A DNA stretch of 64,000 nucleotides, taken from positions 1 to 64,000 of the IMG/VR virus record IMGVR_UViG_3300010373_000040, one strand, 5' to 3'. Both the position numbers and the translations under genes were made by a program. The DNA is from a virus. The notes under the pieces were generated by a model. It saw only the letters and a program-made list of their open reading frames with translations, was not told where the DNA came from and did not search any database. Below are positions 1 through 64,000 of this stretch, piece by piece (within the stretch, counting starts at the first letter, position 1; every line of letters starts with the position of its first letter).

Positions 1-3000
1 AAGGATCTAGAGACTACTGTAAATGAAGATGTAAAATGGTTTCTTAGTCATATACCTGATGGTAAAGGAGGCTTCTATAATTCTAGAAAAGTATTTCCCG
101 TAGCTATTAAGCTAGTGAATACTATTGACTTCACTAGTCCTCTAAGAAATCAGAATCCTGTAAACTTAGCCAAGAATGATAGATTGAGCTTGTCTCTAGC
201 TAAAGAGATGAGGAATCTGTTTGAACATATAGATCCTACAGTAACAGTTAAACCTAACCCTAACTATAGTTTCTTAGATGGTCAGTTTGCTGTGTATAGT
301 AAAGCTCTTACAAATAACAAACTTAATACTAAAACTCTAGTAAAGGGATATGTACCATTACATGAGAATTATGATTGGGAGAACCTTAGACAGAAAAAAG
401 AGATAGTTTTCTTAAAATGGAATAAGAATAAAATCCCTACATTAGGGGGATATATTGATTACATAGCTGAGTTTACTGGTGAAGATCCTGTAGACATTTA
501 TAAAGCTTATATGCAACAAGAAGCTAAACAAATAGTAGCTGGAGTTGTACAAAGCTTAGGGTCTTATAGAAAAAGAAAGCCTTACAATGTTATATTTAGA
601 AATAATGAGGAAGGAGTACTTACAGCTAGAAATAGAACTAATACTCCAATAGATGCAACAGCTAAGAATAAATCTAATCTTGTAACAGCTTTAATTGATA
701 ATTTTGAAAAGAATCCTAATATTCTTTCTAGTAAGCACACTCCTGAGAGTCTTGGTAAAGCTTTTGGTTTCTCTGATAGCTTACTTAAAGAATTCTTAAA
801 GGAGCCTCAGAGAGAGGGTATATTAAAACATGCTGAGGTAGTATTTAAACATCTTCAACCTTTACTAGATAGCTCTGAGGATATAGTTGCTCAGGATGAA
901 GCTTTCTCTAAAGTAATGTCAGCTCTTAAATCTGATAATGCTATAACTCTATTAGCTGAGGCTATGGCTGAGATTAATGGGGAATTCACTTTGTCTTCTG
1001 TATTAGATGCTGAGGGTAAACAGAATTATTTGTTTGTACCTAGTAGTAATGCTTATGATGTATTAGGAGCTTTGAAAGAAGTTAAAGACATTTCAGAATT
1101 AAAATCTACAAAATATAAAGAACATGCTCTGGACTACCTTACTAAAACAGAAGAAGTGGTGGATGGAGTTAGTTATAATACTTTCTATAGTTTCAATCCT
1201 TATATACATAATCTACAAACCCATAAGATTTATGATGTGGTGGATGCAGATGGTATAGTAGATCAAAGTTTTGGAAATAATAAAGTAACTCAGTATTCAG
1301 AAGAGAAAGATCCTGACTATGTATTAAGAACTTTTAATGCTGGATTCCTAAATAGTCTTGCTACTAAAGGAACTCCCAGGTATGTACAATTTTTATATAC
1401 CAACTCTAACAGACCTACACCACTTGCTGTAGAGATCCCTTTACAGTCTGAAAAGTCTATAGATGAGAGTATTCAAAAAGGTATTGATCAACTTCTAAAT
1501 AAGCTTGATCTTAAATATCTAGAAAATGGTATAGACTCTTATAATAAGAATCCATTCTTAAATATGGGAGCTTTTGAGATAGGTATTCAAAGAGTCTTAA
1601 GATCTAACAAGAAGGGTAAAGCTTTGCTTGAAGAATATAAAGAGAAGGGAAAGCCTGACGCTGTAGTTCAAATTAAAATAGCTATTGTTAATAAAGATCT
1701 CAATTACATTAAATCTTTAATTGAAGATAATAAACTCCCTTTACAGGATAATTTAAATAAAGCTATTACTAAAATCAATGAGATTAATAGTGCAGGTATA
1801 TACAAATTCCCTATAAATAAAGTAGCAGAAGATTTTCAATACACGCCTTGGGTGAATGACAGACCTTCTTATAACTATCCTATACAGACAGATGAGGTTA
1901 TTAGACAGTTCTTATTGAACAATTATATTAACAATATTTTCCTTAACCAGCTTATCATTGGTGACTCTACTATCTATGGAGATGCTAATGGTGTTGTAAA
2001 AAGAATGTCTATTGCTACAGCTCCAGGACAGAAAGGATTCTCTAATCCAATCAATGGTGTGCCTACTGAGGTAGATTTCTTGGTAGCTGAGGATGATGTA
2101 CAAGAAGTGCTAGATGAGATATTTAAAGGTTCTAAAGTAGAAGGAACTACCTATGAGACTACAGATGCTCAGATGTGGCATACTGATAGATTTAGCACAA
2201 TTCTTCAAAATATGTATGGTAGGAGATATGGTCTTAGCTTAGTATCTAAGCCTGTGTATCATAAGACAGATTCTCAAGGTATAACTAGAACTATCAAGAC
2301 CTCTGGGTTAAATCTTGGTTTTACTGAAGGAATGCATAAGGATGTTACAGCTAACTTGCAGGAACTGAATGCTATCTTAAACTCCCACAATGTTATGGGT
2401 ATAGTCCCTAAGTCAGCTAATAAGTCTGGAGGTAACACAGCTAAATTGGGATTACAGACTAGAGACTTTACTACTGAAGAGTTAGCTACTTTATCTGAAC
2501 CAGCTCAGGAGTATTTAAAAGATGTTACTACTATCAATAATGAAACACTAGCTAAAGCCAAAGGGCAACCTTTCTATGGTGAGCTATTGACTTTCAGGAA
2601 CACTCTTAAAACAGGTAAGTTTGATATTCAATATAAAACAGAAGCTAATGTTACAGCTTATGATGCTTCTAAATTCAAATTAGATACCAGATTCCTGAGA
2701 ATGCAATTAAACCCTTCTCATGATCTTAATATGTCTACTAGTAACCCTAGCCAGCTTCAAAGCTTCTTAGGTATCTTGGTGAAGCCTGAAACAGAATCTA
2801 ATGTAGATGCTATCTATAGAGATTATTCTAACCTCTCTCAGATGTATAGAAGAGAGCTGTTAGGAGCTGTACAAACTAGTGGTAGTTTTGATAATTCTAA
2901 ATTAACTAATCTTATTAAAGAGACTTTACAAGCTAAAGGATCTGAGAGGTTAGCTGATGTTATTTCCTACATAGGTATTGATCATCCTTCTGTATATAAG

Positions 3001-5949
3001 AAGGTCCAAACACAACTTAGTTCTATTATAGAGAAAAGAGGTCTTGTCACTAAGTTCAATGGGGGTAAGTTCACATTGATCTCCTCTCACATGTTTTTTA
3101 ATCCTATTACTAAAGATAGATTGAGATACATTGAGGACCCTAAGACAGGTAAAAGGTATGCTGAGGTGTTAGCTCCAGCAGATCTCTTTGATAAAGCCAC
3201 ACAAGCTAAGATTAAGAATGATGAAGAAGTATTACTTCATTCTGAGCAATTAGCTTTCAGGATTCCTTCTACAGAATTACACTCTGCTGTAGTTTTAAAA
3301 GTAGTGGGATTCCATACTAGTGAGAATAACTCCTTAGTGTTACCTCAAGAAATAGTACCTCTGCATGGATCAGATTATGATGTTGATGCTCTATTCTTAA
3401 TTCTTAAAGAGAAAGCTTCTTCCACTATTAAGATAGGAGATATTGAAGTATCTAAAGGTCAGCCTATAGGTTATAACGAGTCTGGTAAATTTATACAGAA
3501 CTATGATAAAACTATTATAGCTCAAAAAGGAGAAGATTCTAAAGAGAATAGAAAACTTGATAACTTGCTCAAAGCTTTCTATAAGAATAGAATCATGTAC
3601 AATATGCTTGAGGTTATTCAGAAAGAGAAGGTTAGAATGAATAACCCTATTAGCATGGATGTTCTTAAAGATCCTTCTACAGAAGGTTCTATGGCTCAAT
3701 ACCTGAGTAATCTAGGAGCGTTAGCAGAATCTGGTAGCCTGGATCTATCTTCATTTAAAGACAACCACACCTCCTATAAATCTAACATGGCTGGTACAGC
3801 TCTTACTGGCATCATGGCTAACAATACTAAAGCTATTGCAGTGCTTACTAGAGCTGGACAACATAAATTTGGCTTGAACTATTTAGGTAAAGAGCTTAAT
3901 ACTTTCTCAGATACTCAGGAAGTATTTGATACTCTAGATGCTTTGGTGAATGCTGCCATTGACAATGTTAAGGAGCAAATCCTATTCAAAGGAAATATCT
4001 CTATTGAAACAGGTAATGTAGTAGCTACTATGGTAGGCTTAGGTTTACCTATGAATGAAGTATTTGGTTTAATAGCTCAACCTGCTGTTAGATTAGTATC
4101 TGCTTATGGTAATTCACAGAAAGGTAAGAGTCAGATCAGAAGTCTTATTTATAGTAGATTAGAGGAATTAGGTGTTAGCACTGGAGACTTCTCTAAAGCT
4201 GTGGAAGAATATGAGATTAACCAGAGTGACCTAGATGATGCTATTGAAGGTCTTCCTATGGGAGCTGATATAGATGTATCTAAATGGGAATATGCTGATC
4301 TTATCTTACAACAAGCGGTATTAAAGAAGTTTGATGAGTTTAGTGTAGTGGGAGCTTTATTAAGAGATACCTCTTCATCTTTAACTATCCTAAGAGAAGC
4401 ACCATCAAACTATGCTGAGATTAAATCCAAACTGGCTACATGGGGTAAAATATTTGGTAAGTCTAATTTAGCCCTTATTCCTGTGGTAGAAGGAGGACAA
4501 GTTACTGATGTAGTTCCTTTCCCTAGTCCAATAGATGATGAACCTATTTTAGAACTATCTCAGTTCTTTGAGAAAAGTCCTTATATTAAAGAAGCTATTA
4601 CTACAATATATAATCATAAGTTGATTAGTGATCAAAGTCCTTTATATAACCCTAAGTTGAATGCTTTTGTAGAATCTTTTAGTGCTAGAAATGGAAAAAA
4701 TATTGGATTGGATGCTCCTGTGGTATTTACGCTTGACAATAAACAAGAGAAACATGAGGAAGCCCTAAGAGAACAAATTCTTAGATTAGCTGTTGCTCAG
4801 ATCTATATGAATGAGGTTAAAAATGATACATTAGAAAAGACCTCTAAAAAAGGTACTAAATATGTAATCAGAAAAGCTGCAGCATTTAAAGAGAAGTTTG
4901 CTCAGGAAGTTAAGTCTATAAAAGAAGCCTATAAGAAGCTCCCCAAAGATGAGCAGAACAATAGGTTTATGGACTACTTGATAGGAGAATATTCTCATAA
5001 GAAAAATATTAGCATTGTAACTTTCAGACAACCTTCTAATTTACAGGAGTCAGATATTTTAGAAATACAAGATGCTTTCACAGATATTTCAAAGTTGAAT
5101 ATTCCAGGAATAGATTTGGAACAGTTTAAGAACAACTTAGTGAAGTATTCAGCTCTTTCTACAGGAATGTCTTTTGGACTAACAGGTTATAGTCAGTTTA
5201 TCCCTGGACAAGCTCTTATAGACAATGCTGAGAAGTTTAAAGGAGCTTTGACTAATATTTCTAATAATCTAGACACCTTGCAGCTTCCTATAGTTATGAT
5301 GCTGGCTAAGAGTAAGCCAGAGGTATTCAAATCTGTAAGAAGCAAGCTGTTAGATAGAGCTGAAAAAGATGAAAAAGGTTTCCAAAAGGTTAAACCTGGG
5401 AAAGCAATTCTTACTAATGGAGCTATTGCTGAATATGATATTTTAATCCCTAAGTTAAATATTGATCCTGAAGATGCTGAAAAGTATGATCTTCTTACAG
5501 AGCCTACAGGGATAGTAAATTTCATAACAGGTAAGTATTCAGCTCCTTATATTTTACTAGGAGAAACTGATACAGGGTTTGCTTATAGAAGATTATTCCC
5601 TACTAGTTCTGTAGCTGATTTTGACTTTAATGTTGATGATTATTTGGATAATCCTTTACAGTTAGAGAGTGCTTTTGATCCTAGAGTGAGAGAGTTATTT
5701 ACTTACTCCTTAGAAGAAGCAGGGCCTATAATTACAGCTAAAGATGTTAGTGTTTATAATGTGGGAGATGTAATCACTCTAACCAACTCTTCTGATTATT
5801 TCAGAGAGAACTCCATAAGAGTTATTATTGACTCAATCTCACCTTTAGAGAATACTAATAAGATTACGGTGAGTTATACAAAAGGTACTCAGAACTTGAA
5901 TACTGCTGAGAAATTAGATAAGTTTAAGAAACAATTTAAAGTCTGCTAG
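1..5949 (+). CDS. Virion-packaged DNA-dependent RNA polymerase (crAss-like, phi14:2 gp66 type), 5'-truncated
   Basis: Frame is open from base 1, so 115 is not the true start. Catalytic DxDxD motif in LHGSDYDVDALF, upstream RIPSTELHS and TTDAQ motifs; giant size and position fit Crassvirales ejection proteins. Confidence 0.88.
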   Translation, partial: KDLETTVNEDVKWFLSHIPDGKGGFYNSRKVFPVAIKLVNTIDFTSPLRNQNPVNLAKNDRLSLSLAKEMRNLFEHIDPTVTVKPNPNYSFLDGQFAVYSKALTNNKLNTKTLVKGYVPLHENYDWENLRQKKEIVFLKWNKNKIPTLGGYIDYIAEFTGEDPVDIYKAYMQQEAKQIVAGVVQSLGSYRKRKPYNVIFRNNEEGVLTARNRTNTPIDATAKNKSNLVTALIDNFEKNPNILSSKHTPESLGKAFGFSDSLLKEFLKEPQREGILKHAEVVFKHLQPLLDSSEDIVAQDEAFSKVMSALKSDNAITLLAEAMAEINGEFTLSSVLDAEGKQNYLFVPSSNAYDVLGALKEVKDISELKSTKYKEHALDYLTKTEEVVDGVSYNTFYSFNPYIHNLQTHKIYDVVDADGIVDQSFGNNKVTQYSEEKDPDYVLRTFNAGFLNSLATKGTPRYVQFLYTNSNRPTPLAVEIPLQSEKSIDESIQKGIDQLLNKLDLKYLENGIDSYNKNPFLNMGAFEIGIQRVLRSNKKGKALLEEYKEKGKPDAVVQIKIAIVNKDLNYIKSLIEDNKLPLQDNLNKAITKINEINSAGIYKFPINKVAEDFQYTPWVNDRPSYNYPIQTDEVIRQFLLNNYINNIFLNQLIIGDSTIYGDANGVVKRMSIATAPGQKGFSNPINGVPTEVDFLVAEDDVQEVLDEIFKGSKVEGTTYETTDAQMWHTDRFSTILQNMYGRRYGLSLVSKPVYHKTDSQGITRTIKTSGLNLGFTEGMHKDVTANLQELNAILNSHNVMGIVPKSANKSGGNTAKLGLQTRDFTTEELATLSEPAQEYLKDVTTINNETLAKAKGQPFYGELLTFRNTLKTGKFDIQYKTEANVTAYDASKFKLDTRFLRMQLNPSHDLNMSTSNPSQLQSFLGILVKPETESNVDAIYRDYSNLSQMYRRELLGAVQTSGSFDNSKLTNLIKETLQAKGSERLADVISYIGIDHPSVYKKVQTQLSSIIEKRGLVTKFNGGKFTLISSHMFFNPITKDRLRYIEDPKTGKRYAEVLAPADLFDKATQAKIKNDEEVLLHSEQLAFRIPSTELHSAVVLKVVGFHTSENNSLVLPQEIVPLHGSDYDVDALFLILKEKASSTIKIGDIEVSKGQPIGYNESGKFIQNYDKTIIAQKGEDSKENRKLDNLLKAFYKNRIMYNMLEVIQKEKVRMNNPISMDVLKDPSTEGSMAQYLSNLGALAESGSLDLSSFKDNHTSYKSNMAGTALTGIMANNTKAIAVLTRAGQHKFGLNYLGKELNTFSDTQEVFDTLDALVNAAIDNVKEQILFKGNISIETGNVVATMVGLGLPMNEVFGLIAQPAVRLVSAYGNSQKGKSQIRSLIYSRLEELGVSTGDFSKAVEEYEINQSDLDDAIEGLPMGADIDVSKWEYADLILQQAVLKKFDEFSVVGALLRDTSSSLTILREAPSNYAEIKSKLATWGKIFGKSNLALIPVVEGGQVTDVVPFPSPIDDEPILELSQFFEKSPYIKEAITTIYNHKLISDQSPLYNPKLNAFVESFSARNGKNIGLDAPVVFTLDNKQEKHEEALREQILRLAVAQIYMNEVKNDTLEKTSKKGTKYVIRKAAAFKEKFAQEVKSIKEAYKKLPKDEQNNRFMDYLIGEYSHKKNISIVTFRQPSNLQESDILEIQDAFTDISKLNIPGIDLEQFKNNLVKYSALSTGMSFGLTGYSQFIPGQALIDNAEKFKGALTNISNNLDTLQLPIVMMLAKSKPEVFKSVRSKLLDRAEKDEKGFQKVKPGKAILTNGAIAEYDILIPKLNIDPEDAEKYDLLTEPTGIVNFITGKYSAPYILLGETDTGFAYRRLFPTSSVADFDFNVDDYLDNPLQLESAFDPRVRELFTYSLEEAGPIITAKDVSVYNVGDVITLTNSSDYFRENSIRVIIDSISPLENTNKITVSYTKGTQNLNTAEKLDKFKKQFKVC

Positions 5950-8900
5950 ATGAATTGCTCAATATCCCCTGTTAATCCATTTACAAATAAGGATAGTACG
6001 CTATTCAAAGAACTACTCTATAAATATGGGGATAGACAACAGGCTTTACTTAAATATGGGGATTATCTCAATAATAACCCTGAGTTATTTAAAGGGGAGA
6101 ATGAGCCAATGTTATCTCATTTTGAAAGCTTAGAGAGAGAAGTCCCTGTAGATATTAAAGAAGGCCCCATAAATGAAGCAAACTCTAATCCTTATATAGA
6201 GGCTGTTGAACAACAATCATTAATGTACTCCTATAATGATGAAACTAAAGAATATAAAGACTTCTCAAGTGGTAAAACTCCTAACAGAGTTACTTCTGTG
6301 GTTCAGTATTTTACTGGCAGGGAGCCTAAGCTTATAGTTACAGATGAAGAAATAGCAGCTAAACAAGCTGATAAACTCTGGAATGGTTATGATAAAACAG
6401 AGAAGCTTCTCATAGATAATAAAGAAGTCACCTATGATCAGTATGTAGCTAATACAGCTAAAAATATGAAATTAGGTGTTATTAAAGGTAATGCTATCCA
6501 TAGCTGGTTACAATATGCTGCCTCCAAAGACCCTAGATTTGAACAGAAAGCTTTAGAATATGAAGCTCAGACTATAGGATATGGGTTAGGTGGGGCAGCT
6601 ATTGATTATTCTTGGGCTAGGTCCTATGCTAGTACTATCTTTAAGAATGCTGGAATAGCTTTAAAACCATTTGGTGCTTTACAAGCTGATGTTATAAAGC
6701 CAGAGGTAGTTATAGGGAATAACATCATCAACATGTCCGGTACTGCTGATATGGTAGTCTATCATGATGATAACACTGTTTCCATTGTAGATTGGAAAAC
6801 TGGTTCTGGCTTCACTAACTCTACTACAGATAAACTGATCTCTTTTGGTTTACAGAGTAGATTAATTACAGACTCTCCTAAGAATAGAGCTAAACTGCAG
6901 ATTGCTCTGTATGCTTTCATGCTAAAGCTTAATAACCCTGACATGCAATTTAAGAATCTAAAGGTAGCCCATATACCAGATTCTCATACTGCAGGGAGAG
7001 CCTTTGTAGATGCTGATGTGGATATGGATAACTACATCCCTATGATAGAAGCTCTATTTAAGGATAAGAAGTTTTTAGAAATAGCCGGATTATCTACAGA
7101 TACATTAAAGAAGATAAAAGAAGCGTCTCCTAGAGCGTTTGTAGTAGGGGATTATCAAAGTACAACTGCTACAGCTTACTCAGACCTCCTTCAAAAGGGT
7201 GCTGGACCTGCTACAATGTCTAAAATAGCAGATATTAACTATTTATCTAATAAAAAAGAGATTGAAGGTTCTTTATCTAAAGAGGAACAGAAAGTTTTAG
7301 CAAAAGCTACTCAGGACCTATTAGATATGGAGAACATTCTAGGGATTAAACTACCTAGAGAGATCCCTGCTGATTATGAGATTGGTTTGATCACTAAGCT
7401 TACAGGTACTTATATGGATACTAATAATCCATATTTGAAGTTGTTGAAAGTTCTACAGGATCAGAGAATGGATAAGGCTGTTCAGAATTATACTAAGATA
7501 GAACAGAAGTTTGAACAACTTCTCCAGGATGTTAGACAAGAGCATGGTGATAATAAAGTAGGTAAGACATTAGGCAGATTTAATTTTGACAGTAATCCTG
7601 CTTTCTGGGATTGGGCCTATAATGAAGTAAGGGATGAGGAAGGTAATTATTCTAAAACTCTTATTACTGATGAAGATGTAGCTTTATGGAATAACCTATC
7701 AGCTTCTCAGAAAGCTCTTCTAACCTATGTAAATAAAACTCAGGAAAAGGTATTTACAGATCCTAACAGCCATTTAAATAAAATAGTCTATAAGGAGAAT
7801 GGTGAGAGCTACACAGCTTTAGATTGGTACAACCTCCAGACTAATCAGAGAAAGTTAGGTTTTAAATATCAGAAAGGGTGGTTTCCTAAAACCATGATGA
7901 CAGAGGCTGAGGTTAACAGAAAGAATGGTGGAAGATTGAAAATAGCTAACTTGAAAGAGAAAGTTAAAATGATGCTAACTGACTTTGTGGAAACAAACTA
8001 CGAAGGAATTAATCAGTATGGTATACCTTTAAAATACATAGGTTCTTCTGAAGTCCAGAAGTCAGGTAACTACTCCTCTAACTTAGAGCAGTCTTTTTTG
8101 ACCTTCATGAAACAGATTACCTTGAAAGAGCAATTGGATGATATTTACTCCCTGGCTCAAGGTATTAAAGCTATTCATGTTATTTCTGAGAATAAGAATC
8201 AGAATGTGCTGTTTAAACAGACTTTGGAGTTTATTGATGATAGAGTATTAGCCGATTTAGTAGGTAGAGCGCACAAAGATGTCTTATTTAGAATCCCATT
8301 TGTAATGAATAAAAATGGTGATAAGCTAGATGTCTATAAACTAATGGCTTTTATTAAGAAGATGGTTACCCTTAAAATAATGGGTTTTCAGCTATTCAGA
8401 GGTGCTAAAAACGGTATTTTTGCTACAATGGTTAACTATAGAAATGGTAGGGTTAACTGGATAGCTTCTAAATTTGATGGTATAGATGGAGATGAAATGT
8501 CCTACACTCCAGGAGATCTAGCTAAGGCAAATGCTTTAGTGTCTGCCTATATGGGTAAGACTATTCAAGGTACTCACAGGAATGATAAAATCTGGCATTT
8601 AGCTAAACAATCTAGATACCTTACTCATGACATTATACATAAGTCAGAATCCACTTATTTGAGTAAAAATAATGGTAGTGCTATGGATAAAGCTCTATCA
8701 TTTTACTCAATACCTGAGGAATGGAATTCCCTATCTGTGATGGTGGCTCAATTACTTCACATGAAGACTAAAGATGGGAAATCTGTCTTTGACCAATATG
8801 AGGTAGTAGATGGACAACTTATCTGGAATGGTGGAGTAAGAGGCTACACAGAAAATGCTGTTGGGGAAAAAGTACCTCTTAGAGGATTAAATTCTTTAGA

Positions 8901-9672
8901 ATTTGGTAAGATGAGAAGAGTCTATGAGAAATTACATGGACAATATAGACAGGATGAGAAATCTACTGCCGAACTATACTTCTTAGGGAACCTAATGATG
9001 ATGTTTGCTAGACATGTTCCTACCTACTTTAGAAACAACTTTGGGGAACCTACTATTGATACTTACCAAGGATCTTATAGAAAAAAGGGTACAATCAAGA
9101 CTGTAAATGAATTAGGAGAAGAGCAGGAAGATGATGTCTATGAGTGGATTGAACAAGTAAATAGAGGTAGATATAGACTATTATGGCAGTGGGCTAGAGG
9201 AATTAGAAGTGCTAGTGAATGGTCAGATTTAGAGAGAAGAGGAGCTGTTGAAGCTGGTTATACAGCATTCTCATCCTTAGTATTTGCTACTCTATCAGCT
9301 CTATTTATAGGACTAGTATTTGATGACGATGATGAAGATTCTCCACAAGCTAAGTTATTAAGTGGTTTAGTGAGAGATTTTGCTTCACCTATTAATCCAA
9401 CAGCTTCTTTAGGTATTACTGCAGGAGGAAAAGGTGCTGGAAACTTAGTTACAGGTGAAATAGGGAAGCTTTTTGGAAATATTACAGATTTAGCTTGGGC
9501 TTATCCTGGCTATAAACTAGGTATTTTAACAGAGAAGCAAGCTATGACTAATGATGGTCTTTATAAAGGTCAGAAATCACTTATGAATAATCTTCCTTTA
9601 GTTGGTACTACTGTACAGTTAAACCAGTTTATGCAGAACGATGGAGATAGAAATATATTCTTTGATGAATAG
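5950..9672 (+). CDS. Large virion ejection protein with PD-(D/E)XK nuclease domain and C-terminal hydrophobic segments
   Basis: GTADMVV..IVDWKTG..KLQIALYAFML nuclease motifs; follows vRNAP directly; hydrophobic stretch FSSLVFATLSALFIGLVF. Confidence 0.75.
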   Translation: MNCSISPVNPFTNKDSTLFKELLYKYGDRQQALLKYGDYLNNNPELFKGENEPMLSHFESLEREVPVDIKEGPINEANSNPYIEAVEQQSLMYSYNDETKEYKDFSSGKTPNRVTSVVQYFTGREPKLIVTDEEIAAKQADKLWNGYDKTEKLLIDNKEVTYDQYVANTAKNMKLGVIKGNAIHSWLQYAASKDPRFEQKALEYEAQTIGYGLGGAAIDYSWARSYASTIFKNAGIALKPFGALQADVIKPEVVIGNNIINMSGTADMVVYHDDNTVSIVDWKTGSGFTNSTTDKLISFGLQSRLITDSPKNRAKLQIALYAFMLKLNNPDMQFKNLKVAHIPDSHTAGRAFVDADVDMDNYIPMIEALFKDKKFLEIAGLSTDTLKKIKEASPRAFVVGDYQSTTATAYSDLLQKGAGPATMSKIADINYLSNKKEIEGSLSKEEQKVLAKATQDLLDMENILGIKLPREIPADYEIGLITKLTGTYMDTNNPYLKLLKVLQDQRMDKAVQNYTKIEQKFEQLLQDVRQEHGDNKVGKTLGRFNFDSNPAFWDWAYNEVRDEEGNYSKTLITDEDVALWNNLSASQKALLTYVNKTQEKVFTDPNSHLNKIVYKENGESYTALDWYNLQTNQRKLGFKYQKGWFPKTMMTEAEVNRKNGGRLKIANLKEKVKMMLTDFVETNYEGINQYGIPLKYIGSSEVQKSGNYSSNLEQSFLTFMKQITLKEQLDDIYSLAQGIKAIHVISENKNQNVLFKQTLEFIDDRVLADLVGRAHKDVLFRIPFVMNKNGDKLDVYKLMAFIKKMVTLKIMGFQLFRGAKNGIFATMVNYRNGRVNWIASKFDGIDGDEMSYTPGDLAKANALVSAYMGKTIQGTHRNDKIWHLAKQSRYLTHDIIHKSESTYLSKNNGSAMDKALSFYSIPEEWNSLSVMVAQLLHMKTKDGKSVFDQYEVVDGQLIWNGGVRGYTENAVGEKVPLRGLNSLEFGKMRRVYEKLHGQYRQDEKSTAELYFLGNLMMMFARHVPTYFRNNFGEPTIDTYQGSYRKKGTIKTVNELGEEQEDDVYEWIEQVNRGRYRLLWQWARGIRSASEWSDLERRGAVEAGYTAFSSLVFATLSALFIGLVFDDDDEDSPQAKLLSGLVRDFASPINPTASLGITAGGKGAGNLVTGEIGKLFGNITDLAWAYPGYKLGILTEKQAMTNDGLYKGQKSLMNNLPLVGTTVQLNQFMQNDGDRNIFFDE

Positions 9673-10040
9673 CTAATACCGATTATACCCTAGATTAATA
9701 GATTAGAAGTTGGAAGGTAAAAAGAAGTTAACCCCCTTACCCCCTTAATAAGAGAGTTAACTTCAATCATACCCTGAGTTAATGAGTTATTATTGGTGAG
9801 GCTCTAAAAGGAAAAAGTTAATCCGTGCTTTAGATTTAAATGTTGCAAACCCTTATGTCAGGTGGGCTATCTGATTTGTCGTAAAAGAGAGCTAGGCCCC
9901 AGTCCGCATACAAATCTTCTTAATTTACCAAAGGGCCAAGAAAGCAAAATGCCCTGAAAGGTGGGACTTCCAAGGCATCTGCTAAGTGAGTTTTTAGGCT
10001 CAAATGATAATGTTTTTGAATGTCCCACCATCCTATGCTA

Positions 10041-10048
10041 CAAAACTA
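10041..10048 (-). promoter_or_regulatory. Candidate Bacteroidota -7 promoter (TAGTTTTG) pointing leftwards into a structured intergenic region
   Basis: Matches TAnnTTTG; 10 nt upstream of an ATG and structured sequence. Confidence 0.4.
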
Positions 10049-10108
10049 ATAAAAAGTATTAAGAATACAAATATTAATAGTAAAAGATTTAAGATAATAA
10101 GTAATTGG

Positions 10109-10137
10109 AAAGGGGTGTTTTAAAGACACCCTTTTTT
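10109..10137 (+). terminator. Intrinsic terminator (possibly bidirectional)
   Basis: aaaggggtgt-tttaaag-acaccctttttt hairpin with U tract. Confidence 0.75.
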
Positions 10138-10149
10138 GTGAGATATAAG

Positions 10150-10157
10150 TATATTTG
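10150..10157 (+). promoter_or_regulatory. -7 promoter element TATATTTG
   Basis: TAnnTTTG directly after a terminator and before ATG 10161; same 8-mer precedes other operons. Confidence 0.6.
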
Positions 10158-10160
10158 TTC

Positions 10161-10811
10161 ATGAGTGTACCTACATTTACTATAGATCTCCAACCTGTTA
10201 ACTTACTGACTCTGAAGAACACAGATTCTGTAAATTTGTATTTTGCTCTGTATCAGCTTAGTGATGATGGAACCACCTTTAATGTGGTAACTATAACCCC
10301 TACCTCTCCTCTAAATTTAGATGGTAGTCTTCCACCTTCTGGAACTTTTCAGATGTACTTGGCTGACAATCTTTATAAAATATTCATTAGTAATGCTCCA
10401 GTAGTAATAGTTAATGTTAATACTGATCCTGGTTACTACATTCTAGCTGATCAGAATATTAAAGCTTGTGAAAGATCTTTAATCTTAAAGAATCTTTGTC
10501 CTCCTACAGGTGGTTGTGATGCCATAGGAGATAGAAAATACATTGAAAAAAGAGTTAAATTCCTGGATTTGAAGTTTGGGTTATACTATATCTATAGTAA
10601 TTGGATTCAACACCAAGCTTATACTATGCTATTTGTTCCTACAAATCAGGAATTACTCTCTATGAGGGATTATCTAACTCAGTTATTAGCTCTTTGTGGT
10701 TGTAGCAATACTGAATGTAAACAGTGTACTGGAGGATATATTAGTGTTAGTAACTGGAGAGCTATAGATCATACTTCTAATAATATTGCACAAGATTGCG
10801 GTTGTAATTAA
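10161..10811 (+). CDS. Cys-rich tail/hub-type structural protein
   Basis: ATG at 10161 preferred to TTG 10155; ends in CGCSNTECKQC..DCGCN; first gene of the tail/fibre operon. Confidence 0.5.
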   Translation: MSVPTFTIDLQPVNLLTLKNTDSVNLYFALYQLSDDGTTFNVVTITPTSPLNLDGSLPPSGTFQMYLADNLYKIFISNAPVVIVNVNTDPGYYILADQNIKACERSLILKNLCPPTGGCDAIGDRKYIEKRVKFLDLKFGLYYIYSNWIQHQAYTMLFVPTNQELLSMRDYLTQLLALCGCSNTECKQCTGGYISVSNWRAIDHTSNNIAQDCGCN

Positions 10812-10813
10812 TT

Positions 10814-11293
10814 ATGATACCAGTATTTCCTAGAATAGTTGATGATAGTGCTTATATAGCTACTTCTTCTGAGGTAGTTAGAAATGCTATGTGGCAATAT
10901 CTATATCAAAATGGTCTTATAGATAAACTCATGGATAGAGGTTATTATAGAGATCAAGTAGGTAAAGATTCTATGTGTTATTGGTATGAAGCATTCTTCT
11001 ACTATGATCTTATAGATTATATGGTGATTATGTTTGAAGATATTAAAGATGCAGGTCTTATTTGTACAGATCCTACATTTCAAGCATTTGTAGATACTTA
11101 TCAGTTACCATGTATACAAAAGACATTATTATGTAAATATGGTGCTTCTGGAGTAGTGGATAGTCTTAAAGCTACTCTAGTAGATACTTTACAGAAGAAA
11201 TTAAATTTATGCTGTCCTCCTGATGAGGGTATTAGCTATATGCAAATACTAGGGAATGATTGTAATGTTTTCCATGTTTATCCCCAATCATAA
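10814..11293 (+). CDS. Hypothetical tail-associated protein
   Basis: 159 aa ORF tightly coupled between tail genes. Confidence 0.55.
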   Translation: MIPVFPRIVDDSAYIATSSEVVRNAMWQYLYQNGLIDKLMDRGYYRDQVGKDSMCYWYEAFFYYDLIDYMVIMFEDIKDAGLICTDPTFQAFVDTYQLPCIQKTLLCKYGASGVVDSLKATLVDTLQKKLNLCCPPDEGISYMQILGNDCNVFHVYPQS

Positions 11294-14200
11294 TGTCAGT
11301 AATAGGAGTAAAACAAAATAAAGCTTGGTTTATAGGAGGTAGTAGTAGGCCTCTTAATGCTAGAGGTATGACTGTGGATTTTCAGAATAATGGAGAACCA
11401 GATACCAATGTATTTAGAGATCAAATAGAAAGTTCTTTGCAAAAGAGGGTACTTGATGATTTCCAAGATCAAGCTACATTTACTGATATTAATGTCAGAA
11501 CTACTCCAGATAAGTTTGTTACTCCAGCAAATTTACCAGAAGTTTTAGCTGGTACTACAGGAGTTTCTGTAAATGTTGTAGCAGCTCCTGATGAAACTAC
11601 TCCTTATACCACTTATAATGTAAGTGTAGACAAGGCAGTATACGCTGATATGTTATCTAGAACTAATACTAAAGTTCTAACAGCAGCCAATGCCCCAATA
11701 GTAACAGCAGACCCTGCTTTAGGGAATATTGCTGTAGTAACTCCTGTACAGAATGGAAATGCAATAGAATATCAAGTTAAGGTCTTAGCTCTTCCTGTAC
11801 CTAGCTTAATTATAGATATTACTTATGCAAACCTTGTAACAGCTATAGGAGCTTCTACATTGGCCCCAGGATTCTGGTATAGATTTCCTTACCAGTGTAT
11901 TCATACTATTCCTTATACAACTGACTTAAATACTTCTTCTACCTTAACCATACCTACAGAACATCTGTTGGTTCAAGCTATTAATACCAATACTCTTGAT
12001 AGAACTACTGTAAGAAGTATGGAACATCCTCAAGATATTATTCATTGGAGATGGGAAGATAATGTGGTAGTGACCCCTACAAATGAAGATCCTTTATTTA
12101 CTACTCTTTATCTAGATACTATTGATCCTCTGATGCCAAATGTCTTTACTAAAGGAGCTGTATTATCAACACCTTATACAAGACCTGGGAGAATATACTA
12201 CAGAGAAGATACCATTCAAAGAATTTCTACACCCTATGATTTTAGAGGGGTTGTATACAGAAGGTGGGCTTTAAAGAAAGATGGAAGTGGTAATTATGTG
12301 TATAAAAATACTTTAACTTATACTCCAGGAACTCTTTATAAGCATCATGATGTAATATTAAATGCTGGTGTAAACTGGTTAGTAATATATCCTTTTACAG
12401 CAACAGCTTCTATCAGTAATCATAACTATAATTTGGTTAGTTTAAATGACATGATAGCTTCTGCTACAGGTAATACTCCTCAGTTTATAGCTACCAATTC
12501 TACTAGCTTTGTAATATTTGATACAGATAATCAGTATTTTACTAGCACTAAGGTAGAGATAGATGTGGATACTCCTTATGAAGATCATTTTACTTTCTAT
12601 AATGCTGCAGGAACATTACAAGCATTCAATGTTAAGATTAAAGATTATATTCCAGCATGGATAGAAGCTGTAACATGGGAATTCTATCCTAATGTTGTAT
12701 TTGGTACTCATTTGGGTGGAGGCATAACTCCAATAACTAATGTTACTATTGGTAATTTTAGTTATGATTTAACAATGTTTAATGTTACTTCAGTAACTAT
12801 TTCTGATTATTGTAGAAATATATTTATCAATGGTAGAGCTAGTGGTAATATAGGTGATATAATAGTAGAAGAAAATAATCAGTTTTTACATATAGATCAA
12901 AGTCCAGTAGGAGGAGATTCTGTTACAGTAAAAAGACTTATTTGTAAAATAGGTCTTGGTAATAGAGGTATGATTATTCATGGAGGATCTTATGATATTG
13001 GTAACAATAATAATAGAATAGTTTCCTATAACACTAGCAATCTTGTATTAGGGGACACTAACTATGTTGCTGGTTTTGTTTCAGGTACTCATGAGATAGA
13101 GGATTTTAACTCGTTTGTTACATTTAATTCTTGTGTAACAAATACTATGGGTAATAGAAATAGAAACGTATTTAATATTCTAGGAACCAATACTAAATTT
13201 GGAGATTATAACACTGATATTTCTAGCTTAAAACCTAATCTAATAGAAGGTGTAGGCGTTCCTCATAGTAATAATGTTATAGGAGATTACAATTCTTTAA
13301 TTGTAGTATCTGGTACAAATAATTACTATAACAGAGTGGCTTCTATGAGTATTCCTGATGGCTATACCATAACATCATGTTCATTTGAAAATCTAGCAGG
13401 AGGTATATATTTAGTGAATTCAGGAGCAGGATATAGTTTTACCAGAAGCTCTTTTAAAGATATAACTAATACTATTAGTGTTACTGATACAACTATCACA
13501 GATTCTGAAATATTTAAATGCCCTTCTTTATCACTAACTACAGTTGCCTTAGTTAATAGTAAGCTAAGGATCTGTAGTAATATTACAATATCTTCAGTAT
13601 CTATTACTAGTACATCTTTTGAGAATGTAAATACAGCTACAATAACTTTAGGAATTTCTTCTTCAATAGTGTATTCTAAGTTTGAAAAAATTTCTAATTT
13701 GAACATTACTTATCTAGTACAAGCTATAATAGGGTATTTACAGATTACAAACAATAGTACTCTTAATTTAACTTCTACTCTTACTACAGGAATAACTAAT
13801 GTGATAATAAACCATGTTACTCTTGATAATACTAGCAATATCAATATATTAGAGCTTAACAATACTCTTTCAAAAGTGTATATCTCTAATACAGCAGGAC
13901 TATCAATATACTATGGTAATCTCACTAACTGCAACTTCATTACTACTGTAAATTTAGATTTAGGGAGTATTATACCTTTGTCTTTAGTTCCAGCAAATAG
14001 CAAGGTTACAATATCTGATACAACATTTGAAAATATTGATGGAGTACAAGTACTTCCTACAACAAATGATGGAAGCTCTATCACTAATTTTATTTGGAAT
14101 ATAATATCTACAACATTCAATAATATGAATAGTTGTTTGATTTATCTATTGGCTAAATCTGCAAAAACTAACCAGACAAATGCTTGTGTATTTAGATCTG

Positions 14201-14709
14201 TATCAGGTGTTAATTTTGGATCAGTTCCTACTGATGTATTAGCTGTGGAGCCTATGACCTACTATTCATCTGTATTTGAAAATATTAATATTACTGGAGG
14301 TTCTTTGCTTATAGCTACCCCAGCTATATCAGTTTCTTCTATAAAAAACTATCCTTCTGGAGGAACAGGAGGTATTTGTTATAGAGTAACTTTAGTAGAG
14401 TGCAATTTTGAAGGTTTTATTAAAATTCAAGATACTACAGTAACTCCAAATTATTCTTTTAGAAATATATTGACTAGATTTAGAGGTGCTGGATGGTATA
14501 AAAAAACAACAAATGCTTCTGTAAATACTACAGGATATAGTATAGATAATAGAATAACAATGGGGGCTGGTATTCCGTTAGATACTATAGCTTCTAATGC
14601 TTCAGATGTTGATTATAAAGTTCAAGATGGCACTAAAATTTATGGCATCCAGAATGTAATATCAGGAGGGAATATAGTTGAAACACCAGTAAATATAACT
14701 TTAGTATAA
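11293..14709 (+). CDS. Tail fibre/spike with long beta-helix-like region (receptor binding)
   Basis: 1138 aa, Thr/Asn/Ile-rich repeats (xxIGxxN, SxFENI); N-terminal QAT..FVTPANL fibre motif; YDFRGVVYRRW segment. Confidence 0.75.
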   Translation: MSVIGVKQNKAWFIGGSSRPLNARGMTVDFQNNGEPDTNVFRDQIESSLQKRVLDDFQDQATFTDINVRTTPDKFVTPANLPEVLAGTTGVSVNVVAAPDETTPYTTYNVSVDKAVYADMLSRTNTKVLTAANAPIVTADPALGNIAVVTPVQNGNAIEYQVKVLALPVPSLIIDITYANLVTAIGASTLAPGFWYRFPYQCIHTIPYTTDLNTSSTLTIPTEHLLVQAINTNTLDRTTVRSMEHPQDIIHWRWEDNVVVTPTNEDPLFTTLYLDTIDPLMPNVFTKGAVLSTPYTRPGRIYYREDTIQRISTPYDFRGVVYRRWALKKDGSGNYVYKNTLTYTPGTLYKHHDVILNAGVNWLVIYPFTATASISNHNYNLVSLNDMIASATGNTPQFIATNSTSFVIFDTDNQYFTSTKVEIDVDTPYEDHFTFYNAAGTLQAFNVKIKDYIPAWIEAVTWEFYPNVVFGTHLGGGITPITNVTIGNFSYDLTMFNVTSVTISDYCRNIFINGRASGNIGDIIVEENNQFLHIDQSPVGGDSVTVKRLICKIGLGNRGMIIHGGSYDIGNNNNRIVSYNTSNLVLGDTNYVAGFVSGTHEIEDFNSFVTFNSCVTNTMGNRNRNVFNILGTNTKFGDYNTDISSLKPNLIEGVGVPHSNNVIGDYNSLIVVSGTNNYYNRVASMSIPDGYTITSCSFENLAGGIYLVNSGAGYSFTRSSFKDITNTISVTDTTITDSEIFKCPSLSLTTVALVNSKLRICSNITISSVSITSTSFENVNTATITLGISSSIVYSKFEKISNLNITYLVQAIIGYLQITNNSTLNLTSTLTTGITNVIINHVTLDNTSNINILELNNTLSKVYISNTAGLSIYYGNLTNCNFITTVNLDLGSIIPLSLVPANSKVTISDTTFENIDGVQVLPTTNDGSSITNFIWNIISTTFNNMNSCLIYLLAKSAKTNQTNACVFRSVSGVNFGSVPTDVLAVEPMTYYSSVFENINITGGSLLIATPAISVSSIKNYPSGGTGGICYRVTLVECNFEGFIKIQDTTVTPNYSFRNILTRFRGAGWYKKTTNASVNTTGYSIDNRITMGAGIPLDTIASNASDVDYKVQDGTKIYGIQNVISGGNIVETPVNITLV

Positions 14710-15350
14710 TGAAGATAGCAGATCATGTATATGTAATCAATCTGGATAGGAGAACTGATAGATTAGAAAAGATACAAGAGAGATTTGATCTTTTGGGTTT
14801 AGATTTTGAAAGAGTTTCTGCAATTGATGGTAAAACATTAGATATAAAACTCCCAGAACAAACTCCAGATAAGAGATGGAATTCTGCTGCCTACGCCTTA
14901 TGTCTAACAACTATTGGTATTTTAAAGGATGCTGAAGAGAAAGGGTATCAAAACATATTAATCTTTGAAGATGATGTAGACTTTATACCAAAGTTTAACC
15001 CATACATCAATGTTTATATGGGAGAGTTAGAAGATAGATTGTATGATTTTGCTTTCTTAGGTTACACTCTTCCTGGAATGTGTACAACTAGTCCTATGAC
15101 TCCTAGATGGGATAAAGTACATTCTATGGTTAGCTGTCATGCTTATATTATAAATAAACATGTTTTTCCTATGTATAGGAAAATGCTTGAGAGATTAGAT
15201 AATCCTATAGATTATTATGTGAACAGAATTGTAGGAGGTAGGTTGAATTCATTATGTGCCATACCATTAGGTGGTGAAAAATTGGTATTTCAGGAAAATG
15301 GTTTTAGTGATATTGAAAATGCTGAATATAATGTAGAATTTACAAGATGA
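14709..15350 (+). CDS. Glycosyltransferase family 25
   Basis: YVINLDRRTDR, RVSAIDG, ILIFEDD and HAYII motifs characteristic of GT25. Confidence 0.88.
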   Translation: MKIADHVYVINLDRRTDRLEKIQERFDLLGLDFERVSAIDGKTLDIKLPEQTPDKRWNSAAYALCLTTIGILKDAEEKGYQNILIFEDDVDFIPKFNPYINVYMGELEDRLYDFAFLGYTLPGMCTTSPMTPRWDKVHSMVSCHAYIINKHVFPMYRKMLERLDNPIDYYVNRIVGGRLNSLCAIPLGGEKLVFQENGFSDIENAEYNVEFTR

Positions 15351-15547
15351 GCTTAGTAGGGAGAAAAATTATATACACAGCAGAATTGGATGGTATTACC
15401 ATAGATGAAGAGACTTTGGTTGAGATACATGAGGGTAATAAGATATATACATTGGATGCCTACGGGAATAAGGATATATTTAACATTGAAACAGGATATT
15501 GCTATAGTGACAATCCAACATTTGGAGCTAAAAAATACTTAAAGTAG
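15347..15547 (+). CDS. Hypothetical protein
   Basis: 66 aa; ATGA overlap with the GT25 stop. Confidence 0.55.
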   Translation: MSLVGRKIIYTAELDGITIDEETLVEIHEGNKIYTLDAYGNKDIFNIETGYCYSDNPTFGAKKYLK

Positions 15548-15817
15548 ATGACAGGAGTAGAAAATTTACTAACACAATTAATAAATAGGTTAGATCCTGT
15601 CGCTACATACTATGCTACAGATCTAGATGAATCAGGTGATCCTAAGTATTATGGATTTATGACTACAAACGGTTTTTGGTATATTATGAGAATTACTAAT
15701 GCTGGGGCTGTAAGATATACTGCTACAGCAAATAGTTCTTCTGACATATATGCTAATGCTTGGATAAATAGAGCCATATTGGCTTATGATTATCCTAATA
15801 AAGTAGGATTGAGATAA
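15548..15817 (+). CDS. Small tail-fibre-associated protein
   Basis: 89 aa; YYGF..WYIMRI..W.NRA.L.Y pattern; coupled to the next fibre gene. Confidence 0.5.
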   Translation: MTGVENLLTQLINRLDPVATYYATDLDESGDPKYYGFMTTNGFWYIMRITNAGAVRYTATANSSSDIYANAWINRAILAYDYPNKVGLR

Positions 15818-17478
15818 TGGGGTATAAATTTAACATATTTACTAGAAAACTAGATAGAGTAGGTGTAGAAACAATTGGTGCTGGATCAGGTATATCTATT
15901 GATAATACAGATCCTAGTAATCCTGTAATTACTTCTAATGGAGCTAATATAACTGTTGTGACTAATTATTCAGCTCTTCCAACTCCTGCAACAGCTTCTG
16001 GTAAATTTTATTGGGTTTCTAATAGTCAGGGAACAGCCTGGTTACCAGGATCATTAGGAGGTACTTATTATAACAGTGGTCTTTATTATTCAAATGGTAC
16101 TACTTGGGAGTTTCTAAATGTTCCTTATCAAGCTACACAAGCTGCTGTGAATACTGGAACTGTTACAGATCAGTTTGTTACTCCAGCTACATTAAAGAAT
16201 AGTAGTCAATGGGCTACTAAACAAGATGTTTTTACTGCACAAAGTGCAAATATGTTTTATGCTGGACCTACAAGTGGTAGTGGGGTTCCTGCATTTAGAG
16301 CAATTGTTACTAGTGATATAGCAACAGCAATGTCTACAGGGCTTGCTGGGAGTGCAACAAAGTTGGCAACAGCTAGAAACATTAATGGTGTCTCTTTTGA
16401 TGGCACTGGTGATATAACTGTTCTTGCAGCACCTCTTTCTACAATTGCTTTGGGGTCAGTTATTGTGTATAATACTCTAAATACACCAACTGCTCTTACT
16501 TCTACTTCAGGACTTAAAGTTTTACAAAATAATGCAGGAGTAATATCATGGAATACTGTAACTGGTACAGGTAATTCAGTATATTCAACCTCTCCTTTAT
16601 TTACCACTCCTCAAATAAGCAATGCTGGTGGAACCTTTGCTTATACTCTTGTTGGTGGAGCTATAGGAGCCTCATATAATTTAAATCTACCTGTAATTAC
16701 AGCAAATGATACTTTTGCTGTTCTAGGGTTAGCACAAACATTTAGTGCAACCCAAACATTCACTGCAGCAGCTACTAACGTAACTTCTATCTCACTATTA
16801 GATACGACTTATAAACCAGCATTAAGTGTCTTATCTCCTAGTAACTTATTATTAGGGGGGTCAGGTTGGACAAATAATATTTATGGAGATATTAACTTGA
16901 GAGATAGTGCAGGAACTTATCGACAACTATTTACTGCTGGTTCAAACACATTCACGTTTGCAAATGGTTTCAACAACTTTAATGTTAGTTCATACGCATC
17001 TTTTACAAAAACTATAACCTTTACTGCAGCAGATTTTAATAGTATAAATGTAAGCGCAGCGATAAATGCGGCAGGTGGAGCTTTTACGGCCTCTGCTTTT
17101 AGATGGAGTTCAGGAATAAGTTTAACTAGTGGAACAGGAACGGTTGCTGGTATTTATTTGAATCCTACAGCAGGTGGAATGATCACAGGAAGTACACTAA
17201 TAGGGGTTTATTCCAATATATCATCTGCTCCAGTTGTTGGGGCTTTAGGCTATGCTCAATACCATGCAGGGACTGGGATAAGTTATTTGGGGGGTAATCT
17301 TGCACTATTCCAAACTCCCTCTTTTGGTGGAGGGGTTGGTGTTGTGTTTATTGGTAATGCTACAACAGTACCAACTTCAAATCCTACAGCAGGATTTATA
17401 ACATGGGTTGATCCTACAACCGGGAATTATATGGCAAGAGGTAAAAATGGTACAATCACAACTCTAGCATCAGCATAA
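15817..17478 (+). CDS. Tail fibre protein
   Basis: Gly/Thr/Ser-rich; QATQAAVNTG..FVTPATL and ATKLATARNINGVSFDGTGDI fibre repeats. Confidence 0.8.
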   Translation: MGYKFNIFTRKLDRVGVETIGAGSGISIDNTDPSNPVITSNGANITVVTNYSALPTPATASGKFYWVSNSQGTAWLPGSLGGTYYNSGLYYSNGTTWEFLNVPYQATQAAVNTGTVTDQFVTPATLKNSSQWATKQDVFTAQSANMFYAGPTSGSGVPAFRAIVTSDIATAMSTGLAGSATKLATARNINGVSFDGTGDITVLAAPLSTIALGSVIVYNTLNTPTALTSTSGLKVLQNNAGVISWNTVTGTGNSVYSTSPLFTTPQISNAGGTFAYTLVGGAIGASYNLNLPVITANDTFAVLGLAQTFSATQTFTAAATNVTSISLLDTTYKPALSVLSPSNLLLGGSGWTNNIYGDINLRDSAGTYRQLFTAGSNTFTFANGFNNFNVSSYASFTKTITFTAADFNSINVSAAINAAGGAFTASAFRWSSGISLTSGTGTVAGIYLNPTAGGMITGSTLIGVYSNISSAPVVGALGYAQYHAGTGISYLGGNLALFQTPSFGGGVGVVFIGNATTVPTSNPTAGFITWVDPTTGNYMARGKNGTITTLASA

Positions 17479-17479
17479 T

Positions 17480-17848
17480 ATGGCAAGTAAAAGAATTTCT
17501 CCAGAAGTAGTTTGTGATCAAGGTACGTTTAATGATACTTCTACACACAACCTTTGTTCTTACACAATACCTAATAATAGTGTGATATATATGGAGGCTA
17601 TTGTAATAGGAAAAGATTCTAGTAATAATCCTATTGCAGTAAAAATGGTAACTTCTGCCACAATGTCAACTACCACAGTAACTTTGGTAGGAAGTATAAT
17701 TAACCTACTCAGCAATATAGATGCTTCAAATATTGGAGCTACTGTGACTATTGTAGTAAGTGGAGCTGTAGTATCTGTGCAGGTAAAAGGTCCAACAATA
17801 GCTAAATCAATAGATTGGCAAGCAGAATTAAGAATTTATATAAATTAG
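17480..17848 (+). CDS. Tail fibre accessory/tip protein (beta-rich)
   Basis: 122 aa, beta-strand pattern, adjacent to the fibre gene. Confidence 0.5.
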   Translation: MASKRISPEVVCDQGTFNDTSTHNLCSYTIPNNSVIYMEAIVIGKDSSNNPIAVKMVTSATMSTTTVTLVGSIINLLSNIDASNIGATVTIVVSGAVVSVQVKGPTIAKSIDWQAELRIYIN

Positions 17849-17882
17849 TAGTATATTTATAGCACACTAAAAACTATACTAT

Positions 17883-18161
17883 ATGTCAGCAACAAAAAAA
17901 ATTATTGATTTAAATTTTTATCTTAAAGATGTTTATGGCGTACTTATGCCTGACCATGCTGGAAAAATATTAGCTCAAGTAATGGTTGGTCAAACCAAAG
18001 GAGATGCTTTAAAATATTGGGAATGGGCTATAAATCTTTCTAATAAAAAACAATTAGAATTAGATGAATCTGATTATGATAATATCAAGCAATTTGTAAA
18101 AGATAGTGAAAATCTATCTATTCTTGCTAAAGCTCAAATATTAAAATCTCTTAAAGATTAA
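17883..18161 (+). CDS. Hypothetical protein, possible fibre chaperone
   Basis: 92 aa helical ORF after the fibre genes. Confidence 0.5.
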   Translation: MSATKKIIDLNFYLKDVYGVLMPDHAGKILAQVMVGQTKGDALKYWEWAINLSNKKQLELDESDYDNIKQFVKDSENLSILAKAQILKSLKD

Positions 18162-18164
18162 ACA

Positions 18165-18455
18165 ATGAATAGATTAATAGGGTTTCTTATAGAATGGAAA
18201 ATTAAACTCTTGTTAGAAATTACAGGGTTGTCAGGCAGTGCTGGTGGAGTATTTACAGTTATATTTTTTACAGGAGATCCTGTAGATGAGCCTAGTTTGG
18301 GTTACAAAGCTTGGGAAACAGTGCTTTTGGCTGGATTAGGGGGTATAGTAGGTGCTATAGGAGGTTTAATTGTTGCTATTCTCTGGGCTGCTTTTGGTAA
18401 GAAGTGGTTTAAAGCCAAATTTGGTATAGAAATTAATAATAAAACAGAAGTATGA
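18165..18455 (+). CDS. Membrane protein, holin candidate
   Basis: Two Gly-rich hydrophobic helices and a basic tail; immediately upstream of the endolysin. Confidence 0.55.
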   Translation: MNRLIGFLIEWKIKLLLEITGLSGSAGGVFTVIFFTGDPVDEPSLGYKAWETVLLAGLGGIVGAIGGLIVAILWAAFGKKWFKAKFGIEINNKTEV

Positions 18456-18988
18456 GCTATTCAATTACATTCTTAGAAGCAATACCTCATGTTTTTGAAC
18501 ATGAAGGAGGTTATAATAATGTAAAATCTGATCTAGGAGGGGCCACTAATTGGGGAGTTTCTCTTAGGTTTTTGAAGTCTATCAATAAGGATATTGACGG
18601 AGATGGTGATGTAGATTATTTGGATATTCAAAAGCTATCTAAAGAAGATGCTACAGAAATCTATTACAATAACTTCTGGAAACCTTTCTATGATAAATTA
18701 CCTAGATTATTAGCATCTAAAGTATTTGATACTGGTATAAATGTAGGAGTTGGTAAAGCTGCTATTATACTTCAAAGGGCTTTAGTGTCATTAGGATCTA
18801 AAATAACTGTAGATGGAGCTGTAGGTAATGCAACATTACAGGAAGTTTCTAAGTGTCAGGAAGAAGCTATCTTAGATGCTTATTCTCTAGCACAAAAGAA
18901 TTATTATGATGCTGTGATCAAAGCTAATCCTGAGCAAATTAAATTCAAAAGTGGCTGGTACAATAGAGCTTCTTGGCAACCTAAATAA
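18452..18988 (+). CDS. Endolysin, glycoside hydrolase family 108 with peptidoglycan-binding domain
   Basis: HEGGY..DLGGATNWGV, VFDTGINVG, VDGAVG..TL, KFKSGWYNR. Confidence 0.9.
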   Translation: MSYSITFLEAIPHVFEHEGGYNNVKSDLGGATNWGVSLRFLKSINKDIDGDGDVDYLDIQKLSKEDATEIYYNNFWKPFYDKLPRLLASKVFDTGINVGVGKAAIILQRALVSLGSKITVDGAVGNATLQEVSKCQEEAILDAYSLAQKNYYDAVIKANPEQIKFKSGWYNRASWQPK

Positions 18989-19268
18989 TATTATTATGGG
19001 AAAAGAAAATCATATCTCATTTAAAACTCTCTTAGCAAGATTTCATGCTCCAACTCCTCAATTCTGGATAGCTGTTAGAACTAAGATGCTTGCCCTAGCT
19101 GTAGGATTAGGAGCATTAGGGACAGGTATTCAAGACATTGATGGTCTTACAGATAATATCTACTTATTTGCTAAGTATACTGTTAGGATAGGGGCTGTAA
19201 TACCATTAGTAATAGCTTTTATTGCTTCATTTACTGTAGATACTACTAAAATCCAACCTCCGAAATAA
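18951..19268 (+). CDS. Holin-like membrane protein (start likely 18996)
   Basis: RFHAPTPQFW followed by two hydrophobic helices; in the lysis cassette. Confidence 0.6.
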   Translation: MAGTIELLGNLNNIIMGKENHISFKTLLARFHAPTPQFWIAVRTKMLALAVGLGALGTGIQDIDGLTDNIYLFAKYTVRIGAVIPLVIAFIASFTVDTTKIQPPK

Positions 19269-19633
19269 TGGCTCCAATCTACAAATACATGATTATATTT
19301 GGGTTAATAGGCTTTACTTTAGGCTATATATTAACCTATACCTGTGTAGACAATACTATGAAATCCTCCAAGGAGTATGAGAAGTATTTGGTAGATAAAG
19401 CTAATGCAGACACCTCTATAATGCTCAGAAATGCAATTATAAAGAAAATAGCATCAGAAAATACAGCTCTTATATCAGACACTATAGCTATTTCTAGAGA
19501 AAGAGATTTCTATAAGAATAAGTCAGATAGTTTGATGAAACATATTAAAAGATTAACAAAAGTAGTAATTAAATCACAAGATTATAAAGAGGCTTCAGAA
19601 TGGGTAAAAAAACACAATTCCTCTCTAAAATAA
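19268..19633 (+). CDS. Inner-membrane spanin candidate
   Basis: N-terminal TM followed by coiled coil; after the holin. Confidence 0.5.
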   Translation: MAPIYKYMIIFGLIGFTLGYILTYTCVDNTMKSSKEYEKYLVDKANADTSIMLRNAIIKKIASENTALISDTIAISRERDFYKNKSDSLMKHIKRLTKVVIKSQDYKEASEWVKKHNSSLK

Positions 19634-20088
19634 TATTTCTATTGTGTATAGTTAATATAGCTAACGCTCAATGTACAGATTCTATCTATACAGAAACTAA
19701 AGCTGGTTGTACTAGATATAATCTTAGTGAAAAGACCTTTGTAGAACTATTTGTAGCCAGTAAAAATCTGGATACTATAGGCATGGATGCTGACAATCTA
19801 CAGAGGTCTATGGATAGCACGGATAGAGAAAATAAGAAGCTTGTAGCTATTAACAAAAAGATTGGAGAGAATTATAAGAAAGAAATTACTCAATATCAAT
19901 TAAATGATTCTACTAAGACTTCATTATTAAATGAATGCAGTAGAGTGTCTGGAGACCTCAATAAAGATAATATTGATCTTAGGATAGATAATAAAAGACT
20001 TAAAAAGAAACAGGTTAGATTAGTTGGATTAGGGGCTGCTTTAACTTTGTTGGTAGAAATAGGTATAAAAGTTTTAATAATTAAATAG
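19600..20088 (+). CDS. Spanin-like protein (signal peptide, coiled coil, C-terminal hydrophobic segment)
   Basis: Overlaps the previous gene; IIFLLCIVNIANA signal; LVGLGAALTLLVEIGI tail. Confidence 0.45.
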   Translation: MGKKTQFLSKIIFLLCIVNIANAQCTDSIYTETKAGCTRYNLSEKTFVELFVASKNLDTIGMDADNLQRSMDSTDRENKKLVAINKKIGENYKKEITQYQLNDSTKTSLLNECSRVSGDLNKDNIDLRIDNKRLKKKQVRLVGLGAALTLLVEIGIKVLIIK

Positions 20089-20095
20089 TAAGGAT

Positions 20096-20407
20096 ATGAA
20101 TCTCCCAGGACCTGGAAAAGGAAAATCTAAAAGTAATATGCCATGTAAGCCAGGTAAGCAATGTGCTGCTACTGGAACAGGTAGTAAAGTACAAGGTGCT
20201 TCTAAAATATCTATGAAAGACAAGCAGAAAGAGCGTCTTAAAAGCATGAGAGATAATGAAGAAGAGGATGATAATTTGCGGAAAAAAAATTCTAAGGTTA
20301 GACCAAAGTTTGAAAGCGGTAAGTCCTATAGAAATGGAGGAATGATAGGTAAAACCCATAATAGAAATGATAGAACTGCTGGAGACAGTGGTTATTGTAA
20401 TAGATAA
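20096..20407 (+). CDS. Small basic low-complexity protein
   Basis: 103 aa, K/G-rich, ends at the terminator. Confidence 0.55.
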   Translation: MNLPGPGKGKSKSNMPCKPGKQCAATGTGSKVQGASKISMKDKQKERLKSMRDNEEEDDNLRKKNSKVRPKFESGKSYRNGGMIGKTHNRNDRTAGDSGYCNR

Positions 20408-20410
20408 AGT

Positions 20411-20436
20411 AAAAGGAGGTTATTAAGCCTCCTTTT
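20411..20436. terminator. Bidirectional terminator between convergent gene blocks
   Basis: aaaaggagg-ttattaag-cctcctttt at the +/- convergence point. Confidence 0.85.
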
Positions 20437-20443
20437 CTTATTC

Positions 20444-20797
20444 TTACCACTTAACAGTTTCATGTTGCTCTTTAAGAGAGTATAAGTACCATTTAACTTG
20501 TAAGTAATCTATAAATGGCAATAACATCCCTTTATGTTCAAATTGAATTTCTCCAGTATTAGTAATTTCTGCTTCATGAGGATAAGGTCCGCATTCCCAA
20601 CCTCCAAACATAAGATCTCTATGCATCTTTCTGTTCTCAAATTGATATTTAAATTTTTCAAAATTCCCATATCCGTAATAAAGGTTATATTTTTTTGTTC
20701 TGTATATATGCATTCTCCAGTCTACCGCTTGAAAGACTGATATAATTAAGGCTACAGATATTATTATAAATAAAATTATGTGTCTAGTCATTTTCAT
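20444..20797 (-). CDS. Hypothetical membrane-anchored protein
   Basis: N-terminal TM; in operon. Confidence 0.6.
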   Translation of the reverse strand: MKMTRHIILFIIISVALIISVFQAVDWRMHIYRTKKYNLYYGYGNFEKFKYQFENRKMHRDLMFGGWECGPYPHEAEITNTGEIQFEHKGMLLPFIDYLQVKWYLYSLKEQHETVKW

Positions 20798-21113
20798 AGG
20801 GTATTAGTTCAAATTCATCTTGTCCTTCTTCTTCAAGTTCTATATAGTACTCTCCTATGTAGGAGTCATATTTTAAACCGACGCCCAAATTATAACCAGT
20901 GGAAACTGTGTGGGTTAAAACATCATCTATTCCAGCTCTCCTAATAAAAAGTATTTCATCCTTTATACTTATCACTACTGAAGTACAGTTTAATATTTTC
21001 TTAGCAGTACTAGATATGTACATATTAATTTTATCAGTTTGATTATACCGTTTCTTTTTATTGAAAAGTCCTGTACCACCATCATATCTAGCAATTGATA
21101 TTCTTCCCCTCAT
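20784..21113 (-). CDS. Hypothetical protein
   Basis: 109 aa, overlapping neighbours. Confidence 0.6.
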   Translation of the reverse strand: MRGRISIARYDGGTGLFNKKKRYNQTDKINMYISSTAKKILNCTSVVISIKDEILFIRRAGIDDVLTHTVSTGYNLGVGLKYDSYIGEYYIELEEEGQDEFELIPYEND

Positions 21114-21379
21114 AAATCTTTCTTTAATTTCTCAATATCTTTACTAGCTTTCTCTAGGATAGTATTCAAAGACTTCATAATAGCATCTTTTTTTATTCTA
21201 GGATTATTACCTTGAATGATTGTTTGTAAAACTCTTTCATAAAATCTAATATCTTCAGGATTTAGAGCATCTGCTAATCTTTCATTAGCATCTTTGATAA
21301 ACATTTTATAGGTATAATGTCCTCTCTTATCTGTCATAACTTGTCCAAGTATTATGATTGAATTTATGAATTTTATCAT
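21110..21379 (-). CDS. Hypothetical protein (start likely 21337)
   Basis: Coupled ORF. Confidence 0.55.
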   Translation of the reverse strand: MIKFINSIIILGQVMTDKRGHYTYKMFIKDANERLADALNPEDIRFYERVLQTIIQGNNPRIKKDAIMKSLNTILEKASKDIEKLKKDL

Positions 21380-21845
21380 CTTTAAATGCTAGATCACCAT
21401 TGATTGGCTTATTAGTACTTAATCTAAATAGGTCATTTCCGTCAATTTCAGATGCTTTTACTAAACGTCTATAAGCTTCTAGTTTTACACCTACACATAG
21501 ATTGAAATAGATAAAAGTATCTTTAATTTCCATTATTTCTGCTATTGTATCTTCATCATGATCTAAGTATCTCAAAGCTTCTGGTAATGTTGTACTACTT
21601 CTTAATACTTTGTTAAGTTTCTTCTCTTCAGATTTTAACCATGTTTGTACATCACATTTAATATCAGTAGTGATACCCATTACCCCTTTGCATCTATTAC
21701 ATGTCTTATAAATAAAACCTTTCTTAGACTTCTGTAGTCTCTTCCAATAAGATTCTTCAGGATGAATGTTGTTACATGATGGACAAACAGCATCTGTGTT
21801 ACAGACAGTAACCATAGCTCCTCCAATAATCTCTAGTCTACTCAT
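21327..21845 (-). CDS. Zn-ribbon-containing hypothetical protein
   Basis: CPSC..CNRC pairs. Confidence 0.6.
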   Translation of the reverse strand: MSRLEIIGGAMVTVCNTDAVCPSCNNIHPEESYWKRLQKSKKGFIYKTCNRCKGVMGITTDIKCDVQTWLKSEEKKLNKVLRSSTTLPEALRYLDHDEDTIAEIMEIKDTFIYFNLCVGVKLEAYRRLVKASEIDGNDLFRLSTNKPINGDLAFKDDKIHKFNHNTWTSYDR

Positions 21846-21913
21846 AGTTAAACTTTAAAATGAAAGGAGGGAGATTTCTCTCCACTCCCACTGTTCACCT
21901 CTAAACAGCAATG

Positions 21914-22177
21914 TTATAGTAATTTATTCTTAAATTCCTCTAGAGAAGTCTTCTCAAAAATGGTCTTTAAAAATGCAATTTTATCTCTAGATTCCCAAGA
22001 GTCTGATGATAATACTTCTTCATAAATAGGGTCCTTAATAGGTACAATATTTAAATCAGGATTATCTTCAATAGCTTGTACTATTTTGAAAGCTTCGTCA
22101 TTATCACAAAATTCAATAAAGTCTAGCACATCCTCTAGCTCTATTTCTACACTTTTATCTTTACTTACGCTTGACAT
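21914..22177 (-). CDS. Hypothetical acidic protein
   Basis: 87 aa ORF directly after the polymerase. Confidence 0.6.
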   Translation of the reverse strand: MSSVSKDKSVEIELEDVLDFIEFCDNDEAFKIVQAIEDNPDLNIVPIKDPIYEEVLSSDSWESRDKIAFLKTIFEKTSLEEFKNKLL

Positions 22178-22178
22178 A

Positions 22179-24098
22179 TTAAAACAGGTTTAATTGTTCT
22201 TTTTCAATTCCCCTCATAATCTCTCTCGCTTCATGTACATAATATTCGTAATTTATCCTGTAGTCACTCATAGACTTCTCCACATAATCATTAAATATAA
22301 TCACTCCAGAATCCTTTAAAAGATGCTCCATAGTCTTTCCATCTCCAGACTTATACAGATACCCAGCTTCTAATCCTTTAGCAGCATAGAACCTGTTAGT
22401 CTTGTTCAGGACCTTACCATTGTGATAAGCTTTGAAGGGCTTTTTGGTCTTCTTTGAAACTCCCATTCTCTCTGACATGCAGAAATCATAGATATTTTTA
22501 TGATTTAAGATATAGTCTTCCAGTTTGGTTCCTTTAATAAAGTACTCAAAGAGGGCTTGTTTAACTACAGGGTATTTATATCCTTTAAGGAGAGACAGCT
22601 CTTTTTCAAAGAATCCTTTCCTTTTGACTACCAACTCTCCCTTATATAGCTTGTTTACGCCCTTCTTATCACACTTTACACTTAGATAGGAGTTAATATC
22701 TCTCCTGATCATCTTGCTGTAGAACTCCTCATCTAAAGTCATTCTGGAGTCTATTTCCCATTGTTTACAAATAGAATCAAAGAGCTCCTGCTGATCTTCT
22801 GGATAAAATACTTCCACAGAATCTGTGTTCATGCTAATAGGTGTAAATCCAGCCATTATAAATCTCTCCATCAGCATAGAAAGAAGTAACTGACCATTTA
22901 TAGTCACCTGATAGAACTCTCTAACCCCGTATACAGGAGAGTATATGGAGTTTAATTGACCAAATACAGCATTGAGTGAAAGTTTATTTAATTCTGCAGT
23001 AAACTCATCTCCTTGCATCTTAGCTTTAATCCTTTGATCTCTTTTGTTAGAATAGATTTTATTCCATTCAGCTTTCAGATGTGGAGGACATAGTTCATAT
23101 TTATCTATGATGCTTGGGTAAAATGAATTTACGTCTTTACTAACAAACTTCCAGCCTTTTGGAGGTACTATCACTTCAGCAACTCCTCTGTCCGCATGAG
23201 CCCCTCCTAATCCATACTTACAAACTAGACCTTTAGGATGTATAAGCTTATATACAAATCTATCCTTTTTAGGCATCTTCATAATCCTCTCAAATGTCAT
23301 AGTGTTATAAGCATCTAAAACATTTTGAAATTCTTTAGTTTGGAACTTTATATTAGGGAAAATACACTCTGAAAGAGTCAAGTTTCCTAGATAGGTGTAT
23401 TTAAGCTTTTCAGGCAGTTTCTTAGCAGGTTTCCTATTGTTGTATAGGAACCTTTCTTTAAACTCCTTATGTCCTGTAACCTTAGTATACTCCTGCATCA
23501 ATAGTGCCACTCCAATATTAACACCATCCATACTTCTAGTATCTATAGAGGTAATTTCATTAATCTTCTCTCTATTCTCAAAATCCTTCTTCTTTAGCTT
23601 ACAGACATGCTTCAATGATTCAACATCATTAATACAATATTCTATACACTTGTCAAAGTCTTCTAAGGGTAGAGGTGCATCCCAATCTACTTCAAACTCC
23701 TGTACCTTGTGCCATTGTGTAATGACCTGTAGATGCTTCAATGACACTCTAAGAGCAGATGAAGCAAGCATAGTCATTACATCAATGGAATCAAAGGTTT
23801 TACCATACTTCCAAGGTTTATAGTATTCATAGTCCTTGTCTATAACAGCTTTTGATAAAAGGTACAATTGTTCATTAGTAGCATCAGGATTCTTTAAGAG
23901 ATAATTTAGAATGATGTCATCATAGCCTGACCCATTATAGTTCACAAGAACATAGTTAGCAGCTATAGTTTGAATCATCTTTATATCATTTCTTCTCTCA
24001 CTGATTTCACAAACTATAGTTTTGTCAGAATCCATATCTTGGAATACCTTACAGAAGAAGTTTGGGAGCACCTCAGAATCTTCTACTACTTTTTTCAT
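22179..24098 (-). CDS. polB: Family B DNA polymerase with 3'-5' exonuclease
   Basis: ExoI DSEV, ExoII YNGSGYD, ExoIII YCIND; motif A DVNSFYPS, motif B KLSLNAVFG, motif C MNTDS. Confidence 0.92.
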   Translation of the reverse strand: MKKVVEDSEVLPNFFCKVFQDMDSDKTIVCEISERRNDIKMIQTIAANYVLVNYNGSGYDDIILNYLLKNPDATNEQLYLLSKAVIDKDYEYYKPWKYGKTFDSIDVMTMLASSALRVSLKHLQVITQWHKVQEFEVDWDAPLPLEDFDKCIEYCINDVESLKHVCKLKKKDFENREKINEITSIDTRSMDGVNIGVALLMQEYTKVTGHKEFKERFLYNNRKPAKKLPEKLKYTYLGNLTLSECIFPNIKFQTKEFQNVLDAYNTMTFERIMKMPKKDRFVYKLIHPKGLVCKYGLGGAHADRGVAEVIVPPKGWKFVSKDVNSFYPSIIDKYELCPPHLKAEWNKIYSNKRDQRIKAKMQGDEFTAELNKLSLNAVFGQLNSIYSPVYGVREFYQVTINGQLLLSMLMERFIMAGFTPISMNTDSVEVFYPEDQQELFDSICKQWEIDSRMTLDEEFYSKMIRRDINSYLSVKCDKKGVNKLYKGELVVKRKGFFEKELSLLKGYKYPVVKQALFEYFIKGTKLEDYILNHKNIYDFCMSERMGVSKKTKKPFKAYHNGKVLNKTNRFYAAKGLEAGYLYKSGDGKTMEHLLKDSGVIIFNDYVEKSMSDYRINYEYYVHEAREIMRGIEKEQLNLF

Positions 24099-24952
24099 TA
24101 GTTATTTCTTTCATTAACTACTAGCTCATCTGAAGCTTCATCACCCCATTTAGATACTACTAAATATCCTCCAGCCACAGGTTGTAATACAATAGGATCT
24201 GGAATATCTTTTAAACGATAACCATCTAATTGCATTTTAGTTGTATCCATATCTTTAATAGGAGCACAGATTTTTAGACCTTGTTGTACTAAATTATAAT
24301 GAAATTCTCCTCTTCTGTTATCATCAGGATAACCATAAAATCTGAAAAATCCTCTGTTTTTATACTCACTTACTCCCATTTGAAAAGCTTTCTTTTTTGT
24401 TTTCTTATGAAAGAAGTGGTAATAACCTCCTTCTATTTTAATTTCATATTCTTCAGCATCAAATATAAGTTTTTTATCATCACCAATTCCTCCCGTTCCA
24501 ATCCAAATATTAAATTTATACTTTTCTTTAAATTTAGAAATTTCTTTTAAGTTTTCTTTAGGAACAAATCCTTTGTATAAAGATACATCGCCACACACAA
24601 GACTGTATTTCTTACAAATCTCGCCAACCATATCTTCAGTAATGAATTTATTATTGGGATATTTAAAAGAATATTCGTGTATAAGCTTTGCAGTTTGTTC
24701 AGCTAAAACTTTTTTGGTTTTGACCTCTTCTACTGCTTTAGCTTGAGGTGTTTGAGTAAAACCAAGACTAGCTAACAATTCTCCTTTTGCTAAATCTTTG
24801 GTTTTACAATCTTCTAAAACAGCTAAAGCTTCTTTTAAGAGAGTTTCTCCAGCTATATTAAATTCATTATGGATTTGCTCAATTTCAGGAGCATATTTAG
24901 ATGCGGAAACTAATTTAATTTCATCATTTTTCTTGAATAGTTTTTCAAACAT
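24098..24952 (-). CDS. Hypothetical protein
   Basis: 284 aa; C-terminal DPIVLQPVAGGYLVVSKWGDEAS. Confidence 0.7.
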   Translation of the reverse strand: MFEKLFKKNDEIKLVSASKYAPEIEQIHNEFNIAGETLLKEALAVLEDCKTKDLAKGELLASLGFTQTPQAKAVEEVKTKKVLAEQTAKLIHEYSFKYPNNKFITEDMVGEICKKYSLVCGDVSLYKGFVPKENLKEISKFKEKYKFNIWIGTGGIGDDKKLIFDAEEYEIKIEGGYYHFFHKKTKKKAFQMGVSEYKNRGFFRFYGYPDDNRRGEFHYNLVQQGLKICAPIKDMDTTKMQLDGYRLKDIPDPIVLQPVAGGYLVVSKWGDEASDELVVNERNN

Positions 24953-24983
24953 AATATTAGGGTTTAGGTGTGTTTACTATTTG

Positions 24984-25235
24984 TTATTCTCCATAACTCT
25001 CCCATTTCTGGGTTTTAATTTCATCTGATATTTCACCAGCATTATGATTATTCTCAATCCATGTATAGATAGCTGAGAGATCACGCACAGTAGCTGTAGA
25101 CTCAATTGGAATATCACCATTGATAGTATTGATCCAAATATCTAATTCTCCATTAACTACAGATAGATCATAATCTACCAAGTATTCATCATCCTCTGTT
25201 CCAAGAATGGTATTTACAAAATTAAGCTTGCTCAT
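24984..25235 (-). CDS. Hypothetical protein
   Basis: 83 aa in operon. Confidence 0.55.
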   Translation of the reverse strand: MSKLNFVNTILGTEDDEYLVDYDLSVVNGELDIWINTINGDIPIESTATVRDLSAIYTWIENNHNAGEISDEIKTQKWESYGE

Positions 25236-25238
25236 AGT

Positions 25239-25436
25239 TTATTGTTTAGATAGATTTTCTAGAACTTCTTTAGCAGTTTTAAATATTGCTTGCCTCTCCT
25301 CTTCAGTTAAAGAAAGCCCTTTTAGATAAGTGTGAATATCATGAATCTTATCTACTACTGAGGACTCATAGTATCCAAATAAACCATGTTTCATTTCAGC
25401 CTCCTCATCTCTATCAAAATTGATTATTATTCCCAT
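25239..25436 (-). CDS. Hypothetical protein
   Basis: 65 aa in operon. Confidence 0.55.
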   Translation of the reverse strand: MGIIINFDRDEEAEMKHGLFGYYESSVVDKIHDIHTYLKGLSLTEEERQAIFKTAKEVLENLSKQ

Positions 25437-25437
25437 A

Positions 25438-25590
25438 TTAGTAAAAGATTATTTTATGTTGAACTCCTTTTTTATCTACAGCATATCCAGCATTGAAATT
25501 CTGTTTATACTTGCAAAGTTGAGCAGGATGTTGTCCTACTGCTACTTTAATTTGATCTTTGGTTCCTTTGAAAGTGCTGTATAGGCTCAT
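25438..25590 (-). CDS. Small hypothetical protein (50 aa, not in ORF track)
   Basis: ATGA overlap with the upstream stop; MSLYSTFKGTKDQIK...; fills the gap exactly. Confidence 0.55.
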   Translation of the reverse strand: MSLYSTFKGTKDQIKVAVGQHPAQLCKYKQNFNAGYAVDKKGVQHKIIFY

Positions 25591-25994
25591 ATTCCTAGCT
25601 GAGACATGAGCTTTTTAAGCTCTGATTTATTTTTGATTCTACCCATGAAGACAGTATTGTTATTAGGAGATACTATTGAGCTAATCTCACCATGATTTAA
25701 TTCAAAGTAGTCTCTTACTATAAACTTATCTGATTTCGGAGGATAATAAAGATACCTAGTATCAAATCCTGATATTTCATCTCCTATCCATCCTAAACTT
25801 TCAATACACTCTCTGGATAGATATTTAACTCTGAACATTTCAGGATTATCTCTCAGGTTTTCAAATACTCTCTCAATTCTATTATTGTCTAGAACAAAAG
25901 GTTTCCATGTAGTGCCTCCAGTTAGGAATTGAAATTCAAAGCCTAGATGGAACTCCTCTGAAGTTGGCGTGTAATACTTTTCTTTAATATTCAT
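25587..25994 (-). CDS. Hypothetical protein
   Basis: 135 aa; YYTP..EEFH.GFE..RVKYL..IKNKSELKKLM. Confidence 0.65.
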   Translation of the reverse strand: MNIKEKYYTPTSEEFHLGFEFQFLTGGTTWKPFVLDNNRIERVFENLRDNPEMFRVKYLSRECIESLGWIGDEISGFDTRYLYYPPKSDKFIVRDYFELNHGEISSIVSPNNNTVFMGRIKNKSELKKLMSQLGI

Positions 25995-26406
25995 AAGTTA
26001 CATTTTTAAGAACTGTTATTTGAACGCCACAATTTTCCCTACTAACTTCATATCCTAAGAAATGAGGCTTGACATAAGTCATACAATCATCAGGAAGCCA
26101 ACCATGCTCCTGCATTAGATCTAGTGGTGCTTGGCAAATGTTAACATAGTCGAACTTCCTCTTATCTTTTCTGATAAAATAAAACCCAATGTGATACGGA
26201 GGATCTAAACCTTCAAGCATCTTTAGGAATTTCTCTCTGTTAATATTCCAGAGTAGAAAAGTATTTTTCTTATAGTCTAATGTAAGTTTAGATGATATAA
26301 GTCTCTTACCAACAATCCGTTTTGAGTTTTTTTGTGATGGAGTTGAAAGAGGGATAAAGATACTATTCTGCATAATAAGGCATGTAATAATAGTGAAGAA
26401 CCTCAA
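25984..26406 (-). CDS. rusA: RusA-like Holliday junction resolvase (start likely 26373)
   Basis: PSQKN, RKFDYVN..PLDLMQ..WLPDD catalytic Asp pattern. Confidence 0.75.
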   Translation of the reverse strand: MRFFTIITCLIMQNSIFIPLSTPSQKNSKRIVGKRLISSKLTLDYKKNTFLLWNINREKFLKMLEGLDPPYHIGFYFIRKDKRKFDYVNICQAPLDLMQEHGWLPDDCMTYVKPHFLGYEVSRENCGVQITVLKNVTYEY

Positions 26407-26466
26407 ACCAATGAGATTTATTTCTAGTGAGAAAGTAGATCAGAGAATGTTTCATAATTCTATACC

Positions 26467-26892
26467 TCATAATCTTCTATGTTCAAAACATTCCTGAGTT
26501 TCTAACTGACAATTTCCTGGAATAAAAGAAACAGGTTTATTGAACTTACTGCAATCACCATAGCTTATAAGACAAGATTTGTCAAATTCAAAATGATAAT
26601 TGTTAGCTATTCTCAACAGAGATATTCTACTCTTCTCTTCAGGATGATTTAAAGCATCATCTATTAGTTTAGCTTTAGTCTCACCAAAAGAAATCATCTG
26701 TAACCACCTATTCCATTCTTTCCACACATCAAAGTTAGCTAGATCTCTAACCATGTGCTTACAGTTAGTGCAGTTACAATCTAATAACTCCAACTCTATG
26801 CAAGGTTTGAATGTTACATCAATCTTAGGTCTTTCAGTATCACTGATCTCCCAATATCTTTTGTAATATTCTTTTTGAGTTTCTTCTCTCAT
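26467..26892 (-). CDS. Cys-rich hypothetical protein
   Basis: DCNCTNCKH..GDCSK..CQ..CFEHR. Confidence 0.65.
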   Translation of the reverse strand: MREETQKEYYKRYWEISDTERPKIDVTFKPCIELELLDCNCTNCKHMVRDLANFDVWKEWNRWLQMISFGETKAKLIDDALNHPEEKSRISLLRIANNYHFEFDKSCLISYGDCSKFNKPVSFIPGNCQLETQECFEHRRL

Positions 26893-27104
26893 TTCTTAGT
26901 CTTAATATAAACAATGGCATTATTGATTTCCTCTAGCTGAATCCTAAGATCATCTTTAATCTTACAAGCCATCTCAAACCCACTTTCAATCTCTATCTTA
27001 ACTTTCTCTAGAGGTTCTAATAAATGAGAGCCATCTACTTTTTCTGATATTACAAAGTTGTTAAACTCTTGTTTCCAATTTTTCCGTAGTTCCATATTAT
27101 TCAA
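26889..27104 (-). CDS. Hypothetical protein
   Basis: 71 aa, coupled. Confidence 0.55.
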   Translation of the reverse strand: MNNMELRKNWKQEFNNFVISEKVDGSHLLEPLEKVKIEIESGFEMACKIKDDLRIQLEEINNAIVYIKTKK

Positions 27105-27546
27105 TAGTTAATTCTTCTTTAGTCAAAGCATAATATAAATTCTGTAACTCATGGACATATCTATAATTACTAGGAATATAAATAGTGTCATAATCCATAG
27201 CCACATTCATCATATACTCATCTCCAGTAAATAATAAAGCAGTACCGTTTTCTAGAGTTATTCTTAAAGCTCCTCCATCAAAGTCTTTTGTGTAGAAGTC
27301 ATAAGGCTCATTGAAAGTGTAAACTTTTGGTTTATACTTCACAAACCCAAACTTAGTTAACCATTCTTCTGTAATAACAATAGGTATCACAAGTTCCAAA
27401 TCCATTGTACATTCTCCTAATCCATACCAATCTCTAGCATCCCATTGAAAATCAAAACAATCTTCAATATTCTTATCACTTCTATAAGACCAGCCTATAT
27501 TATGATGGAACCAGTTACCAATTCTTATTTCTTTTTCATCAATCAT
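27097..27546 (-). CDS. Hypothetical protein
   Basis: EIRIGNW..PIVITEEWL.KFGF..YVHELQNLYYALT pattern. Confidence 0.7.
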   Translation of the reverse strand: MIDEKEIRIGNWFHHNIGWSYRSDKNIEDCFDFQWDARDWYGLGECTMDLELVIPIVITEEWLTKFGFVKYKPKVYTFNEPYDFYTKDFDGGALRITLENGTALLFTGDEYMMNVAMDYDTIYIPSNYRYVHELQNLYYALTKEELTIE

Positions 27547-28514
27547 AATCCTAATTGTTCTAATATTTTCATTGATTCTTCAGGTCCATACAGGTAAGCA
27601 AAATCTGAGAGATCCTTACATTCAGTATTTAAAGGCATACTTACAAATGGTATTTGATATTGATCATAGTACTTATTCATTGTAGCTAATCCTGCAATAT
27701 CACTATCTAGAAAGCTTACTATTCTTTTGAATCTACCCTTAATATTATCTACTAAAGGTTGTGATAAGTTAGTTGTTTCTGAGCATAAAGCAAAGGCATC
27801 ATAACCAAATTCTCGTAGTAAACAAACATCTTTGTAAGCTTTAGAGATGATCAACAAATCTCCTGTGAAAGGTAACTGTGTCCAGCCCTGAATATCCGTA
27901 ATTCTACAATTACTAATCCACTTAGCTTTTGGATTAAGTGGTTGATAGATCTTGTAATTAGAACCTATCAAATACCTTATTACAGGACTCTTATCACTAT
28001 AGACTGAATAGAGCTTATCATTCAACCAAACCTCCTTAGCGGCTCTTATATTATATAATTCTAGGGTCTTCTTAGATATGCAGAAACTATTCCAATATTC
28101 ATAGAAACTCTCAGGGTCCTTGTCAAATAACACCACTTCAATTTTAGCAGGTTTTGATGGCTTGTACACAAAAGACTGGATAGGAGTATTAGTTAGAGGA
28201 AAGTTATTATAGACTAATGCTACCGCCTCCTTATAATTTATACAATTAAAATCTGATACCATTTGTATAGCATCACCTGATTTTCCAGAACTAAAGCAAT
28301 GATACCTCAATCTCTCTTTAACTTGGATAAAACAAAAGCTAGGATTACTGTCTTTAGTATAAGGGGATTTGTATTTTTTCCTTAACTCAGGATAATAACC
28401 CAGTATTCTAAAGTAAATATCCAAATCTGATATATAATCATATATGGAGCCATTGGGGTACTTACTATTAGGATATTTATTAGTCTGCTCCTTAGCATTC
28501 TCAAAGTTTAGCAT
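27543..28514 (-). CDS. DNA primase (DnaG-like, TOPRIM)
   Basis: SPYTKDSNPSF..YHCFSSGKSGD Zn-finger-like region; KAYKD, FLDSDIAG (DxD), KDLSD. Confidence 0.85.
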   Translation of the reverse strand: MLNFENAKEQTNKYPNSKYPNGSIYDYISDLDIYFRILGYYPELRKKYKSPYTKDSNPSFCFIQVKERLRYHCFSSGKSGDAIQMVSDFNCINYKEAVALVYNNFPLTNTPIQSFVYKPSKPAKIEVVLFDKDPESFYEYWNSFCISKKTLELYNIRAAKEVWLNDKLYSVYSDKSPVIRYLIGSNYKIYQPLNPKAKWISNCRITDIQGWTQLPFTGDLLIISKAYKDVCLLREFGYDAFALCSETTNLSQPLVDNIKGRFKRIVSFLDSDIAGLATMNKYYDQYQIPFVSMPLNTECKDLSDFAYLYGPEESMKILEQLGL

Positions 28515-28519
28515 AGGCA

Positions 28520-28554
28520 GAAAATAAAGCCCTAGAAGTAATTCTCCTAGGGCT
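28520..28554 (-). terminator. Intrinsic terminator/attenuator after the SSB gene
   Basis: agccctag..ctagggct hairpin followed by UUUAUUUUC on the - strand. Confidence 0.65.
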
Positions 28555-28589
28555 ATTGTTATTATAAACTATTGATAATCAACTAGTTA

Positions 28590-29225
28590 TCAGAAAGGCA
28601 AATCTGTAGTTTCATCTTCACTACTTGCAGCTTTCTCTACAGGTCCAGAAGGAACATCTAAAGTAGCTTCTGATTTAGCGTTGTACTTAATCTGAGACTT
28701 CTCAAAAGGAACATCAGCAGGCTCACAAATTACAGAATTATAGTAACCTGCAAGGTTAACGTGTTTCTTTGTTTTATCAGCAATGAACTTCATTCTAGTA
28801 AATCTACCTACTAAGGGCTGTAGCTTAACAGCAAGTTGTTCCATGCTAATATCACCCCAGCTTCTAATACTCTTCTCTGTAGCTTCTAAAGCAGCACTAG
28901 AAGAGATGTTTTTAAGGATGGTGAAGAATCTATTAAGTTGATCCTCATTCTGAGGAGTAAGCAAACCAATAACATTCTTAGCTCCTACGCAATCTACTCC
29001 AGCAAGCGTTTTAGTAGTCTCTACTTCAATAAGAAGTTGTTCAATAGAATAGTGTCTAGGACCTTCTTTAAGAGTCTCACCAAGTACTGAATCACCTACA
29101 GGTTGGTAAGCAATTCTTAGCACTTTTACATTATGGATACCAGTGGTAAACTTAATGAATTTAGTGAAGTTAGAATTTTCATTAACTACGTTCTCTTGTT
29201 GTTTGGCATCTTTAAAATTCAGCAT
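28590..29225 (-). CDS. Single-stranded DNA-binding protein candidate
   Basis: Acidic tail ending DLPF; lies between AAA ATPase and primase. Confidence 0.65.
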   Translation of the reverse strand: MLNFKDAKQQENVVNENSNFTKFIKFTTGIHNVKVLRIAYQPVGDSVLGETLKEGPRHYSIEQLLIEVETTKTLAGVDCVGAKNVIGLLTPQNEDQLNRFFTILKNISSSAALEATEKSIRSWGDISMEQLAVKLQPLVGRFTRMKFIADKTKKHVNLAGYYNSVICEPADVPFEKSQIKYNAKSEATLDVPSGPVEKAASSEDETTDLPF

Positions 29226-29248
29226 ATTATATTTGGTTTAGGATTTAC

Positions 29249-29980
29249 TTATTTAGTTGTTGTAGGTTTTACTTCTGTGATTCCATAGTATTGTCTAATT
29301 GTACTATCTACCAGAGATAGGCTATTTGGTATTAAAAACTCTTGGAACATTCCTAATGGAGTTTTTGACGAGGATTTATTCTTCTTAGTCTCAAACCTAA
29401 ATAGGTTATCCCCATTTAAGCCGGATTCTATATTAGTGAATAAAACAATAGGCATCAAGCTTTCAGGGAAGATCTTTTTCAATTTCTTACCTGTTGTAGC
29501 TAACACTTTTTCAGTAGTCCCATCCACATTATCTACAAGTTCCACATGACCAAATAGATAGGCAATTTGATCAGGTCTGAGCTTAGTATTACATAAGTCT
29601 ACTAATTCAATAATATCAAGAGCCATGTCTTTCCATTGATCATGAGTCATTTTCTTTCTATCATTAAACTCTTTGAAAGTCAAATAACTATTTAACGTAT
29701 CAAAAGCAATAGATTTGAATTTAGGTGTTTTAGCTACATGTTCTAAGCATTTAAGAGCTATATCATAGCTATCAGTAGACACATAATTACCTTTTTCTTT
29801 GCTCCATCTTCCACCAGGGAAAGGGAGTGTCTTTTTATCAAAATTAATGATAAAATGTGTTTCAGGGTCCATCCCCTTATAGCCCTCTGGAGTAAAATCA
29901 AAACCTCCATCAGGATTCACTATTGTACTTGTTGTTTTTCCATCTCCAGAACTTCCGAAGATTCCGCAAATTACGCCCAT
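29249..29980 (-). CDS. AAA_24/Sak4-like P-loop ATPase
   Basis: Walker A GSSGDGKTT, IAFDT, terminal KTPLGMF..IPNSL. Confidence 0.82.
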   Translation of the reverse strand: MGVICGIFGSSGDGKTTSTIVNPDGGFDFTPEGYKGMDPETHFIINFDKKTLPFPGGRWSKEKGNYVSTDSYDIALKCLEHVAKTPKFKSIAFDTLNSYLTFKEFNDRKKMTHDQWKDMALDIIELVDLCNTKLRPDQIAYLFGHVELVDNVDGTTEKVLATTGKKLKKIFPESLMPIVLFTNIESGLNGDNLFRFETKKNKSSSKTPLGMFQEFLIPNSLSLVDSTIRQYYGITEVKPTTTK

Positions 29981-29987
29981 TTTTACT

Positions 29988-31088
29988 TTATTTTAAGTTA
30001 GTTATTCTATTATACATATCGTCTGTCATTAAATCAGGTCTAGGAATTTCAAAGAATAGCGAGCTTTCTCCCAAATATCCATAACCTGCAGCTATGTTAG
30101 AAGCCCCCCATCTATTCTTCATTATCCCAATAATCCTAACTCTATCCTTCAATCTCTCCACATCATACCCCATGAACTCCTTAATCCCATAGTTATGTGG
30201 TGCAAACCCATAAATTACATAATCAGAAGACTCATAGAGATTACCTGTGCCTTTTAGATCAGAGGCTTGGGGAAGTAAGAGATCATAGTTCCTATTCTTT
30301 TCTGATTTACCATGCATGTTCCTTTCTGCATTGTCCAAGGACCTATTAAGCTGGGAGAGTACTGTAAAACTGGCTCCAAATCTATTTCTACCATATACAG
30401 CTTTCTCACAGAATAGGTCTATTTTAGCTTTACTAGTAGTGGCATCCTTTTCTTGCTTAATACAATCAGAGTGATCTAGCATAAAGTTTCTGACAGCTTT
30501 AGGGTTATTAGGGATATACTTTGATCTCTTAGCATTCTCTTTGGAGCATTCTAATCCATTTTCATCAAAATATATCAAATATCCTTCTCCCATCATTACT
30601 TCCTGAACTTTCTTTGAAATACCTGTAGGATTAGTAGGCTCTTCTATAAACTCTACCATATCGTCAAGTCTCTCAAAGTAGCCTCTGTATCCTGAGATAA
30701 GTTTATAGAGCTCATCATTGAGTCTATTTTTAGCATTTCTGGTAGCAATAATATCAGGAGGAACAACAAGTTTATGATCTTTAAATAACTTCAAAGATAT
30801 AAGCTTTAACAAAACAGAAACTTTATCAATCTCCATTGTGTAAAATATGCATTTGTAGTCTATATCAGGTTCCTTCAACATGTGCTCATAGGGAGAGTAG
30901 ATATAGGAGTACAAAGCCATACTCGTCTTCCCCACGCCACTACCCATAGCAAGTGTGGTAAACTTCTTAGGTTGTATATTAGGAATAAAACTTGAGAGTT
31001 TAGTAAGACCAAAGTCTACTCCAGTGTTCAACCCTTCTCTACCTCTATCTATCTCTTCTAAAGCATCATCAAATGTACTTCTTCCCAT
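29988..31088 (-). CDS. dnaB: Replicative DnaB-like helicase
   Basis: GSGVGKT, FYTME, MLDH, LSQLNR, KNRWG. Confidence 0.88.
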   Translation of the reverse strand: MGRSTFDDALEEIDRGREGLNTGVDFGLTKLSSFIPNIQPKKFTTLAMGSGVGKTSMALYSYIYSPYEHMLKEPDIDYKCIFYTMEIDKVSVLLKLISLKLFKDHKLVVPPDIIATRNAKNRLNDELYKLISGYRGYFERLDDMVEFIEEPTNPTGISKKVQEVMMGEGYLIYFDENGLECSKENAKRSKYIPNNPKAVRNFMLDHSDCIKQEKDATTSKAKIDLFCEKAVYGRNRFGASFTVLSQLNRSLDNAERNMHGKSEKNRNYDLLLPQASDLKGTGNLYESSDYVIYGFAPHNYGIKEFMGYDVERLKDRVRIIGIMKNRWGASNIAAGYGYLGESSLFFEIPRPDLMTDDMYNRITNLK

Positions 31089-31699
31089 TATATAACAGTT
31101 TTTGTTGTTTCAGACTTACTATTGCTGTCACCAATCAAATCATCTAAACTACCCCACATCTCATCAAATATAAATGATCTGAGAGTAAAGTTTAATACTC
31201 CTAATTCTTTAGCTTTTCTAACTTTTGATACAATACTTTGATGAAGCTCTTTATTACTACCAATCTTTTTAGAATACATTAGTATTAAAGCATCTTTATC
31301 CCAATAGGTATCACCAATTTTCTCACCCTTCTTTAGAATCACTGATCTACCATCAATTATAGTAGTATTAGGATAAGCATCCCAAAGCTCTTCTCCTGCT
31401 GTATTAGAATCAACATAGTAAGCTTCTTGAAACTCATCTGTAAGATAGATATTAGCAAAATTAAGATCATCAGGAGTCTTAATAAATCTACCATCAATAA
31501 TACCTTTATCAATCATCTCCTGTACACCATCCTTACTAAACTTACCTTTTCCTAATTGATCTAGTATAATCTTAATAAATTCTAAGTATTCTGGATGCTG
31601 CTCATTAGCCATAAAAGCACAGTGAGCAAGAAGAAGACCCTCAATACTATGAAGGTCATACTTCTTCATTATTTTTGTCAATTGTTTTACGTCTATCAT
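31088..31699 (-). CDS. Putative replication initiator/helicase-associated protein
   Basis: EELWDAYP motif; position directly upstream of DnaB. Confidence 0.45.
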   Translation of the reverse strand: MIDVKQLTKIMKKYDLHSIEGLLLAHCAFMANEQHPEYLEFIKIILDQLGKGKFSKDGVQEMIDKGIIDGRFIKTPDDLNFANIYLTDEFQEAYYVDSNTAGEELWDAYPNTTIIDGRSVILKKGEKIGDTYWDKDALILMYSKKIGSNKELHQSIVSKVRKAKELGVLNFTLRSFIFDEMWGSLDDLIGDSNSKSETTKTVI

Positions 31700-31929
31700 T
31701 ATTTCTTTTCCCTATCTTTTAAAACCTTTCTAGCCATTTCCTCTAATGGAGGATAATTATCAAAAGCTTCTATCAACAGAGACATCATACCCATAGAATA
31801 ACATTTTAAATACATTTGAGTATCTTTAAACTCTTTGGGTTGTGCTATTAAAATATAGGACTCATAAGTACTATCTAATAGCTTTTTCATCACATCATCT
31901 TCCATCCAATCTTTTCTTAAAATTCTCAA
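31699..31929 (-). CDS. Hypothetical protein
   Basis: 76 aa, coupled. Confidence 0.5.
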   Translation of the reverse strand: MRILRKDWMEDDVMKKLLDSTYESYILIAQPKEFKDTQMYLKCYSMGMMSLLIEAFDNYPPLEEMARKVLKDREKK

Positions 31930-33214
31930 CTAATTCACTAATACTATTCACTTTAATAATTCCTTTTTTACCTTTCTGACATGACTTGAGCCAATGTTCG
32001 TCCTTACTATCCTTCAAGTAAACATTCACAATCAAAGCCAACTTATCCTCTCCTTCATGTCTAGTAGATCTCCATTCCCTTTGAGAGTTCTTCTCTGGTT
32101 TAGAATTTCTACCATATACTATAGAAGCGTTACATCCTGAGATGTCCAAACCTAAGTCAGCAGCTCTCACAGTATTAAGTCTAGTAAAATCTCCAGCATT
32201 AAACATCTTGATGTAAAGCTCTCTAACTTTCTTAGCTCCTAGTTTAGTAGCAGAACCTTTCTTACCAACTTTAAACCCATATTTCTCCAATAACTCATTA
32301 GGAAGTTCCTGACCTTTTATCTGACTGTGGTAAGTCTTACTATTAGGAAGAAGTTCTGTAAGCTTCTCAGCAGCATCTATTGAAGCTCCAAAGGTAATAG
32401 CTTTCCTATCTGGTAGAGCCTTTAGAATCTCTGCTACAGTCTTGATCTTACCTAGATGATTCTGGATAAACTTAACTCTCTTTTGAGTAGCATCTTGCCA
32501 GATATTAGCTTTCCTTGAATATTCCTTAGCTAGAATCTCATAAGAAGGTCCTTGAATCCCGTTAGCTTTGACATAGTTTAAAGCTCCTCCATAGGTTAGG
32601 CATTCCATAGCAGTATGAAAGTCTTGTCCAAATGTGGCAAATGTCTCATCTACTACTATGTTATTCTTATCATAGTATTCTCTCTCTGGGAGGGTTAGTT
32701 CTAATCCTAGATTGTATTCTATACTATCAGATACCCACCCCTTCTCTAAAGCTTCCTGCTTAGTTAAAGTATAAGCACAAGGTAGGAATGATCCTATGAT
32801 TCTTTTATTATCGCTAGACCATGTACCACTGAGTGCAACTAAATAGGCTCCATTAGCTAATTCAAATATCCTTGAGAATACACGTCCTATGCAGAACAAT
32901 GCTGCCTCATCAATGATAGTTATCTCAGTATTGAGAGGTTCATTCTTTATAGTAACACCATTAATAACTAGAACTTGGTAGTTAGTCACATTCCATTTAG
33001 GAAGTTCTAGCTCCCATTGTTCTTTCAAATTATCTGTAGGAACTATTACAGACACTCTATAAGCAGGTCTAAGGGCTTGAACTCTTAGAATGAATAGTAT
33101 AGCCATTCTGGTCTTGCCAGCCGCACCTACGACATCTAAATAGCATCTACCCTTATGTTTAATAATGGATTCAACCACCTCCTCCTGCATTATGTCTTTT
33201 GAAGATTTAATCAT
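31895..33214 (-). CDS. Superfamily 2 helicase
   Basis: GAAGKT, IVPT..L..QW, IIDEA, LSGT, LGLDISGC, QREWRSTR. Confidence 0.85.
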   Translation of the reverse strand: MIKSSKDIMQEEVVESIIKHKGRCYLDVVGAAGKTRMAILFILRVQALRPAYRVSVIVPTDNLKEQWELELPKWNVTNYQVLVINGVTIKNEPLNTEITIIDEAALFCIGRVFSRIFELANGAYLVALSGTWSSDNKRIIGSFLPCAYTLTKQEALEKGWVSDSIEYNLGLELTLPEREYYDKNNIVVDETFATFGQDFHTAMECLTYGGALNYVKANGIQGPSYEILAKEYSRKANIWQDATQKRVKFIQNHLGKIKTVAEILKALPDRKAITFGASIDAAEKLTELLPNSKTYHSQIKGQELPNELLEKYGFKVGKKGSATKLGAKKVRELYIKMFNAGDFTRLNTVRAADLGLDISGCNASIVYGRNSKPEKNSQREWRSTRHEGEDKLALIVNVYLKDSKDEHWLKSCQKGKKGIIKVNSISELVENFKKRLDGR

Positions 33215-33216
33215 AA

Positions 33217-33813
33217 TTATTCCTTAATACTAACATTAATTTGATGTGGAGCAGTTCTATTCCCTCCAAAATAAGGATAAAGCATGTAATGAACAGCCCT
33301 CTGTTCCGAACAACCCCTATATTTTAATACTTTTAGATTGCCGTTGTAATTAAAATTATATGAATCACCTACAATGTAAATGCTGTAACTCCCTTCCTGT
33401 CCTAGTTCAGCGTAACCCATTGAAATTACTTTATCGTTAGGACTGACGATCTGTCCAGCCTTATGAATGTAAGCCAATATTTCTATTTTGTTCATTGAAG
33501 CTACCCAACGCCAACCGAATCTTGCAGAGTTGGTTTCATGGTCACAGTTACAGTCTGAGAAGCCGTATAGCTTATTAATGTCGTTCTGGTCTTTAGATTG
33601 TAAGTCATAAATACAAGTCTCGTCAAAACGGGCTTTAAAGTCCAAATGATCAGTGGTAAGAGTTGCTATGTGTAAACCTTCTGATTCGTGATTACCTTCT
33701 TTAATATGGTAGATTTTCCACTCGTGAATGCCTAACAGTCTTTGAAGATCGGATTTGCAGGATGAAAGCACTAACAATAATAACACATATCTCATAATGC
33801 AAGTGATAACCAA
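33217..33813 (-). CDS. Lipoprotein with beta-sandwich domain
   Basis: MRYVLLLLVLSSC lipobox; NKLYGFSD..NSARFGWRW..YPYFGG..AP. Confidence 0.65.
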   Translation of the reverse strand: MVITCIMRYVLLLLVLSSCKSDLQRLLGIHEWKIYHIKEGNHESEGLHIATLTTDHLDFKARFDETCIYDLQSKDQNDINKLYGFSDCNCDHETNSARFGWRWVASMNKIEILAYIHKAGQIVSPNDKVISMGYAELGQEGSYSIYIVGDSYNFNYNGNLKVLKYRGCSEQRAVHYMLYPYFGGNRTAPHQINVSIKE

Positions 33814-34124
33814 ATTAGACCAGTAAATATAACTCCAATACCAAAAGGCATACCAAGTAATTGTCTATTCTCACGTTCTAAAATCCCTGTAGCAGAGTAA
33901 ACGCTTTTGAAATGTTTCTTGCCTATTTTGTGTGTTACAACGTAGTAAGACTCATTGCCTGTTTGATCTATGTGCTTGGTCACTGATTTTATTTCATGCC
34001 CGTATAAGCTCTCTGAAATGCATACAGGGGCATCGTCTATCTCAATGGTTTGCTTTTTGAAGTCAGAAGCGTTTGCTAATGAGTAAGTGAATATTAATGC
34101 GAGGGTGAATATTATTTTTTTCAT
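33792..34124 (-). CDS. Exported protein (PepSY/BLIP-like) with C-terminal TM
   Basis: MKKIIF..ANA signal peptide; C-terminal hydrophobic helix. Confidence 0.5.
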   Translation of the reverse strand: MKKIIFTLALIFTYSLANASDFKKQTIEIDDAPVCISESLYGHEIKSVTKHIDQTGNESYYVVTHKIGKKHFKSVYSATGILERENRQLLGMPFGIGVIFTGLIWLSLAL

Positions 34125-34135
34125 GTTAGTTTTGT

Positions 34136-34345
34136 TTACTCTGTGTCTTTAACTTCTTCTAAGAGGTCGTGTTTGGTTGTTTCATTAGATAACCGATACC
34201 TGTATTTACCATCTGAATTATAACCTAATCTTTCACCAATAGGATTGATTCCTGAATATAAATCGCCAACACGGCTTTCTATAGTGACTCGCTTAAGCCA
34301 TCCATTGAAATAAACTTTTCCGACTTCTATTTTGAGTTGTGCCAT
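34136..34345 (-). CDS. Hypothetical protein
   Basis: 69 aa in operon. Confidence 0.55.
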   Translation of the reverse strand: MAQLKIEVGKVYFNGWLKRVTIESRVGDLYSGINPIGERLGYNSDGKYRYRLSNETTKHDLLEEVKDTE

Positions 34346-34348
34346 AAG

Positions 34349-34759
34349 CTATTTAGTGGTTAATGATGGTTGAGGTAAGGGCATCCAGTGGGTATGAGAT
34401 AGCTTAAAATTACCTTCTGATTGAAATAATCCCATAGCCCATGATTCATTAGACCAGTAGTCAATACAATACGTCCCGCTTTGACCGATGCATAATACTC
34501 GTTCGTGTACTTTTGGCATGCCATCTTCCACGCTTATCCACTTCGGAATCTCCTCTTGCATAAACTTCATTTCTTGCTCGTGAAATAGTTGTAGGGCTTT
34601 AAATTCCAATTGAAGTAATTCATAACCAAAGTCTCTATCACCTGTCCAAGCCTGTACAACCTGTTCATAAAATTCATAATCAGTTTCAGTGTTGGTTATA
34701 TGATCCTGCCACTGCTCACGCGTCAATCGCTCACTGGGGTTTTGTGGTTCTTTTTTCAT
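34349..34759 (-). CDS. DUF551 domain protein
   Basis: WISVEDGMP...THWMPLPQP. Confidence 0.75.
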   Translation of the reverse strand: MKKEPQNPSERLTREQWQDHITNTETDYEFYEQVVQAWTGDRDFGYELLQLEFKALQLFHEQEMKFMQEEIPKWISVEDGMPKVHERVLCIGQSGTYCIDYWSNESWAMGLFQSEGNFKLSHTHWMPLPQPSLTTK

Positions 34760-34761
34760 GG

Positions 34762-34950
34762 TTATACGTTTTTCAAATTAAAATAATTGCCTTTGTGAGA
34801 CTGCTTACTTTCTATTTCTTCCACTGTTGCTAATCTCCATTTCTGGCTAACTATAGGCCTTTCCGATGAATAAGACATCATCCTGCCTTTAGGAATATCA
34901 ATCCCCTCATAAGAATAGGATTGAACACAAATAACCCAATAACTTTTCAT
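34762..34950 (-). CDS. Hypothetical protein
   Basis: 62 aa; WRLATVEEI motif. Confidence 0.55.
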   Translation of the reverse strand: MKSYWVICVQSYSYEGIDIPKGRMMSYSSERPIVSQKWRLATVEEIESKQSHKGNYFNLKNV

Positions 34951-34975
34951 CTTACTTCTTATTTAGTTCCTGTGA

Positions 34976-35386
34976 TTACTTTTTAACTCGTTTATAAGTA
35001 CCATTGCCTTGATCTATCCACTCACTTAACATATTGATCTCAAGTTTTGCTTTGAATGCCTTAGCGATGTCATGAGGTGTTAAGCCGTTCCAAGGGACAA
35101 GTACACCGATAGAGCGGAGGTAGTCGATCATTTCATAAGTCATACTTATAAAATCTTGACTTATTCCATCGTGACAATGAAATACCTCGTCTAACATAGC
35201 ATTGAAATGGCTTTCTTCTTCATCCGTGAGGCTTTCGATTGACCGGAGAGATAGGTGATCAGTTCTCCAAATTGTTTCTTGTCCGATCTCCAATAAACCG
35301 CATGGGTAATTCATACAAGCTATCGATTGCCCCCAATAATTGGCGAAAAACTTCGCTTTATTCTCTGGTGTGTTTTCTGGTTTCAT
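34976..35386 (-). CDS. Hypothetical protein
   Basis: 136 aa; ENKAKFFA.YWGQ..DYLRS.G. Confidence 0.6.
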   Translation of the reverse strand: MKPENTPENKAKFFANYWGQSIACMNYPCGLLEIGQETIWRTDHLSLRSIESLTDEEESHFNAMLDEVFHCHDGISQDFISMTYEMIDYLRSIGVLVPWNGLTPHDIAKAFKAKLEINMLSEWIDQGNGTYKRVKK

Positions 35387-35673
35387 AGTTTATTTTTTAA
35401 ATAAGTATACATTTCAGAAGCTATCGTTCCTATCTCTTTAAGATCTTCACGAGTTTTCAAATTAGGATTATGAATCATCGATATAATTCCTACCACATTT
35501 TGAACCAACTCTTCATCATCATGAATAGGAAACACACACTTATCTATCATCTTCTGATTACGGGCAGCGTGATAAGCTTCTGCTGTCTCAAAAGGGAAAT
35601 TAAAGTAGTCCTCTTTTTCGCAAATACGATTCCATGTCTCTTCGGGTGTCTCTTCTCTGTTTGTATCTGGCAT
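35383..35673 (-). CDS. Hypothetical protein
   Basis: 96 aa, coupled. Confidence 0.55.
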   Translation of the reverse strand: MPDTNREETPEETWNRICEKEDYFNFPFETAEAYHAARNQKMIDKCVFPIHDDEELVQNVVGIISMIHNPNLKTREDLKEIGTIASEMYTYLKNKL

Positions 35674-35682
35674 AATGGTTAA

Positions 35683-35979
35683 TTAATATGATTTATGTGC
35701 ATCCCAACTTTGATCATCATCGAAGTCGCCGCTTTCTTCACGATATTGTTGCCATCTTTCAGTGAAAGCTTTACTTGCAGGTGAAATCCTGGTTGTATTA
35801 TTTTTCTTCTTTGGATCTACAGTATTCCAATAGGCATCTTTACAAATAGTTCCTGATTTTGTCTTGCAAAAAGCTTGCTGATAACTACTTTTTATAAAAT
35901 GACTATTACATGAGGGGCAGATAAGAGTAGCACCAACTTTAGAAATTTTATTTAAAGTATACCTATTTTTGATCTTCAT
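35683..35979 (-). CDS. Zn-finger hypothetical protein
   Basis: CPSC..FC..C pattern. Confidence 0.6.
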   Translation of the reverse strand: MKIKNRYTLNKISKVGATLICPSCNSHFIKSSYQQAFCKTKSGTICKDAYWNTVDPKKKNNTTRISPASKAFTERWQQYREESGDFDDDQSWDAHKSY

Positions 35980-36007
35980 ACTTCTCTTGTTTATTCCCTA
36001 TGGGAGG

Positions 36008-36202
36008 TTAATCTTTATAAACTTCTTTAAAATCACTACTCTTCAATCTTCTAATCTTATCCTTAGCATACTCCAGAGAAGCTACTGAATACAAATCAAC
36101 ATCTTTATAATCAAACATCCACCAAAGCCTATATTGAACCTTATATGCTTCTTCATTATTCTGCTTTAGAACTCTATATCTAACTCTAAATAGATTTCTC
36201 AT
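36008..36202 (-). CDS. Hypothetical protein
   Basis: 64 aa, coupled. Confidence 0.55.
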   Translation of the reverse strand: MRNLFRVRYRVLKQNNEEAYKVQYRLWWMFDYKDVDLYSVASLEYAKDKIRRLKSSDFKEVYKD

Positions 36203-36567
36203 ATCACTTCACAATAGTACAAATATCCACTACCTGAGCCATCAGTGATAATTATAATCACTTCACTATTCTTATCAAATAGAACAGTAGCATAGTACTT
36301 CCTTCTATGATCATAGTAAACAAATGTTAAATAACTATCCCCTTTTACTTCTTCATAAGCTTTCTCTTTTATATCAAAAGCTTTATCATGATTAGAGAAC
36401 TTCAAGAAAGCTCCATCTATAGAAATCTGTTGACCATTCCCCTCAATCTTACCTCCTACATCTTTAAGGTCTACCTGCTTAATCTTAGATATAACCCTAA
36501 AATGTATTGATTCTGCCTGTCCTACTACTGATAGCAAGACCAAACAAAGTGTTATAATGTGTTTCAT
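36199..36567 (-). CDS. Secreted hypothetical protein
   Basis: MKHIITLCLVLLSVVGQA signal peptide. Confidence 0.6.
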   Translation of the reverse strand: MKHIITLCLVLLSVVGQAESIHFRVISKIKQVDLKDVGGKIEGNGQQISIDGAFLKFSNHDKAFDIKEKAYEEVKGDSYLTFVYYDHRRKYYATVLFDKNSEVIIIITDGSGSGYLYYCEVI

Positions 36568-36569
36568 TA

Positions 36570-36833
36570 TTATTCTAGTATGTTTTTAGGAACTAAGTTC
36601 TGTTCTTCTTCATCAAATTCTTTCAAATATACTTCTTTTAGAGAGCTATAATGATTCATTAAAGCTTCTGTAACATCCCAAGACTCATAAGACTTCTCCA
36701 GTAATGCTATAAAATATGCAACATCATCATGGTCTATAATATCCTGTATTCTAAATACCAATTCTTCAATTGTTAACTCCTCTCTTGTAGCAAGAGATAC
36801 AGTTTTCATGTATTTTTTATTTGTTTTTTTCAT
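36570..36833 (-). CDS. Hypothetical protein
   Basis: 87 aa. Confidence 0.55.
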   Translation of the reverse strand: MKKTNKKYMKTVSLATREELTIEELVFRIQDIIDHDDVAYFIALLEKSYESWDVTEALMNHYSSLKEVYLKEFDEEEQNLVPKNILE

Positions 36834-36836
36834 AAC

Positions 36837-37181
36837 CTACCCAATAAAACCTTCCATATCTTTAGCAATCATTTGTTCATGCCTTTTATTCATGTAGCTA
36901 ACCATAGCTTTTTGTTGAATCTCAATCAATGTAGACTGGTACAAGAACCTAATCTCTGAGAGATTCTTATAATGTTCTCCATTAAACTCTTTTAGCAAAT
37001 ACAAATAAGCTGAATCATTCTCTTCCTCTGGATAATCTTGATCCAGTACTCTCTTAATCATGTTGCTGAAAGCTACCCTAGGGCAACTACTGTACCCAGG
37101 GTAGAACTCTTCTATAAACTCTTGTGATAATGCTTCTTCATTTGATTCCATCTTGTCCTTGTTTATAGCTCCAATACCCAC
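36837..37181 (-). CDS. Hypothetical protein
   Basis: Up to 114 aa, acidic. Confidence 0.55.
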   Translation of the reverse strand: MGIGAINKDKMESNEEALSQEFIEEFYPGYSSCPRVAFSNMIKRVLDQDYPEEENDSAYLYLLKEFNGEHYKNLSEIRFLYQSTLIEIQQKAMVSYMNKRHEQMIAKDMEGFIG

Positions 37182-37341
37182 TGTAAGCAGTATAGAGAGC
37201 TGATAAGAACGCCACTAAGAAACCACTAAAAGGATCTTTACCTGTATGCAATGCTGTAGTAAGCCATCCTAATCCAGCAGCAATACCAATTAATCCTATT
37301 AACCAACTTGTGTTGATAATCTTTACAATTTTCTCTTTCAT
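37138..37341 (-). CDS. Small two-TM membrane protein
   Basis: Two hydrophobic helices. Confidence 0.55.
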   Translation of the reverse strand: MKEKIVKIINTSWLIGLIGIAAGLGWLTTALHTGKDPFSGFLVAFLSALYTAYSGYWSYKQGQDGIK

Positions 37342-37353
37342 ATTTCTATACTT

Positions 37354-37725
37354 TTATTCTCCGTGCAATAAACAATCTGTGTTTCTAATACTATAACCAG
37401 TCCCATAAGAATCTTCATTATCCATTTTAGGACAACTACATTTTGGTAATAGCCAGAATTTATGAAAACTAGAATCTTTTTCAAACTTCCAAAGTTCTTG
37501 TAAACAATATTCTACGTTAGTTATATTGAGAGCTATCTTTTTAAGTTTAACTGGATCATTAGTTTTTCTTATCATATCTATATGAGCTTCCTTCAATATA
37601 TGATAAGCTTTAATAGCTTCTACATTTGGGGTGTCAAGTCTCTTTAGTTTTATAAGATTGGAGTTTAGGACACTTATCACATCTCCATTATATATAACAT
37701 TTAAATCCATAATCACACTAACCAT
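37354..37725 (-). CDS. Hypothetical protein with Cys/His cluster
   Basis: LQELWKF..FHKFW..PKCSCPKMDN..DCLLHG. Confidence 0.65.
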   Translation of the reverse strand: MVSVIMDLNVIYNGDVISVLNSNLIKLKRLDTPNVEAIKAYHILKEAHIDMIRKTNDPVKLKKIALNITNVEYCLQELWKFEKDSSFHKFWLLPKCSCPKMDNEDSYGTGYSIRNTDCLLHGE

Positions 37726-38105
37726 ATTAAAATTCCTATACTTATTAAAAACATTGTAGCTCTTAGCCAGAATGATAGCTCTAGCTTTGATGTACTCTCA
37801 GTACTCTGACTAAAGAAGTTATACGAAGGAACGTCTATATAATACCTACCTTCATAATAAGCACCATTATGCCAGAACGAATAAGACATACTACAGGCTA
37901 TTAGGAGCCAGCACATTTGTTCTAAACTATAATCCATGTATCTAGCTTCAGCTACCATAGAGGCTGTTAGAACTATGAATAAATCAAACAGGGTGTGTAT
38001 ATCCCATGAGAAAGCTTTAGAAGCCTTACCAGAAAATAATACTGCATGGATTACACCAAAGGTCATAGACCATAATGCAAAGTTTGTGAATAGTAAGTAT
38101 TTCAT
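37713..38105 (-). CDS. Multi-TM membrane protein
   Basis: About four hydrophobic segments. Confidence 0.6.
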   Translation of the reverse strand: MKYLLFTNFALWSMTFGVIHAVLFSGKASKAFSWDIHTLFDLFIVLTASMVAEARYMDYSLEQMCWLLIACSMSYSFWHNGAYYEGRYYIDVPSYNFFSQSTESTSKLELSFWLRATMFLISIGILIWLV

Positions 38106-38235
38106 ATCAACAACATTTTAATTTCACTCTCTGAAAACCCTTCCATCTTCAGATAATACACTAGTTTGGGTTTATTAGAAGTATATCTCATACTCCAGTA
38201 AACCCTCTCTAATAGCTCATAGAATCTTTCTTCCA

Positions 38236-38463
38236 TCATTTAAACCATTTATAATTGTGACACTTGGTACATAAAGCTTTGTACTTAACTTTAAAAGGAA
38301 TCCATCTTATATGGATGTGAGAATCTATACATTGTTTCTTACACTCAGGACATTTGAGATTATCCATTTTCTGTAGAAGCGTGTAGATAATTATAAAGAT
38401 AATACCTAGAGAAATCAAAACAAAGACAATTATTGTTAATCCAAAATTTGGTACTGTATTCAT
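38236..38463 (-). CDS. TM-anchored Zn-ribbon protein
   Basis: N-terminal TM, CPEC..CTKC. Confidence 0.6.
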   Translation of the reverse strand: MNTVPNFGLTIIVFVLISLGIIFIIIYTLLQKMDNLKCPECKKQCIDSHIHIRWIPFKVKYKALCTKCHNYKWFK

Positions 38464-38503
38464 AACTTTTTATTAAGGAGGGCTATTCACCCTCCATATT
38501 TTG

Positions 38504-38686
38504 TTAAAATGTTTCTACGTCTGCTTTTATTACTAAGAGCCTTTCTTGTTTTGTCATATCTTTCCAACAATCCCAGCATGTAACTGGTACATCATGAACA
38601 TATATTCCATCTTCAGGATGTTTGAAGTAGCAACCACAATTTTGGCAGCAACTTCCGTCTAGCATGTCTTCTGCAATTTGTCCCAT
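38504..38686 (-). CDS. Small Zn-finger protein
   Basis: MGQIAEDMLDG.CC..CG..C..C. Confidence 0.6.
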   Translation of the reverse strand: MGQIAEDMLDGSCCQNCGCYFKHPEDGIYVHDVPVTCWDCWKDMTKQERLLVIKADVETF

Positions 38687-39178
38687 TTAGTCTTCAATCT
38701 CTTTAATTTCAAATAAATGGTCTGCCAGCACAGGTGATAAGAAATCTACCAGTATATTAGTTCTTTGGTGCTTCAAATATTCACCCATAAATTCATGAAG
38801 AAACTCTCTATCTGTAGCATTAAGCTGTTCCCATGTTTTAACTCTTTCAAGCTCTCTAGGGCTAGTCACTTTAATCTGAGACTTTAGATATTGATGATAG
38901 GGCTTACTGTCCCACAGCACTCCCTGACCATCTACAATAGCACTTTGCTTAATGATGGACATGTAAGACTTCAGTTTCTCCTGAGTCTCTGTATGTCTCT
39001 CTATTACACTGGGAAGATGTTCTTGTAACTTAATTGCATCTTCATTCTTTACAAACCATTTTTGAATTTGCTCTAGTTTAGCAATTTTGAATGATTTACT
39101 GGTTCCAATAAGGGAGATAACTTGATCTCCTAATTTGATTGTTAGGTTCATAGTTTTAGGGTTTAAGTTTCTTAGCAA
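38687..39178 (-). CDS. Hypothetical protein (start likely 39151)
   Basis: ORF preceded by an AC-rich leader. Confidence 0.6.
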   Translation of the reverse strand: MLRNLNPKTMNLTIKLGDQVISLIGTSKSFKIAKLEQIQKWFVKNEDAIKLQEHLPSVIERHTETQEKLKSYMSIIKQSAIVDGQGVLWDSKPYHQYLKSQIKVTSPRELERVKTWEQLNATDREFLHEFMGEYLKHQRTNILVDFLSPVLADHLFEIKEIED

Positions 39179-39292
39179 TAAAACATGTGTGAGTATCTTT
39201 AGACTTATATCCGTAATACTTCACTTCATGTACTATATACTTGTTACCATTCTTGTATAGGATTGATCCTATATCATGGTTGTTAGGTATTT

Positions 39293-39598
39293 TTATGTAG
39301 AACTTAGGCATTTTTCTAAATCTTTAATAGTGCCTACCCATGATTTACTACTGTTAAAACTGATGGTGATGAGAGCTTCTTCTCTTTGTTCATAAGTTGC
39401 TCCTGCTCCTTTATATCCATCAACAACAATACTTTTCCCTTCTGATTTTAAATCACTAATAAGTATCTTAACCTGACCTTTTCTTAAAAGCTCGCTGGGT
39501 CTAGTACCGAGTATAGAGATTGTAGAATATAATACTCTTTCCATAATATTAGGGGTTAGGTTGTCTACCTTCTGTTTTAATAAACATTGGTTTTTCAC
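39293..39598 (-). CDS. Hypothetical protein
   Basis: Coupled ORF; start uncertain. Confidence 0.5.
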   Translation of the reverse strand: MKNQCLLKQKVDNLTPNIMERVLYSTISILGTRPSELLRKGQVKILISDLKSEGKSIVVDGYKGAGATYEQREEALITISFNSSKSWVGTIKDLEKCLSST

Positions 39599-39893
39599 TC
39601 CAATACTCTTCTTCTATAAGCCTTACACATAAATAAACTCGTGTTAATGTATCTATAGCATTATAATCAGTGTATCTAGAATCACGCATGTATGTGTTAG
39701 TTTTCCAAAATCCTACTAATTTGTCAAAGTCTTCCAATTTAGGAAAGAAGCTTTTATATTCAGATTTTATTTCTATAATACTCTCACAATAGCAAACGGC
39801 ATCACCACTGTCTTCATCAGAAGTATGGTCTATTATAAGGTCTTTAATACCACTGAATATCTCAGGGTAAAACGATTTAGTTATCTTGTTCAT
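39549..39893 (-). CDS. Hypothetical protein
   Basis: 114 aa. Confidence 0.55.
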   Translation of the reverse strand: MNKITKSFYPEIFSGIKDLIIDHTSDEDSGDAVCYCESIIEIKSEYKSFFPKLEDFDKLVGFWKTNTYMRDSRYTDYNAIDTLTRVYLCVRLIEEEYWSEKPMFIKTEGRQPNP

Positions 39894-39913
39894 TTAGTTT
39901 AAGTTTTAGGTTA

Positions 39914-40093
39914 TTAACAGAAGGCACATGCCCATGAATCACTTGAAGCATTATAGTGATAGTTTATTGTTTTACATTGGGGACATCTTTGAGTGCTAGG
40001 TTGAGTTCTATCAGTTCTTATAGACTGTAGAAACTCCAAAGCTTTTATGTGTTTCAGTTTTTCTTTAGTTATTTCGTCTTCTACTGTTCTCAT
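39914..40093 (-). CDS. Small Zn-ribbon protein (59 aa, not in ORF track)
   Basis: MRTVEDEIT...CPQC...WACAFC*. Confidence 0.55.
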   Translation of the reverse strand: MRTVEDEITKEKLKHIKALEFLQSIRTDRTQPSTQRCPQCKTINYHYNASSDSWACAFC

Positions 40094-40268
40094 AGATTTT
40101 AGAATTTTACATAAATCTCTAGCAATTTCTCAATATTTAAGAGATGAATAGCAGCAGCTACAACATCTCCTTTAGCATAAGCACTTTCCATGTTTAGAAT
40201 CTCACTACATGTAGATTCATAAATTAATGTTGGTGTGTAATAGAACATAATAGTGTGTTTAAGGTGAA

Positions 40269-40538
40269 TTACTTCTTTTTCTTACGTTTCTTTTTTGCTG
40301 GTGTAAATCTAGGCCCTCTTTTACTAGAGGGATAGTTAAACAATTCTGGTTGAAAGGTATTGTTTATCATATAAGGTTCTTGCATAAATAAATTATGAGA
40401 AGACTTGATCTCTTTAATCTCATTACTATCTATCATAATAATATCTACAGTACCTTGAGCATGCATTTCAGCAATATGTGAAGCTACACCCATATCCGGG
40501 TGCGCAATTACTACAGGTTTTGGATTATAATGTTCCAT
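40269..40538 (-). CDS. Hypothetical protein with basic C-terminus
   Basis: Start moved to MEHYNPK because the upstream part overlaps a tRNA-like element; ends KKKRKKKK. Confidence 0.5.
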   Translation of the reverse strand: MEHYNPKPVVIAHPDMGVASHIAEMHAQGTVDIIMIDSNEIKEIKSSHNLFMQEPYMINNTFQPELFNYPSSKRGPRFTPAKKKRKKKK

Positions 40539-40553
40539 AAGATTTAAATTTAG

Positions 40554-40620
40554 TTCTTCTGACTCTACTTGAAAGAGCATAATCTCAGGCGGCAGATTGT
40601 TTTACTTAAACTACAGAAGA
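40554..40620 (-). ncRNA. tRNA-like cloverleaf with non-canonical 8-nt anticodon loop
   Basis: TCTTCTG-TA-GTTT(AAGTA)AAAC-AATCT(GCCGCCTG)AGATT-AT-GCTCT(TTCAAGT)AGAGT-CAGAAGA-A. Confidence 0.6.
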
Positions 40621-40640
40621 TCCCTTGACTAAGGGGATTA

Positions 40641-41000
40641 TTAGAATCTTTCTTTCAAAAGATTATTGTAGAACTCTAATGAGTCTTCTACTTGTTTTAA
40701 AGCCTCTTCTTTTGCTTCTACAGCTTCTTTAGCTCTGATAATACCAGAAGCATAAGCTTTACCATCTCCAATCAGTACTGTAGGATAGATAGCATTCTCA
40801 TAAGCTTCTTTAGCATCTTCTAAAGCTGATTTAGCATCTACCTCAGAAGAACTCAATAAGGCAATCTGTAGGTGAATAGCTGATCTAGCTTTGATCTCAT
40901 TCTTAGCTGCCAACTCTTCTACTTTGTCACCTTCAATTCTAGCTTTTACTGCTTTAACAAATGATGTTAGGTCTTTCACTGCATTTTCTACTTTTGTCAT
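40641..41000 (-). CDS. Coiled-coil hypothetical protein
   Basis: 119 aa, Ala/Glu/Lys-rich helices. Confidence 0.65.
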   Translation of the reverse strand: MTKVENAVKDLTSFVKAVKARIEGDKVEELAAKNEIKARSAIHLQIALLSSSEVDAKSALEDAKEAYENAIYPTVLIGDGKAYASGIIRAKEAVEAKEEALKQVEDSLEFYNNLLKERF

Positions 41001-41019
41001 TTTGTATTTGGTTTAGGGG

Positions 41020-42033
41020 TTATAAAACTATTATTTTGTTACTTGTTTTTACTTTACTAATTAGAATTGGTTGTTCATCTTGTTGGCTATGTAAATCTAC
41101 TAAATCATCCCATACAGCAATTTTTGCTTTATCTGATTCATCTAAAGGTATGCCTATACGCATTTTCATATCTATTTTAAAATCTGGTATAAACCATTCC
41201 TCTATTTTAGGAGCTGGTGTTACAATAGTAGCCCACCCATATCTATCTGACCAGATTAAACCATCTCCAAATTCAGAAACGATTCTTTTGCTACCATTGT
41301 ATATATCCTGATATATAGGACCTTTTACTACCCCCTTTAATTTTCTATTTATATTATCCCACTCTGAGAATTGAAATTCACTACCTTCAACAAACCCTCT
41401 TCTAATAGCTTCTTGAATTAGTTCTTGTTCTGTAGGTTCTTTTGAGTCTTCTATAACAATACCTTGATTTAGCACAGATTCAAAAGCAGTCTCATCTTTA
41501 GGTTTAGTAACAGAAGCTATTTCTTCTGGAGTTGCTTTTCTATAAGTTTCTTTAGGAAAACAGTATCCTGTTACAAAGGCATTATTATTTTTAATAATTT
41601 CTGCTTTTTGTAAACTACCTACAGTAAACGGTGAACCAAATGAACTTAACAACACTATATAATTCTCAGGTATTTTTCCATCTTTAACTATCAAATCAGG
41701 ATGCCCTTCTGGTAAGTACTGCTGGATTTCAAACTCAGGCTCTTTACTCTTACCTTTCTGAGCTAAATATTCAGCTTCTGTTATAAACCATTCTTTAGGT
41801 TTAAAGCAGGTAGTTAGACTAGTACCTAATACTTCTGTTTTTGTATTGTGTCCATTCACACTATAAGTGTAAGAATCTATACATGTTATTGGATAGGCTG
41901 TGTCTTTTGTTAAATCTCTTCTAAAAGATTCTAACTGGCTCCAAGATTCTAGTGTCTCTATATCTGATCTTAAATATACTATATCTCCATTTTTCATATT
42001 CTTTAGTTTAAAGTAAATAAGAGGTTGATACAT
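41020..42033 (-). CDS. Modular hypothetical protein
   Basis: 337 aa; YRKATPEEI and LIQEAIRRGF modules. Confidence 0.65.
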   Translation of the reverse strand: MYQPLIYFKLKNMKNGDIVYLRSDIETLESWSQLESFRRDLTKDTAYPITCIDSYTYSVNGHNTKTEVLGTSLTTCFKPKEWFITEAEYLAQKGKSKEPEFEIQQYLPEGHPDLIVKDGKIPENYIVLLSSFGSPFTVGSLQKAEIIKNNNAFVTGYCFPKETYRKATPEEIASVTKPKDETAFESVLNQGIVIEDSKEPTEQELIQEAIRRGFVEGSEFQFSEWDNINRKLKGVVKGPIYQDIYNGSKRIVSEFGDGLIWSDRYGWATIVTPAPKIEEWFIPDFKIDMKMRIGIPLDESDKAKIAVWDDLVDLHSQQDEQPILISKVKTSNKIIVL

Positions 42034-42065
42034 AATACCAACCTCTCTAACCTCTATTACAAATG

Positions 42066-42091
42066 AAAAACAGGGTGAATACCCACCCTGT
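42066..42091 (-). terminator. Intrinsic terminator
   Basis: acagggtg..caccctgt followed by UUUU on the - strand. Confidence 0.65.
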
Positions 42092-42099
42092 AAATCTAA

Positions 42100-42471
42100 C
42101 TATTGCACTGTATAGTAACTAGTATCATTAGGAGGGCAATATAAATCAAAGTCCCTCACTACTGTACTATCACTATTCCATAGATGATAGGATATTGTTC
42201 TACCATTAGGATAGCATTGGTTGCCGGCATTCACACTATATGAAGCAGGATTACCATAACTAATTAGAGTATCTCTATAGACCATTGGATATGGTCTAAT
42301 GATATACTCCATATTCCAATCCTGAGAATAGTTAACGGTGTTGTATGCAATAGCACATCCACTAACATTATTACTAGGCTTTGGATCATTTTTCTTCTTA
42401 CATGAAGAGAGGTTTAATATAGTAGATAGTACTACTATAAACATTACGAGCATTAACAATTGTTTTTTCAT
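42100..42471 (-). CDS. Lipoprotein (Bacteroidota type)
   Basis: Signal peptide ending LSSC followed by KKKNDPKP. Confidence 0.75.
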   Translation of the reverse strand: MKKQLLMLVMFIVVLSTILNLSSCKKKNDPKPSNNVSGCAIAYNTVNYSQDWNMEYIIRPYPMVYRDTLISYGNPASYSVNAGNQCYPNGRTISYHLWNSDSTVVRDFDLYCPPNDTSYYTVQ

Positions 42472-42524
42472 TTTTACTTAATTTAGAGGTTAACTTATTT
42501 ATAATCACAGGGTATTCTGTGATA

Positions 42525-42634
42525 GTCATCTATCAAGGTTTCGATCCTTGTAATAATAGAATTAACCCTGAAACTTCACTCATTGAGCTACTCAAGAACT
42601 ATTAAAGCCACCCTACTTAAAAGGCACTAGATGA
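42525..42634 (-). ncRNA. tRNA-like RNA with enlarged anticodon arm
   Basis: Acceptor TCATCTA/TAGATGA, D-like GCC..GGC, TAATAG/CTATTA stem enclosing 39 nt, T-like CAAGG(ATCGAAA)CCTTG. Confidence 0.45.
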
Positions 42635-42719
42635 TATCTTCAATTCAATTTAATCTGTTTTACTAACCAATCCATAAGGATTACAAAAGCTAAGAAACAT
42701 GTTAAGAATAGTATCATAT

Positions 42720-42923
42720 TTACACATAGTTAGGTACGTCATTCACTGATTCATACTTATCCATTATCTGGTCAAAATCTTCATCTAAAGGATAACCTTT
42801 TTCTAATAGAGTGACAGCATTGTTTAATTGTTCTTTTCCTAGCATTTTACCTATCATTGTGTCTCCATTCTCAATGAGGTTTATTCTAGCATTTTGCAGG
42901 ATTTCTAAGATTGAAATTGACAT
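42720..42923 (-). CDS. Hypothetical protein
   Basis: 67 aa. Confidence 0.6.
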   Translation of the reverse strand: MSISILEILQNARINLIENGDTMIGKMLGKEQLNNAVTLLEKGYPLDEDFDQIMDKYESVNDVPNYV

Positions 42924-43103
42924 AGTTTTACAAGTTAAAGATTATTGAATTACTAAACAACTACCCACATACATAGACCTATAATTGATCTTATCATGGA
43001 TATTAAAGCTTTTAGAGCCACTTTTGAAGTACTTATCCATAACCTCTGAGGTTTGGTAGTACTTATACTGTTGAGAGTTTCCGTAGATGAACATGGTTAT
43101 TTA

Positions 43104-43367
43104 CTATTTAGAGGCTATACATGCTTTAACATCACAAACATTAACATATCTGCCCCATAATGTAGGAACAGCTTGTTTATAGGTATCAATAGAGCCAGAG
43201 TTAGGCTGGTATCTACACCACTCCTTAATAGCAATAGGCTCTCTATTATCACAAAAGTATATTGTTACTAAGTATAGCTTCTTTTCAGGTAGGCTAGAGT
43301 GTATCCAGAATATTAATCCTGCTATCCCAATAACTATTCCTAGAATCCATTTTGATACTTCATTCAT
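43104..43367 (-). CDS. Membrane-anchored hypothetical protein
   Basis: N-terminal TM. Confidence 0.55.
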   Translation of the reverse strand: MNEVSKWILGIVIGIAGLIFWIHSSLPEKKLYLVTIYFCDNREPIAIKEWCRYQPNSGSIDTYKQAVPTLWGRYVNVCDVKACIASK

Positions 43368-43369
43368 AA

Positions 43370-43585
43370 CTATTCATTTAAAATGTGATTTTCAACAAAG
43401 TCAACCAACTGGTCAACTGTAATACTATTGGTATCATCCTGTAGATCATGGTCTAATAGGTATGTTTGATAGATTTTGTAGTATTCTACTATTGTAGATA
43501 CTTTTAATGGTTCTTTTACTTTAGTAAATAAAGGTTTTCTTTCTTCTGGATCTTCTTGTTCAAATCCTACAATCTGTATAGTCAT
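43370..43585 (-). CDS. Hypothetical protein
   Basis: 71 aa. Confidence 0.55.
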   Translation of the reverse strand: MTIQIVGFEQEDPEERKPLFTKVKEPLKVSTIVEYYKIYQTYLLDHDLQDDTNSITVDQLVDFVENHILNE

Positions 43586-43599
43586 AACAATAAGGGTTT

Positions 43600-43623
43600 A
43601 AAAGCCCTCAATTAAGAGGGCTT
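43600..43623 (-). terminator. Hairpin/terminator
   Basis: aagccctc-aattaa-gagggctt. Confidence 0.5.
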
Positions 43624-43713
43624 AGGTTTAACACAAATACAATTTAACAATACCCATCATAAGAGTGTGCCTGTTAATACAAATGTGCTGTCTAGTTTTT
43701 AGTTTGATTCTTT

Positions 43714-44013
43714 TCATAACATCGAAGGATAATCCATAATAATAAGTGATTGTGGTTTTGGGTTTTCGGTCCAGACATTTAGTATTCTCCATTTGTAGCC
43801 ATTATTTAAGGTTTCAACATTAATAAATGACAATGGTTTTCTACCATTAAAAGAATCAATTTCTTCTTCATAAGGCTCTGTTAGAATCTTTACAGCCATT
43901 TGTTCTCTGTATGGTACAGTTGTTCCTGCTGGATAATCTTTGCAGTCTGGATTAGTGAAGCATATTCTATAAGAGTTATCACAGGGATATACTATTTTTC
44001 CAATATTTGACAT
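43714..44013 (-). CDS. Hypothetical protein
   Basis: 99 aa. Confidence 0.6.
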   Translation of the reverse strand: MSNIGKIVYPCDNSYRICFTNPDCKDYPAGTTVPYREQMAVKILTEPYEEEIDSFNGRKPLSFINVETLNNGYKWRILNVWTENPKPQSLIIMDYPSML

Positions 44014-44091
44014 AATTTTATAGTTTAAGGTGAAACAAGTAATCCTGTAAGGTTATAAACCTTAGTCTGCTATGCACAGGATTATTAATAG

Positions 44092-44613
44092 TTAAACAGC
44101 AGAAGGGTTCTCTTTAACCCATGTCTTTAAAGAATCAATGTTCTTAGCAGGTAGATATTGACCATTATGCGCTAGAGTTTCTTTAGGTACAAGTTTAAAA
44201 GCTTCCTTAAAGTCTGTTTCAAGTCTTTTGAGTGTTTTGAAAGCTAAAATAGCTTCTGCAAGCTCACTCTTTTTCTTTTTAATGTCAGCTTTATCTGCTA
44301 GGTATTGCTTAATAAGCTCTAATACAGGTGCTTGATCTTCTTTTAACAAGTCTTTAACTTCCATATTATAATGAGAGTTTGACGGCATGTTTAAAGCAAT
44401 GTAATCCAACTCATAAGAGTGGTTAAATCTTCTTTTGTGACCAAAGTATTCAGGATGTTCTTTGTAAGCTTTCATTAAGCTTGCAGGAACTAATTTCTTA
44501 GCTTTATCTTGTATTTCTTTTTCTAGTGCTGTGAATTGCTTTTTTAAAGCATCTTCTTTAGGTTTAGATAATTGATTTGCTAGGCTTTCAGCTAGTTGTT
44601 TAGTGATTTTCAT
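44092..44613 (-). CDS. Helical hypothetical protein (possibly Nmad5-like)
   Basis: 173 aa; MKITK.. and C-terminal TLKRL..F.EA..LVP. Confidence 0.55.
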   Translation of the reverse strand: MKITKQLAESLANQLSKPKEDALKKQFTALEKEIQDKAKKLVPASLMKAYKEHPEYFGHKRRFNHSYELDYIALNMPSNSHYNMEVKDLLKEDQAPVLELIKQYLADKADIKKKKSELAEAILAFKTLKRLETDFKEAFKLVPKETLAHNGQYLPAKNIDSLKTWVKENPSAV

Positions 44614-44974
44614 ACGATAGTGATTAAATGGTTAAACAGGATTACAAAAACATTGGTAGATCCTGTATCTTTTACCTAGTAGCCTGTTAATTCAGGCCAG
44701 TCTACCAATGTTATCAAATCTATTAGCAGTAGGTCTTCATCCTATTAAGGATATATGCTATACACAGAATTGATTGAGTTTTAAGAACCAAAGTTCTCAA
44801 TAAGATATTTAAGTTCAGCTTGTGAACTATAGGTAAATACTACATTGTTTATACTCATTAGAGTGTCGGAAATGATTTTAATACTCATAGTTTTAGGTGT
44901 TTAGAGGTTAGTTTTACATTAATTCAGCTAGCAATTCCAAATTACTATCAGTTATTAGGATTGTTTGAGGCATT

Positions 44975-45322
44975 TTATTTACAAGCATCTAATACTCTGT
45001 TTAAAGCCCAATATTCAGGATTGAAATAACCATTTACTACAAATGATATGCAAGCAATAGCTATACATAAGAATATTAAATATATAATTACTAGACAGCC
45101 CATAATAATCCAAGTTGCATCATTGTCATAAGCTTCTGATTCATTAAATTTTACATGTAATTTGAATAGTGCATATCCTAACAATAGTGTGAATATGATC
45201 TGAATTAGAGAGATTGTTGCATCTATAGGTGCTTGTTTAAGTAAGATAGACCACAAATATTGTGAGGTGGTACCCATTTTAGCTGCAAGTTGTTCCAGAA
45301 GTTCTTTAGTGTTTGAATCCAT
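44975..45322 (-). CDS. Two-TM membrane protein
   Basis: LEQLAAKMGTT.QYLW..L.KQA, FNPEYWAL. Confidence 0.65.
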   Translation of the reverse strand: MDSNTKELLEQLAAKMGTTSQYLWSILLKQAPIDATISLIQIIFTLLLGYALFKLHVKFNESEAYDNDATWIIMGCLVIIYLIFLCIAIACISFVVNGYFNPEYWALNRVLDACK

Positions 45323-45333
45323 ATTTGTAAGGT

Positions 45334-45705
45334 TTAAATAATCTCAATTATATTGTATTTATAAGTATCAGATACTTTCCCAGTTATCTCACTCGTATAG
45401 CCCCCAATCTTATCTAATTTTTTGTTAATAATTACATTCATTCCTACTAATTCTAGTAGTATTTTAGCTAAAGAGCTATTAATCACCACATAAAACTGTT
45501 TAGATTTACTCTCTGCTAACTTAGCCCTACAGTATTTACCAGTCATGGATTTATTATCACAGACTTCAATACTTAATAGCTGTACAATACTATCACCCTC
45601 AGGTAAAGAGTTGGACCAACTAGCTTTCCCCACACTATACAATAGGTGTTGATTTAGCTTGGTTAACTGTATTACCTGAGGATTAGCAGTATTAGTAGAT
45701 ACCAT
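45334..45705 (-). CDS. Hypothetical protein
   Basis: 123 aa. Confidence 0.55.
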   Translation of the reverse strand: MVSTNTANPQVIQLTKLNQHLLYSVGKASWSNSLPEGDSIVQLLSIEVCDNKSMTGKYCRAKLAESKSKQFYVVINSSLAKILLELVGMNVIINKKLDKIGGYTSEITGKVSDTYKYNIIEII

Positions 45706-46056
45706 AAGCAGGATTTGAACCCTCTAAATAGTCTGTAAATTCAGTAAAGGCATCATTCCAATGCATTACTATTTCTTCATCTGTAGTATTAGAAGGAGCT
45801 GAGGCGAATATGATTTCTAATTGATTCATGGTTTTAGTGGTTAGAGGTTTAATTACGCTTCTGATATTTCTATAAGTTCTTTAACATCAGCTATTTCTTC
45901 TAGCTGACCAATGGCACCTGAGTATTGAGACTGTAAATACATTAGTTTGTATTTCAAAAGAGCTATATATTCAGAGTTTAGGATTTGTATTGTATAGTCA
46001 CTTGGTTCCATAGTGTTTTAGTTTAAATGTGAGTAATCCATAATATGTACCTGGAT

Positions 46057-46272
46057 TTAGGTGTTATTTATGGTTTTTATTAAGTTAGGATTAGTTATGT
46101 AGTCATTATTATCTCTAACTAATCTCTTTCTTTTAGTTTTAGGTTCATGTATCTTACAGTCTACCTTCTCTAGTGAAATTGTATTAGTTTTATGACTTCC
46201 ACGCTTTTCTACAAGATTATAGATGTTAGTTTTCATATTGAGTCTAGTTAACAAAATGCACAACACCAGCAA
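46057..46272 (-). CDS. Small basic hypothetical protein (start uncertain)
   Basis: ORF in a cluster of very small early ORFs. Confidence 0.4.
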   Translation of the reverse strand: MLVLCILLTRLNMKTNIYNLVEKRGSHKTNTISLEKVDCKIHEPKTKRKRLVRDNNDYITNPNLIKTINNT

Positions 46273-46809
46273 TCAGTATCAGCATAGTAATGATAGTTTT
46301 TAGTGTTACACTCAGGACACACTTTAAATGCTGGTTCATCTAAGTCTTTTGTTATAGCCTGTAGTTTGGCTATTTCTTCAAAGTGTTTATCTATTGCTTG
46401 TTGTATTTTATCTTTTACAGTTTTCATAACTATTTATTTCTTAGATGTTTAAGTATTTCTCTTATATTATAGCTTATGATTAGTAAGACAATTGTGTTCA
46501 CTGTAGCTATATATGCTATTAGGTTTAGTTCAGGTGTCATAGATTTGTTATTTACAATAGTGTGAATAGATGTTTACAGATTGATAGTTTATGCAACAGA
46601 GTTGCAATAAGATGATGATAGTAGAATGTTTTGGTGGTAATTCTCAGGATAATGTATCAGTTGTGTGGTAATTGCACCATTTAATTTTGCCAACCCACTA
46701 GTATAGCCAAATTATATTCTGTAGAAATATTTAAAAACCATAGAATATTCTGTTCACCAAATATTATTCTGTCAAAACTATTAATTACAATAGATTATTT
46801 GGTTTATAA

Positions 46810-46891
46810 ATTAACTCTCACAAAGTTGCACCTTGCTATGTCTTCAGACTTATCCCGTTACTCAATAGAGGCAAATTGGATGAGAGTTAAT
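46810..46891 (-). ncRNA. Four-way-junction (cloverleaf-like) structured RNA
   Basis: 11-bp closing stem ATTAACTCTCA/TGAGAGTTAAT with internal ATCC..GGAT, GTC(TGAA)GAC and CAAGG(TGCAA)CTTTG hairpins. Confidence 0.4.
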
Positions 46892-47007
46892 ACATAATTG
46901 CATAACCGCATAAGCAGTTTTGCACTTGACATTCATTAAAACATAGAGTACTATAGATCAATCACATATAAGATGCAATCAAACTATAGTACTATTTAAT
47001 CTAAAGA

Positions 47008-47388
47008 TTACTCAATAGATTGTAATTCATCCATACAGTCAGAGAATAATTTCTCAACAGCAGTAAACTCTTTTAATACAGCCTTATAAGTCTTTCTAGC
47101 TTTAATACTGTCATCACTGTAGCCAAACTCATAGCAGAAGTTCTTAAAATCCCCTGGATGATATTTAGTTAAGCACTCAATAATATCACAGATATTTGGA
47201 GCCTTACCTCTGAGTACAATAGCTTGACCATATTTAAAGGTGTAAGACTTTCCATTCCTACTAATTTTAACTTTGAATATAGATCTCTCATGAGAATCAT
47301 CATCAAAGTATTTACCATAAGACTCATCCAATATAGAGAGCTTTACATTGTGCTTCTTAGCAAAGTCATAATGACTGATAGTTTCCAT
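47008..47388 (-). CDS. Hypothetical early protein
   Basis: 126 aa; CLTKYHPGDF..FC.EFGY..DS.KA.K.Y. Confidence 0.7.
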   Translation of the reverse strand: METISHYDFAKKHNVKLSILDESYGKYFDDDSHERSIFKVKISRNGKSYTFKYGQAIVLRGKAPNICDIIECLTKYHPGDFKNFCYEFGYSDDSIKARKTYKAVLKEFTAVEKLFSDCMDELQSIE

Positions 47389-47416
47389 AATGTTTTATAT
47401 TAAAATGAATAATGAT

Positions 47417-47671
47417 TTACAGTTTGTTCAATACTTTATATATACCTATTAAACAAAGAATTGTATATGCTATAAATGGTATTAGCATTTTATCAGTATT
47501 TGGTATAAAGAATAACGCTATTATTCCGATTAATACCATAATAGATAGTATTGTTGTGAATAGTACTTGCAACAGCCTAATTACTATTGTTAATACATTT
47601 GTTTTTATGTCTTTCATATTTTTCATTGGTTGTCTTAAAGGATGAAAATTTAATATAAGTGAGCTATGCAA
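47417..47671 (-). CDS. Small two-TM membrane protein (start uncertain)
   Basis: Two hydrophobic helices. Confidence 0.45.
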   Translation of the reverse strand: MHSSLILNFHPLRQPMKNMKDIKTNVLTIVIRLLQVLFTTILSIMVLIGIIALFFIPNTDKMLIPFIAYTILCLIGIYKVLNKL

Positions 47672-48059
47672 AGAATATCACAAGTCTCTAAGACTGTTGG
47701 ATAATACTCAAATACATAGCTCTCAAAGCTTCTCACAAGCTTTTATCAATTTCTGCACTAATACTAACTAATATTAGCTGTATAAAATTTCCAGTTTTAC
47801 AACTGAGTTAGAAATAATAATTTAGAAAACACCCGGGGGTACTTCTTCCTTACCATACTTGTATGGGGTGGGGGTTAGGTGGTCCAACCATGTGCCTATC
47901 TGGAGGATATTTATAGAACTAGTAGGGGATATAATAAAGAACCCCTAATCAATAAACTCTAAGGTCTATACAACTAGGGGTAACTTCATCAGGCCATAAA
48001 GGACTGGTACTTTGTTCAATACTAGAGTTTTTTTCGAGATCTCTATGTAAATATAATAA

Positions 48060-48389
48060 TTATTTCTTATAAATATACTTCTTTTTAAAATCTTCAGTAG
48101 TGATAATAGTAACTGGTTCTCCTGCATTAAGAGCTTCCCAAGCCTCCTTACTCATTATAAGATCAGCTATATGGTCCTTACCAATACCAATAACTACATT
48201 TACAGATTCTACAAAGAACTCTGTTTTAAACCCTGGATTATTAATAGTAATGTTAGCTTTAGGGGAGATCTTAATCTCTCTACCTAGTCTACCATAGTGA
48301 TTAATTGAGTAGTCATAGGTCCTTGTGGGATCTGTGGATTCTAAAGTAAAGTTCTCTACTTGTATAGATTCTCTGGTTAATTTATTCAT
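48060..48389 (-). CDS. Hypothetical protein
   Basis: 109 aa with normal codon pattern. Confidence 0.55.
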   Translation of the reverse strand: MNKLTRESIQVENFTLESTDPTRTYDYSINHYGRLGREIKISPKANITINNPGFKTEFFVESVNVVIGIGKDHIADLIMSKEAWEALNAGEPVTIITTEDFKKKYIYKK

Positions 48390-48574
48390 TTCTGTATGGG
48401 TTTTAGTAATTCTAGACCTAAATATAGAAAAATATTCCCATAATTACAAAAATAAAAACACTCTACTTTGAGTATATCCAGGGAGCAGAGTGAAAGTCTA
48501 TAGGTGTATTCAGAGAAGTTTAGCTGAAACCAATCTGAATAGCCTAATACTATCCAAACTTTATGCCACAACAC

Positions 48575-48605
48575 TTGACTTTAGTAAGACATTGTCTTAC
48601 ATTTA
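48575..48605 (+). promoter_or_regulatory. Promoter with overlapping palindromic operator GTAAGACA-T-TGTCTTAC
   Basis: TTG at 48575, TACATTTA at 48598, perfect 8-bp inverted repeat 48584-48600, just upstream of an RHH gene. Confidence 0.6.
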
Positions 48606-48625
48606 TACTATAACTATTAACCTAT

Positions 48626-48796
48626 ATGAAGAAAAAGGAAGAATCAATTACAGTAAGGGTAGAAGAAGGAACTAAAGAACTTCTACAGAAGATTGCTGAT
48701 AGTCTAGATAGGGATCTATCAGACTATCTAAGAGTGGTATTTAAAGAGGAAATCAGACACTATAAAGAGGAAGGAGTATTAGATGGAACAGTATAG
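48626..48796 (+). CDS. Ribbon-helix-helix (CopG/Arc-like) DNA-binding protein, 56 aa, not in ORF track
   Basis: MKKKEESITVRVEEGTKELLQKIADSLDRDLSDYLRVVFKEEI...: alternating beta strand plus two helices. Confidence 0.75.
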   Translation: MKKKEESITVRVEEGTKELLQKIADSLDRDLSDYLRVVFKEEIRHYKEEGVLDGTV

Positions 48797-49103
48797 TAAC
48801 CCTAACTCTGAGATATTCAAAAAGTATGCTAAAGAAGCATTTGAATTAATGAAGACAGATAAGTTATGGCCCTCTTATGTGGTAAATAAATGTACAGACT
48901 ACGCCTTAGCTAGTAAGATCTTCCCAGACTATGAAGATTGGGAGTATGTAGCTTATCTAATTAACTACAAGAAAGCCTGGGCTTATCTGCAGGTAGGAAG
49001 ATACATTGGATTAGCTAAGTCCAAGGGGTTAATCTTTGAAAAACCTACTAAGCCAATACCTAAACCTAAAGAACCTAAGCAGCCTAAAATTGAATGGTTC
49101 TAA
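48783..49103 (+). CDS. Hypothetical protein
   Basis: 106 aa, overlaps the RHH gene end; Pro/Lys tail. Confidence 0.55.
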   Translation: MEQYSNPNSEIFKKYAKEAFELMKTDKLWPSYVVNKCTDYALASKIFPDYEDWEYVAYLINYKKAWAYLQVGRYIGLAKSKGLIFEKPTKPIPKPKEPKQPKIEWF

Positions 49104-49484
49104 TAATCAAGTGCTTATAAATACTTTGAAAATAAATATGAAATATAGCTTGACAGATTTGGATACCACCTTTCCAGCAATTATATTTGCACGGAGTATT
49201 TATGAGTACAAATATCCTACACTGCGATTTAAGGGAAGATAAGCTAAAGATTAGAAGAGTAGCAATAAGAGATGTATTATACTCCTGAGTTTGACCACGA
49301 GATCCGTCCAATCCATACTCATATAAATAAACTAAGATAGAATATAACTATATGGGTTTTATAAAAACTAAAATTACAAGTAGAGCGAGAGCTATAGGAT
49401 CATCAACATTAAAGTACAAGTTTTTAAAATCAAATTCATCAACCACAACTATAAATACACCGCTACATAAATTAAAATACAAGT

Positions 49485-49907
49485 ATGATTAAAGCAATAG
49501 TAGATTCAGTAAGTGTTAGTAATGGAGAAGTAACCAAGTTCTCAGTAATAGATGATGCTAGAGGTACTGTAGGAAGCTTTCAGTTGTTTGAGAGTGATGA
49601 GAGTAAATATGGACAGTATAAGGTTGGTGATGAGTTTAGCTTAGAGTTATTCCCTACTGGGTTTGTTATGCCTGAATACAAACATAAAGAACCTACTTCA
49701 GTGGTTGAGCCTATACCAGAGCCTGTAGAAGAACCAACCTTTATAGATAAGGTGAAAGACTTTTTCACCCCAGCTTCTACTACAGAAAGCCCAGAAACAG
49801 TATCTATCACTCCAGAGGTTGTAGTTCCTCCTGTAGAACCAACTCCAGGATTAGATGCTCCTACATTTACAGCACCAACTACTGATAGTCCTGCTCCTAC
49901 AGTATAA
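49485..49907 (+). CDS. Hypothetical protein with Pro/Thr/Glu-rich tail
   Basis: 140 aa. Confidence 0.6.
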   Translation: MIKAIVDSVSVSNGEVTKFSVIDDARGTVGSFQLFESDESKYGQYKVGDEFSLELFPTGFVMPEYKHKEPTSVVEPIPEPVEEPTFIDKVKDFFTPASTTESPETVSITPEVVVPPVEPTPGLDAPTFTAPTTDSPAPTV

Positions 49908-50018
49908 TCAATATACTTATTCTGCATCCCATTAGAACTGCACGCTTAGAATAAGTCTTATGTTAACCCCTCCCTAGATAGTATCTTTGGACCCCATCCT
50001 ATCTCGAATTAGGAAACT

Positions 50019-50058
50019 ATCCCTCTGAGGTTAAAATCTTAGAGGGATTTGTTTGTTT
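50019..50058 (+). terminator. Intrinsic terminator insulating the tRNA operon
   Basis: atccctctgag..cttagagggat followed by ttgtttgttt. Confidence 0.75.
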
Positions 50059-50074
50059 ATATTAATCTATCTAC

Positions 50075-50082
50075 TATATTTG
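50075..50082 (+). promoter_or_regulatory. -7 promoter TATATTTG of the tRNA operon
   Basis: TAnnTTTG 4 nt before the leader ATG. Confidence 0.65.
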
Positions 50083-50086
50083 TTGC

Positions 50087-50161
50087 ATGAACAATTTATC
50101 ACTACATCTTCAACCGCAGCGCACTCCCTTATCTAGGGAAGCAAGTGGTTATTGTGTGTAG
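50087..50161 (+). CDS. Leader peptide MNNLSLHLQPQRTPLSREASGYCV (attenuator)
   Basis: 24 codons between promoter and terminator; run CTA CAT CTT CAA CCG CAG CGC. Confidence 0.65.
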   Translation: MNNLSLHLQPQRTPLSREASGYCV

Positions 50162-50186
50162 TAGTAAAAAAGCTCCAACATTATTT

Positions 50187-50221
50187 ATCCCCTTGCTGAG
50201 AAGTTAGGGGATTTCTGTTTT
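50187..50221 (+). terminator. Attenuator terminator upstream of the tRNAs
   Basis: atcccct-tgctgagaagtt-aggggat followed by ttctgtttt. Confidence 0.7.
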
Positions 50222-50229
50222 ATATACAT

Positions 50230-50303
50230 ATAGTGGGATAACGGTCAGGTTGTTTACCTGCCTTGGAAGCAGGAGGTCGAGGGTTCAAATCCCTCCCACT
50301 ATA
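50230..50303 (+). tRNA. tRNA-Pro(UGG), atypical D arm
   Basis: Anticodon arm CCTGC-CTTGGAA-GCAGG; T arm GAGGG-TTCAAAT-CCCTC; acceptor ATAGTGG/CCACTAT. Confidence 0.7.
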
Positions 50304-50379
50304 CGACACAGGTTTTACGTACTGTCACCTGCCGAGAAACAAAAAAGACAACGATACAGTTAGGGAGAGACCTAAACAT

Positions 50380-50451
50380 TTTCCTGTATGCTAATTGGCA
50401 GGCAATCTGACTTTGACTCAGATGGTACAAGTTCGAATCTTGTCGGGAAAA
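50380..50451 (+). tRNA. tRNA-Gln(UUG)
   Basis: TTTCCTG/CGGGAAA acceptor; TCTGA-CTTTGAC-TCAGA; ACAAG-TTCGAAT-CTTGT. Confidence 0.88.
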
Positions 50452-50453
50452 CT

Positions 50454-50526
50454 GTAGAGTTGCGCTAAGTGGTTAAGCGGACTGCCTGTGAAGCAGTTTA
50501 TATGAGTTCGAGCCTCATACTCTACC
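50454..50526 (+). tRNA. tRNA-His(GUG)
   Basis: GTAGAGT/ACTCTAC acceptor, C73; ACTGC-CTGTGAA-GCAGT; ATGAG-TTCGAGC-CTCAT. Confidence 0.88.
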
Positions 50527-50529
50527 CAC

Positions 50530-50601
50530 ATCTCTGTAGATCAATGAATAGATCAAGTAGCTACGAACTACTAGATAGAGGTTTGAATCCTCTCGGAGAT
50601 A
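50530..50601 (+). tRNA. tRNA-Arg(ACG)
   Basis: ATCTCTG/CGGAGAT acceptor; AGTAG-CTACGAA-CTACT; AGAGG-TTTGAAT-CCTCT. Confidence 0.85.
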
Positions 50602-50604
50602 CCT

Positions 50605-50678
50605 GCCCAATTGGTGGAATTGGTAGACACACAGGTCTTAGAAACCTGTTTTTATAGGTTCGATTCCTATATTGGGTA
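50605..50678 (+). tRNA. tRNA-Leu(UAG) lacking a long variable arm
   Basis: GCCCAAT/ATTGGGT acceptor, A73; Leu-type D arm GTGGAATTGGTAGACAC; CAGGT-CTTAGAA-ACCTG; variable loop TTTTT. Confidence 0.85.
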
Positions 50679-50688
50679 CTTTAAAATT

Positions 50689-50722
50689 AAAGGTATGTTC
50701 TCTTGTGAGTATGCCTTTTTTT
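50689..50722 (+). terminator. Terminator closing the tRNA operon
   Basis: aaaggtatgttc..gagtatgccttttttt. Confidence 0.75.
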
Positions 50723-50801
50723 ATTTACTATTGTACATAATCACATATAGGTAAACACCTAAGTACATATATGTGAATAACACCTAAACACTAAACTTAT
50801 T

Positions 50802-51137
50802 ATGGAAACACTAATGACTTTTGGAGAAGCTCTTGAACTTGTTAAACAAGGGAAATTGATTTCTAGACAAGGTTGGAATGGTAAAGGTATGTTCATCTTC
50901 CAAAGACCTGAAGACAGCATTCACATCAGTACTGTAATTACTCAAGTAAAATCGCTCCCTGCTGCAGTAAAGAGCTTTTATACTTCTAGAGTATGGGCTG
51001 ATTCTGAGAACCAGATGGTTAAATTCACTCCATACTTGTGTATGAAAGCTGCTGATGATAGCATTGTAAATGGTTGGTTAGCATCTCAGACTGATATGTT
51101 GGCTAATGATTGGTCTGAGTTCAGCTACGGAGTATAA
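50802..51137 (+). CDS. tad2: DUF2829 / Thoeris anti-defence 2 (Tad2)-family sponge protein
   Basis: MTFGEAL..K.G..R.GWNGKGMF...YLCMK..GWLASQTDMLANDW signature. Confidence 0.85.
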   Translation: METLMTFGEALELVKQGKLISRQGWNGKGMFIFQRPEDSIHISTVITQVKSLPAAVKSFYTSRVWADSENQMVKFTPYLCMKAADDSIVNGWLASQTDMLANDWSEFSYGV

Positions 51138-51216
51138 ACATTTACCGTATGATGGCTAAGGAGATCTTGGTCTGGGCCTGTAAACCTCATGAAACAAAGG
51201 TAATTTTAACACTAGA

Positions 51217-51468
51217 ATGAATATCCCAAAAGAAGCAGTAGAGAAGTTTAAGACCATAGTTGAATTACGACTCTACTGCTATATTTGTGATAACTCTTTT
51301 GAAGGTATGTGGCAACTCACCTGGATAGAGAAGATGGAATTGAAAGATCAATACTTCATTAAAGCCAATCAAATCCCTAGAGCTTTAGAGAACCTAGTAA
51401 AAGAAGGAGTATTGAGTAGAGTTAAAAAAGGGGTTTATAAACTAGAAACACTTAATGAAGCCATATAA
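51217..51468 (+). CDS. Winged-helix DNA-binding protein
   Basis: I.RALENLVKEGVLSRVKKGVYKL. Confidence 0.6.
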   Translation: MNIPKEAVEKFKTIVELRLYCYICDNSFEGMWQLTWIEKMELKDQYFIKANQIPRALENLVKEGVLSRVKKGVYKLETLNEAI

Positions 51469-51844
51469 AACCTATCACTTTGAGATACCTTTACACATCT
51501 ATCCTTTTAAGGTGTTGTTTAGTATGGGTGAATCAGATGAGGTCCTTCTCAAGAAATTGAAGAAGTATGGAGAGTTTCATCAAGAAGAGTCTGACAATCT
51601 CAAATTGACAGGTGTTGGAAGATGTATAATGTGTTTTGATTATAGGCTGGTAATTATAAGAATAGACCCATTGTTTTCTGAGAAGCATGAAACATTAGGA
51701 ACTATTAATCATGAAATACTCCATGCTGTTATCTATATATTAGATGCTTGTGGAGTTAAGTTAGAGAAAGGAGTTAGTGATGAGGCTTTTACTTACTTAA
51801 TGGGGTACATATCTGCAGAAATCCACAAGAAAATCAAACTTTAG
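51455..51844 (+). CDS. Zincin-like HExxH protein
   Basis: INHEILHAV..DEAFTYL. Confidence 0.7.
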   Translation: MKPYKTYHFEIPLHIYPFKVLFSMGESDEVLLKKLKKYGEFHQEESDNLKLTGVGRCIMCFDYRLVIIRIDPLFSEKHETLGTINHEILHAVIYILDACGVKLEKGVSDEAFTYLMGYISAEIHKKIKL

Positions 51845-51864
51845 AAACACTTAAACAATAATAT

Positions 51865-52152
51865 ATGACAATTCTATTTCAACCTGACAGAGGGCATTTG
51901 ATCTTAACAAAGCCAGCAGAGCCTACAGAAAAGGAGCTTAAATTACCAGACCATCTTACTAAATCAAAAGTGAAGATATGGGATGTAGTAGCTTCTAATC
52001 CAGGTAATGTTCACCAAGTTGGTGAAAAGATTATTCTTACAGATGGGGCTAAAGTATTTACAATATCATTGCCTACTACAGAAGGTTCTATGGAATTCTG
52101 TACAGTGGATGATGACTGGGTATTTGGTAAAGTGGAAGATGTCGCTATCTAA
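51865..52152 (+). CDS. GroES-like co-chaperonin
   Basis: FQP..HLIL..KLPD..VVA..PG..VGEKII..DDDWVFGKVE; 95 aa. Confidence 0.6.
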   Translation: MTILFQPDRGHLILTKPAEPTEKELKLPDHLTKSKVKIWDVVASNPGNVHQVGEKIILTDGAKVFTISLPTTEGSMEFCTVDDDWVFGKVEDVAI

Positions 52153-52360
52153 CCTTCCAGAGGCTATAGTATCGAGGATTCAGAAAGCTAGAGGTTTAGC
52201 AACTGAATCCTCTTTATCTTTGCAGAAACAAAGGTTAGAGATTTGTGATAAGTGTCCTGAGAAGAAAATGATAGGGACTGAGGTTTGTGGCCTCTGTGGC
52301 TGTTTTTTGCAGCTCAAGACATTAGTAGAAGATGAACATTGTCAAATTAAGAAATGGTAG
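52139..52360 (+). CDS. Small Cys-rich protein
   Basis: RLEICDKC..VCGLCGCFL..KT..EHC..KW; start moved to MSLSNLP. Confidence 0.65.
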   Translation: MSLSNLPEAIVSRIQKARGLATESSLSLQKQRLEICDKCPEKKMIGTEVCGLCGCFLQLKTLVEDEHCQIKKW

Positions 52361-52914
52361 ATATAGAAGAAATTACTATAGACAAGCTTATAAACGAATA
52401 TGGAGGAATTCATATTAGAGGGTATGAAGATTATATAGTCCTTCCGACAAGTGAAATATTTTCTATAAAGTTCAATACTATAAGAAAATTAGTTCCTCAG
52501 ATATTACATAAAAATGGAAAACCTTCGGCCTATAGACAAATTGTGGTAAGACAGCAGGGCAAAGACCCTGCCAGGAGGTTGATTCACAGAATTGTAGCAG
52601 AGACATTCATACCTAATCCAGAAAACAAACCTCAAGTGAATCACAAAGATGGTAATGGGTCTAATAACCATGTTGACAACTTAGAGTGGTGTACAGGTCA
52701 TGAAAATATGGCTCATAGCTTCAGAATATTAAAAAGAAGAATGGCTGTAGGAGAAAAAGTACATTTAAGTAAACTTACAGAAGAAGAGGTTATAATGATA
52801 CGAAAAATATATCCAAAGGGACATGCTACACAACAAGAGTTAGCCAAAATATTCAATTGTCATCCAACAACAATATATTCTGTTTTAAGTTACATAACAT
52901 GGAAACATATTTAA
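52354..52914 (+). CDS. HNH homing endonuclease with C-terminal HTH
   Basis: IHRIVAETFIPNPENKPQVNHKDG..NNHVDNLEWCT..EN..H; SKLT..QQELAK.F. Confidence 0.9.
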   Translation: MVDIEEITIDKLINEYGGIHIRGYEDYIVLPTSEIFSIKFNTIRKLVPQILHKNGKPSAYRQIVVRQQGKDPARRLIHRIVAETFIPNPENKPQVNHKDGNGSNNHVDNLEWCTGHENMAHSFRILKRRMAVGEKVHLSKLTEEEVIMIRKIYPKGHATQQELAKIFNCHPTTIYSVLSYITWKHI

Positions 52915-53705
52915 ATAGACCTACGTTTTTCGAGAAAGATCATAAATATTTAAATTTAACCACTGGTGAACAATACACGAGTGTTACACAACTACTCCAT
53001 AAGTATGCTCCAAAATTTGATGCTGATGTCATAGCTCAGAAATATGTAGCTAAAAGAACTGAAAACAAGCTTATAGCTGATTTAATGGCTAAATACGTAA
53101 TTTCTAAGGATTCTTTATTGGAGTCATTTGAGAATATTGGTTATGTAGAGACAGTAAAGCTTCTTTGGAGAGAAGAGAATGAGAGATCTTGTATTTCTGG
53201 TACAGCTTATCATAAGAAGAAAGAAAACATTGATTTAGCTACTATTGAAGTAGGTCAAGTCCCTGTAGAAATAGAGGATCTATACCAATTAATTGACGGC
53301 ACATATTTAGAGTTACTTATTTGGTCTAATGAATTAGGTATTGCAGGTCAGGCAGATAAGGTGATTATTGAGACTATTGGAGAAGACAGATTTGTAACCA
53401 TAATTGATTATAAAACAAACAAAGAGATTAAGAACTATAACTACCTTAACAAAAGAGATGGTACTCCAGTAATTAATGAGTATCTTTTAGCTCCAGTGAA
53501 CCATCTATGTAATTGTAATTATAACTTGTACCAATTACAACTAAATTTGTATGCGTATCTTTTGGTACAGTTTGGCTTTAAGATTAAAGGTGGAAAGATC
53601 ATCCATGTTACAGATAATGATAAGATTTATCCTTTAAATAATCATCAAGCAGATATTGAAGCTATTATAGAAGACTATCGAAATGGTTCAAAAAGAGATA
53701 ATTAA
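52857..53705 (+). CDS. PD-(D/E)XK (Cas4/RecB-like) nuclease (start likely 52899)
   Basis: HKY..SVT, GTAYH, IAGQAD, IIDYKTN, YQLQLNLY. Confidence 0.82.
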   Translation: MSSNNNIFCFKLHNMETYLNRPTFFEKDHKYLNLTTGEQYTSVTQLLHKYAPKFDADVIAQKYVAKRTENKLIADLMAKYVISKDSLLESFENIGYVETVKLLWREENERSCISGTAYHKKKENIDLATIEVGQVPVEIEDLYQLIDGTYLELLIWSNELGIAGQADKVIIETIGEDRFVTIIDYKTNKEIKNYNYLNKRDGTPVINEYLLAPVNHLCNCNYNLYQLQLNLYAYLLVQFGFKIKGGKIIHVTDNDKIYPLNNHQADIEAIIEDYRNGSKRDN

Positions 53706-54207
53706 GAAGATTGCTGAAAGAGAAGAGCTTACAGAAAAGCAGGTTGAGGAAATAATCAAATCTCAAGGTGACTTTACTGTAAAGTCTATGAAAGAGGGAA
53801 AATCTATTAAATTGAGTAGGTATGGGAAGTTAGTCCCTATTGCCAGATTGAGAGATTATAGAGAGGGTAATATGCCTAAACCTAGTAGAAGGGTTAGAAT
53901 TAGAGCTAAACTTGATACTCCAACTAGTAAGAAGCTTCCTACCTACAGAAGTATTATTGATCCTGATAAGTTAGTAAGAGCGTTCTGGATAGATTCTATT
54001 GCTACAGATGATAACTTCTGTGAGCTGTTCTTGTCTCAAGAGGAAGTAGAATTAGAATATTCTAAATCCTTTACTACAACAAAGATATTTTACATGGATC
54101 ATAAGCCTAGAGAACAGGAAGGATTCTTTGTCTTGGGTTTAGAAGGGGTTATGAGCTATGTGATAGAAAGTGAGTTTAAAGCTAAATATGAAAGAATTTA
54201 TGATTGA
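53683..54207 (+). CDS. HU/IHF-like DNA-binding protein fused to an extra C-terminal domain
   Basis: KEIIKKIAE..LT.KQVEEII..EGKSIKL..YGK N-terminus. Confidence 0.7.
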   Translation: MVQKEIIKKIAEREELTEKQVEEIIKSQGDFTVKSMKEGKSIKLSRYGKLVPIARLRDYREGNMPKPSRRVRIRAKLDTPTSKKLPTYRSIIDPDKLVRAFWIDSIATDDNFCELFLSQEEVELEYSKSFTTTKIFYMDHKPREQEGFFVLGLEGVMSYVIESEFKAKYERIYD

Positions 54208-54463
54208 GTATAAGACTTATAGAAATAGATTTCATGGATTTACCATAGAAGCTTTTAAAATAATGGGGGCTTCTTGGGATGGTGAAGTAGCTAGAGTATT
54301 CACAGAGAATGGTACAGTGAGTAACGGTGGCTTTGTAACCGTTTCTGAGGATTTTTATAATAAGAATCTATCTGAATTAGTTTTTGGGTATCTTATAAAA
54401 GACGAAGAAAATATGATAACTCGTGATGAGTTTTCAAAAACTTACACACCTGTAACAGAATGA
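54170..54463 (+). CDS. Hypothetical protein resembling the C-terminal domain of the previous gene
   Basis: TYR..I.AFKI..GYL..EF.K.Y pattern. Confidence 0.55.
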   Translation: MSLKLNMKEFMIEYKTYRNRFHGFTIEAFKIMGASWDGEVARVFTENGTVSNGGFVTVSEDFYNKNLSELVFGYLIKDEENMITRDEFSKTYTPVTE

Positions 54464-55044
54464 TTAAGTTATTTGAAGTAAATGATCAAGGAATACCTGA
54501 GATTTCTACAGAAGCTAGGACTATTCAGGTGTTTAAGAAGCTAATTACCAGAGATAAGGGTAGTGAAGGTGATCATGATGGTAGAAAGAAACATCAAGCT
54601 ACTAAAGAATTAGCTTTTATTTACTTCTATGCTAAGTTTGATAGTCCTTATGAGCAGTTTACAGTGGAGTCTGATAAGGTCCTACAGATTAAAAAAGCTG
54701 TTGGATTGGAAGATAAGTGGAAAATAGACTCAGATATAAAAGAGGCTATAGCTTATTTCCAGATGATTCAGAATACTAGATCAATGAAGCATTTAGCTTC
54801 TGTAGAAAATGCTATAGATAGCTTGTCTGATTATTTAAGAGATACTGATGTAAATGAAAGGATTAAAATAGGACCTAAGTCAGGGGAACTGGTGCATGAT
54901 CTCAACAAGTATAAGTCCTTGGCTAAGGAGATGCCTGATCTTATAGAGGCTTATCATAAGACTAAAGACCTTGTTAGAAAAGAATTACAAGAAGAACAAC
55001 AGTTAAGAGCTGGGAGAACTACTAATAAGTATACCGAAGGTTGA
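54460..55044 (+). CDS. Conserved crAss-like protein upstream of terL (small terminase candidate)
   Basis: FKKLITRDK..KELAFIYF..DSPY; overlaps the terL start. Confidence 0.6.
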   Translation: MIKLFEVNDQGIPEISTEARTIQVFKKLITRDKGSEGDHDGRKKHQATKELAFIYFYAKFDSPYEQFTVESDKVLQIKKAVGLEDKWKIDSDIKEAIAYFQMIQNTRSMKHLASVENAIDSLSDYLRDTDVNERIKIGPKSGELVHDLNKYKSLAKEMPDLIEAYHKTKDLVRKELQEEQQLRAGRTTNKYTEG

Positions 55045-57098
55045 TGAGTAAACAAGACTTCAAGTTTAAAAGTACCTGGAAATTTAGGGAAGCTGCTATC
55101 CACTTTGAGAAGCATAAGTGCTACACCTTTCATATTCCAGGTACTTTTAGTTATTTTGAGTTTTGGGATGAAGAAAAGAGAAGATGTACAGAAGGTTATA
55201 TTGTAGGTGGTGTCAGAATTACAGGATACCACTATTTTTATCTTAACTACTGTCCTATCATACAGGTAAAGGCTATTGGAGTAAATGATGGTCTTAAAAA
55301 ACAAGCTGCAGAAAGGATTGAAGGGTTCCCTAAGTTTTGGGACCTAGATTGGAGGTACTTTACAGCTCTGGATATTGCTGAGTATGGTATATCAGAGGAA
55401 GACTATGCTAAACTCCCTGTAGAAATAGATATAGTATTAGATGAAGATAACACTTCTGGGGGTAAGCACTTTATCTGGTTAAAACCTAGAGGGGTTGGAG
55501 CTTCTTGGAAAGGTGCTTCTATGCCAGCCAGAAACTTCTTCTTTGTTAAGAATTCAAAATCTTACATGTTTGCTGAAAGTACTGAATATCTTAATAAGGA
55601 TGGTATTTTCAGTAAATTTTTGCTTTATAAGAACTTTATAAATGAACATACTCCCTTCTACAAATACACAGATGTAAAGAATGATCTAAACAAAATGCAC
55701 CTCAGAGCTTCTCACAAAGATATGAAGGGGAATGAGATTGGGTTTATGTCAGAGGTGATGGGAGTTGCTGTAGAAGGTAAGGATGATAAGGTCCGTGGGA
55801 AAAGGGGTAAGATTACTTTATTTGAAGAGTTTGGAGCATTTACTAATGCTGATAAATGTATAGAAGTTTCTAAGTCTTCTCATGAAGAAGGTAACTTGGT
55901 CTTTGGTACTATGGTCTGTTTTGGTACTGGAGGTACTGAGGGTAAGGCATTTGAATCTATGGAGAAGTTATTCTTCAATCCTATTTCTCAAGGAATGCTT
56001 AGATTCCACAACGTCTATGATGATGACTTAATTGGGACTGAATGTGGATTCTTCACTCCAGCTACATTCAACGTAGCATTTATAGATGAGGAAGGAAATA
56101 CTGATAGAGTTAAGTCTAAAGCATTTTTAGATAAGGAAAGAGAGAAGAAATTAAAGTCTCCAGATCCTAATGATGCTGCCAGAGCAAAAGCAGAACATCC
56201 TTATACTCCTCAGGAAGCTCTACTAAGAACCAGCAGTAACATCTTCCCTAAAGCAGAATTACTATCTTGGAAGACTGAATTAGTTTCTACTAGAAAAGCT
56301 GTAAATCTTGCTATTTATGGAGATTTAGAGGATACTAAAACAGGGGTCAAATTCAGACCTAATCCTGATGCCAGGCCTGTTATGAAATATCCTCATGATA
56401 AGAAAGAAGATAATACTGGTTGTATAACTATATGGGAAACACCTTTTAGGAAGGATGGGATAATATATGACAACATGTATATCCTAGTAGTCGATCCATA
56501 TATGCATGATACCACTACAGGAGATTCCTTGGGAGCAGCCTATGTTATTAAGAACATAAACCCTTTATCTAAACCAGATGATATTATAGTAGCTTCTTTG
56601 GTTGGAAGACCTGCTACAATGGATATTTTTCATAAAAAAGTTAGACAATTATCAGAATACTACAATGCTAAAATTGGATTTGAAAACAACGCTGGTCAAG
56701 CTTTATTGGCCTACTTTAAGGCTAATAGAAAAATGCAACTACTTGCTCCAGAGTTCTCTCTAGGGTTCAATGAAAATATCCCTAAATCTGGAGTCAGAAG
56801 AGGATATGGTATGCATATAGACCAAAGAAGAAAAGATATAGGTCTTAGCTATTTAGCTGATTGGCTTATTAAAGAATGGACTGTAACTGAAGAAGGAGAA
56901 GTTCTGTATAATTATCATAAAATCTATGATATAGGTCTATTAGAGGAGTTGATTAAGTTCAATCCTGATAGTAACTATGATAGAATTTCTGCTATGGTAG
57001 TTGGAATGTTCCACCAAAAGGAGATTGAGTGGAAATATGGTAATAAGGCTTTCGCTAAAACCCAATCTTCTGCCTTTTTTACCAACGTTCATTACTAG
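55041..57098 (+). CDS. terL: Terminase large subunit
   Basis: ITGYHYFYLNY, LKPRGVGASW (Walker A), LFEEFG (Walker B), FGTGG, VVDPY, NYDRISA. Confidence 0.93.
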   Translation: MMSKQDFKFKSTWKFREAAIHFEKHKCYTFHIPGTFSYFEFWDEEKRRCTEGYIVGGVRITGYHYFYLNYCPIIQVKAIGVNDGLKKQAAERIEGFPKFWDLDWRYFTALDIAEYGISEEDYAKLPVEIDIVLDEDNTSGGKHFIWLKPRGVGASWKGASMPARNFFFVKNSKSYMFAESTEYLNKDGIFSKFLLYKNFINEHTPFYKYTDVKNDLNKMHLRASHKDMKGNEIGFMSEVMGVAVEGKDDKVRGKRGKITLFEEFGAFTNADKCIEVSKSSHEEGNLVFGTMVCFGTGGTEGKAFESMEKLFFNPISQGMLRFHNVYDDDLIGTECGFFTPATFNVAFIDEEGNTDRVKSKAFLDKEREKKLKSPDPNDAARAKAEHPYTPQEALLRTSSNIFPKAELLSWKTELVSTRKAVNLAIYGDLEDTKTGVKFRPNPDARPVMKYPHDKKEDNTGCITIWETPFRKDGIIYDNMYILVVDPYMHDTTTGDSLGAAYVIKNINPLSKPDDIIVASLVGRPATMDIFHKKVRQLSEYYNAKIGFENNAGQALLAYFKANRKMQLLAPEFSLGFNENIPKSGVRRGYGMHIDQRRKDIGLSYLADWLIKEWTVTEEGEVLYNYHKIYDIGLLEELIKFNPDSNYDRISAMVVGMFHQKEIEWKYGNKAFAKTQSSAFFTNVHY

Positions 57099-57109
57099 TA
57101 ATATTTGTA

Positions 57110-57117
57110 TATATTTG
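57110..57117 (+). promoter_or_regulatory. -7 promoter TATATTTG before portal
   Basis: TAnnTTTG in a 34-nt intergenic gap. Confidence 0.55.
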
Positions 57118-57132
57118 TAAAAATCACTACTC

Positions 57133-59568
57133 ATGGCTAAAGCTACCAGACAGAAATTACTATATTCTAAGAAAAATAAAGATTGGAGAAGGGAGTCTGT
57201 AGCATATTACTACCAGAGATGTAGACCAAACAATATACTTTTTCAGACATTATATAAAGCAGCTAATGGTGAGATAGATACTACTGACTATTCCTACATA
57301 ACTAATCCTTATGGGAATGCTGTAGCTACTAGACCTGAATTACAATCATATCCTGCTAAACTTAGAAACTATCCTATTATCCCAGAGATCATCCAATTGT
57401 TATTGGGAGAAAAGAGAGATAGACCTCTTTTAAGTTCTGTAATAGCTATTAATCCAGATACTATCAATAGAAAGAAAGCTGAGCAAGTTATTGCCATGAA
57501 AGGAGCTTTACAGCAAACCTTTGTAAATACTCTTAATGCTTTAGGGATGGATACTGGATTAGATACTAAACCAGTTCCTCCTTTAGATGAGTTTATGACT
57601 TCTCTGGATGATAATTGGGCTGATCAGAGATCTGTAGTAGGTCAGGAAGTACTTAATTACATCATTGAGGACCTAGATATTCCTGAGAAGTTTATACAGG
57701 CTTTTAAACATTGGTTAGTAACAGCTACTACCTATACTATTAAAGATGTAATCAATGAAGATATTGTCTATAGAATCCTAAACCCTAAACATGTTGGATT
57801 TATAGCAGATGAAAATACTGAATATGTAGAGGATGCTGAAGCTGTCTGTGTGGATGAGTACATGTCCAAAGCTTCATTTTTAGACAGATATTGGTCTTTA
57901 ATTCAAGAAACTATTATAGCTAATCCTGATCAGACAGAAAAGCAAACTAGAGAAGACCTTACTGATACTATAGATAGAGATGATAGATATACTACTAATA
58001 ATCTTATCACAACCTTTGGCTCTTCCAGTAATTTATCTTCTGGTTTTTCTACAAGTTTGTATGATACTAACTTGTCTAGCTCTCAATTTATAGGGGTACT
58101 CGGTGAGAACATTAAGGTCAGTTATGTGAACTGGACCTCAATGAAGCTTATTAAGAAAGTAGCTATAATGAATGAAACAGGAGAATTAGAGACTATAATG
58201 GTTCCTGATGATTATAAAGTAGAACCAGCTTTTGGTGAAACTCTTATTGAAGAGTACTGGGTAAATGAGAAGTGGGAGGGGTATGTAGTAGATAATGATA
58301 AATTCTATTTTGGGGTACAACCTATCCCTATTCAAAGAAATGGTATCAATAATAAATCTTCTTGTAAGAATCTTATTAATGGTAGAATCAGAAGAATGGG
58401 TGATAGAAAGGCTTTATCTGTTGTAGAGCTTTTAATGCCTTTCCAACATCTATATAACTTTGGTCACTATAAGTTAAATAACATCTTAGCTAAGAATAAG
58501 GAGAAATTACTTCTTATGCCAATGGGATTAATGCCTGATAAAAATGGCTGGGATATGTATACTACTATGTATCATGCAGATGCTAATGGTTTTATGTGGG
58601 TTGATGAAACCAAAGAGAACTTTATTACTGCAGTAAACGCTATTAAAGCTATTGATCTAGGTCTTGGTAATTATATAGAGTTTATGTATAGGTATCTACA
58701 GAATATTAAAGCTGAGGCTGAAGGAGTGGTAGGTATCAATCCTCAAAGAAAGGCTGCTGTATCTGCTGGAGATGGATTAGGTACTACACAAACTGCTATA
58801 GCTCAATCTAGTGTTATTACTGCAGATCTATTTGAAGACTTTGAGAAGTTCCAGGAGAAAGATCTTTGTGGGCTTTTGGACCTATCTAAATTTGCTTACA
58901 TCAGTGGTAAGAAAGCAGCTTATTTGAACTCTGCAGGTAGAACAGCTTTCCTTGAGATTAATGCTGAAGATGAAGACTTCTCTGAATCTGAGTTTGGTGT
59001 TAAGGTATCTTCTTCTGCTAAAGAGAAAGAGAAGTTTGATAAGATGAAGCAATTTGCTGAGACTTTAGCTAGTCAGAAAGTTAAAGCTTCTCAATTAGCT
59101 GCTATACTTAATGCTGAATCTAACTTTGGTAAGTTAGTTACAGAACTTAAAGAAATTGAAGCTCAAGAAGATGCTCTAGCGCAACAAACTGCTCAAGCAG
59201 AAGCTGACTTCAAGAACCAAGAGCTACAGAGTAAAATGCAGTTAGAGCAACAGAAGATTAATCTTAAAATGTATGAGATTGATCAGAATAACATCACTGC
59301 TGAGAAGGTAGCTCTTATTCAGTCTGAGACTCAATTATTAGGATTGGATAAGAATCTTAATGGGGTAGATGATTCTCTAGAGGTAGAGAAAAATGCTTTA
59401 GCTAGAGATAAGCATCTTAATGAGATGGGTTTAAAGCAAAGAGAGCTTGATATGAAAGCTAGTGAAACTAAGATAAAGGCCGATACAGAGATATATAAAG
59501 CTGATACAATGCTTAAAATCGCCCAGGAAAACCAAAATAAAGCAGAAATTAAAGCTAAAAAGAAATAA
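57133..59568 (+). CDS. Portal protein
   Basis: 811 aa after terL; NYPII..LLGE..RP, WVNEKWEG, PFQHLYN, coiled-coil C-terminus. Confidence 0.88.
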   Translation: MAKATRQKLLYSKKNKDWRRESVAYYYQRCRPNNILFQTLYKAANGEIDTTDYSYITNPYGNAVATRPELQSYPAKLRNYPIIPEIIQLLLGEKRDRPLLSSVIAINPDTINRKKAEQVIAMKGALQQTFVNTLNALGMDTGLDTKPVPPLDEFMTSLDDNWADQRSVVGQEVLNYIIEDLDIPEKFIQAFKHWLVTATTYTIKDVINEDIVYRILNPKHVGFIADENTEYVEDAEAVCVDEYMSKASFLDRYWSLIQETIIANPDQTEKQTREDLTDTIDRDDRYTTNNLITTFGSSSNLSSGFSTSLYDTNLSSSQFIGVLGENIKVSYVNWTSMKLIKKVAIMNETGELETIMVPDDYKVEPAFGETLIEEYWVNEKWEGYVVDNDKFYFGVQPIPIQRNGINNKSSCKNLINGRIRRMGDRKALSVVELLMPFQHLYNFGHYKLNNILAKNKEKLLLMPMGLMPDKNGWDMYTTMYHADANGFMWVDETKENFITAVNAIKAIDLGLGNYIEFMYRYLQNIKAEAEGVVGINPQRKAAVSAGDGLGTTQTAIAQSSVITADLFEDFEKFQEKDLCGLLDLSKFAYISGKKAAYLNSAGRTAFLEINAEDEDFSESEFGVKVSSSAKEKEKFDKMKQFAETLASQKVKASQLAAILNAESNFGKLVTELKEIEAQEDALAQQTAQAEADFKNQELQSKMQLEQQKINLKMYEIDQNNITAEKVALIQSETQLLGLDKNLNGVDDSLEVEKNALARDKHLNEMGLKQRELDMKASETKIKADTEIYKADTMLKIAQENQNKAEIKAKKK

Positions 59569-59569
59569 G

Positions 59570-59776
59570 ATGAAAAAACTAAGAGATATTCCTACAGATG
59601 CTTATACTAAGTATGCTAAGGGTGGCATTCATATCAAAGCTGCCAACAAAGGGAAATTTGACGCCACTAAAAAGAGGACTGGAGAGTCTACTGAAGAGTT
59701 AACTCATTCTAAAAATCCAGTCACAAAGAAGCGGGCTATATTTGCTCAAAACGCCTCTCACTGGAAAAAGAAATAG
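59570..59776 (+). CDS. Small basic protein (GGIHIK..NKGKF..RAIFAQNA..W family)
   Basis: Motif recurrent in crAss-like head regions. Confidence 0.65.
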   Translation: MKKLRDIPTDAYTKYAKGGIHIKAANKGKFDATKKRTGESTEELTHSKNPVTKKRAIFAQNASHWKKK

Positions 59777-59778
59777 TT

Positions 59779-60495
59779 ATGCCAGATAATAAGCCAAAGA
59801 AAAAAGCTGCAGCAACTCCTAAACCTAGTGTTTTAAGAATAGCTGATTATAATGAATATGTCTCTAGAAAAAGAGCCTATGATGATAGTTCCACCACCTA
59901 TCAGAACTCTATAGACAATCATAATAAACTTTTAGCTATAGGCATGAAGAAGACAGGCTCTTCTAAACCCACAAAAGATGAAGCTGATGAAATGCTAGTT
60001 ACTGGTGGAACCATGAATAATTTTAAGCATTCTTATACAGATGAATCAGGTAATACAGTAAATAAGAAAGCTAAACTTTTTCAAACCACATCTTCTAAAA
60101 TAGCTCCAGTTAAAACTAATACCTATACAGGAAAAGCTTTAACAGATGCTGATGGGGTATCTTATCAACAAGAAACTACCATTCCTATTTATAAAGCTCC
60201 TTCTCAGAGAGTAGCTTATGATGATTCTATTGATAGAAAGGCAGCAGAGATAGTTAAACAACAAGCTCCTGCAGAAAAGGCTAGAGATCTTCATGCTAAA
60301 AGAAGTGTAGGGGGCTATAAGAAGGTAGCTTCTTCTGATCCTAAATATAAGAATTTGAGAGAATATTCTACCTACAAACAGAATTCTGATAGTTTGGTAG
60401 AAGATCCATTTAAGAAGAAAATGATTGAAAATAGAAATAAGACACTTTCTAAACCTACTACAAAGGCACTTCCTAAGAGAAATTCTGGAACTTGA
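59779..60495 (+). CDS. Basic hypothetical (possibly internal virion) protein
   Basis: 238 aa, K/T/S-rich. Confidence 0.6.
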   Translation: MPDNKPKKKAAATPKPSVLRIADYNEYVSRKRAYDDSSTTYQNSIDNHNKLLAIGMKKTGSSKPTKDEADEMLVTGGTMNNFKHSYTDESGNTVNKKAKLFQTTSSKIAPVKTNTYTGKALTDADGVSYQQETTIPIYKAPSQRVAYDDSIDRKAAEIVKQQAPAEKARDLHAKRSVGGYKKVASSDPKYKNLREYSTYKQNSDSLVEDPFKKKMIENRNKTLSKPTTKALPKRNSGT

Positions 60496-60562
60496 TAAGA
60501 AATAGGATAATAGAGTTTCTAGATTTTAAAAATAACAGAGGTTTTAACACAAACCTATTTTA

Positions 60563-60570
60563 TATATTTG
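60563..60570 (+). promoter_or_regulatory. -7 promoter TATATTTG before scaffold-capsid operon
   Basis: TAnnTTTG 27 nt upstream of the ATG. Confidence 0.6.
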
Positions 60571-60597
60571 AGTACCTACACACTAAACTAAACACTT

Positions 60598-61674
60598 ATG
60601 AGTACTAAAGATAAAGATCCTTTAGAGGATATTGATTATGCTAAGTTAAATGAACTTAGTACTACAGGAGGAACTAATGATGAATATCTACATCCTGAAG
60701 AAGAAACTGAGGAAACAGAAGAAACTACTGAAGAAGAGGTAGAAGAACAAGCTGAAGAAGGAAATATACCAGAAACTGTTTTAGACAGCACTGAAGAAAG
60801 TGGTATAGAGTTCTTTATTAGTGATTTTCAAACTAAAACAGGTTTGGAGTTTTCTGATGAAGAATTAGAGGTAGCTGCTGGATTAGGAGAAGATATTGAA
60901 TCACTTAGTGAATTAGCTCTATTAGCTGGTAGAAAGATAGCAAATGCAGAATTAGAAGGATTCTATGCAAAAAACCCTGACTTATATGAAGCACTTCTTT
61001 ATAAGCAAGCTAATGGCTCTCTTAGTGGATTCGGTAAAGAAGTTGGTAGTCCCGACTATTCCACTTTAGATCTAGATGAGGTAGATAATCAAAAATTGAT
61101 TTATACTGAATACAGGAGGTTAAAAGGAGATACTGATGAAGAAATTGCTGAAGCTATTGAGTTAGCTGAAACAAAGAATATTCTTCAAAAGAAAGCTGAG
61201 GATGCTAAAGAAGTAGTAACTAAACATTTTGCTAAAGCAGAAGAAACTAGAAAGAAGAATCTAGAGATTACTATAGCAAAAGAAAGAGAAGAAGAACAAG
61301 CTATTGTAAAGCAGGTCTTTGATATTATTGATACTGGAAAGATAATGGGTGTTCAATTATCTAAGAAGGAGCAACAAGAATTTAAGGACTTCTTAGCTAA
61401 ACCTGTAGATAAAGATGCTAATACAGCAAAAAGTTTAGCTTACGATAAGCTGACTATTGAGCAAGAACTTCTTATTGATATGTTTGTAAAGAATGGGTTT
61501 AAGAACATAGCTGCAATTGAAAAACCAACTGTAGATAAGCTTAAAAAACTTAAAGAAAACCTAAAAAATAGAATTCCTCCGGTGGGTGATACCAAGAAAG
61601 GTCAAGATTTGAAGCAAGGGACAGGAGCTGATGAATTTGACTTTAAGGCAATGGAGGAGATGCTTAAAAAGTAA
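60598..61674 (+). CDS. Acidic capsid scaffolding-type protein
   Basis: Glu-rich, helical, immediately upstream of the MCP. Confidence 0.7.
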   Translation: MSTKDKDPLEDIDYAKLNELSTTGGTNDEYLHPEEETEETEETTEEEVEEQAEEGNIPETVLDSTEESGIEFFISDFQTKTGLEFSDEELEVAAGLGEDIESLSELALLAGRKIANAELEGFYAKNPDLYEALLYKQANGSLSGFGKEVGSPDYSTLDLDEVDNQKLIYTEYRRLKGDTDEEIAEAIELAETKNILQKKAEDAKEVVTKHFAKAEETRKKNLEITIAKEREEEQAIVKQVFDIIDTGKIMGVQLSKKEQQEFKDFLAKPVDKDANTAKSLAYDKLTIEQELLIDMFVKNGFKNIAAIEKPTVDKLKKLKENLKNRIPPVGDTKKGQDLKQGTGADEFDFKAMEEMLKK

Positions 61675-61697
61675 AAACTAAATTTAATATATAAACT

Positions 61698-63146
61698 ATG
61701 GCTAATTTTAATCAGAAACTCAGCTTATATACAGATACGTATAATACGGATAAGTATACCAGCATTAACTACCTAGCTGCTGGAAAGCTTGCAGCTGCTG
61801 AGGAGTTAACCACTACAGTTGTTCAATTGTATGGTAACTGGTCAGACAGGTTCCCTCTTTATCTATCTACAAAAGGTAGAAAAGGTGGTACTAAAATGAT
61901 CAAGTCTCCAGATGCTTTGTTCACTATCCCTATTATGGGTAAACCAAAGAAGTCTTCCTCTATTGCTAAAACAATCTATGCTGCTACAGATAAGATTGGT
62001 GCTGGTAAAGCAGAGTTCTACATCTACATGGTAGATAAGTGGTTGAAAAAAGGTGACATTGTTGAAACATACAAAAAGAATAAACTTAAAATCCAAGAAC
62101 AAGATAGAGAAGAAGGTGGCTATTACAGGTATATTGCTCAAGTAGTAGGTGCTGATTCTTTGAACTACCTTACTAATGATGAGATTTCTCCAGGTAGAAA
62201 ACTAGCTGTGATGTACCAAGGTGCTGGTCTTGTTAATTCTAGAGGTAGAGAATCCCGTTCTCAAGCTCCTGCTAGAATGCAGAACCAATGTGCTTTCTTG
62301 AGAAATTCTTATAATTGGAAAGGCAATATTGAAAATAAAGTTATGGCTATTGATTTGCCTACAATGAGTGGTACTACTACTTTGTGGCAACAATGGGAGT
62401 TGTTTCAATTGGAACTTCACCAAATGGAAGAGACTGAAAACTACTTGTGGTATTCAGAATGGAACAGATCCCCTGAAGGTATTGTAATGGATACAGATCC
62501 TGATACTGGAGAGAAAATGCCATTTGGTTCTGGTTTGCTAGAACAAATCCCTAATCAATCTACTTATGGTCAATTGACTGTAGAGAAGATTAAAAGAGTA
62601 GTGCGTGATGTAATGTATAACTCTGCTGCTGATAAAGTACGTGAAATTACTCTTTATACAGGTAGAGGTGGTCAAGAACAATTTGACCTTGCAATGAAAT
62701 CAGATCTAGTAGGAATGGGTTACCAATATCAACAATCTACTAAACAGATCTCAGGAACTCCAAACTCTCATGATCTAGTTTACGGATCTTACTTTGGTAC
62801 TTTCAAACATGTTGATGGTCACACAGTATCTATCAAGTATCTACCATTACTAGATCTTGGTGCTAGAGCTGAAGCTGCTCCTAAACATCCTTTGTCAGGT
62901 CTTCCAATTACATCTTATGATATGTATTTTGTAGATGAGTCAGTGATTGATGGTATGCCAAACATCCAGTATGTTCAAGAAGAAGGTAGACAAGAAATCA
63001 AGAAATTCATTTATGGTTTGAATGCTAAAGACCAAAATATAATATCTTCTGATGCAGATGCTTCTTCTGTACAAATGGGTAGATCAGTGGGTATCCACAT
63101 GTTTAATCCTATCAACTCATTCAAGTTAATTTGTAACTTGTCTTAA
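61698..63146 (+). CDS. Major capsid protein (crAss-like HK97 fold)
   Basis: 482 aa; MQNQ..LR.SY.W.G, GSGLLEQI, LYTGRGG..FD, HPLSGLP..SY; position and terminator. Confidence 0.9.
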   Translation: MANFNQKLSLYTDTYNTDKYTSINYLAAGKLAAAEELTTTVVQLYGNWSDRFPLYLSTKGRKGGTKMIKSPDALFTIPIMGKPKKSSSIAKTIYAATDKIGAGKAEFYIYMVDKWLKKGDIVETYKKNKLKIQEQDREEGGYYRYIAQVVGADSLNYLTNDEISPGRKLAVMYQGAGLVNSRGRESRSQAPARMQNQCAFLRNSYNWKGNIENKVMAIDLPTMSGTTTLWQQWELFQLELHQMEETENYLWYSEWNRSPEGIVMDTDPDTGEKMPFGSGLLEQIPNQSTYGQLTVEKIKRVVRDVMYNSAADKVREITLYTGRGGQEQFDLAMKSDLVGMGYQYQQSTKQISGTPNSHDLVYGSYFGTFKHVDGHTVSIKYLPLLDLGARAEAAPKHPLSGLPITSYDMYFVDESVIDGMPNIQYVQEEGRQEIKKFIYGLNAKDQNIISSDADASSVQMGRSVGIHMFNPINSFKLICNLS

Positions 63147-63168
63147 TTATCAATAAGTACACAATAAG

Positions 63169-63200
63169 AAAGGGGAGCATAAACAACTCCCCTTTTATTT
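63169..63200 (+). terminator. Intrinsic terminator after MCP
   Basis: aaaggggag-cataaacaa-ctccccttttattt. Confidence 0.85.
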
Positions 63201-63222
63201 ATAACCTAAACCAAATACTAAA

Positions 63223-64000
63223 ATGACTGAGCAAAAATTTGTAACACTTAGAGTAAAACCTAATGGTAGAATCCCTGCAGAAATTCATTCTGACACTAAA
63301 TACTACTTAGGTAGTGGTTTTGATTCTGAAACTAATGATGTTTTGAGAGGGCTTACTCTAGATGAAGAAAGAGTTCTACTACCTACTATGAAAGGTATTG
63401 GTTGTACTGCAGATTCCCCAGAGTTCTATGATAAAGTAAGGACATTCTGGAATAACATTGATATAGAAATAGATCCCGTATTAGGCAAGAAACTTAATGT
63501 AACTACTACAGAAGCAGAGGTTAAGTTTGTAAGAGATGGTAAGCAAATTACTGAAAAAATGCAAATGCCAGTAAATAAGGTTGATTATATTCATTACAGG
63601 TTAGCATTGAAGCATTCAGAAGTGGCTCCTAATCTTGCAGAATGTAGATCTAGAAAACAATTCATGTGCTATATTGAAGATCTTGGAGCTGAAACCAAAT
63701 CCAAAACAGAAGCTTTAGCTATCAGAAATAAAGCAAGAACTAAATATTTGGAAATTGCTGGAGGTGAAGTTAAGGATGAATCTGTATTAAGGTCTATTGC
63801 TGTAGCTATGAAGGACATTCATAATATGACAATTCCTTCTACTAAGGAAGGATTACTTATATTTATTGAAGAAGTTTCAGAGAAATATCCAGAAGCATTT
63901 ACCGCTACTGCTTCAGATCCTAATCTAAAAGATAGAGCTTTTGTAATGGAGTTGTTGAATTACAACATCATTACTTCTGTAGCTAATAGTATTTTTGATG
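63223..64000 (+). CDS. Conserved crAss-like protein downstream of MCP, 3'-truncated
   Basis: MTEQKFVTLRVK..RGLTLDEE..FW.NI..MPVNKVDYIHY..HSEVA; open to the window end. Confidence 0.75.
   Translation, partial: MTEQKFVTLRVKPNGRIPAEIHSDTKYYLGSGFDSETNDVLRGLTLDEERVLLPTMKGIGCTADSPEFYDKVRTFWNNIDIEIDPVLGKKLNVTTTEAEVKFVRDGKQITEKMQMPVNKVDYIHYRLALKHSEVAPNLAECRSRKQFMCYIEDLGAETKSKTEALAIRNKARTKYLEIAGGEVKDESVLRSIAVAMKDIHNMTIPSTKEGLLIFIEEVSEKYPEAFTATASDPNLKDRAFVMELLNYNIITSVANSIFD

Follow-up and report, generated by a model that had tools for sequence, protein, structure and literature searches.

When does a phage that carries a handful of tRNA genes make the tRNAs? The question is raised by an 85,239-bp crAss-like phage genome, of which we analysed a stretch of 64,000 nucleotides (the window). 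The five tRNA genes at 50230-50679 are the only ones in the whole genome, and they are preceded by a short open reading frame and a hairpin with the features of an intrinsic terminator. From the layout, the predicted folds and the comparison with other phages we consider it likely that 50048-50725 is a single transcription unit acting as a ribosome-mediated (leader-peptide) transcription attenuator of the five tRNA genes, and the phage would then probably make the five tRNAs only when ribosomes slow on the matching codons.

Layout of the tRNA unit and its leader

The unit consists, in order, of a predicted promoter, a leader ORF, an attenuator, the five tRNA genes and a terminator (Table 1). 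A preliminary description of the locus had given the order as promoter, 24-codon ORF, terminator, five tRNAs and closing terminator, and every one of these elements is present where it had been placed. The sequencing runs listed as containing the stretch are two soil-metagenome DNA runs, both possibly its source, and none of RNA; the contigs from the two are identical to the window (0 variants). A strong terminator upstream closes the preceding transcription unit, and the tRNA unit is thus insulated from read-through arriving from that side.

Table 1. Features of the tRNA unit and its surroundings (window coordinates).
Feature	Position	Strand	Details
Upstream terminator	50019..50058	+	13-bp stem and T-rich tail; terminator scan; fold -25.0 kcal/mol
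Predicted Bacteroidota-type promoter	50048..50082	+	TTTG repeats 50048-50055 (-33-like), 19 nt, -7 box TATATTTG 50075-50082
Leader ORF	50087..50161	+	ATG, 24 codons and TAG stop; encodes MNNLSLHLQPQRTPLSREASGYCV
Hairpin 1 (region 1:2)	50095..50168	+	AACCGC/GTGGTT, ACTACA/TGTAGT, TCCCT/AGGGA; 50087-50208 folds at -28.5 kcal/mol, z -2.2
Sensor run, codons 6-12	50102..50122	+	CTA CAT CTT CAA CCG CAG CGC (L H L Q P Q R)
Antiterminator strand	50140..50150	+	AGCAAGUGGUU, codons 18-22; pairs with terminator 5' arm 50187-50197
Intrinsic terminator (attenuator)	50187..50221	+	Hairpin 50187-50212 and U tract UUCUGUUUU 50213-50221
tRNA-Pro (TGG)	50230..50304	+	A37
tRNA-Gln (TTG)	50380..50452	+	A37
tRNA-His (GTG)	50454..50527	+	A37
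tRNA-Arg (ACG)	50530..50603	+	A37
tRNA with TAG anticodon (Leu by anticodon)	50605..50679	+	75 nt, no long variable arm, A37, A73
Closing terminator of tRNA unit	50689..50725 (hairpin 50689-50718)	+	Terminator scan

The promoter is predicted from a match to the Bacteroidota consensus; PMC6847099, the source of this consensus, also puts the start site 4-5 nt from the -7 box. Intergenic DNA makes up 8.3% of the genome yet contains 22 of the 112 matches to TAnnTTTG, an enrichment of this motif, and a search for a second -7 box between 50083 and the tRNAs found none. Transcription is predicted to begin on the A of the ATG (50087), which would give a leaderless mRNA; the site is uncertain, since a spacing of 5 nt rather than 4 nt would move the start to 50088 and the ATG would be lost. 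In flavobacteria, both leaderless mRNAs and candidate cases of leader-peptide attenuators are reported in PMC9723704, which makes an attenuator plausible for the host. At the other end of the leader, the U tract of the attenuator terminator ends 8 nt before tRNA-Pro (17 nt from the end of the stem), leaving no space for a further promoter. With the sole -7 box located 4 nt before the ATG, the tRNAs would thus be made only via read-through of the hairpin.

An anticodon loop of the form C32-U33-NNG-A37 is common to all five tRNAs. CGN codons are barely used by the phage (31 of 23,207), yet tRNA-Arg(ACG) is carried and would also be sensed by the leader. Directly downstream of the tRNA unit lies a Tad2-like anti-Thoeris gene.

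The sensor run in the leader is made up of seven consecutive CNN codons in which every one of the five tRNAs is represented by one or more codons, so that the control codons correspond to the regulated tRNAs for 5/5. Indeed, the amino acids encoded at 50102-50122 are exactly those of the five tRNAs, as had been claimed, and CCG and CGC are as rare as the preliminary description held them to be, occurring 13 and 2 times among 23,207 codons in a genome with a CpG observed/expected ratio of 0.14. The two strands of the genome contain 12 runs of at least seven codons with C at every third position, and 2 of these 12 cover all five amino acids; from these counts about 0.002 such runs would be expected within 150 nt upstream of the tRNA cluster and on its own strand. 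CNN codons can encode only Leu, Pro, His, Gln and Arg; the coincidence proper lies in a tRNA set that takes up the entire CNN quadrant, together with the location of the run in the leader of this set. The leader also has unmatched codons: TTA (twice), AGG and AAC/AAT are unreadable by the five tRNAs, and only 8 of 23 leader codons are readable by them at the codon level.

A coincidence of this size could be just that. The ORF and its codon run might have arisen by chance and be functionless, the hairpin being an ordinary leaky terminator or insulator and the tRNAs being made by unregulated read-through. Very many windows were examined, so a coincidence of about 0.002 will appear somewhere, and at 51202 on the minus strand a TAnnTTTG box stands, by chance, 4 nt ahead of an ATG that opens a short ORF. 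On the other hand, an unregulated terminator placed 8 nt before the only genes of its promoter makes little sense. The folding of the leader and the comparison with other phages bear further on this explanation.

Alternative folds of the leader

Between the ORF and the tRNAs there is, in silico, an intrinsic terminator: the hairpin at 50187-50212 alone folds at -14.1 kcal/mol (z -3.65), is followed by a U tract, and is also part of the lowest-energy structure predicted for the complete leader. The U tract is interrupted, and the hairpin is absent from the output of our simple terminator scan, which permits only loops of 3-8; this lack of a flag is a point for the chance explanation. The leader as a whole is highly structured (z -2.97). 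Hairpin 1 overlaps the sensor codons with its 5' arm and contains the antiterminator strand in its 3' arm, and the antiterminator strand ends 10 nt ahead of the stop codon. The pairing of this strand with the terminator 5' arm is present in the minimum-energy fold of 50126-50224, and the duplex has an energy of -10.1 kcal/mol compared with -6.5 +/- 1.8 kcal/mol in shuffles, a modest difference (p = 0.05) that again leaves room for chance at this locus. The alternative pairings described earlier are thus recovered, namely one long hairpin (50095-50168) and an exclusive pairing of 50140-50150 with 50187-50197.

We then folded the leader with different parts covered. With no ribosome on the leader, 50140-50150 is tied up in hairpin 1 and the terminator is able to form, i.e., the fold of 50087-50208 predicts termination when the leader is untranslated. 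Covering of the 5' part lets 50140-47 pair with 50190-97, at the expense of the terminator. The trp/his-type attenuation geometry proposed for the locus holds in silico. In the equilibrium fold the terminator is lost only with the A site at codons 7-9, while in folds that precede transcription of the terminator 3' arm the antiterminator is present with the A site anywhere as far as approximately codon 14 and is gone as the ribosome nears the stop, where the ribosome would cover the antiterminator. The antiterminator is thus predicted to be free with a ribosome at the control codons and masked with a ribosome at the stop codon, its strength being marginal (p = 0.05), and the folds support a switch with three states.

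The switch would work as follows. Host RNA polymerase would start at or beside the A of the ATG to give a leaderless mRNA, with a ribosome following the polymerase. A ribosome passing fast through the CNN codons would cover 50140-50150 on reaching the stop codon, allowing the hairpin at 50187-50212 to form and transcription to terminate 8 nt before tRNA-Pro. Were codons for Leu (CUN), His, Gln, Pro or Arg (CGN) read slowly, the ribosome would instead linger in the CNN run, with region 1 covered and 50140-50150 free to pair with the terminator 5' arm, and the polymerase would go on to transcribe the five tRNA genes. An untranslated leader would leave the antiterminator bound in hairpin 1, with termination as the result. 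As the products would be the very tRNAs that relieve the stall, the arrangement would amount to direct negative feedback setting the supply of CNN-reading tRNAs to need. The evidence for this scheme is computational throughout, and we infer the translation of the leader, the start site, the events of termination and read-through, and the cause of slow decoding in the infected cell.

Recurrence of the design in other phages

No close copy of the locus was found. Blastn of 49900-50800 against 50,697 phage records gave no match, a search of IMG/VR for identical copies of the 21-nt codon run was negative, and when the leader, the spacer and the trailer were compared by blastn with every fetched locus, only matches at chance level were obtained. 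Among IMG/VR loci anchored on the large terminase subunit (TerL), 0/7 had a tRNA within reach, one contig carrying Arg-TCT and Leu-TAA elsewhere; a complete relative with 40% TerL identity has no tRNA whatever; and in 80 TerL-anchored metagenome loci tRNAs were found only in L056, L079 and L082. Closer TerL relatives (84%, 69%, 68% and 66% identity) are known mostly from Logan assemblies; they include P0001 (84%, 82.7 kb) and P0004 and P0006 (66%, about 85-87 kb), and P0013 has 59% identity. Since the TerL-anchored loci scanned are mostly without tRNAs, the cluster is an accessory module and not a conserved part of the phage lineage.

The design itself is seen again ahead of tRNA blocks of other phages whose promoters are of the Bacteroidota type. 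It comprises the -7 box, a short ORF with an antiterminator close to its stop codon, and a terminator that is followed 6–22 nt further on by a tRNA. To collect such leaders we used selection rules blind to tRNA identity, namely (i) a hairpin and T run at most 75 nt ahead of a tRNA with a spacer of 110 nt or more, (ii) the longest ATG ORF of 10-45 codons with its stop 5-60 nt before the stem, and (iii) TAHHTTTG at most 60 nt before the ATG. An earlier ORF rule, the longest ATG ORF ending before the stem, was dropped as it took the tails of upstream genes or wrong frames at several loci. From 237 array starts, 48 of them with a terminator, the rules yielded 15 distinct leaders, that of the window included. 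The stop codon lies 11-36 nt before the stem in all 15 (25 nt in the window), the terminator is at most 22 nt from the tRNA in 13/15, and in 7/15 the -7 box is 4-7 nt before the ATG. The order and spacings of the parts in the window are those of this class of codon-matched leaders. In sequence its leader bears only a loose peptide resemblance to the other members, and as there is no nucleotide match to the fetched loci or phage records, its membership is one of design and not of demonstrable descent.

Across the 15 leaders, leader codons co-vary with tRNA content, which the preliminary description had proposed as a check. The amino-acid match between leader and tRNA block was 0.343 for cognate and 0.16 for non-cognate pairs, a cognate value reached by 0 of 100,000 permutations, with rules for choosing the ORF that were fixed after the first examples had been seen (and are thus partly post hoc) and with related leaders that are not independent. 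A test at the codon level had the same outcome, and so did removal of the window and two near-duplicates (n = 12; again 0/100,000). The match is specific for the ORF frame, which scores 0.343, the other five reaching 0.11-0.17 (Wilcoxon, p <= 7e-4 for each). A second, independent set, drawn with another tRNA arm, for which the promoter-box rule was dropped (n = 11), gave a weaker replication (0.40 vs 0.31; 127/100,000 permutations); under all rules this set held 2 leaders only (49,752/100,000). Low matches also occur: the L129 ORF at 584 scores 0.06, a mismatch to its block, and three others score 0.10-0.20, the block as defined being cut short by a long gap in at least two of them.

The antiterminator likewise belongs to the design. 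In 15/15 leaders, 8-10 nt near the 3' end of the ORF pair with the 5' arm of the terminator, and in 12/15 this pairing beats dinucleotide shuffles (Fisher 8e-14); the equilibrium-fold test was positive in only 8/15. Comparison of L119 with L174 reveals matching changes in the terminator 5' arm, the terminator 3' arm and the antiterminator.

The five tRNAs of our locus are also found in L231, an unrelated 64-kb phage with no TerL match to the present phage. It has TATATTTG, 4 nt, and an ATG leader with CAT, CTA, CGT, CCT, CAA and CCG, followed by tRNAs for Pro, Gln, His, Leu-TAG and Arg-ACG. Its leader is similar to that of the window and likewise leaderless by layout, the -7 box being 4 nt before the ATG, and again the antiterminator ends 10 nt before the stop codon. 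The five tRNAs occur together with Leu-TAA, giving six, in L131 (an 86-kb record), and the same five head a 22-tRNA array in L139. Loss of the ORF from loci that keep the same tRNAs had been named beforehand as an outcome that would speak against attenuation, and L231, L131 and L139 all retain a matching leader ORF. L056, a crAss-like TerL relative, has two leaders, each matched to its own block. Homing endonuclease genes adjoin such leader-tRNA modules.

These comparisons weigh against a chance ORF and codon run. The architecture with block-specific codons recurs in many phages, is frame-specific and lies above every permutation in the 15-leader test, and in L231, too, the five tRNAs stand behind a leader that matches them, with the antiterminator at an identical offset. 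We thus find it improbable that the leader ORF in the window is functionless.

A further explanation of the leader would be an RNA element independent of translation, either a structure for processing or stability of the tRNA precursor or a T-box-like tRNA sensor, with the reading frame as a by-product of structure. The strong folding of the leader would fit such an element, and the conserved peptide tails of L110 and L118 coincide with the nucleotides of the antiterminator, so that part of the apparent peptide conservation is RNA conservation. The match to the tRNA set, however, is found in the ORF frame only and spans up to 12 amino acids per leader, start and stop codons stand at a fixed geometry relative to the antiterminator, and a 6-nt indel between the relatives L110 and L118 is in frame. 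Moreover, an Rfam search of 49700-51000 at E <= 10 found tRNAs and chance-level matches only, with 0 matches to the T-box leader model. An element of this kind seems quite improbable to us.

The small ORF could also encode a functional micro-protein with its own terminator, the neighbourhood of the tRNAs being incidental. Similar peptides of 22-24 residues are indeed found in other phages, and those of the window and L110 have in common an M-x-N-L start, a central H-x-Q-P-Q and a G-x-Y close to the end. But apart from the amino acids of the tRNAs behind them, the peptides of the family have little in common, the antiterminator RNA explains the peptide tail, and no promoter fits between the terminator and tRNA-Pro. 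A micro-protein is in our judgement very improbable indeed, and we return to the leader-peptide attenuator.

Relation to known systems and possible triggers

Leader-peptide attenuators are well known from amino-acid biosynthesis operons (trpL, hisL, leuL, pheL, and the multivalent thrL and ilvL). Like the phage locus, they consist of a promoter, a short ORF with control codons, a 1:2 hairpin, a 2:3 antiterminator and a 3:4 terminator just before the genes, and stalling at the control codons leads to read-through, as proposed for the phage switch; the thr and ilv attenuators are a precedent for control by several amino acids together. The phage locus differs in that it regulates tRNAs instead of enzymes, the product itself relieving the stall, and in that it would sense decoding capacity rather than amino-acid supply, with five codon families together. 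It also probably has a leaderless start, and the element lies in a phage. On a possible attenuation at the E. coli tRNA-Phe genes, a literature search gave nothing relevant among the matches listed. In the literature searched, we found no description of leader-peptide attenuation of tRNA genes, in agreement with the earlier statement that no phage tRNA operon was known to be regulated in this way; the cases of this textbook mechanism in that literature concern amino-acid operons and a small number of translation genes.

A cryptic tRNA array in Anabaena sp. PCC 7120, the trn operon, is induced under translational stress according to PMC8421152 and PMC10272220, and thus resembles the proposed phage unit in being an accessory tRNA array that is off until translation is impaired. 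Unlike in the phage unit, a protein repressor, TrcR, is named in PMC10272220 as controlling the array, and in the text of PMC8421152 attenuat-, leader and terminator do not occur. The array is also bacterial and plasmid-borne, not viral.

T-boxes bind uncharged tRNA directly via a single specifier codon, and translation is not needed. In common with the phage leader they choose between terminator and antiterminator by the state of a tRNA and regulate genes of the translation apparatus, whereas the phage leader has an ORF with a start, a stop and many codons.

In the proposed switch, sensor and product would belong to one process, as ribosomes test codons and the switch frees the tRNAs that read those codons. 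If true, this would show how phages dose accessory tRNAs and why the arrays come as blocks, each with its own small ORF. It might also make it possible to deduce, from sequence, the codons treated by a phage as limiting in the host, and provide small sensors that report translation speed at given codons in Bacteroidota, a phylum for which genetic tools are scarce. The present locus is the cleanest small example, with one leader, five tRNAs and one codon quadrant.

As to what would slow the ribosomes, the tRNAs of T5 and T4 replace host tRNAs cut by anticodon nucleases. Their possible purpose, restoring decoding after damage to host tRNAs, may be shared by the phage locus; unlike the translation-sensing switch proposed here, the T5 and T4 tRNA genes are described as constitutive or temporally programmed. 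It is a guess that host anti-phage tRNA nucleases are the trigger and that the unit has an anti-defence role. The unit might be an inducible counter-defence module that senses a codon quadrant whose host tRNAs share G36 and, when these are cut, unmodified or disabled, turns on a self-sufficient replacement set, a proposal we regard as tentative and on balance unlikely. The C32-U33-NNG-A37 loops may make the replacement tRNAs insensitive to attack or independent of host methylation at position 37. The presence of Arg(ACG) despite few CGN codons, the same module in an unrelated phage, the Tad2-like gene and the homing endonucleases all point this way, and prove nothing. A simple supply-sensing feedback loop accounts for the anatomy equally well.

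Lastly, the design is also present in a cultured phage, Tenacibaculum phage Gundel_1, which is paired in culture with Tenacibaculum sp. AHE14PA. Two tRNA-like stretches behind its leader A were not called by ARAGORN, and only one of them was detected by Rfam, at 27.8 bits and so under the 29-bit threshold; the anticodons of both stretches, and the reading of an 'Undet' tRNA as Cys, were assigned by eye. Being cultured and having the same design, Gundel_1 makes the idea directly testable.

The leader-tRNA unit and its virus

The preliminary description had placed a promoter box, a short ORF with seven consecutive C-starting (CNN) codons and a hairpin ahead of five tRNA genes and a closing terminator, and we recovered every one of these elements where it had put them. 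The five tRNAs are the only ones encoded by the whole genome.

Elements of the leader-tRNA unit at 50019-50725
Feature	Position	Strand	Source
Strong upstream terminator, ends preceding unit	50019-50048	+	terminator scan
-7 box TATATTTG	50075-50082	+	sequence
Leader ORF, ATG, 24 codons	50087-50161	+	ORF reading
CNN codons CTA CAT CTT CAA CCG CAG CGC	50102-50122	+	ORF reading
Internal hairpin (putative attenuator), then UUCUGUUUU	50187-50212	+	folding
tRNAs Pro-TGG, Gln-TTG, His-GTG, Arg-ACG, Leu-TAG	50230-50679	+	tRNA detection
Closing terminator	50689-50718	+	terminator scan

The internal hairpin (-14.1 kcal/mol, z -3.65) also forms when the entire leader is folded to minimum energy; it was absent from a simple terminator scan because the loop limit of that scan is 3-8. 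Its U tract stops 8 nt ahead of tRNA-Pro, and a motif search found no further -7 box from 50083 up to the tRNAs. Given the upstream terminator as well, transcription of the tRNAs is expected to proceed only via the hairpin.

In Flavobacterium johnsoniae, the -7 element covers positions -12 to -5 and is followed by the start site after 4 or 5 nt in most probable promoters, according to one study (PMC6847099). Here the gap from the box to the A of the leader ATG is 4 nt, and the transcript is thus predicted to open with AUG and be leaderless; a 5-nt spacing would remove the ATG. For F. psychrophilum, another report gives leaderless transcripts as 5.5% of mapped mRNAs, and finds strong clues to leader-peptide attenuation ahead of amino-acid operons (PMC9723704). 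The motif TAnnTTTG is enriched between genes in our genome, with 22 of 112 matches within the 8.3% of sequence that is intergenic. A second -7-like box, TATCTTTG, lies at 49982 and is followed by approximately 60 nt lacking an ATG, up to the upstream terminator, which makes 49982-50058, just 5' of the tRNA unit, a candidate small RNA. Between 10150 and 10811, TATATTTG comes after a terminator and stands 3 nt before the ATG of a 216-codon ORF at 10161, possibly a leaderless protein gene; this ORF resembles a methyltransferase family only weakly, below threshold. The 75-nt spacer between tRNA-Pro and tRNA-Gln (50305-50379) has no Rfam match.

As the preliminary description had noted, CCG and CGC are rare in this genome (13 and 2 of 23,207 codons), which is extremely depleted in CpG (observed/expected 0.14, from 349 CG dinucleotides over 85 kb), with GC, CC and GG near 1. 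Runs of at least seven codons with C at period 3 number 12 on the two strands, two of which include codons for each of the five amino acids. The expected number of such five-amino-acid runs in a 150-nt leader, about 0.002, is low, yet alone unconvincing for a finding selected from a very large scan.

The record (IMGVR_UViG_3300010373_000040; 85,239 bp, 33.8% G+C) closes into a circle, since its ends overlap by 123 bp; the window covers its first 64 kb. Its large terminase, portal and major head proteins match PHROG families 6681, 6547 and 11589, and the contigs that carry the nearest terminase relatives measure about 82-92 kb, with many derived from marine or other metagenomes. Because of these matches and contigs and the very long ORFs of the phage (1,982, 1,240 and 1,138 codons), we infer a crAss-like phage of a Bacteroidota host. 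DNA of the window was present in two soil-metagenome runs. Five of the terminase relatives (P0004, P0007, P0009, P0015 and P0016) have about 1,050 residues and carry the intein/homing-endonuclease Pfam domains PF14528 and PF14890, and the 1,099-residue terminase ORF of another genome, G008, matches in separated segments.

Predicted switching of the leader

The free leader folds as a single long hairpin at 50095-50168 together with the terminator (z -2.97). Removing its 5' end as if a ribosome occupied the CNN run (leaving 50126-50224) gave a minimum-energy fold in which 50140-47 paired with 50190-97 and the terminator was gone, in keeping with the exchange of pairings originally proposed. With a sliding ribosome mask at equilibrium, the terminator was lost with the A site at codons 7-9; with the 3' arm untranscribed, the antiterminator formed as long as the A site was no further than about codon 14, and vanished near the stop. 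The antiterminator duplex was computed at -10.1 kcal/mol, versus -6.5 ± 1.8 in dinucleotide shuffles (p = 0.05). The modeled geometry fits, but the energetics computed for this one locus are moderately persuasive at most.

Taking the folding and comparative evidence together, we consider it likely that the unit is a ribosome-mediated attenuator gating the tRNA genes. A ribosome slowed in the CNN run would leave the antiterminator free and let polymerase pass into the tRNAs; a fast one would reach the stop codon, mask the antiterminator and allow termination; an untranslated leader would form the long hairpin and terminate. Such a loop would be self-limiting, because the tRNAs it yields are those that decode the sensor codons.

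The design is that of the classical multivalent leader-peptide attenuator, with which the unit agrees in every sequence-level feature tested. A T-box was rejected, as Rfam gave no T-box match at the locus. The nearest published conditional accessory tRNA array that we found is the Anabaena trn operon, which is induced by translational stress and, as one abstract states, controlled by the repressor TrcR (PMC10272220). Our search of the full-text literature, which included few subscription journals, returned no description of leader-peptide attenuation of tRNA genes, phage or cellular, and the words attenuat-, leader and terminator are absent from an article on the Anabaena array (PMC8421152). 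Leader-peptide attenuation is known as a mechanism, and as far as we found, tRNA genes appear to be new as its target.

Leaders and tRNA content in other phages

No close homologue of the leader was found by blastn against 50,697 phage records, by a search of IMG/VR for the exact 21-nt run, or among the gathered loci, and most terminase-anchored loci from IMG/VR and metagenomes were without tRNAs. We therefore report on arrays retrieved from IMG/VR with the tRNA anticodon arms of the window (77 loci for tRNA-Pro, 3 for tRNA-Leu), whose upstream regions were inspected. Arrays starting with tRNA-Pro and bearing a Bacteroidota-type -7 box showed a short ORF and, immediately 5' of the tRNA, a GC hairpin with its T run, and sub-arrays with other first tRNAs carried leaders of their own.

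Leader peptides and the tRNAs behind them in other phages
Leader	tRNAs	Remark
MKNLIHIQPQPQQHPQMSEWGNYA	Pro, His, Gln	
MITIQHIEQSQPEEILRRPPVCT	Pro, Met, His, Glu, Gln	
MKKKLHTLVLLQPHLPRGHNKERYMF	Pro, His, Arg, Leu-TAA, Leu-TAG, Gln	86-kb record, no tRNAs besides these six
MKQYLRPSQQHSLPSYLGG...	Pro, Gln, His, Arg-ACG, Leu-TAG (opening)	22-tRNA array; order as in the window
MMKQYSYSSLYLPDYSG	Leu, Leu, Ser, Tyr	sub-array
MKVTFTQRPEQHTPCFTW...	Glu, Pro, Cys, Phe, Thr, Arg, Gln	sub-array
...YYYGKKSYKK...	Lys, Tyr, Lys	sub-array

Leaders were then chosen by rules blind to tRNA identity. A hairpin with T run had to lie within the 75 nt preceding a tRNA whose upstream spacer was 110 nt or longer; the ORF taken was the longest one of 10-45 codons that began with ATG and had its stop 5-60 nt before the stem; TAHHTTTG was required within the 60 nt preceding this ATG; and identical peptides entered the count once. 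The stop-to-stem rule was settled after the first examples had been seen, an earlier rule having picked wrong ORFs. Among 237 array or sub-array starts in all loci gathered up to this stage, 48 had the hairpin and 15, the window included, passed all rules. The fraction of leader residues with a tRNA in the block behind them was 0.343 for cognate and 0.16 for non-cognate pairs (0.317 versus 0.14 at the codon level), a value reached by 0 of 100,000 permutations, a figure that overstates independent events because related leaders are not independent; by our reading, the leaders fall into at least six or seven distinct types. Leaving out the window and two near-duplicates (n = 12) again gave 0 of 100,000, and the match was restricted to the ORF frame (0.11-0.17 in the five other frames). 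Among the selected ORFs, that of L129 at 584 shows no match to its block (0.06), and three more leaders are low (0.10-0.20), in at least two of which a long gap shortens the defined block.

The 15 leaders share their layout, with stop-to-stem distances of 11-36 nt, a terminator-to-tRNA distance of at most 22 nt in 13, and the -7 box 4-7 nt before the ATG in seven. In all 15, 8-10 nt near the 3' end of the ORF pair with the 5' arm of the terminator when the ribosome is placed upstream, and this pairing is lost near the stop; it exceeds that of shuffles in 12 of 15 (Fisher 8e-14), and full-equilibrium displacement of the terminator occurs in only 8 of 15. Two pairs of related leaders, one differing by an in-frame 6-nt indel (L110 and L118) and one with matching changes in the terminator 5' arm, 3' arm and antiterminator (L119 and L174), are, at the sequence level, direct comparative support for the proposed design.

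A second set of 59 loci was gathered with the tRNA-Arg and tRNA-Gln arms. Only 2 of 197 starts passed all rules (L199 and L231), too few for a permutation test; with only the promoter rule dropped, 11 leaders gave 0.40 versus 0.31, reached by 127 of 100,000 permutations. The expectation that leader codons co-vary with tRNA content was borne out, more weakly in the second set. The two leaders that passed all rules there are nonetheless striking. The L199 leader includes all eight amino acids of its block. In L231, TATATTTG is followed after 4 nt by the ATG leader MNTKKLHTLRPEQPKLYLGGIGV, a terminator and tRNAs Pro, Gln, His, Leu-TAG and Arg-ACG, the same five as in the window, and in both loci the antiterminator ends 10 nt short of the stop. 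The 64-kb L231 record contains no terminase match to our phage; its spacer between tRNA-Pro and tRNA-Gln is 59 nt.

Two further cases lie outside both rule-chosen sets. L056 has a crAss-like terminase related to ours (39% identity) and 22 tRNAs upstream of TerL, as in the window; its first leader names 12 of 12 tRNAs of its block, and its second, with a GTG start, five of the six amino acids of the second block, only Cys missing. Gundel_1, a cultured Tenacibaculum phage, carries two units of this kind, in one of which TATATTTG lies 4 nt before the ATG of MKTNNLHIQQNNLPVFLEGFLYM, followed by a terminator, an inserted HNH endonuclease gene and tRNAs Pro, Gln, Met, Asn and Leu-TAG. The attenuator geometry that was originally proposed is matched by folds that switch in silico and by the same design and codon match in other phages.

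HNH endonuclease genes adjoin the tRNA modules in the window (52354-52914) and in L236 (1985-2491), and the one inserted in Gundel_1 overlaps the tRNA start. In T4, homing endonucleases are said to move tRNA arrays (PMC8421152), and such enzymes could explain the spread of leader-plus-tRNA modules between unrelated phages. The 22-tRNA array of L176 (genome G009, 11572-14044) is ordered roughly by first codon letter: Pro, Gln, His, Arg, Leu (CNN, the set of the window); Leu-UUR, Ser, Ser; Glu, Ala, Asp; Asn, Thr, Arg-AGR, Met, Lys, Ile, Met; then Phe, Val, Gly, Cys. CTA-anticodon (amber-reading) tRNAs occur within arrays at L106 (6687), L113 (5970) and L167 (1250), which hints at stop-codon reassignment in these phages.

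Possible purpose of the tRNAs

Of the loci that share this design, that of the window is the most compact: a single leader and a single codon quadrant serve five tRNAs. Decoding might be slowed in the infected cell by host nucleases or by missing modification, and four features hint at anti-defence. Firstly, tRNA-Arg(ACG) is carried and sensed despite only 31 CGN codons among 23,207 in 70 long ORFs (AGA/AGG make up 96% of Arg), and codon-usage compensation does not account for this tRNA. Secondly, the anticodon loop of each of the five tRNAs is C32-U33-NNG-A37. Bacterial tRNA-Pro-UGG and Leu-UAG carry m1G37, and A37 is unusual there; the tRNA-Pro arm with A37 recurs in 77 IMG/VR stretches. The third hint is a Tad2-like (Thoeris anti-defense 2, PF11195) gene directly downstream, and the fourth is the recurrence of the five-tRNA module in an unrelated phage.

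The Tad2-like gene lies at 50802-51137 (E 2e-24, 86.4 bits), and Gundel_1 has a DUF2829 gene approximately 1 kb upstream of its tRNA arrays. The amino acid accepted by the TAG-anticodon tRNA (50605-50679) is uncertain, because it is only 75 nt long, lacks the extended variable arm that tRNA-Leu usually has in bacteria, and has A73 and a G1-U72 pair.

Follow-up and report, generated by a model that had tools for sequence, protein, structure and literature searches.

Why would a phage carry five tRNA genes that read a single row of the genetic code, all with an adenine at position 37, beside the anticodon? The purpose of phage tRNAs has been debated for fifty years, and the set considered here is small, complete for one codon row and accompanied by what appears to be its own sensor; it also differs from that of the likely host at one base governing an essential methylation. 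The locus lies in a stretch of 64 kb (the window), which is the first part of an 85,239-bp record that has direct terminal repeats (CheckV 100%) and comes from a crAss-like soil phage. Two DNA sequencing runs listed as containing it are soil metagenomes and possibly its origin, and no RNA run was listed as containing it. The initial annotation of this DNA held that the set looks chosen to replace the G36-G37 class of host tRNAs with versions that are independent of the methyltransferase TrmD or resistant to nucleases. Our analysis leaves it evenly balanced whether the genes constitute a small self-regulated operon of functional elongator tRNAs that read the CNN row and would decode without depending on m1G37. 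Judged from its architecture, the set probably switches itself, and it may be a back-up for one class of host tRNA.

Five tRNA genes and their relatives in other phages

ARAGORN located five tRNA genes, all on the + strand: tRNA-Pro(UGG) at positions 50230–50304, tRNA-Gln(UUG) at 50380–50452, tRNA-His(GUG) at 50454–50527, tRNA-Arg(ACG) at 50530–50603 and tRNA-Leu(UAG) at 50605–50679. Besides the cloverleaves drawn by ARAGORN, all five score 50.1–63.8 bits against the Rfam tRNA family RF00005, for which the gathering cut-off is 29. Their anticodon loops, re-read from the sequence, are CT-TGG-AA, CT-TTG-AC, CT-GTG-AA, CT-ACG-AA and CT-TAG-AA, identical to those first reported, and G36 followed by A37 was confirmed in 5/5 tRNAs by ARAGORN and by direct reading. 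The set contains one decoder for each CNN amino acid and none for other rows. The initial annotation had allowed that further non-CNN tRNAs elsewhere would make such a set unremarkable; RF00005 and ARAGORN searches of the complete genome (all 85,239 bp) found none. TrmD needs G36-G37 in the anticodon loop and, with an adenine at position 37 in every case, the five phage tRNAs cannot be TrmD substrates or carry m1G37.

The CCA end is not encoded in any of the five genes. tRNA-Pro has an unusual D arm and is 75–83% identical to the phage-type tRNA-Pro genes of six other loci (L144, L138, L140, L136, L141 and L137), and position -1 of the tRNA-His gene is T, not G. tRNA-Leu(UAG) has a Leu-type D arm and the discriminator A, while its total of 75 nt and variable region of 5 nt place it outside class II, in which bacterial tRNA-Leu has a long variable arm and about 83–90 nt in all. 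This short type of tRNA-Leu(UAG) is present in at least 117 IMG/VR contigs. Compared in pairs, the five genes of the window are mutually only 52–63% identical, so that the shared G36-A37 is no leftover of recent duplication.

Phage codon usage bore out the remark that phage genes favour AGA for arginine: 826 of the 870 Arg codons are AGR and 44 are CGN, and the codons served by tRNA-Arg(ACG) (CGT, CGC and CGA) occur 36 times in the whole phage. Codon supply thus fails as an explanation of tRNA-Arg, which is nevertheless kept in four of the cassettes described below, and an A+T-rich phage would be expected to supplement UUA and AGA instead. Both points weigh against plain supply and demand, according to which the set would be an autoregulated supplement for heavily used codons and A37 a trait of the phage lineage without special role, tolerated because of the strength of the G36:C1 pair and the short working life of a phage tRNA. 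On the other side, CCN, CAR, CAY and CTN together make up 3,226 of the 25,561 phage codons, and the closest relatives by terminase either have no tRNA (G002, a complete genome) or have tRNA-Arg(UCU) and tRNA-Leu(UAA) with no recognisable leader upstream (G001).

The identical five-tRNA set, with a leader and a terminator, occurs in phi19:1, a cultured Cellulophaga phage, and in the IMG/VR contigs L209/G116 and G118, and shorter versions of the cassette were found in three further contigs (L144, L239 and L138). The phi19:1 cluster (NC_021799.1, about 31057–31495; Assiduviridae; host Cellulophaga baltica #19) matches the window in its five anticodons, in a short tRNA-Leu(UAG) of 75 nt, in being the only tRNAs of the genome (57 kb), in having A37 throughout and in having, upstream of the tRNAs, a terminator hairpin and a 30-codon ORF in which His, Gln, Arg, Leu, Pro, Gln and Pro codons follow one another. 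Its loops are the same as those of the window in four cases out of five, the loop of tRNA-Leu having C rather than A at position 38. Unlike the window phage, phi19:1 is a 57-kb marine siphovirus and is not crAss-like, and its last two tRNA genes are ordered Leu-Arg instead of Arg-Leu. The annotation of the phi19:1 record lists four tRNAs, omitting tRNA-Pro as well as the leader, and we found no published function for this cluster in the literature. A37 is found throughout in three of the four full cassettes, including that of L209/G116; the fourth, in G118, has four A37 and a G37 in tRNA-His. Among the shorter versions, G37 is found in tRNA-Pro of L239 and tRNA-His of L138. The crAss-like Bacteroides phage PhiCrAssBcn23 likewise has G37, in its tRNA-Pro, tRNA-Gln and tRNA-Leu(UAG); all these cases count against the m1G37-independent reading.

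Identities of 70–83% between the tRNAs of related loci exclude that these are assembly copies of one sequence. By sequence comparison, the five tRNAs are evidently an inherited cassette, common to unrelated Bacteroidota phages and not unique to the window phage. A rough estimate, in which five draws from about 40 anticodon species all fall within about 11 CNN species (P of about 7e-4), uses the wrong null, because the tRNA set is inherited as a block. No match was returned by megablast of the window tRNA region against the phage collection, by a search of IMG/VR for the exact Gln-His junction or by a strict tRNA-Pro pattern search, and our literature searches turned up neither the C-row cassette nor its attenuator in published work.

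Position 37 in the host phylum and in viral tRNAs

The host is likely a member of the Bacteroidota, as judged from the crAss-like structural genes, the presence of the cassette in a Cellulophaga phage too and the promoter consensus of that phylum; a glycosyltransferase gene at 14709–15350 had no relative in the genome contigs and hence gave no hint of the host. We compared position 37 in the Bacteroidota counterparts, counting by eye on the printed rows of pattern searches, and found G37, with tRNA-Arg(ACG) as a partial exception. For tRNA-Pro(UGG), 150 of the 209 matches, from 101 genomes, were listed; among the 86 of these in which the anticodon stem was paired, 84 had G37 and 2 had A37. Searches of 61 genomes gave G37 in tRNA-His of all 52 recognisable genomes and in tRNA-Gln(UUG) of all 24, while tRNA-Arg(ACG) had G37 in 33 and a native A37 in 11 of 44 genomes. 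tRNA-Leu(UAG) had both G37 and a long variable arm in 46/46 genomes. The exceptions to G37 in tRNA-Pro(UGG) and tRNA-Leu(UAG) amount to two genes, which lie in phage-like arrays. In one genome (G026), all six CNN decoders checked with ARAGORN had G37. A candidate 'Gln' match in two others (G038 and G042) was rejected as a tRNA by ARAGORN. The TrmD family (PF01746) was found in 41/41 Bacteroidota genomes and is absent from the phage, and in Barnesiella viscericola, a member of this phylum, tRNA-Arg(ACG) is reported to carry m1G37 (PMC6297222).

An A37 in each of the five tRNAs is thus a clear departure from the sampled Bacteroidota genomes. Relative to the phylum consensus, the phage loops are altered at position 37 and, in tRNA-Pro and tRNA-His, also at position 32. 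One explanation would be nuclease escape, in which a host anticodon nuclease or tRNA-inactivating enzyme recognises the G36-(m1)G37 of CNN decoders and the phage induces uncuttable A37 versions when the host's tRNAs vanish. We know of no nuclease with such CNN-class specificity, and our literature search yielded none directed at G36-(m1)G37 of CNN tRNAs. The loop differences from the host phylum are nevertheless of the kind that this explanation predicts, the leader described below resembles a sensor of decoder shortage, and the gene directly after the tRNA operon, at 50802–51137, is Tad2-like (PF11195, E 2e-24), which places an anti-defence gene in the neighbourhood. The general idea has been published, with phage tRNAs that differ from those of the host at the anticodon-loop sites of nucleases (PMC10264068), although the main text of that paper does not contain position 37, G37 or A37.

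In viral tRNAs at large, position 37 is divided. A37 was found in 35 of 66 viral tRNA-Pro(UGG) (31 G37) and in 50 of 111 viral tRNA-Leu(UAG) (61 G37), and A37 and G37 were mixed in 117 viral contigs. The states of tRNA-Pro and tRNA-Leu(UAG) were independent within a contig (12, 15/13, 9; P=0.39), and 11 of 51 contigs were uniform at position 37 compared with 6.9 in shuffles, 120 of 2000 shuffles reaching 11. As these states are mixed and uncoordinated within viral contigs, there appears to be no general class-wide switch. Such independence, and the G37 kept in one tRNA of some cassettes, fit poorly with a single class-wide recognition element, and we consider nuclease escape unlikely.

The same data bear on supply and demand. 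That the two viral tRNAs have A37 about as often as G37, that the two states are mixed within contigs and that A37 is present in phages of other hosts (Pseudomonas phage PaP3 and Vibrio phage 172P1 in tRNA-Pro, T5 in tRNA-Leu(UAG)) is in keeping with a lineage trait without special role. However, the strict G37 of tRNA-Pro, tRNA-Leu(UAG) and tRNA-His in the sampled Bacteroidota suggests that A37 is not neutral there, and the prevalence of wholly A37 sets among the full cassettes points the same way. A37 loci were not lower in G+C, and those of tRNA-Leu(UAG) were higher; this counts against a neutral trait and is compatible with nuclease escape. An origin of A37 by A+T drift is unsupported, since A37 does not go with low G+C. 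On balance, we regard supply and demand as a rather doubtful account of the whole set. The contrast between A37 in about half of the sampled viral tRNA-Pro(UGG) and tRNA-Leu(UAG) and G37 in the sampled Bacteroidota was not found in print, and the pattern would bear on how strictly decoding needs m1G37.

A leader ORF and terminators around the tRNA genes

The sequence around the tRNA genes, on the same strand, suggests a single operon with a terminator on either side, in which a promoter-like site and a leader ORF of 24 codons stand ahead of the tRNA genes. A terminator-like hairpin at 50019–50048 (a 13-pair stem, then the T run TTGTTTGTTT) closes the preceding transcription unit. The promoter-like site at 50052–50082 (TTTG, 19 bases, TATATTTG) is of the Bacteroidota -33/-7 type and ends 4 bases 5' of the leader ATG, for which reason a near-leaderless mRNA is expected. 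The window holds 5 matches to the promoter pattern where 2.27 would be expected, an excess without significance by itself, and the consensus shows hardly any enrichment 5' of ORFs (0.87 vs 0.66 per kb); a similar box lies 4–10 bases 5' of the leader ATG in L138, L144, L239 and L209.

The leader ORF itself, at 50087–50161, reads MNNLSLHLQPQRTPLSREASGYCV, and the related cassettes are preceded by ORFs built in the same way. Its candidate sensor codons (50102–50128) are seven consecutive CNN codons, CTA CAT CTT CAA CCG CAG CGC, followed by ACT and CCC. The run holds at least one cognate codon for each of the five tRNAs, and six consecutive codons from 50105 (His-Leu-Gln-Pro-Gln-Arg) are enough to cover all five species. 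Some of these codons are rare in the phage, CGC being used twice and CCG 15 times among 25,561 codons. Between the leader and the tRNAs is a terminator-like element at 50188–50221, comprising a hairpin (50188–50211, -12.5 kcal/mol) and the tail TTTCTGTTTT, 8 bases 5' of tRNA-Pro. A simple terminator scanner did not list this hairpin; a hairpin and T run occupy the equivalent place in eight related loci (L209, L144, L239, L138, L142, L224, phi19:1 and G118). The tRNA operon is closed by a further terminator-like hairpin at 50689–50718, with a 12-pair stem and the T run TTTTTATTTAC.

Within the leader ORF, a candidate antiterminator strand at 50140–50148 can pair with 50189–50197, the 5' arm of the terminator. 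In a fold of the RNA that a ribosome halted on the sensor codons would leave free behind it, 8 of the 10 arm bases paired upstream, which 56 of 200 shuffles equalled. Alternative pairing was obtained in 7/7 loci folded, yet 23–85 of 200 shuffles per locus did equally well, so that the pairing is not separable from shuffled controls. Rfam searches of 49900–50800 at E up to 1 returned, besides the five tRNAs, two plastid matches at chance level and no leader family (His, Leu, Thr, Trp leaders and others). Since cognate codons stand in a run within a short ORF and an intrinsic terminator lies between this ORF and the tRNAs, the locus looks like a leader-peptide attenuator, and the position of the ORF just upstream suggests that the phage monitors exactly these five decoders.

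We assessed the match between leader and tRNA set in 62 non-identical tRNA clusters with 4–7 anticodon species each. In nine of them, every tRNA species was covered by an in-frame upstream stretch of no more than n+2 codons, compared with three for the reverse complement, one for the reversed sequence and a mean of 2.32 (maximum 5) in 100 swaps of tRNA sets. With three-species clusters the test was uninformative, as controls scored equally high and left it without power. Leader content follows the tRNA set in individual loci as well: that of L144 has TTA plus CTG where tRNA-Leu(UAA) and tRNA-Leu(UAG) are both present, that of L138 has no Leu codon in a cluster without tRNA-Leu, and further shifts of this kind occur in L224, L142 and L136.

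These observations are difficult to reconcile with chance, that is, with an arbitrary handful of tRNAs that happen to fall in one codon row behind a random frame. In favour of chance, the six frames of the genome contain 12 runs of at least seven C-starting triplets, one other of which (at 33118, antisense to a helicase gene) also spells all five amino acids, and five A37 out of five has a P of about 0.09 given the A37 frequencies of viral tRNAs. However, the same anticodons, short tRNA-Leu, five-amino-acid leader and terminator recur in phi19:1, L209/G116 and G118, with diverged tRNAs and in different phage families, and leaders change along with their tRNA sets. Chance is already contradicted by the comparative data, and we deem it highly improbable. 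The leaders of L224, L142 and L136 precede non-CNN sets, which indicates that the design is general and not tied to G36; leader-gated sets of other composition are also what supply and demand would allow.

Proposed mechanism and comparison with known systems

The genes and their loops, the spread of the cassette, the contrast with the host phylum and the leader design that matches the tRNA sets are observed; from this arrangement we infer attenuation of the cassette, its trigger, and A37 as its point. While the leader codons are read quickly, the terminator would form and little tRNA would be made. Should CNN decoders become scarce, uncharged or faulty, ribosomes would slow on the leader and the alternative pairing would block termination, and the read-through would allow the tRNAs to be transcribed, processed, provided with CCA and charged. 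The G37 counterparts in the host phylum are presumably m1G37-modified; given A37 in the phage tRNAs, the cassette would supply CNN decoding that is independent of this methylation and unlike the host's beside the anticodon.

How far this bears out the idea of a set chosen to replace the G36-G37 class can now be stated. The G37 of the host phylum, the lack of other tRNAs in the phage and the sensor run of the leader speak for it. The word 'chosen', however, exceeds the evidence: the cassette is inherited, A37 is common in viruses with uncorrelated states of tRNA-Pro and tRNA-Leu, some cassettes have G37 in tRNA-His or tRNA-Pro, similar leaders precede non-CNN sets, and protein-family scans of 69 of the 101 ORFs identified no nuclease, TrmD inhibitor, RNA ligase, kinase/phosphatase, SAM lyase or tRNA enzyme. 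A class-wide role in TrmD bypass or nuclease escape is plausible but unproven, because viral A37 is frequent and uncoordinated per contig and attenuator-like leaders are found before other tRNA sets too. We offer only tentatively, and with less confidence than the self-regulated operon itself, the broader proposal that Bacteroidota phages share a self-regulating C-row cassette that replaces the whole TrmD-dependent class (there, every CNN tRNA) when this class fails, with the leader as sensor and A37 as immunity. If this were true, some event in infected cells would disable m1G37 tRNAs; such an event could be attack by a defence enzyme on the G36-m1G37 loop, or methylation (SAM or TrmD) being lost in the course of infection. 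The question of what the cassette is a back-up against is approachable at the bench, because the same cassette occurs in the cultured pair of phi19:1 and C. baltica.

Among known systems, the closest in design are the enterobacterial attenuators. On loss of m1G37 in E. coli, ribosomes are reported to stall at CCN, CGG and CUA codons, and leuL, which has four CUA codons, and ilvL, which has Pro codons, are de-attenuated (PMC8384417). Like these leaders, the window locus combines a short ORF holding sensor codons with an intrinsic terminator and perhaps an alternative pairing; unlike them, it would control tRNAs and not biosynthetic enzymes, and it mixes five amino acids in one leader, on a near-leaderless mRNA, with no Rfam leader match and an antiterminator that lacks statistical support. 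The phage tRNAs described by van den Berg et al. (2023) in eLife (PMC10264068) likewise have anticodon loops that differ from those of the host and that codon compensation does not explain, whereas the sites concerned there are those of VapC, PrrC and colicins D and E5, and the main text includes neither position 37 nor tRNA-Pro. PaP3 (NC_004466.2) and 172P1 share with the window A37 in tRNA-Pro(UGG), and the anticodon arm of the PaP3 tRNA-Pro is identical to that of the window; in contrast to the cassette described here, these phages infect Proteobacteria and carry mixed sets of tRNAs (Asn, Asp, Tyr and Pro, and Gly, Gln and Pro, respectively).

Position 37 in the phage and in its likely hosts

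The initial annotation proposed that the five tRNAs of this crAss-like phage were chosen to replace the G36-G37 class, the target of TrmD. The genes, tRNA-Pro(UGG), Gln(UUG), His(GUG), Arg(ACG) and Leu(UAG) in that order (50230-50679, plus strand, ARAGORN), score 50-64 bits with the Rfam tRNA model, above threshold, and all carry G36 and A37, re-reading of the anticodon loops and ARAGORN both giving the five loops first described. Since they are only 52-63% identical to one another, they are not recent duplicates. The virus record (85,239 bp, of which the window is the first 64 kb) has direct terminal repeats and is rated complete, and neither the Rfam tRNA model nor ARAGORN found a further tRNA in it, including the non-CNN tRNAs that the initial annotation had named as evidence against its reading. 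At 33.8% G+C, the genome has 101 ORFs that take up 91% of it in the standard code, and is crAss-like by terminase, portal, major head protein and DNA polymerase; portals of phages of Bacteroides, Cellulophaga and Flavobacterium share ~25% identity with its own. The stretch is present in two soil metagenome runs, which may be its source.

To compare position 37, Bacteroidota genomes were reached via a 16S probe and the phylum was sampled with tRNA-shaped patterns in which position 37 could be any purine; counts were made by eye on printed matches. Among 86 Pro-UGG rows with a paired anticodon stem (150 of 209 rows, 101 genomes), 84 had G37 and 2 had A37. G37 was found in all 52 genomes with a recognisable His-GUG gene and in all 24 recognisable Gln-UUG genes, and Arg-ACG was mixed (33 G37, 11 A37), with 61 genomes searched for each of these three; Leu-UAG had G37 in 46/46 genomes with a long-arm gene. 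ARAGORN on fetched stretches of genome G026 gave G37 in Pro, His, both Gln, Arg-ACG and Leu-UAG, while in G038 Arg-ACG had A37, and His and Leu G37. TrmD (PF01746) occurred in 41/41 sampled Bacteroidota genomes and was not found in the phage. According to a tRNA-sequencing study, tRNA-Arg(ACG) of Barnesiella viscericola carries m1G37 and I34, and m1G signatures appear wherever G37 is present (PMC6297222). In these samples of the likely host phylum, then, G37 runs through all CNN decoders, with Arg-ACG variable, and the phage set has the opposite purine at each of the five tRNAs.

The phage genes have further peculiarities. tRNA-Leu(UAG) (50605-50679, 75 nt) has a Leu-type D arm and lacks the long variable arm, which is always present in chromosomal Leu-UAG genes of the sampled Bacteroidota; at least 117 IMG/VR contigs (L152-L268) carry tRNAs of this short type, as do extra arrays in four of the sampled Bacteroidota genomes. 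At position -1 (50453) the tRNA-His gene reads T instead of G, as in locus L144, PhiCrAssBcn23 and T5; host genes and loci L209 and L239 have G. tRNA-Arg(ACG) (50530-50603) is without the usual GG in its D loop and has TTTGAAT in place of TTCRANY as its T loop, departures that could together form a matched change at the G19-C56 contact. A 75-base spacer (50305-50379) separates tRNA-Pro from tRNA-Gln, the remaining four genes lying 1-2 bases apart; Cellulophaga phage phi19:1 and L209 have 57-base spacers at the same place.

A widespread trait and an inherited cassette

A pattern for short Leu-UAG retrieved at least 117 IMG/VR contigs holding at least 1,419 tRNAs. Among the matches listed, A37:G37 was 35:31 for Pro-UGG, 50:61 for Leu-UAG, 26:12 for His, 34:9 for Gln-UUG and 25:12 for Arg-ACG; none of these five types had a pyrimidine there, and counting unique sequences did not alter the picture. 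Pro A37 also occurs outside Bacteroidota phages, in PaP3 and Vibrio phage 172P1; T5 has Leu-UAG A37 and Pro G37, T4 has Pro G37, and PhiCrAssBcn23, a crAss-like phage of Bacteroides, combines His A37 with G37 in Pro, Gln and Leu-UAG. Within a contig, the Pro and Leu-UAG states were independent among the matches listed (p = 0.39), and 11 of 51 contigs were uniform at position 37, compared with 6.9 in shuffles (120 of 2000 shuffles reached 11), no clear excess. No link of A37 with low G+C was found. These mixed counts, the independence and the lack of clear uniformity argue against a whole-class switch: A37 is widespread in the CNN decoders of phages and is set individually in each tRNA. Within the five-member cassette, however, A37 is nearly complete (19/20 genes in four phages).

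Sequence comparison indicates that the five-tRNA set is an inherited cassette, of which the window is a further member. Among the loci matched, L209/G116 carries the same five anticodons alone, all A37, and G118 the same five with His G37 and the others A37. Shorter versions are found in L144 (Pro, Gln, His, Leu-UAA and Leu-UAG, all A37), in L239 (Pro G37; His, Leu and Gln A37; terminase crAss-like) and in the complete 42-kb genome L138/G111 (only Pro, His with G37, and Gln). Like the window, phi19:1 has five tRNAs (Pro, Gln, His, short Leu-UAG and Arg-ACG), all A37, in 57 kb, but it is a cultured member of the Assiduviridae, unrelated to crAss-like phages. Its public record (NC_021799.1) annotates four; the fifth, Pro(UGG) with A37, lies upstream of these at ~31057-31130 (2475-2549 of locus L280; ARAGORN and RF00005). 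The closest relatives by terminase have no tRNA, or Arg-UCU and Leu-UAA.

Both A37 Pro genes from Bacteroidota genomes sit in extra, phage-like tRNA arrays with short Leu-UAG and an odd tRNA-Pro D arm like the phage's, and a pattern built from that arm matched eight IMG/VR contigs, with Pro A37 in seven. Extra phage-type arrays in Bacteroidota assemblies, L136 (G105:C1:218000-234000), L137 (G037:C3:441000-457000), L279 (G006:C1:2618000-2624000) and L278 (G011:C45), hold 4-11 tRNA genes, including short Leu-UAG and A37 Pro or Gln, alongside normal G37 genes.

The leader ORF and its candidate sensor run

A terminator (50019-50048, plus strand) precedes a promoter-like site (50052-50082; TTTG, 19 bases, TATATTTG), a 24-codon leader ORF (50087-50161) holding CTA CAT CTT CAA CCG CAG CGC and then ACT CCC, and a hairpin with a T-rich tail (50188-50211) before tRNA-Pro, together a putative leader-peptide attenuator. 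The same design lies upstream of the cassettes in L209, G118, phi19:1, L144, L239 and L138. In each, a box stands a few bases 5' of the ATG, the ORF has 19-30 codons with a tight run of His/Leu/Gln/Pro/Arg codons, and a strong terminator lies ~60-85 bases past the leader stop. Beyond this candidate sensor run the peptides vary in sequence. The run follows the tRNA set, though imperfectly. The L144 leader has TTA beside CTG and its locus both Leu-UAA and Leu-UAG, and the L138 leader has no Leu codon and its locus no tRNA-Leu, although both leaders contain CGT and neither locus has tRNA-Arg. Non-cassette sets also have leaders in their own amino acids, as in L224 (His, Asn, Ile, Ser, Arg), L142 (Pro, Tyr, Gln, Glu) and the Bacteroidota-assembly array L136 (Asp, His, Pro, Leu, matching its four tRNAs).

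Across 62 non-identical clusters with 4-7 anticodon species each, an upstream stretch no longer than n+2 codons covered every species in 9; the controls gave 3, 1 and, averaged over 100 swaps, 2.32 with a maximum of 5. Three results weaken the case. Seven-long runs of C-starting triplets occur 12 times in the six frames of the phage genome; a chance example, Gln-Pro-His-Leu-Arg-His-Leu (33118-33138, plus strand), is antisense to a helicase gene. The pairing of 50140-50148 with 50189-50197, a candidate antiterminator, did no better than shuffles, nor did the corresponding pairings at other loci, and no Rfam leader family matched the leader region. Many IMG/VR contigs (L155, L194, L201, L211, L236, L246, L267 and others) carry a conserved ORF of 34-49 aa, ending in a run of Glu codons just 5' of tRNA-Glu or Glu-Asp genes, which may encode a genuine small protein or act as a further leader.

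A proposed function and its precedents

Codon supplementation, rated a weak explanation at the outset, indeed does not account for tRNA-Arg(ACG): among 25,561 codons, Arg is encoded by AGA/AGG 826 times and by CGN 44 times (CGC 2). CTN makes up 993 of 2,154 Leu codons; CCT predominates for Pro, CAA for Gln and CAT for His. CGN is ~4x more frequent in minus-strand (replication/early) genes (29/7,886 codons) than in plus-strand, mostly structural genes (15/17,675).

Our reading is that the operon provides CNN decoders under its own regulation, tRNAs that TrmD cannot methylate and that do not require its methylation. The closest experimental precedent comes from E. coli lacking m1G37, in which, one study reports, ribosomes stall at CCN, CGG and CUA, and leuL and ilvL are de-attenuated (PMC8384417). 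By analogy, loss of m1G37 where every CNN decoder has G37 would stall ribosomes on the His-Leu-Gln-Pro-Gln-Arg leader. Host decoders might fail through methylation loss, a nuclease aimed at the loop, or only heavy demand; none of the 69 of 101 ORFs scanned points to any of the three. The first gene after the operon (50802-51137, plus strand) is Tad2-like (Thoeris anti-defence 2 domain, PF11195, E 2e-24), so the operon has an anti-defence gene as its neighbour, and no more than that is proved. A weak AbiEi-type HTH match (E 3e-4, below cut-off) was seen in the following ORF (51217-51468), and 52354-52914 encodes an HNH endonuclease.

Full-text literature searches brought up no publication describing A37 in CNN decoders of phages, and none describing tRNA genes of a phage under leader-peptide control. 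Loop changes have already been proposed in print as a way for phage tRNAs to evade tRNA nucleases of the host (PMC10264068), in an article whose main text does not mention position 37, and a 2026 review describes m1G37 on most tRNA-Leu species of a vibriophage, like their host analogs (PMC13191261). We see the window as a variation on two themes already described: anticodon-loop changes in phage tRNAs, and leader-peptide attenuation.
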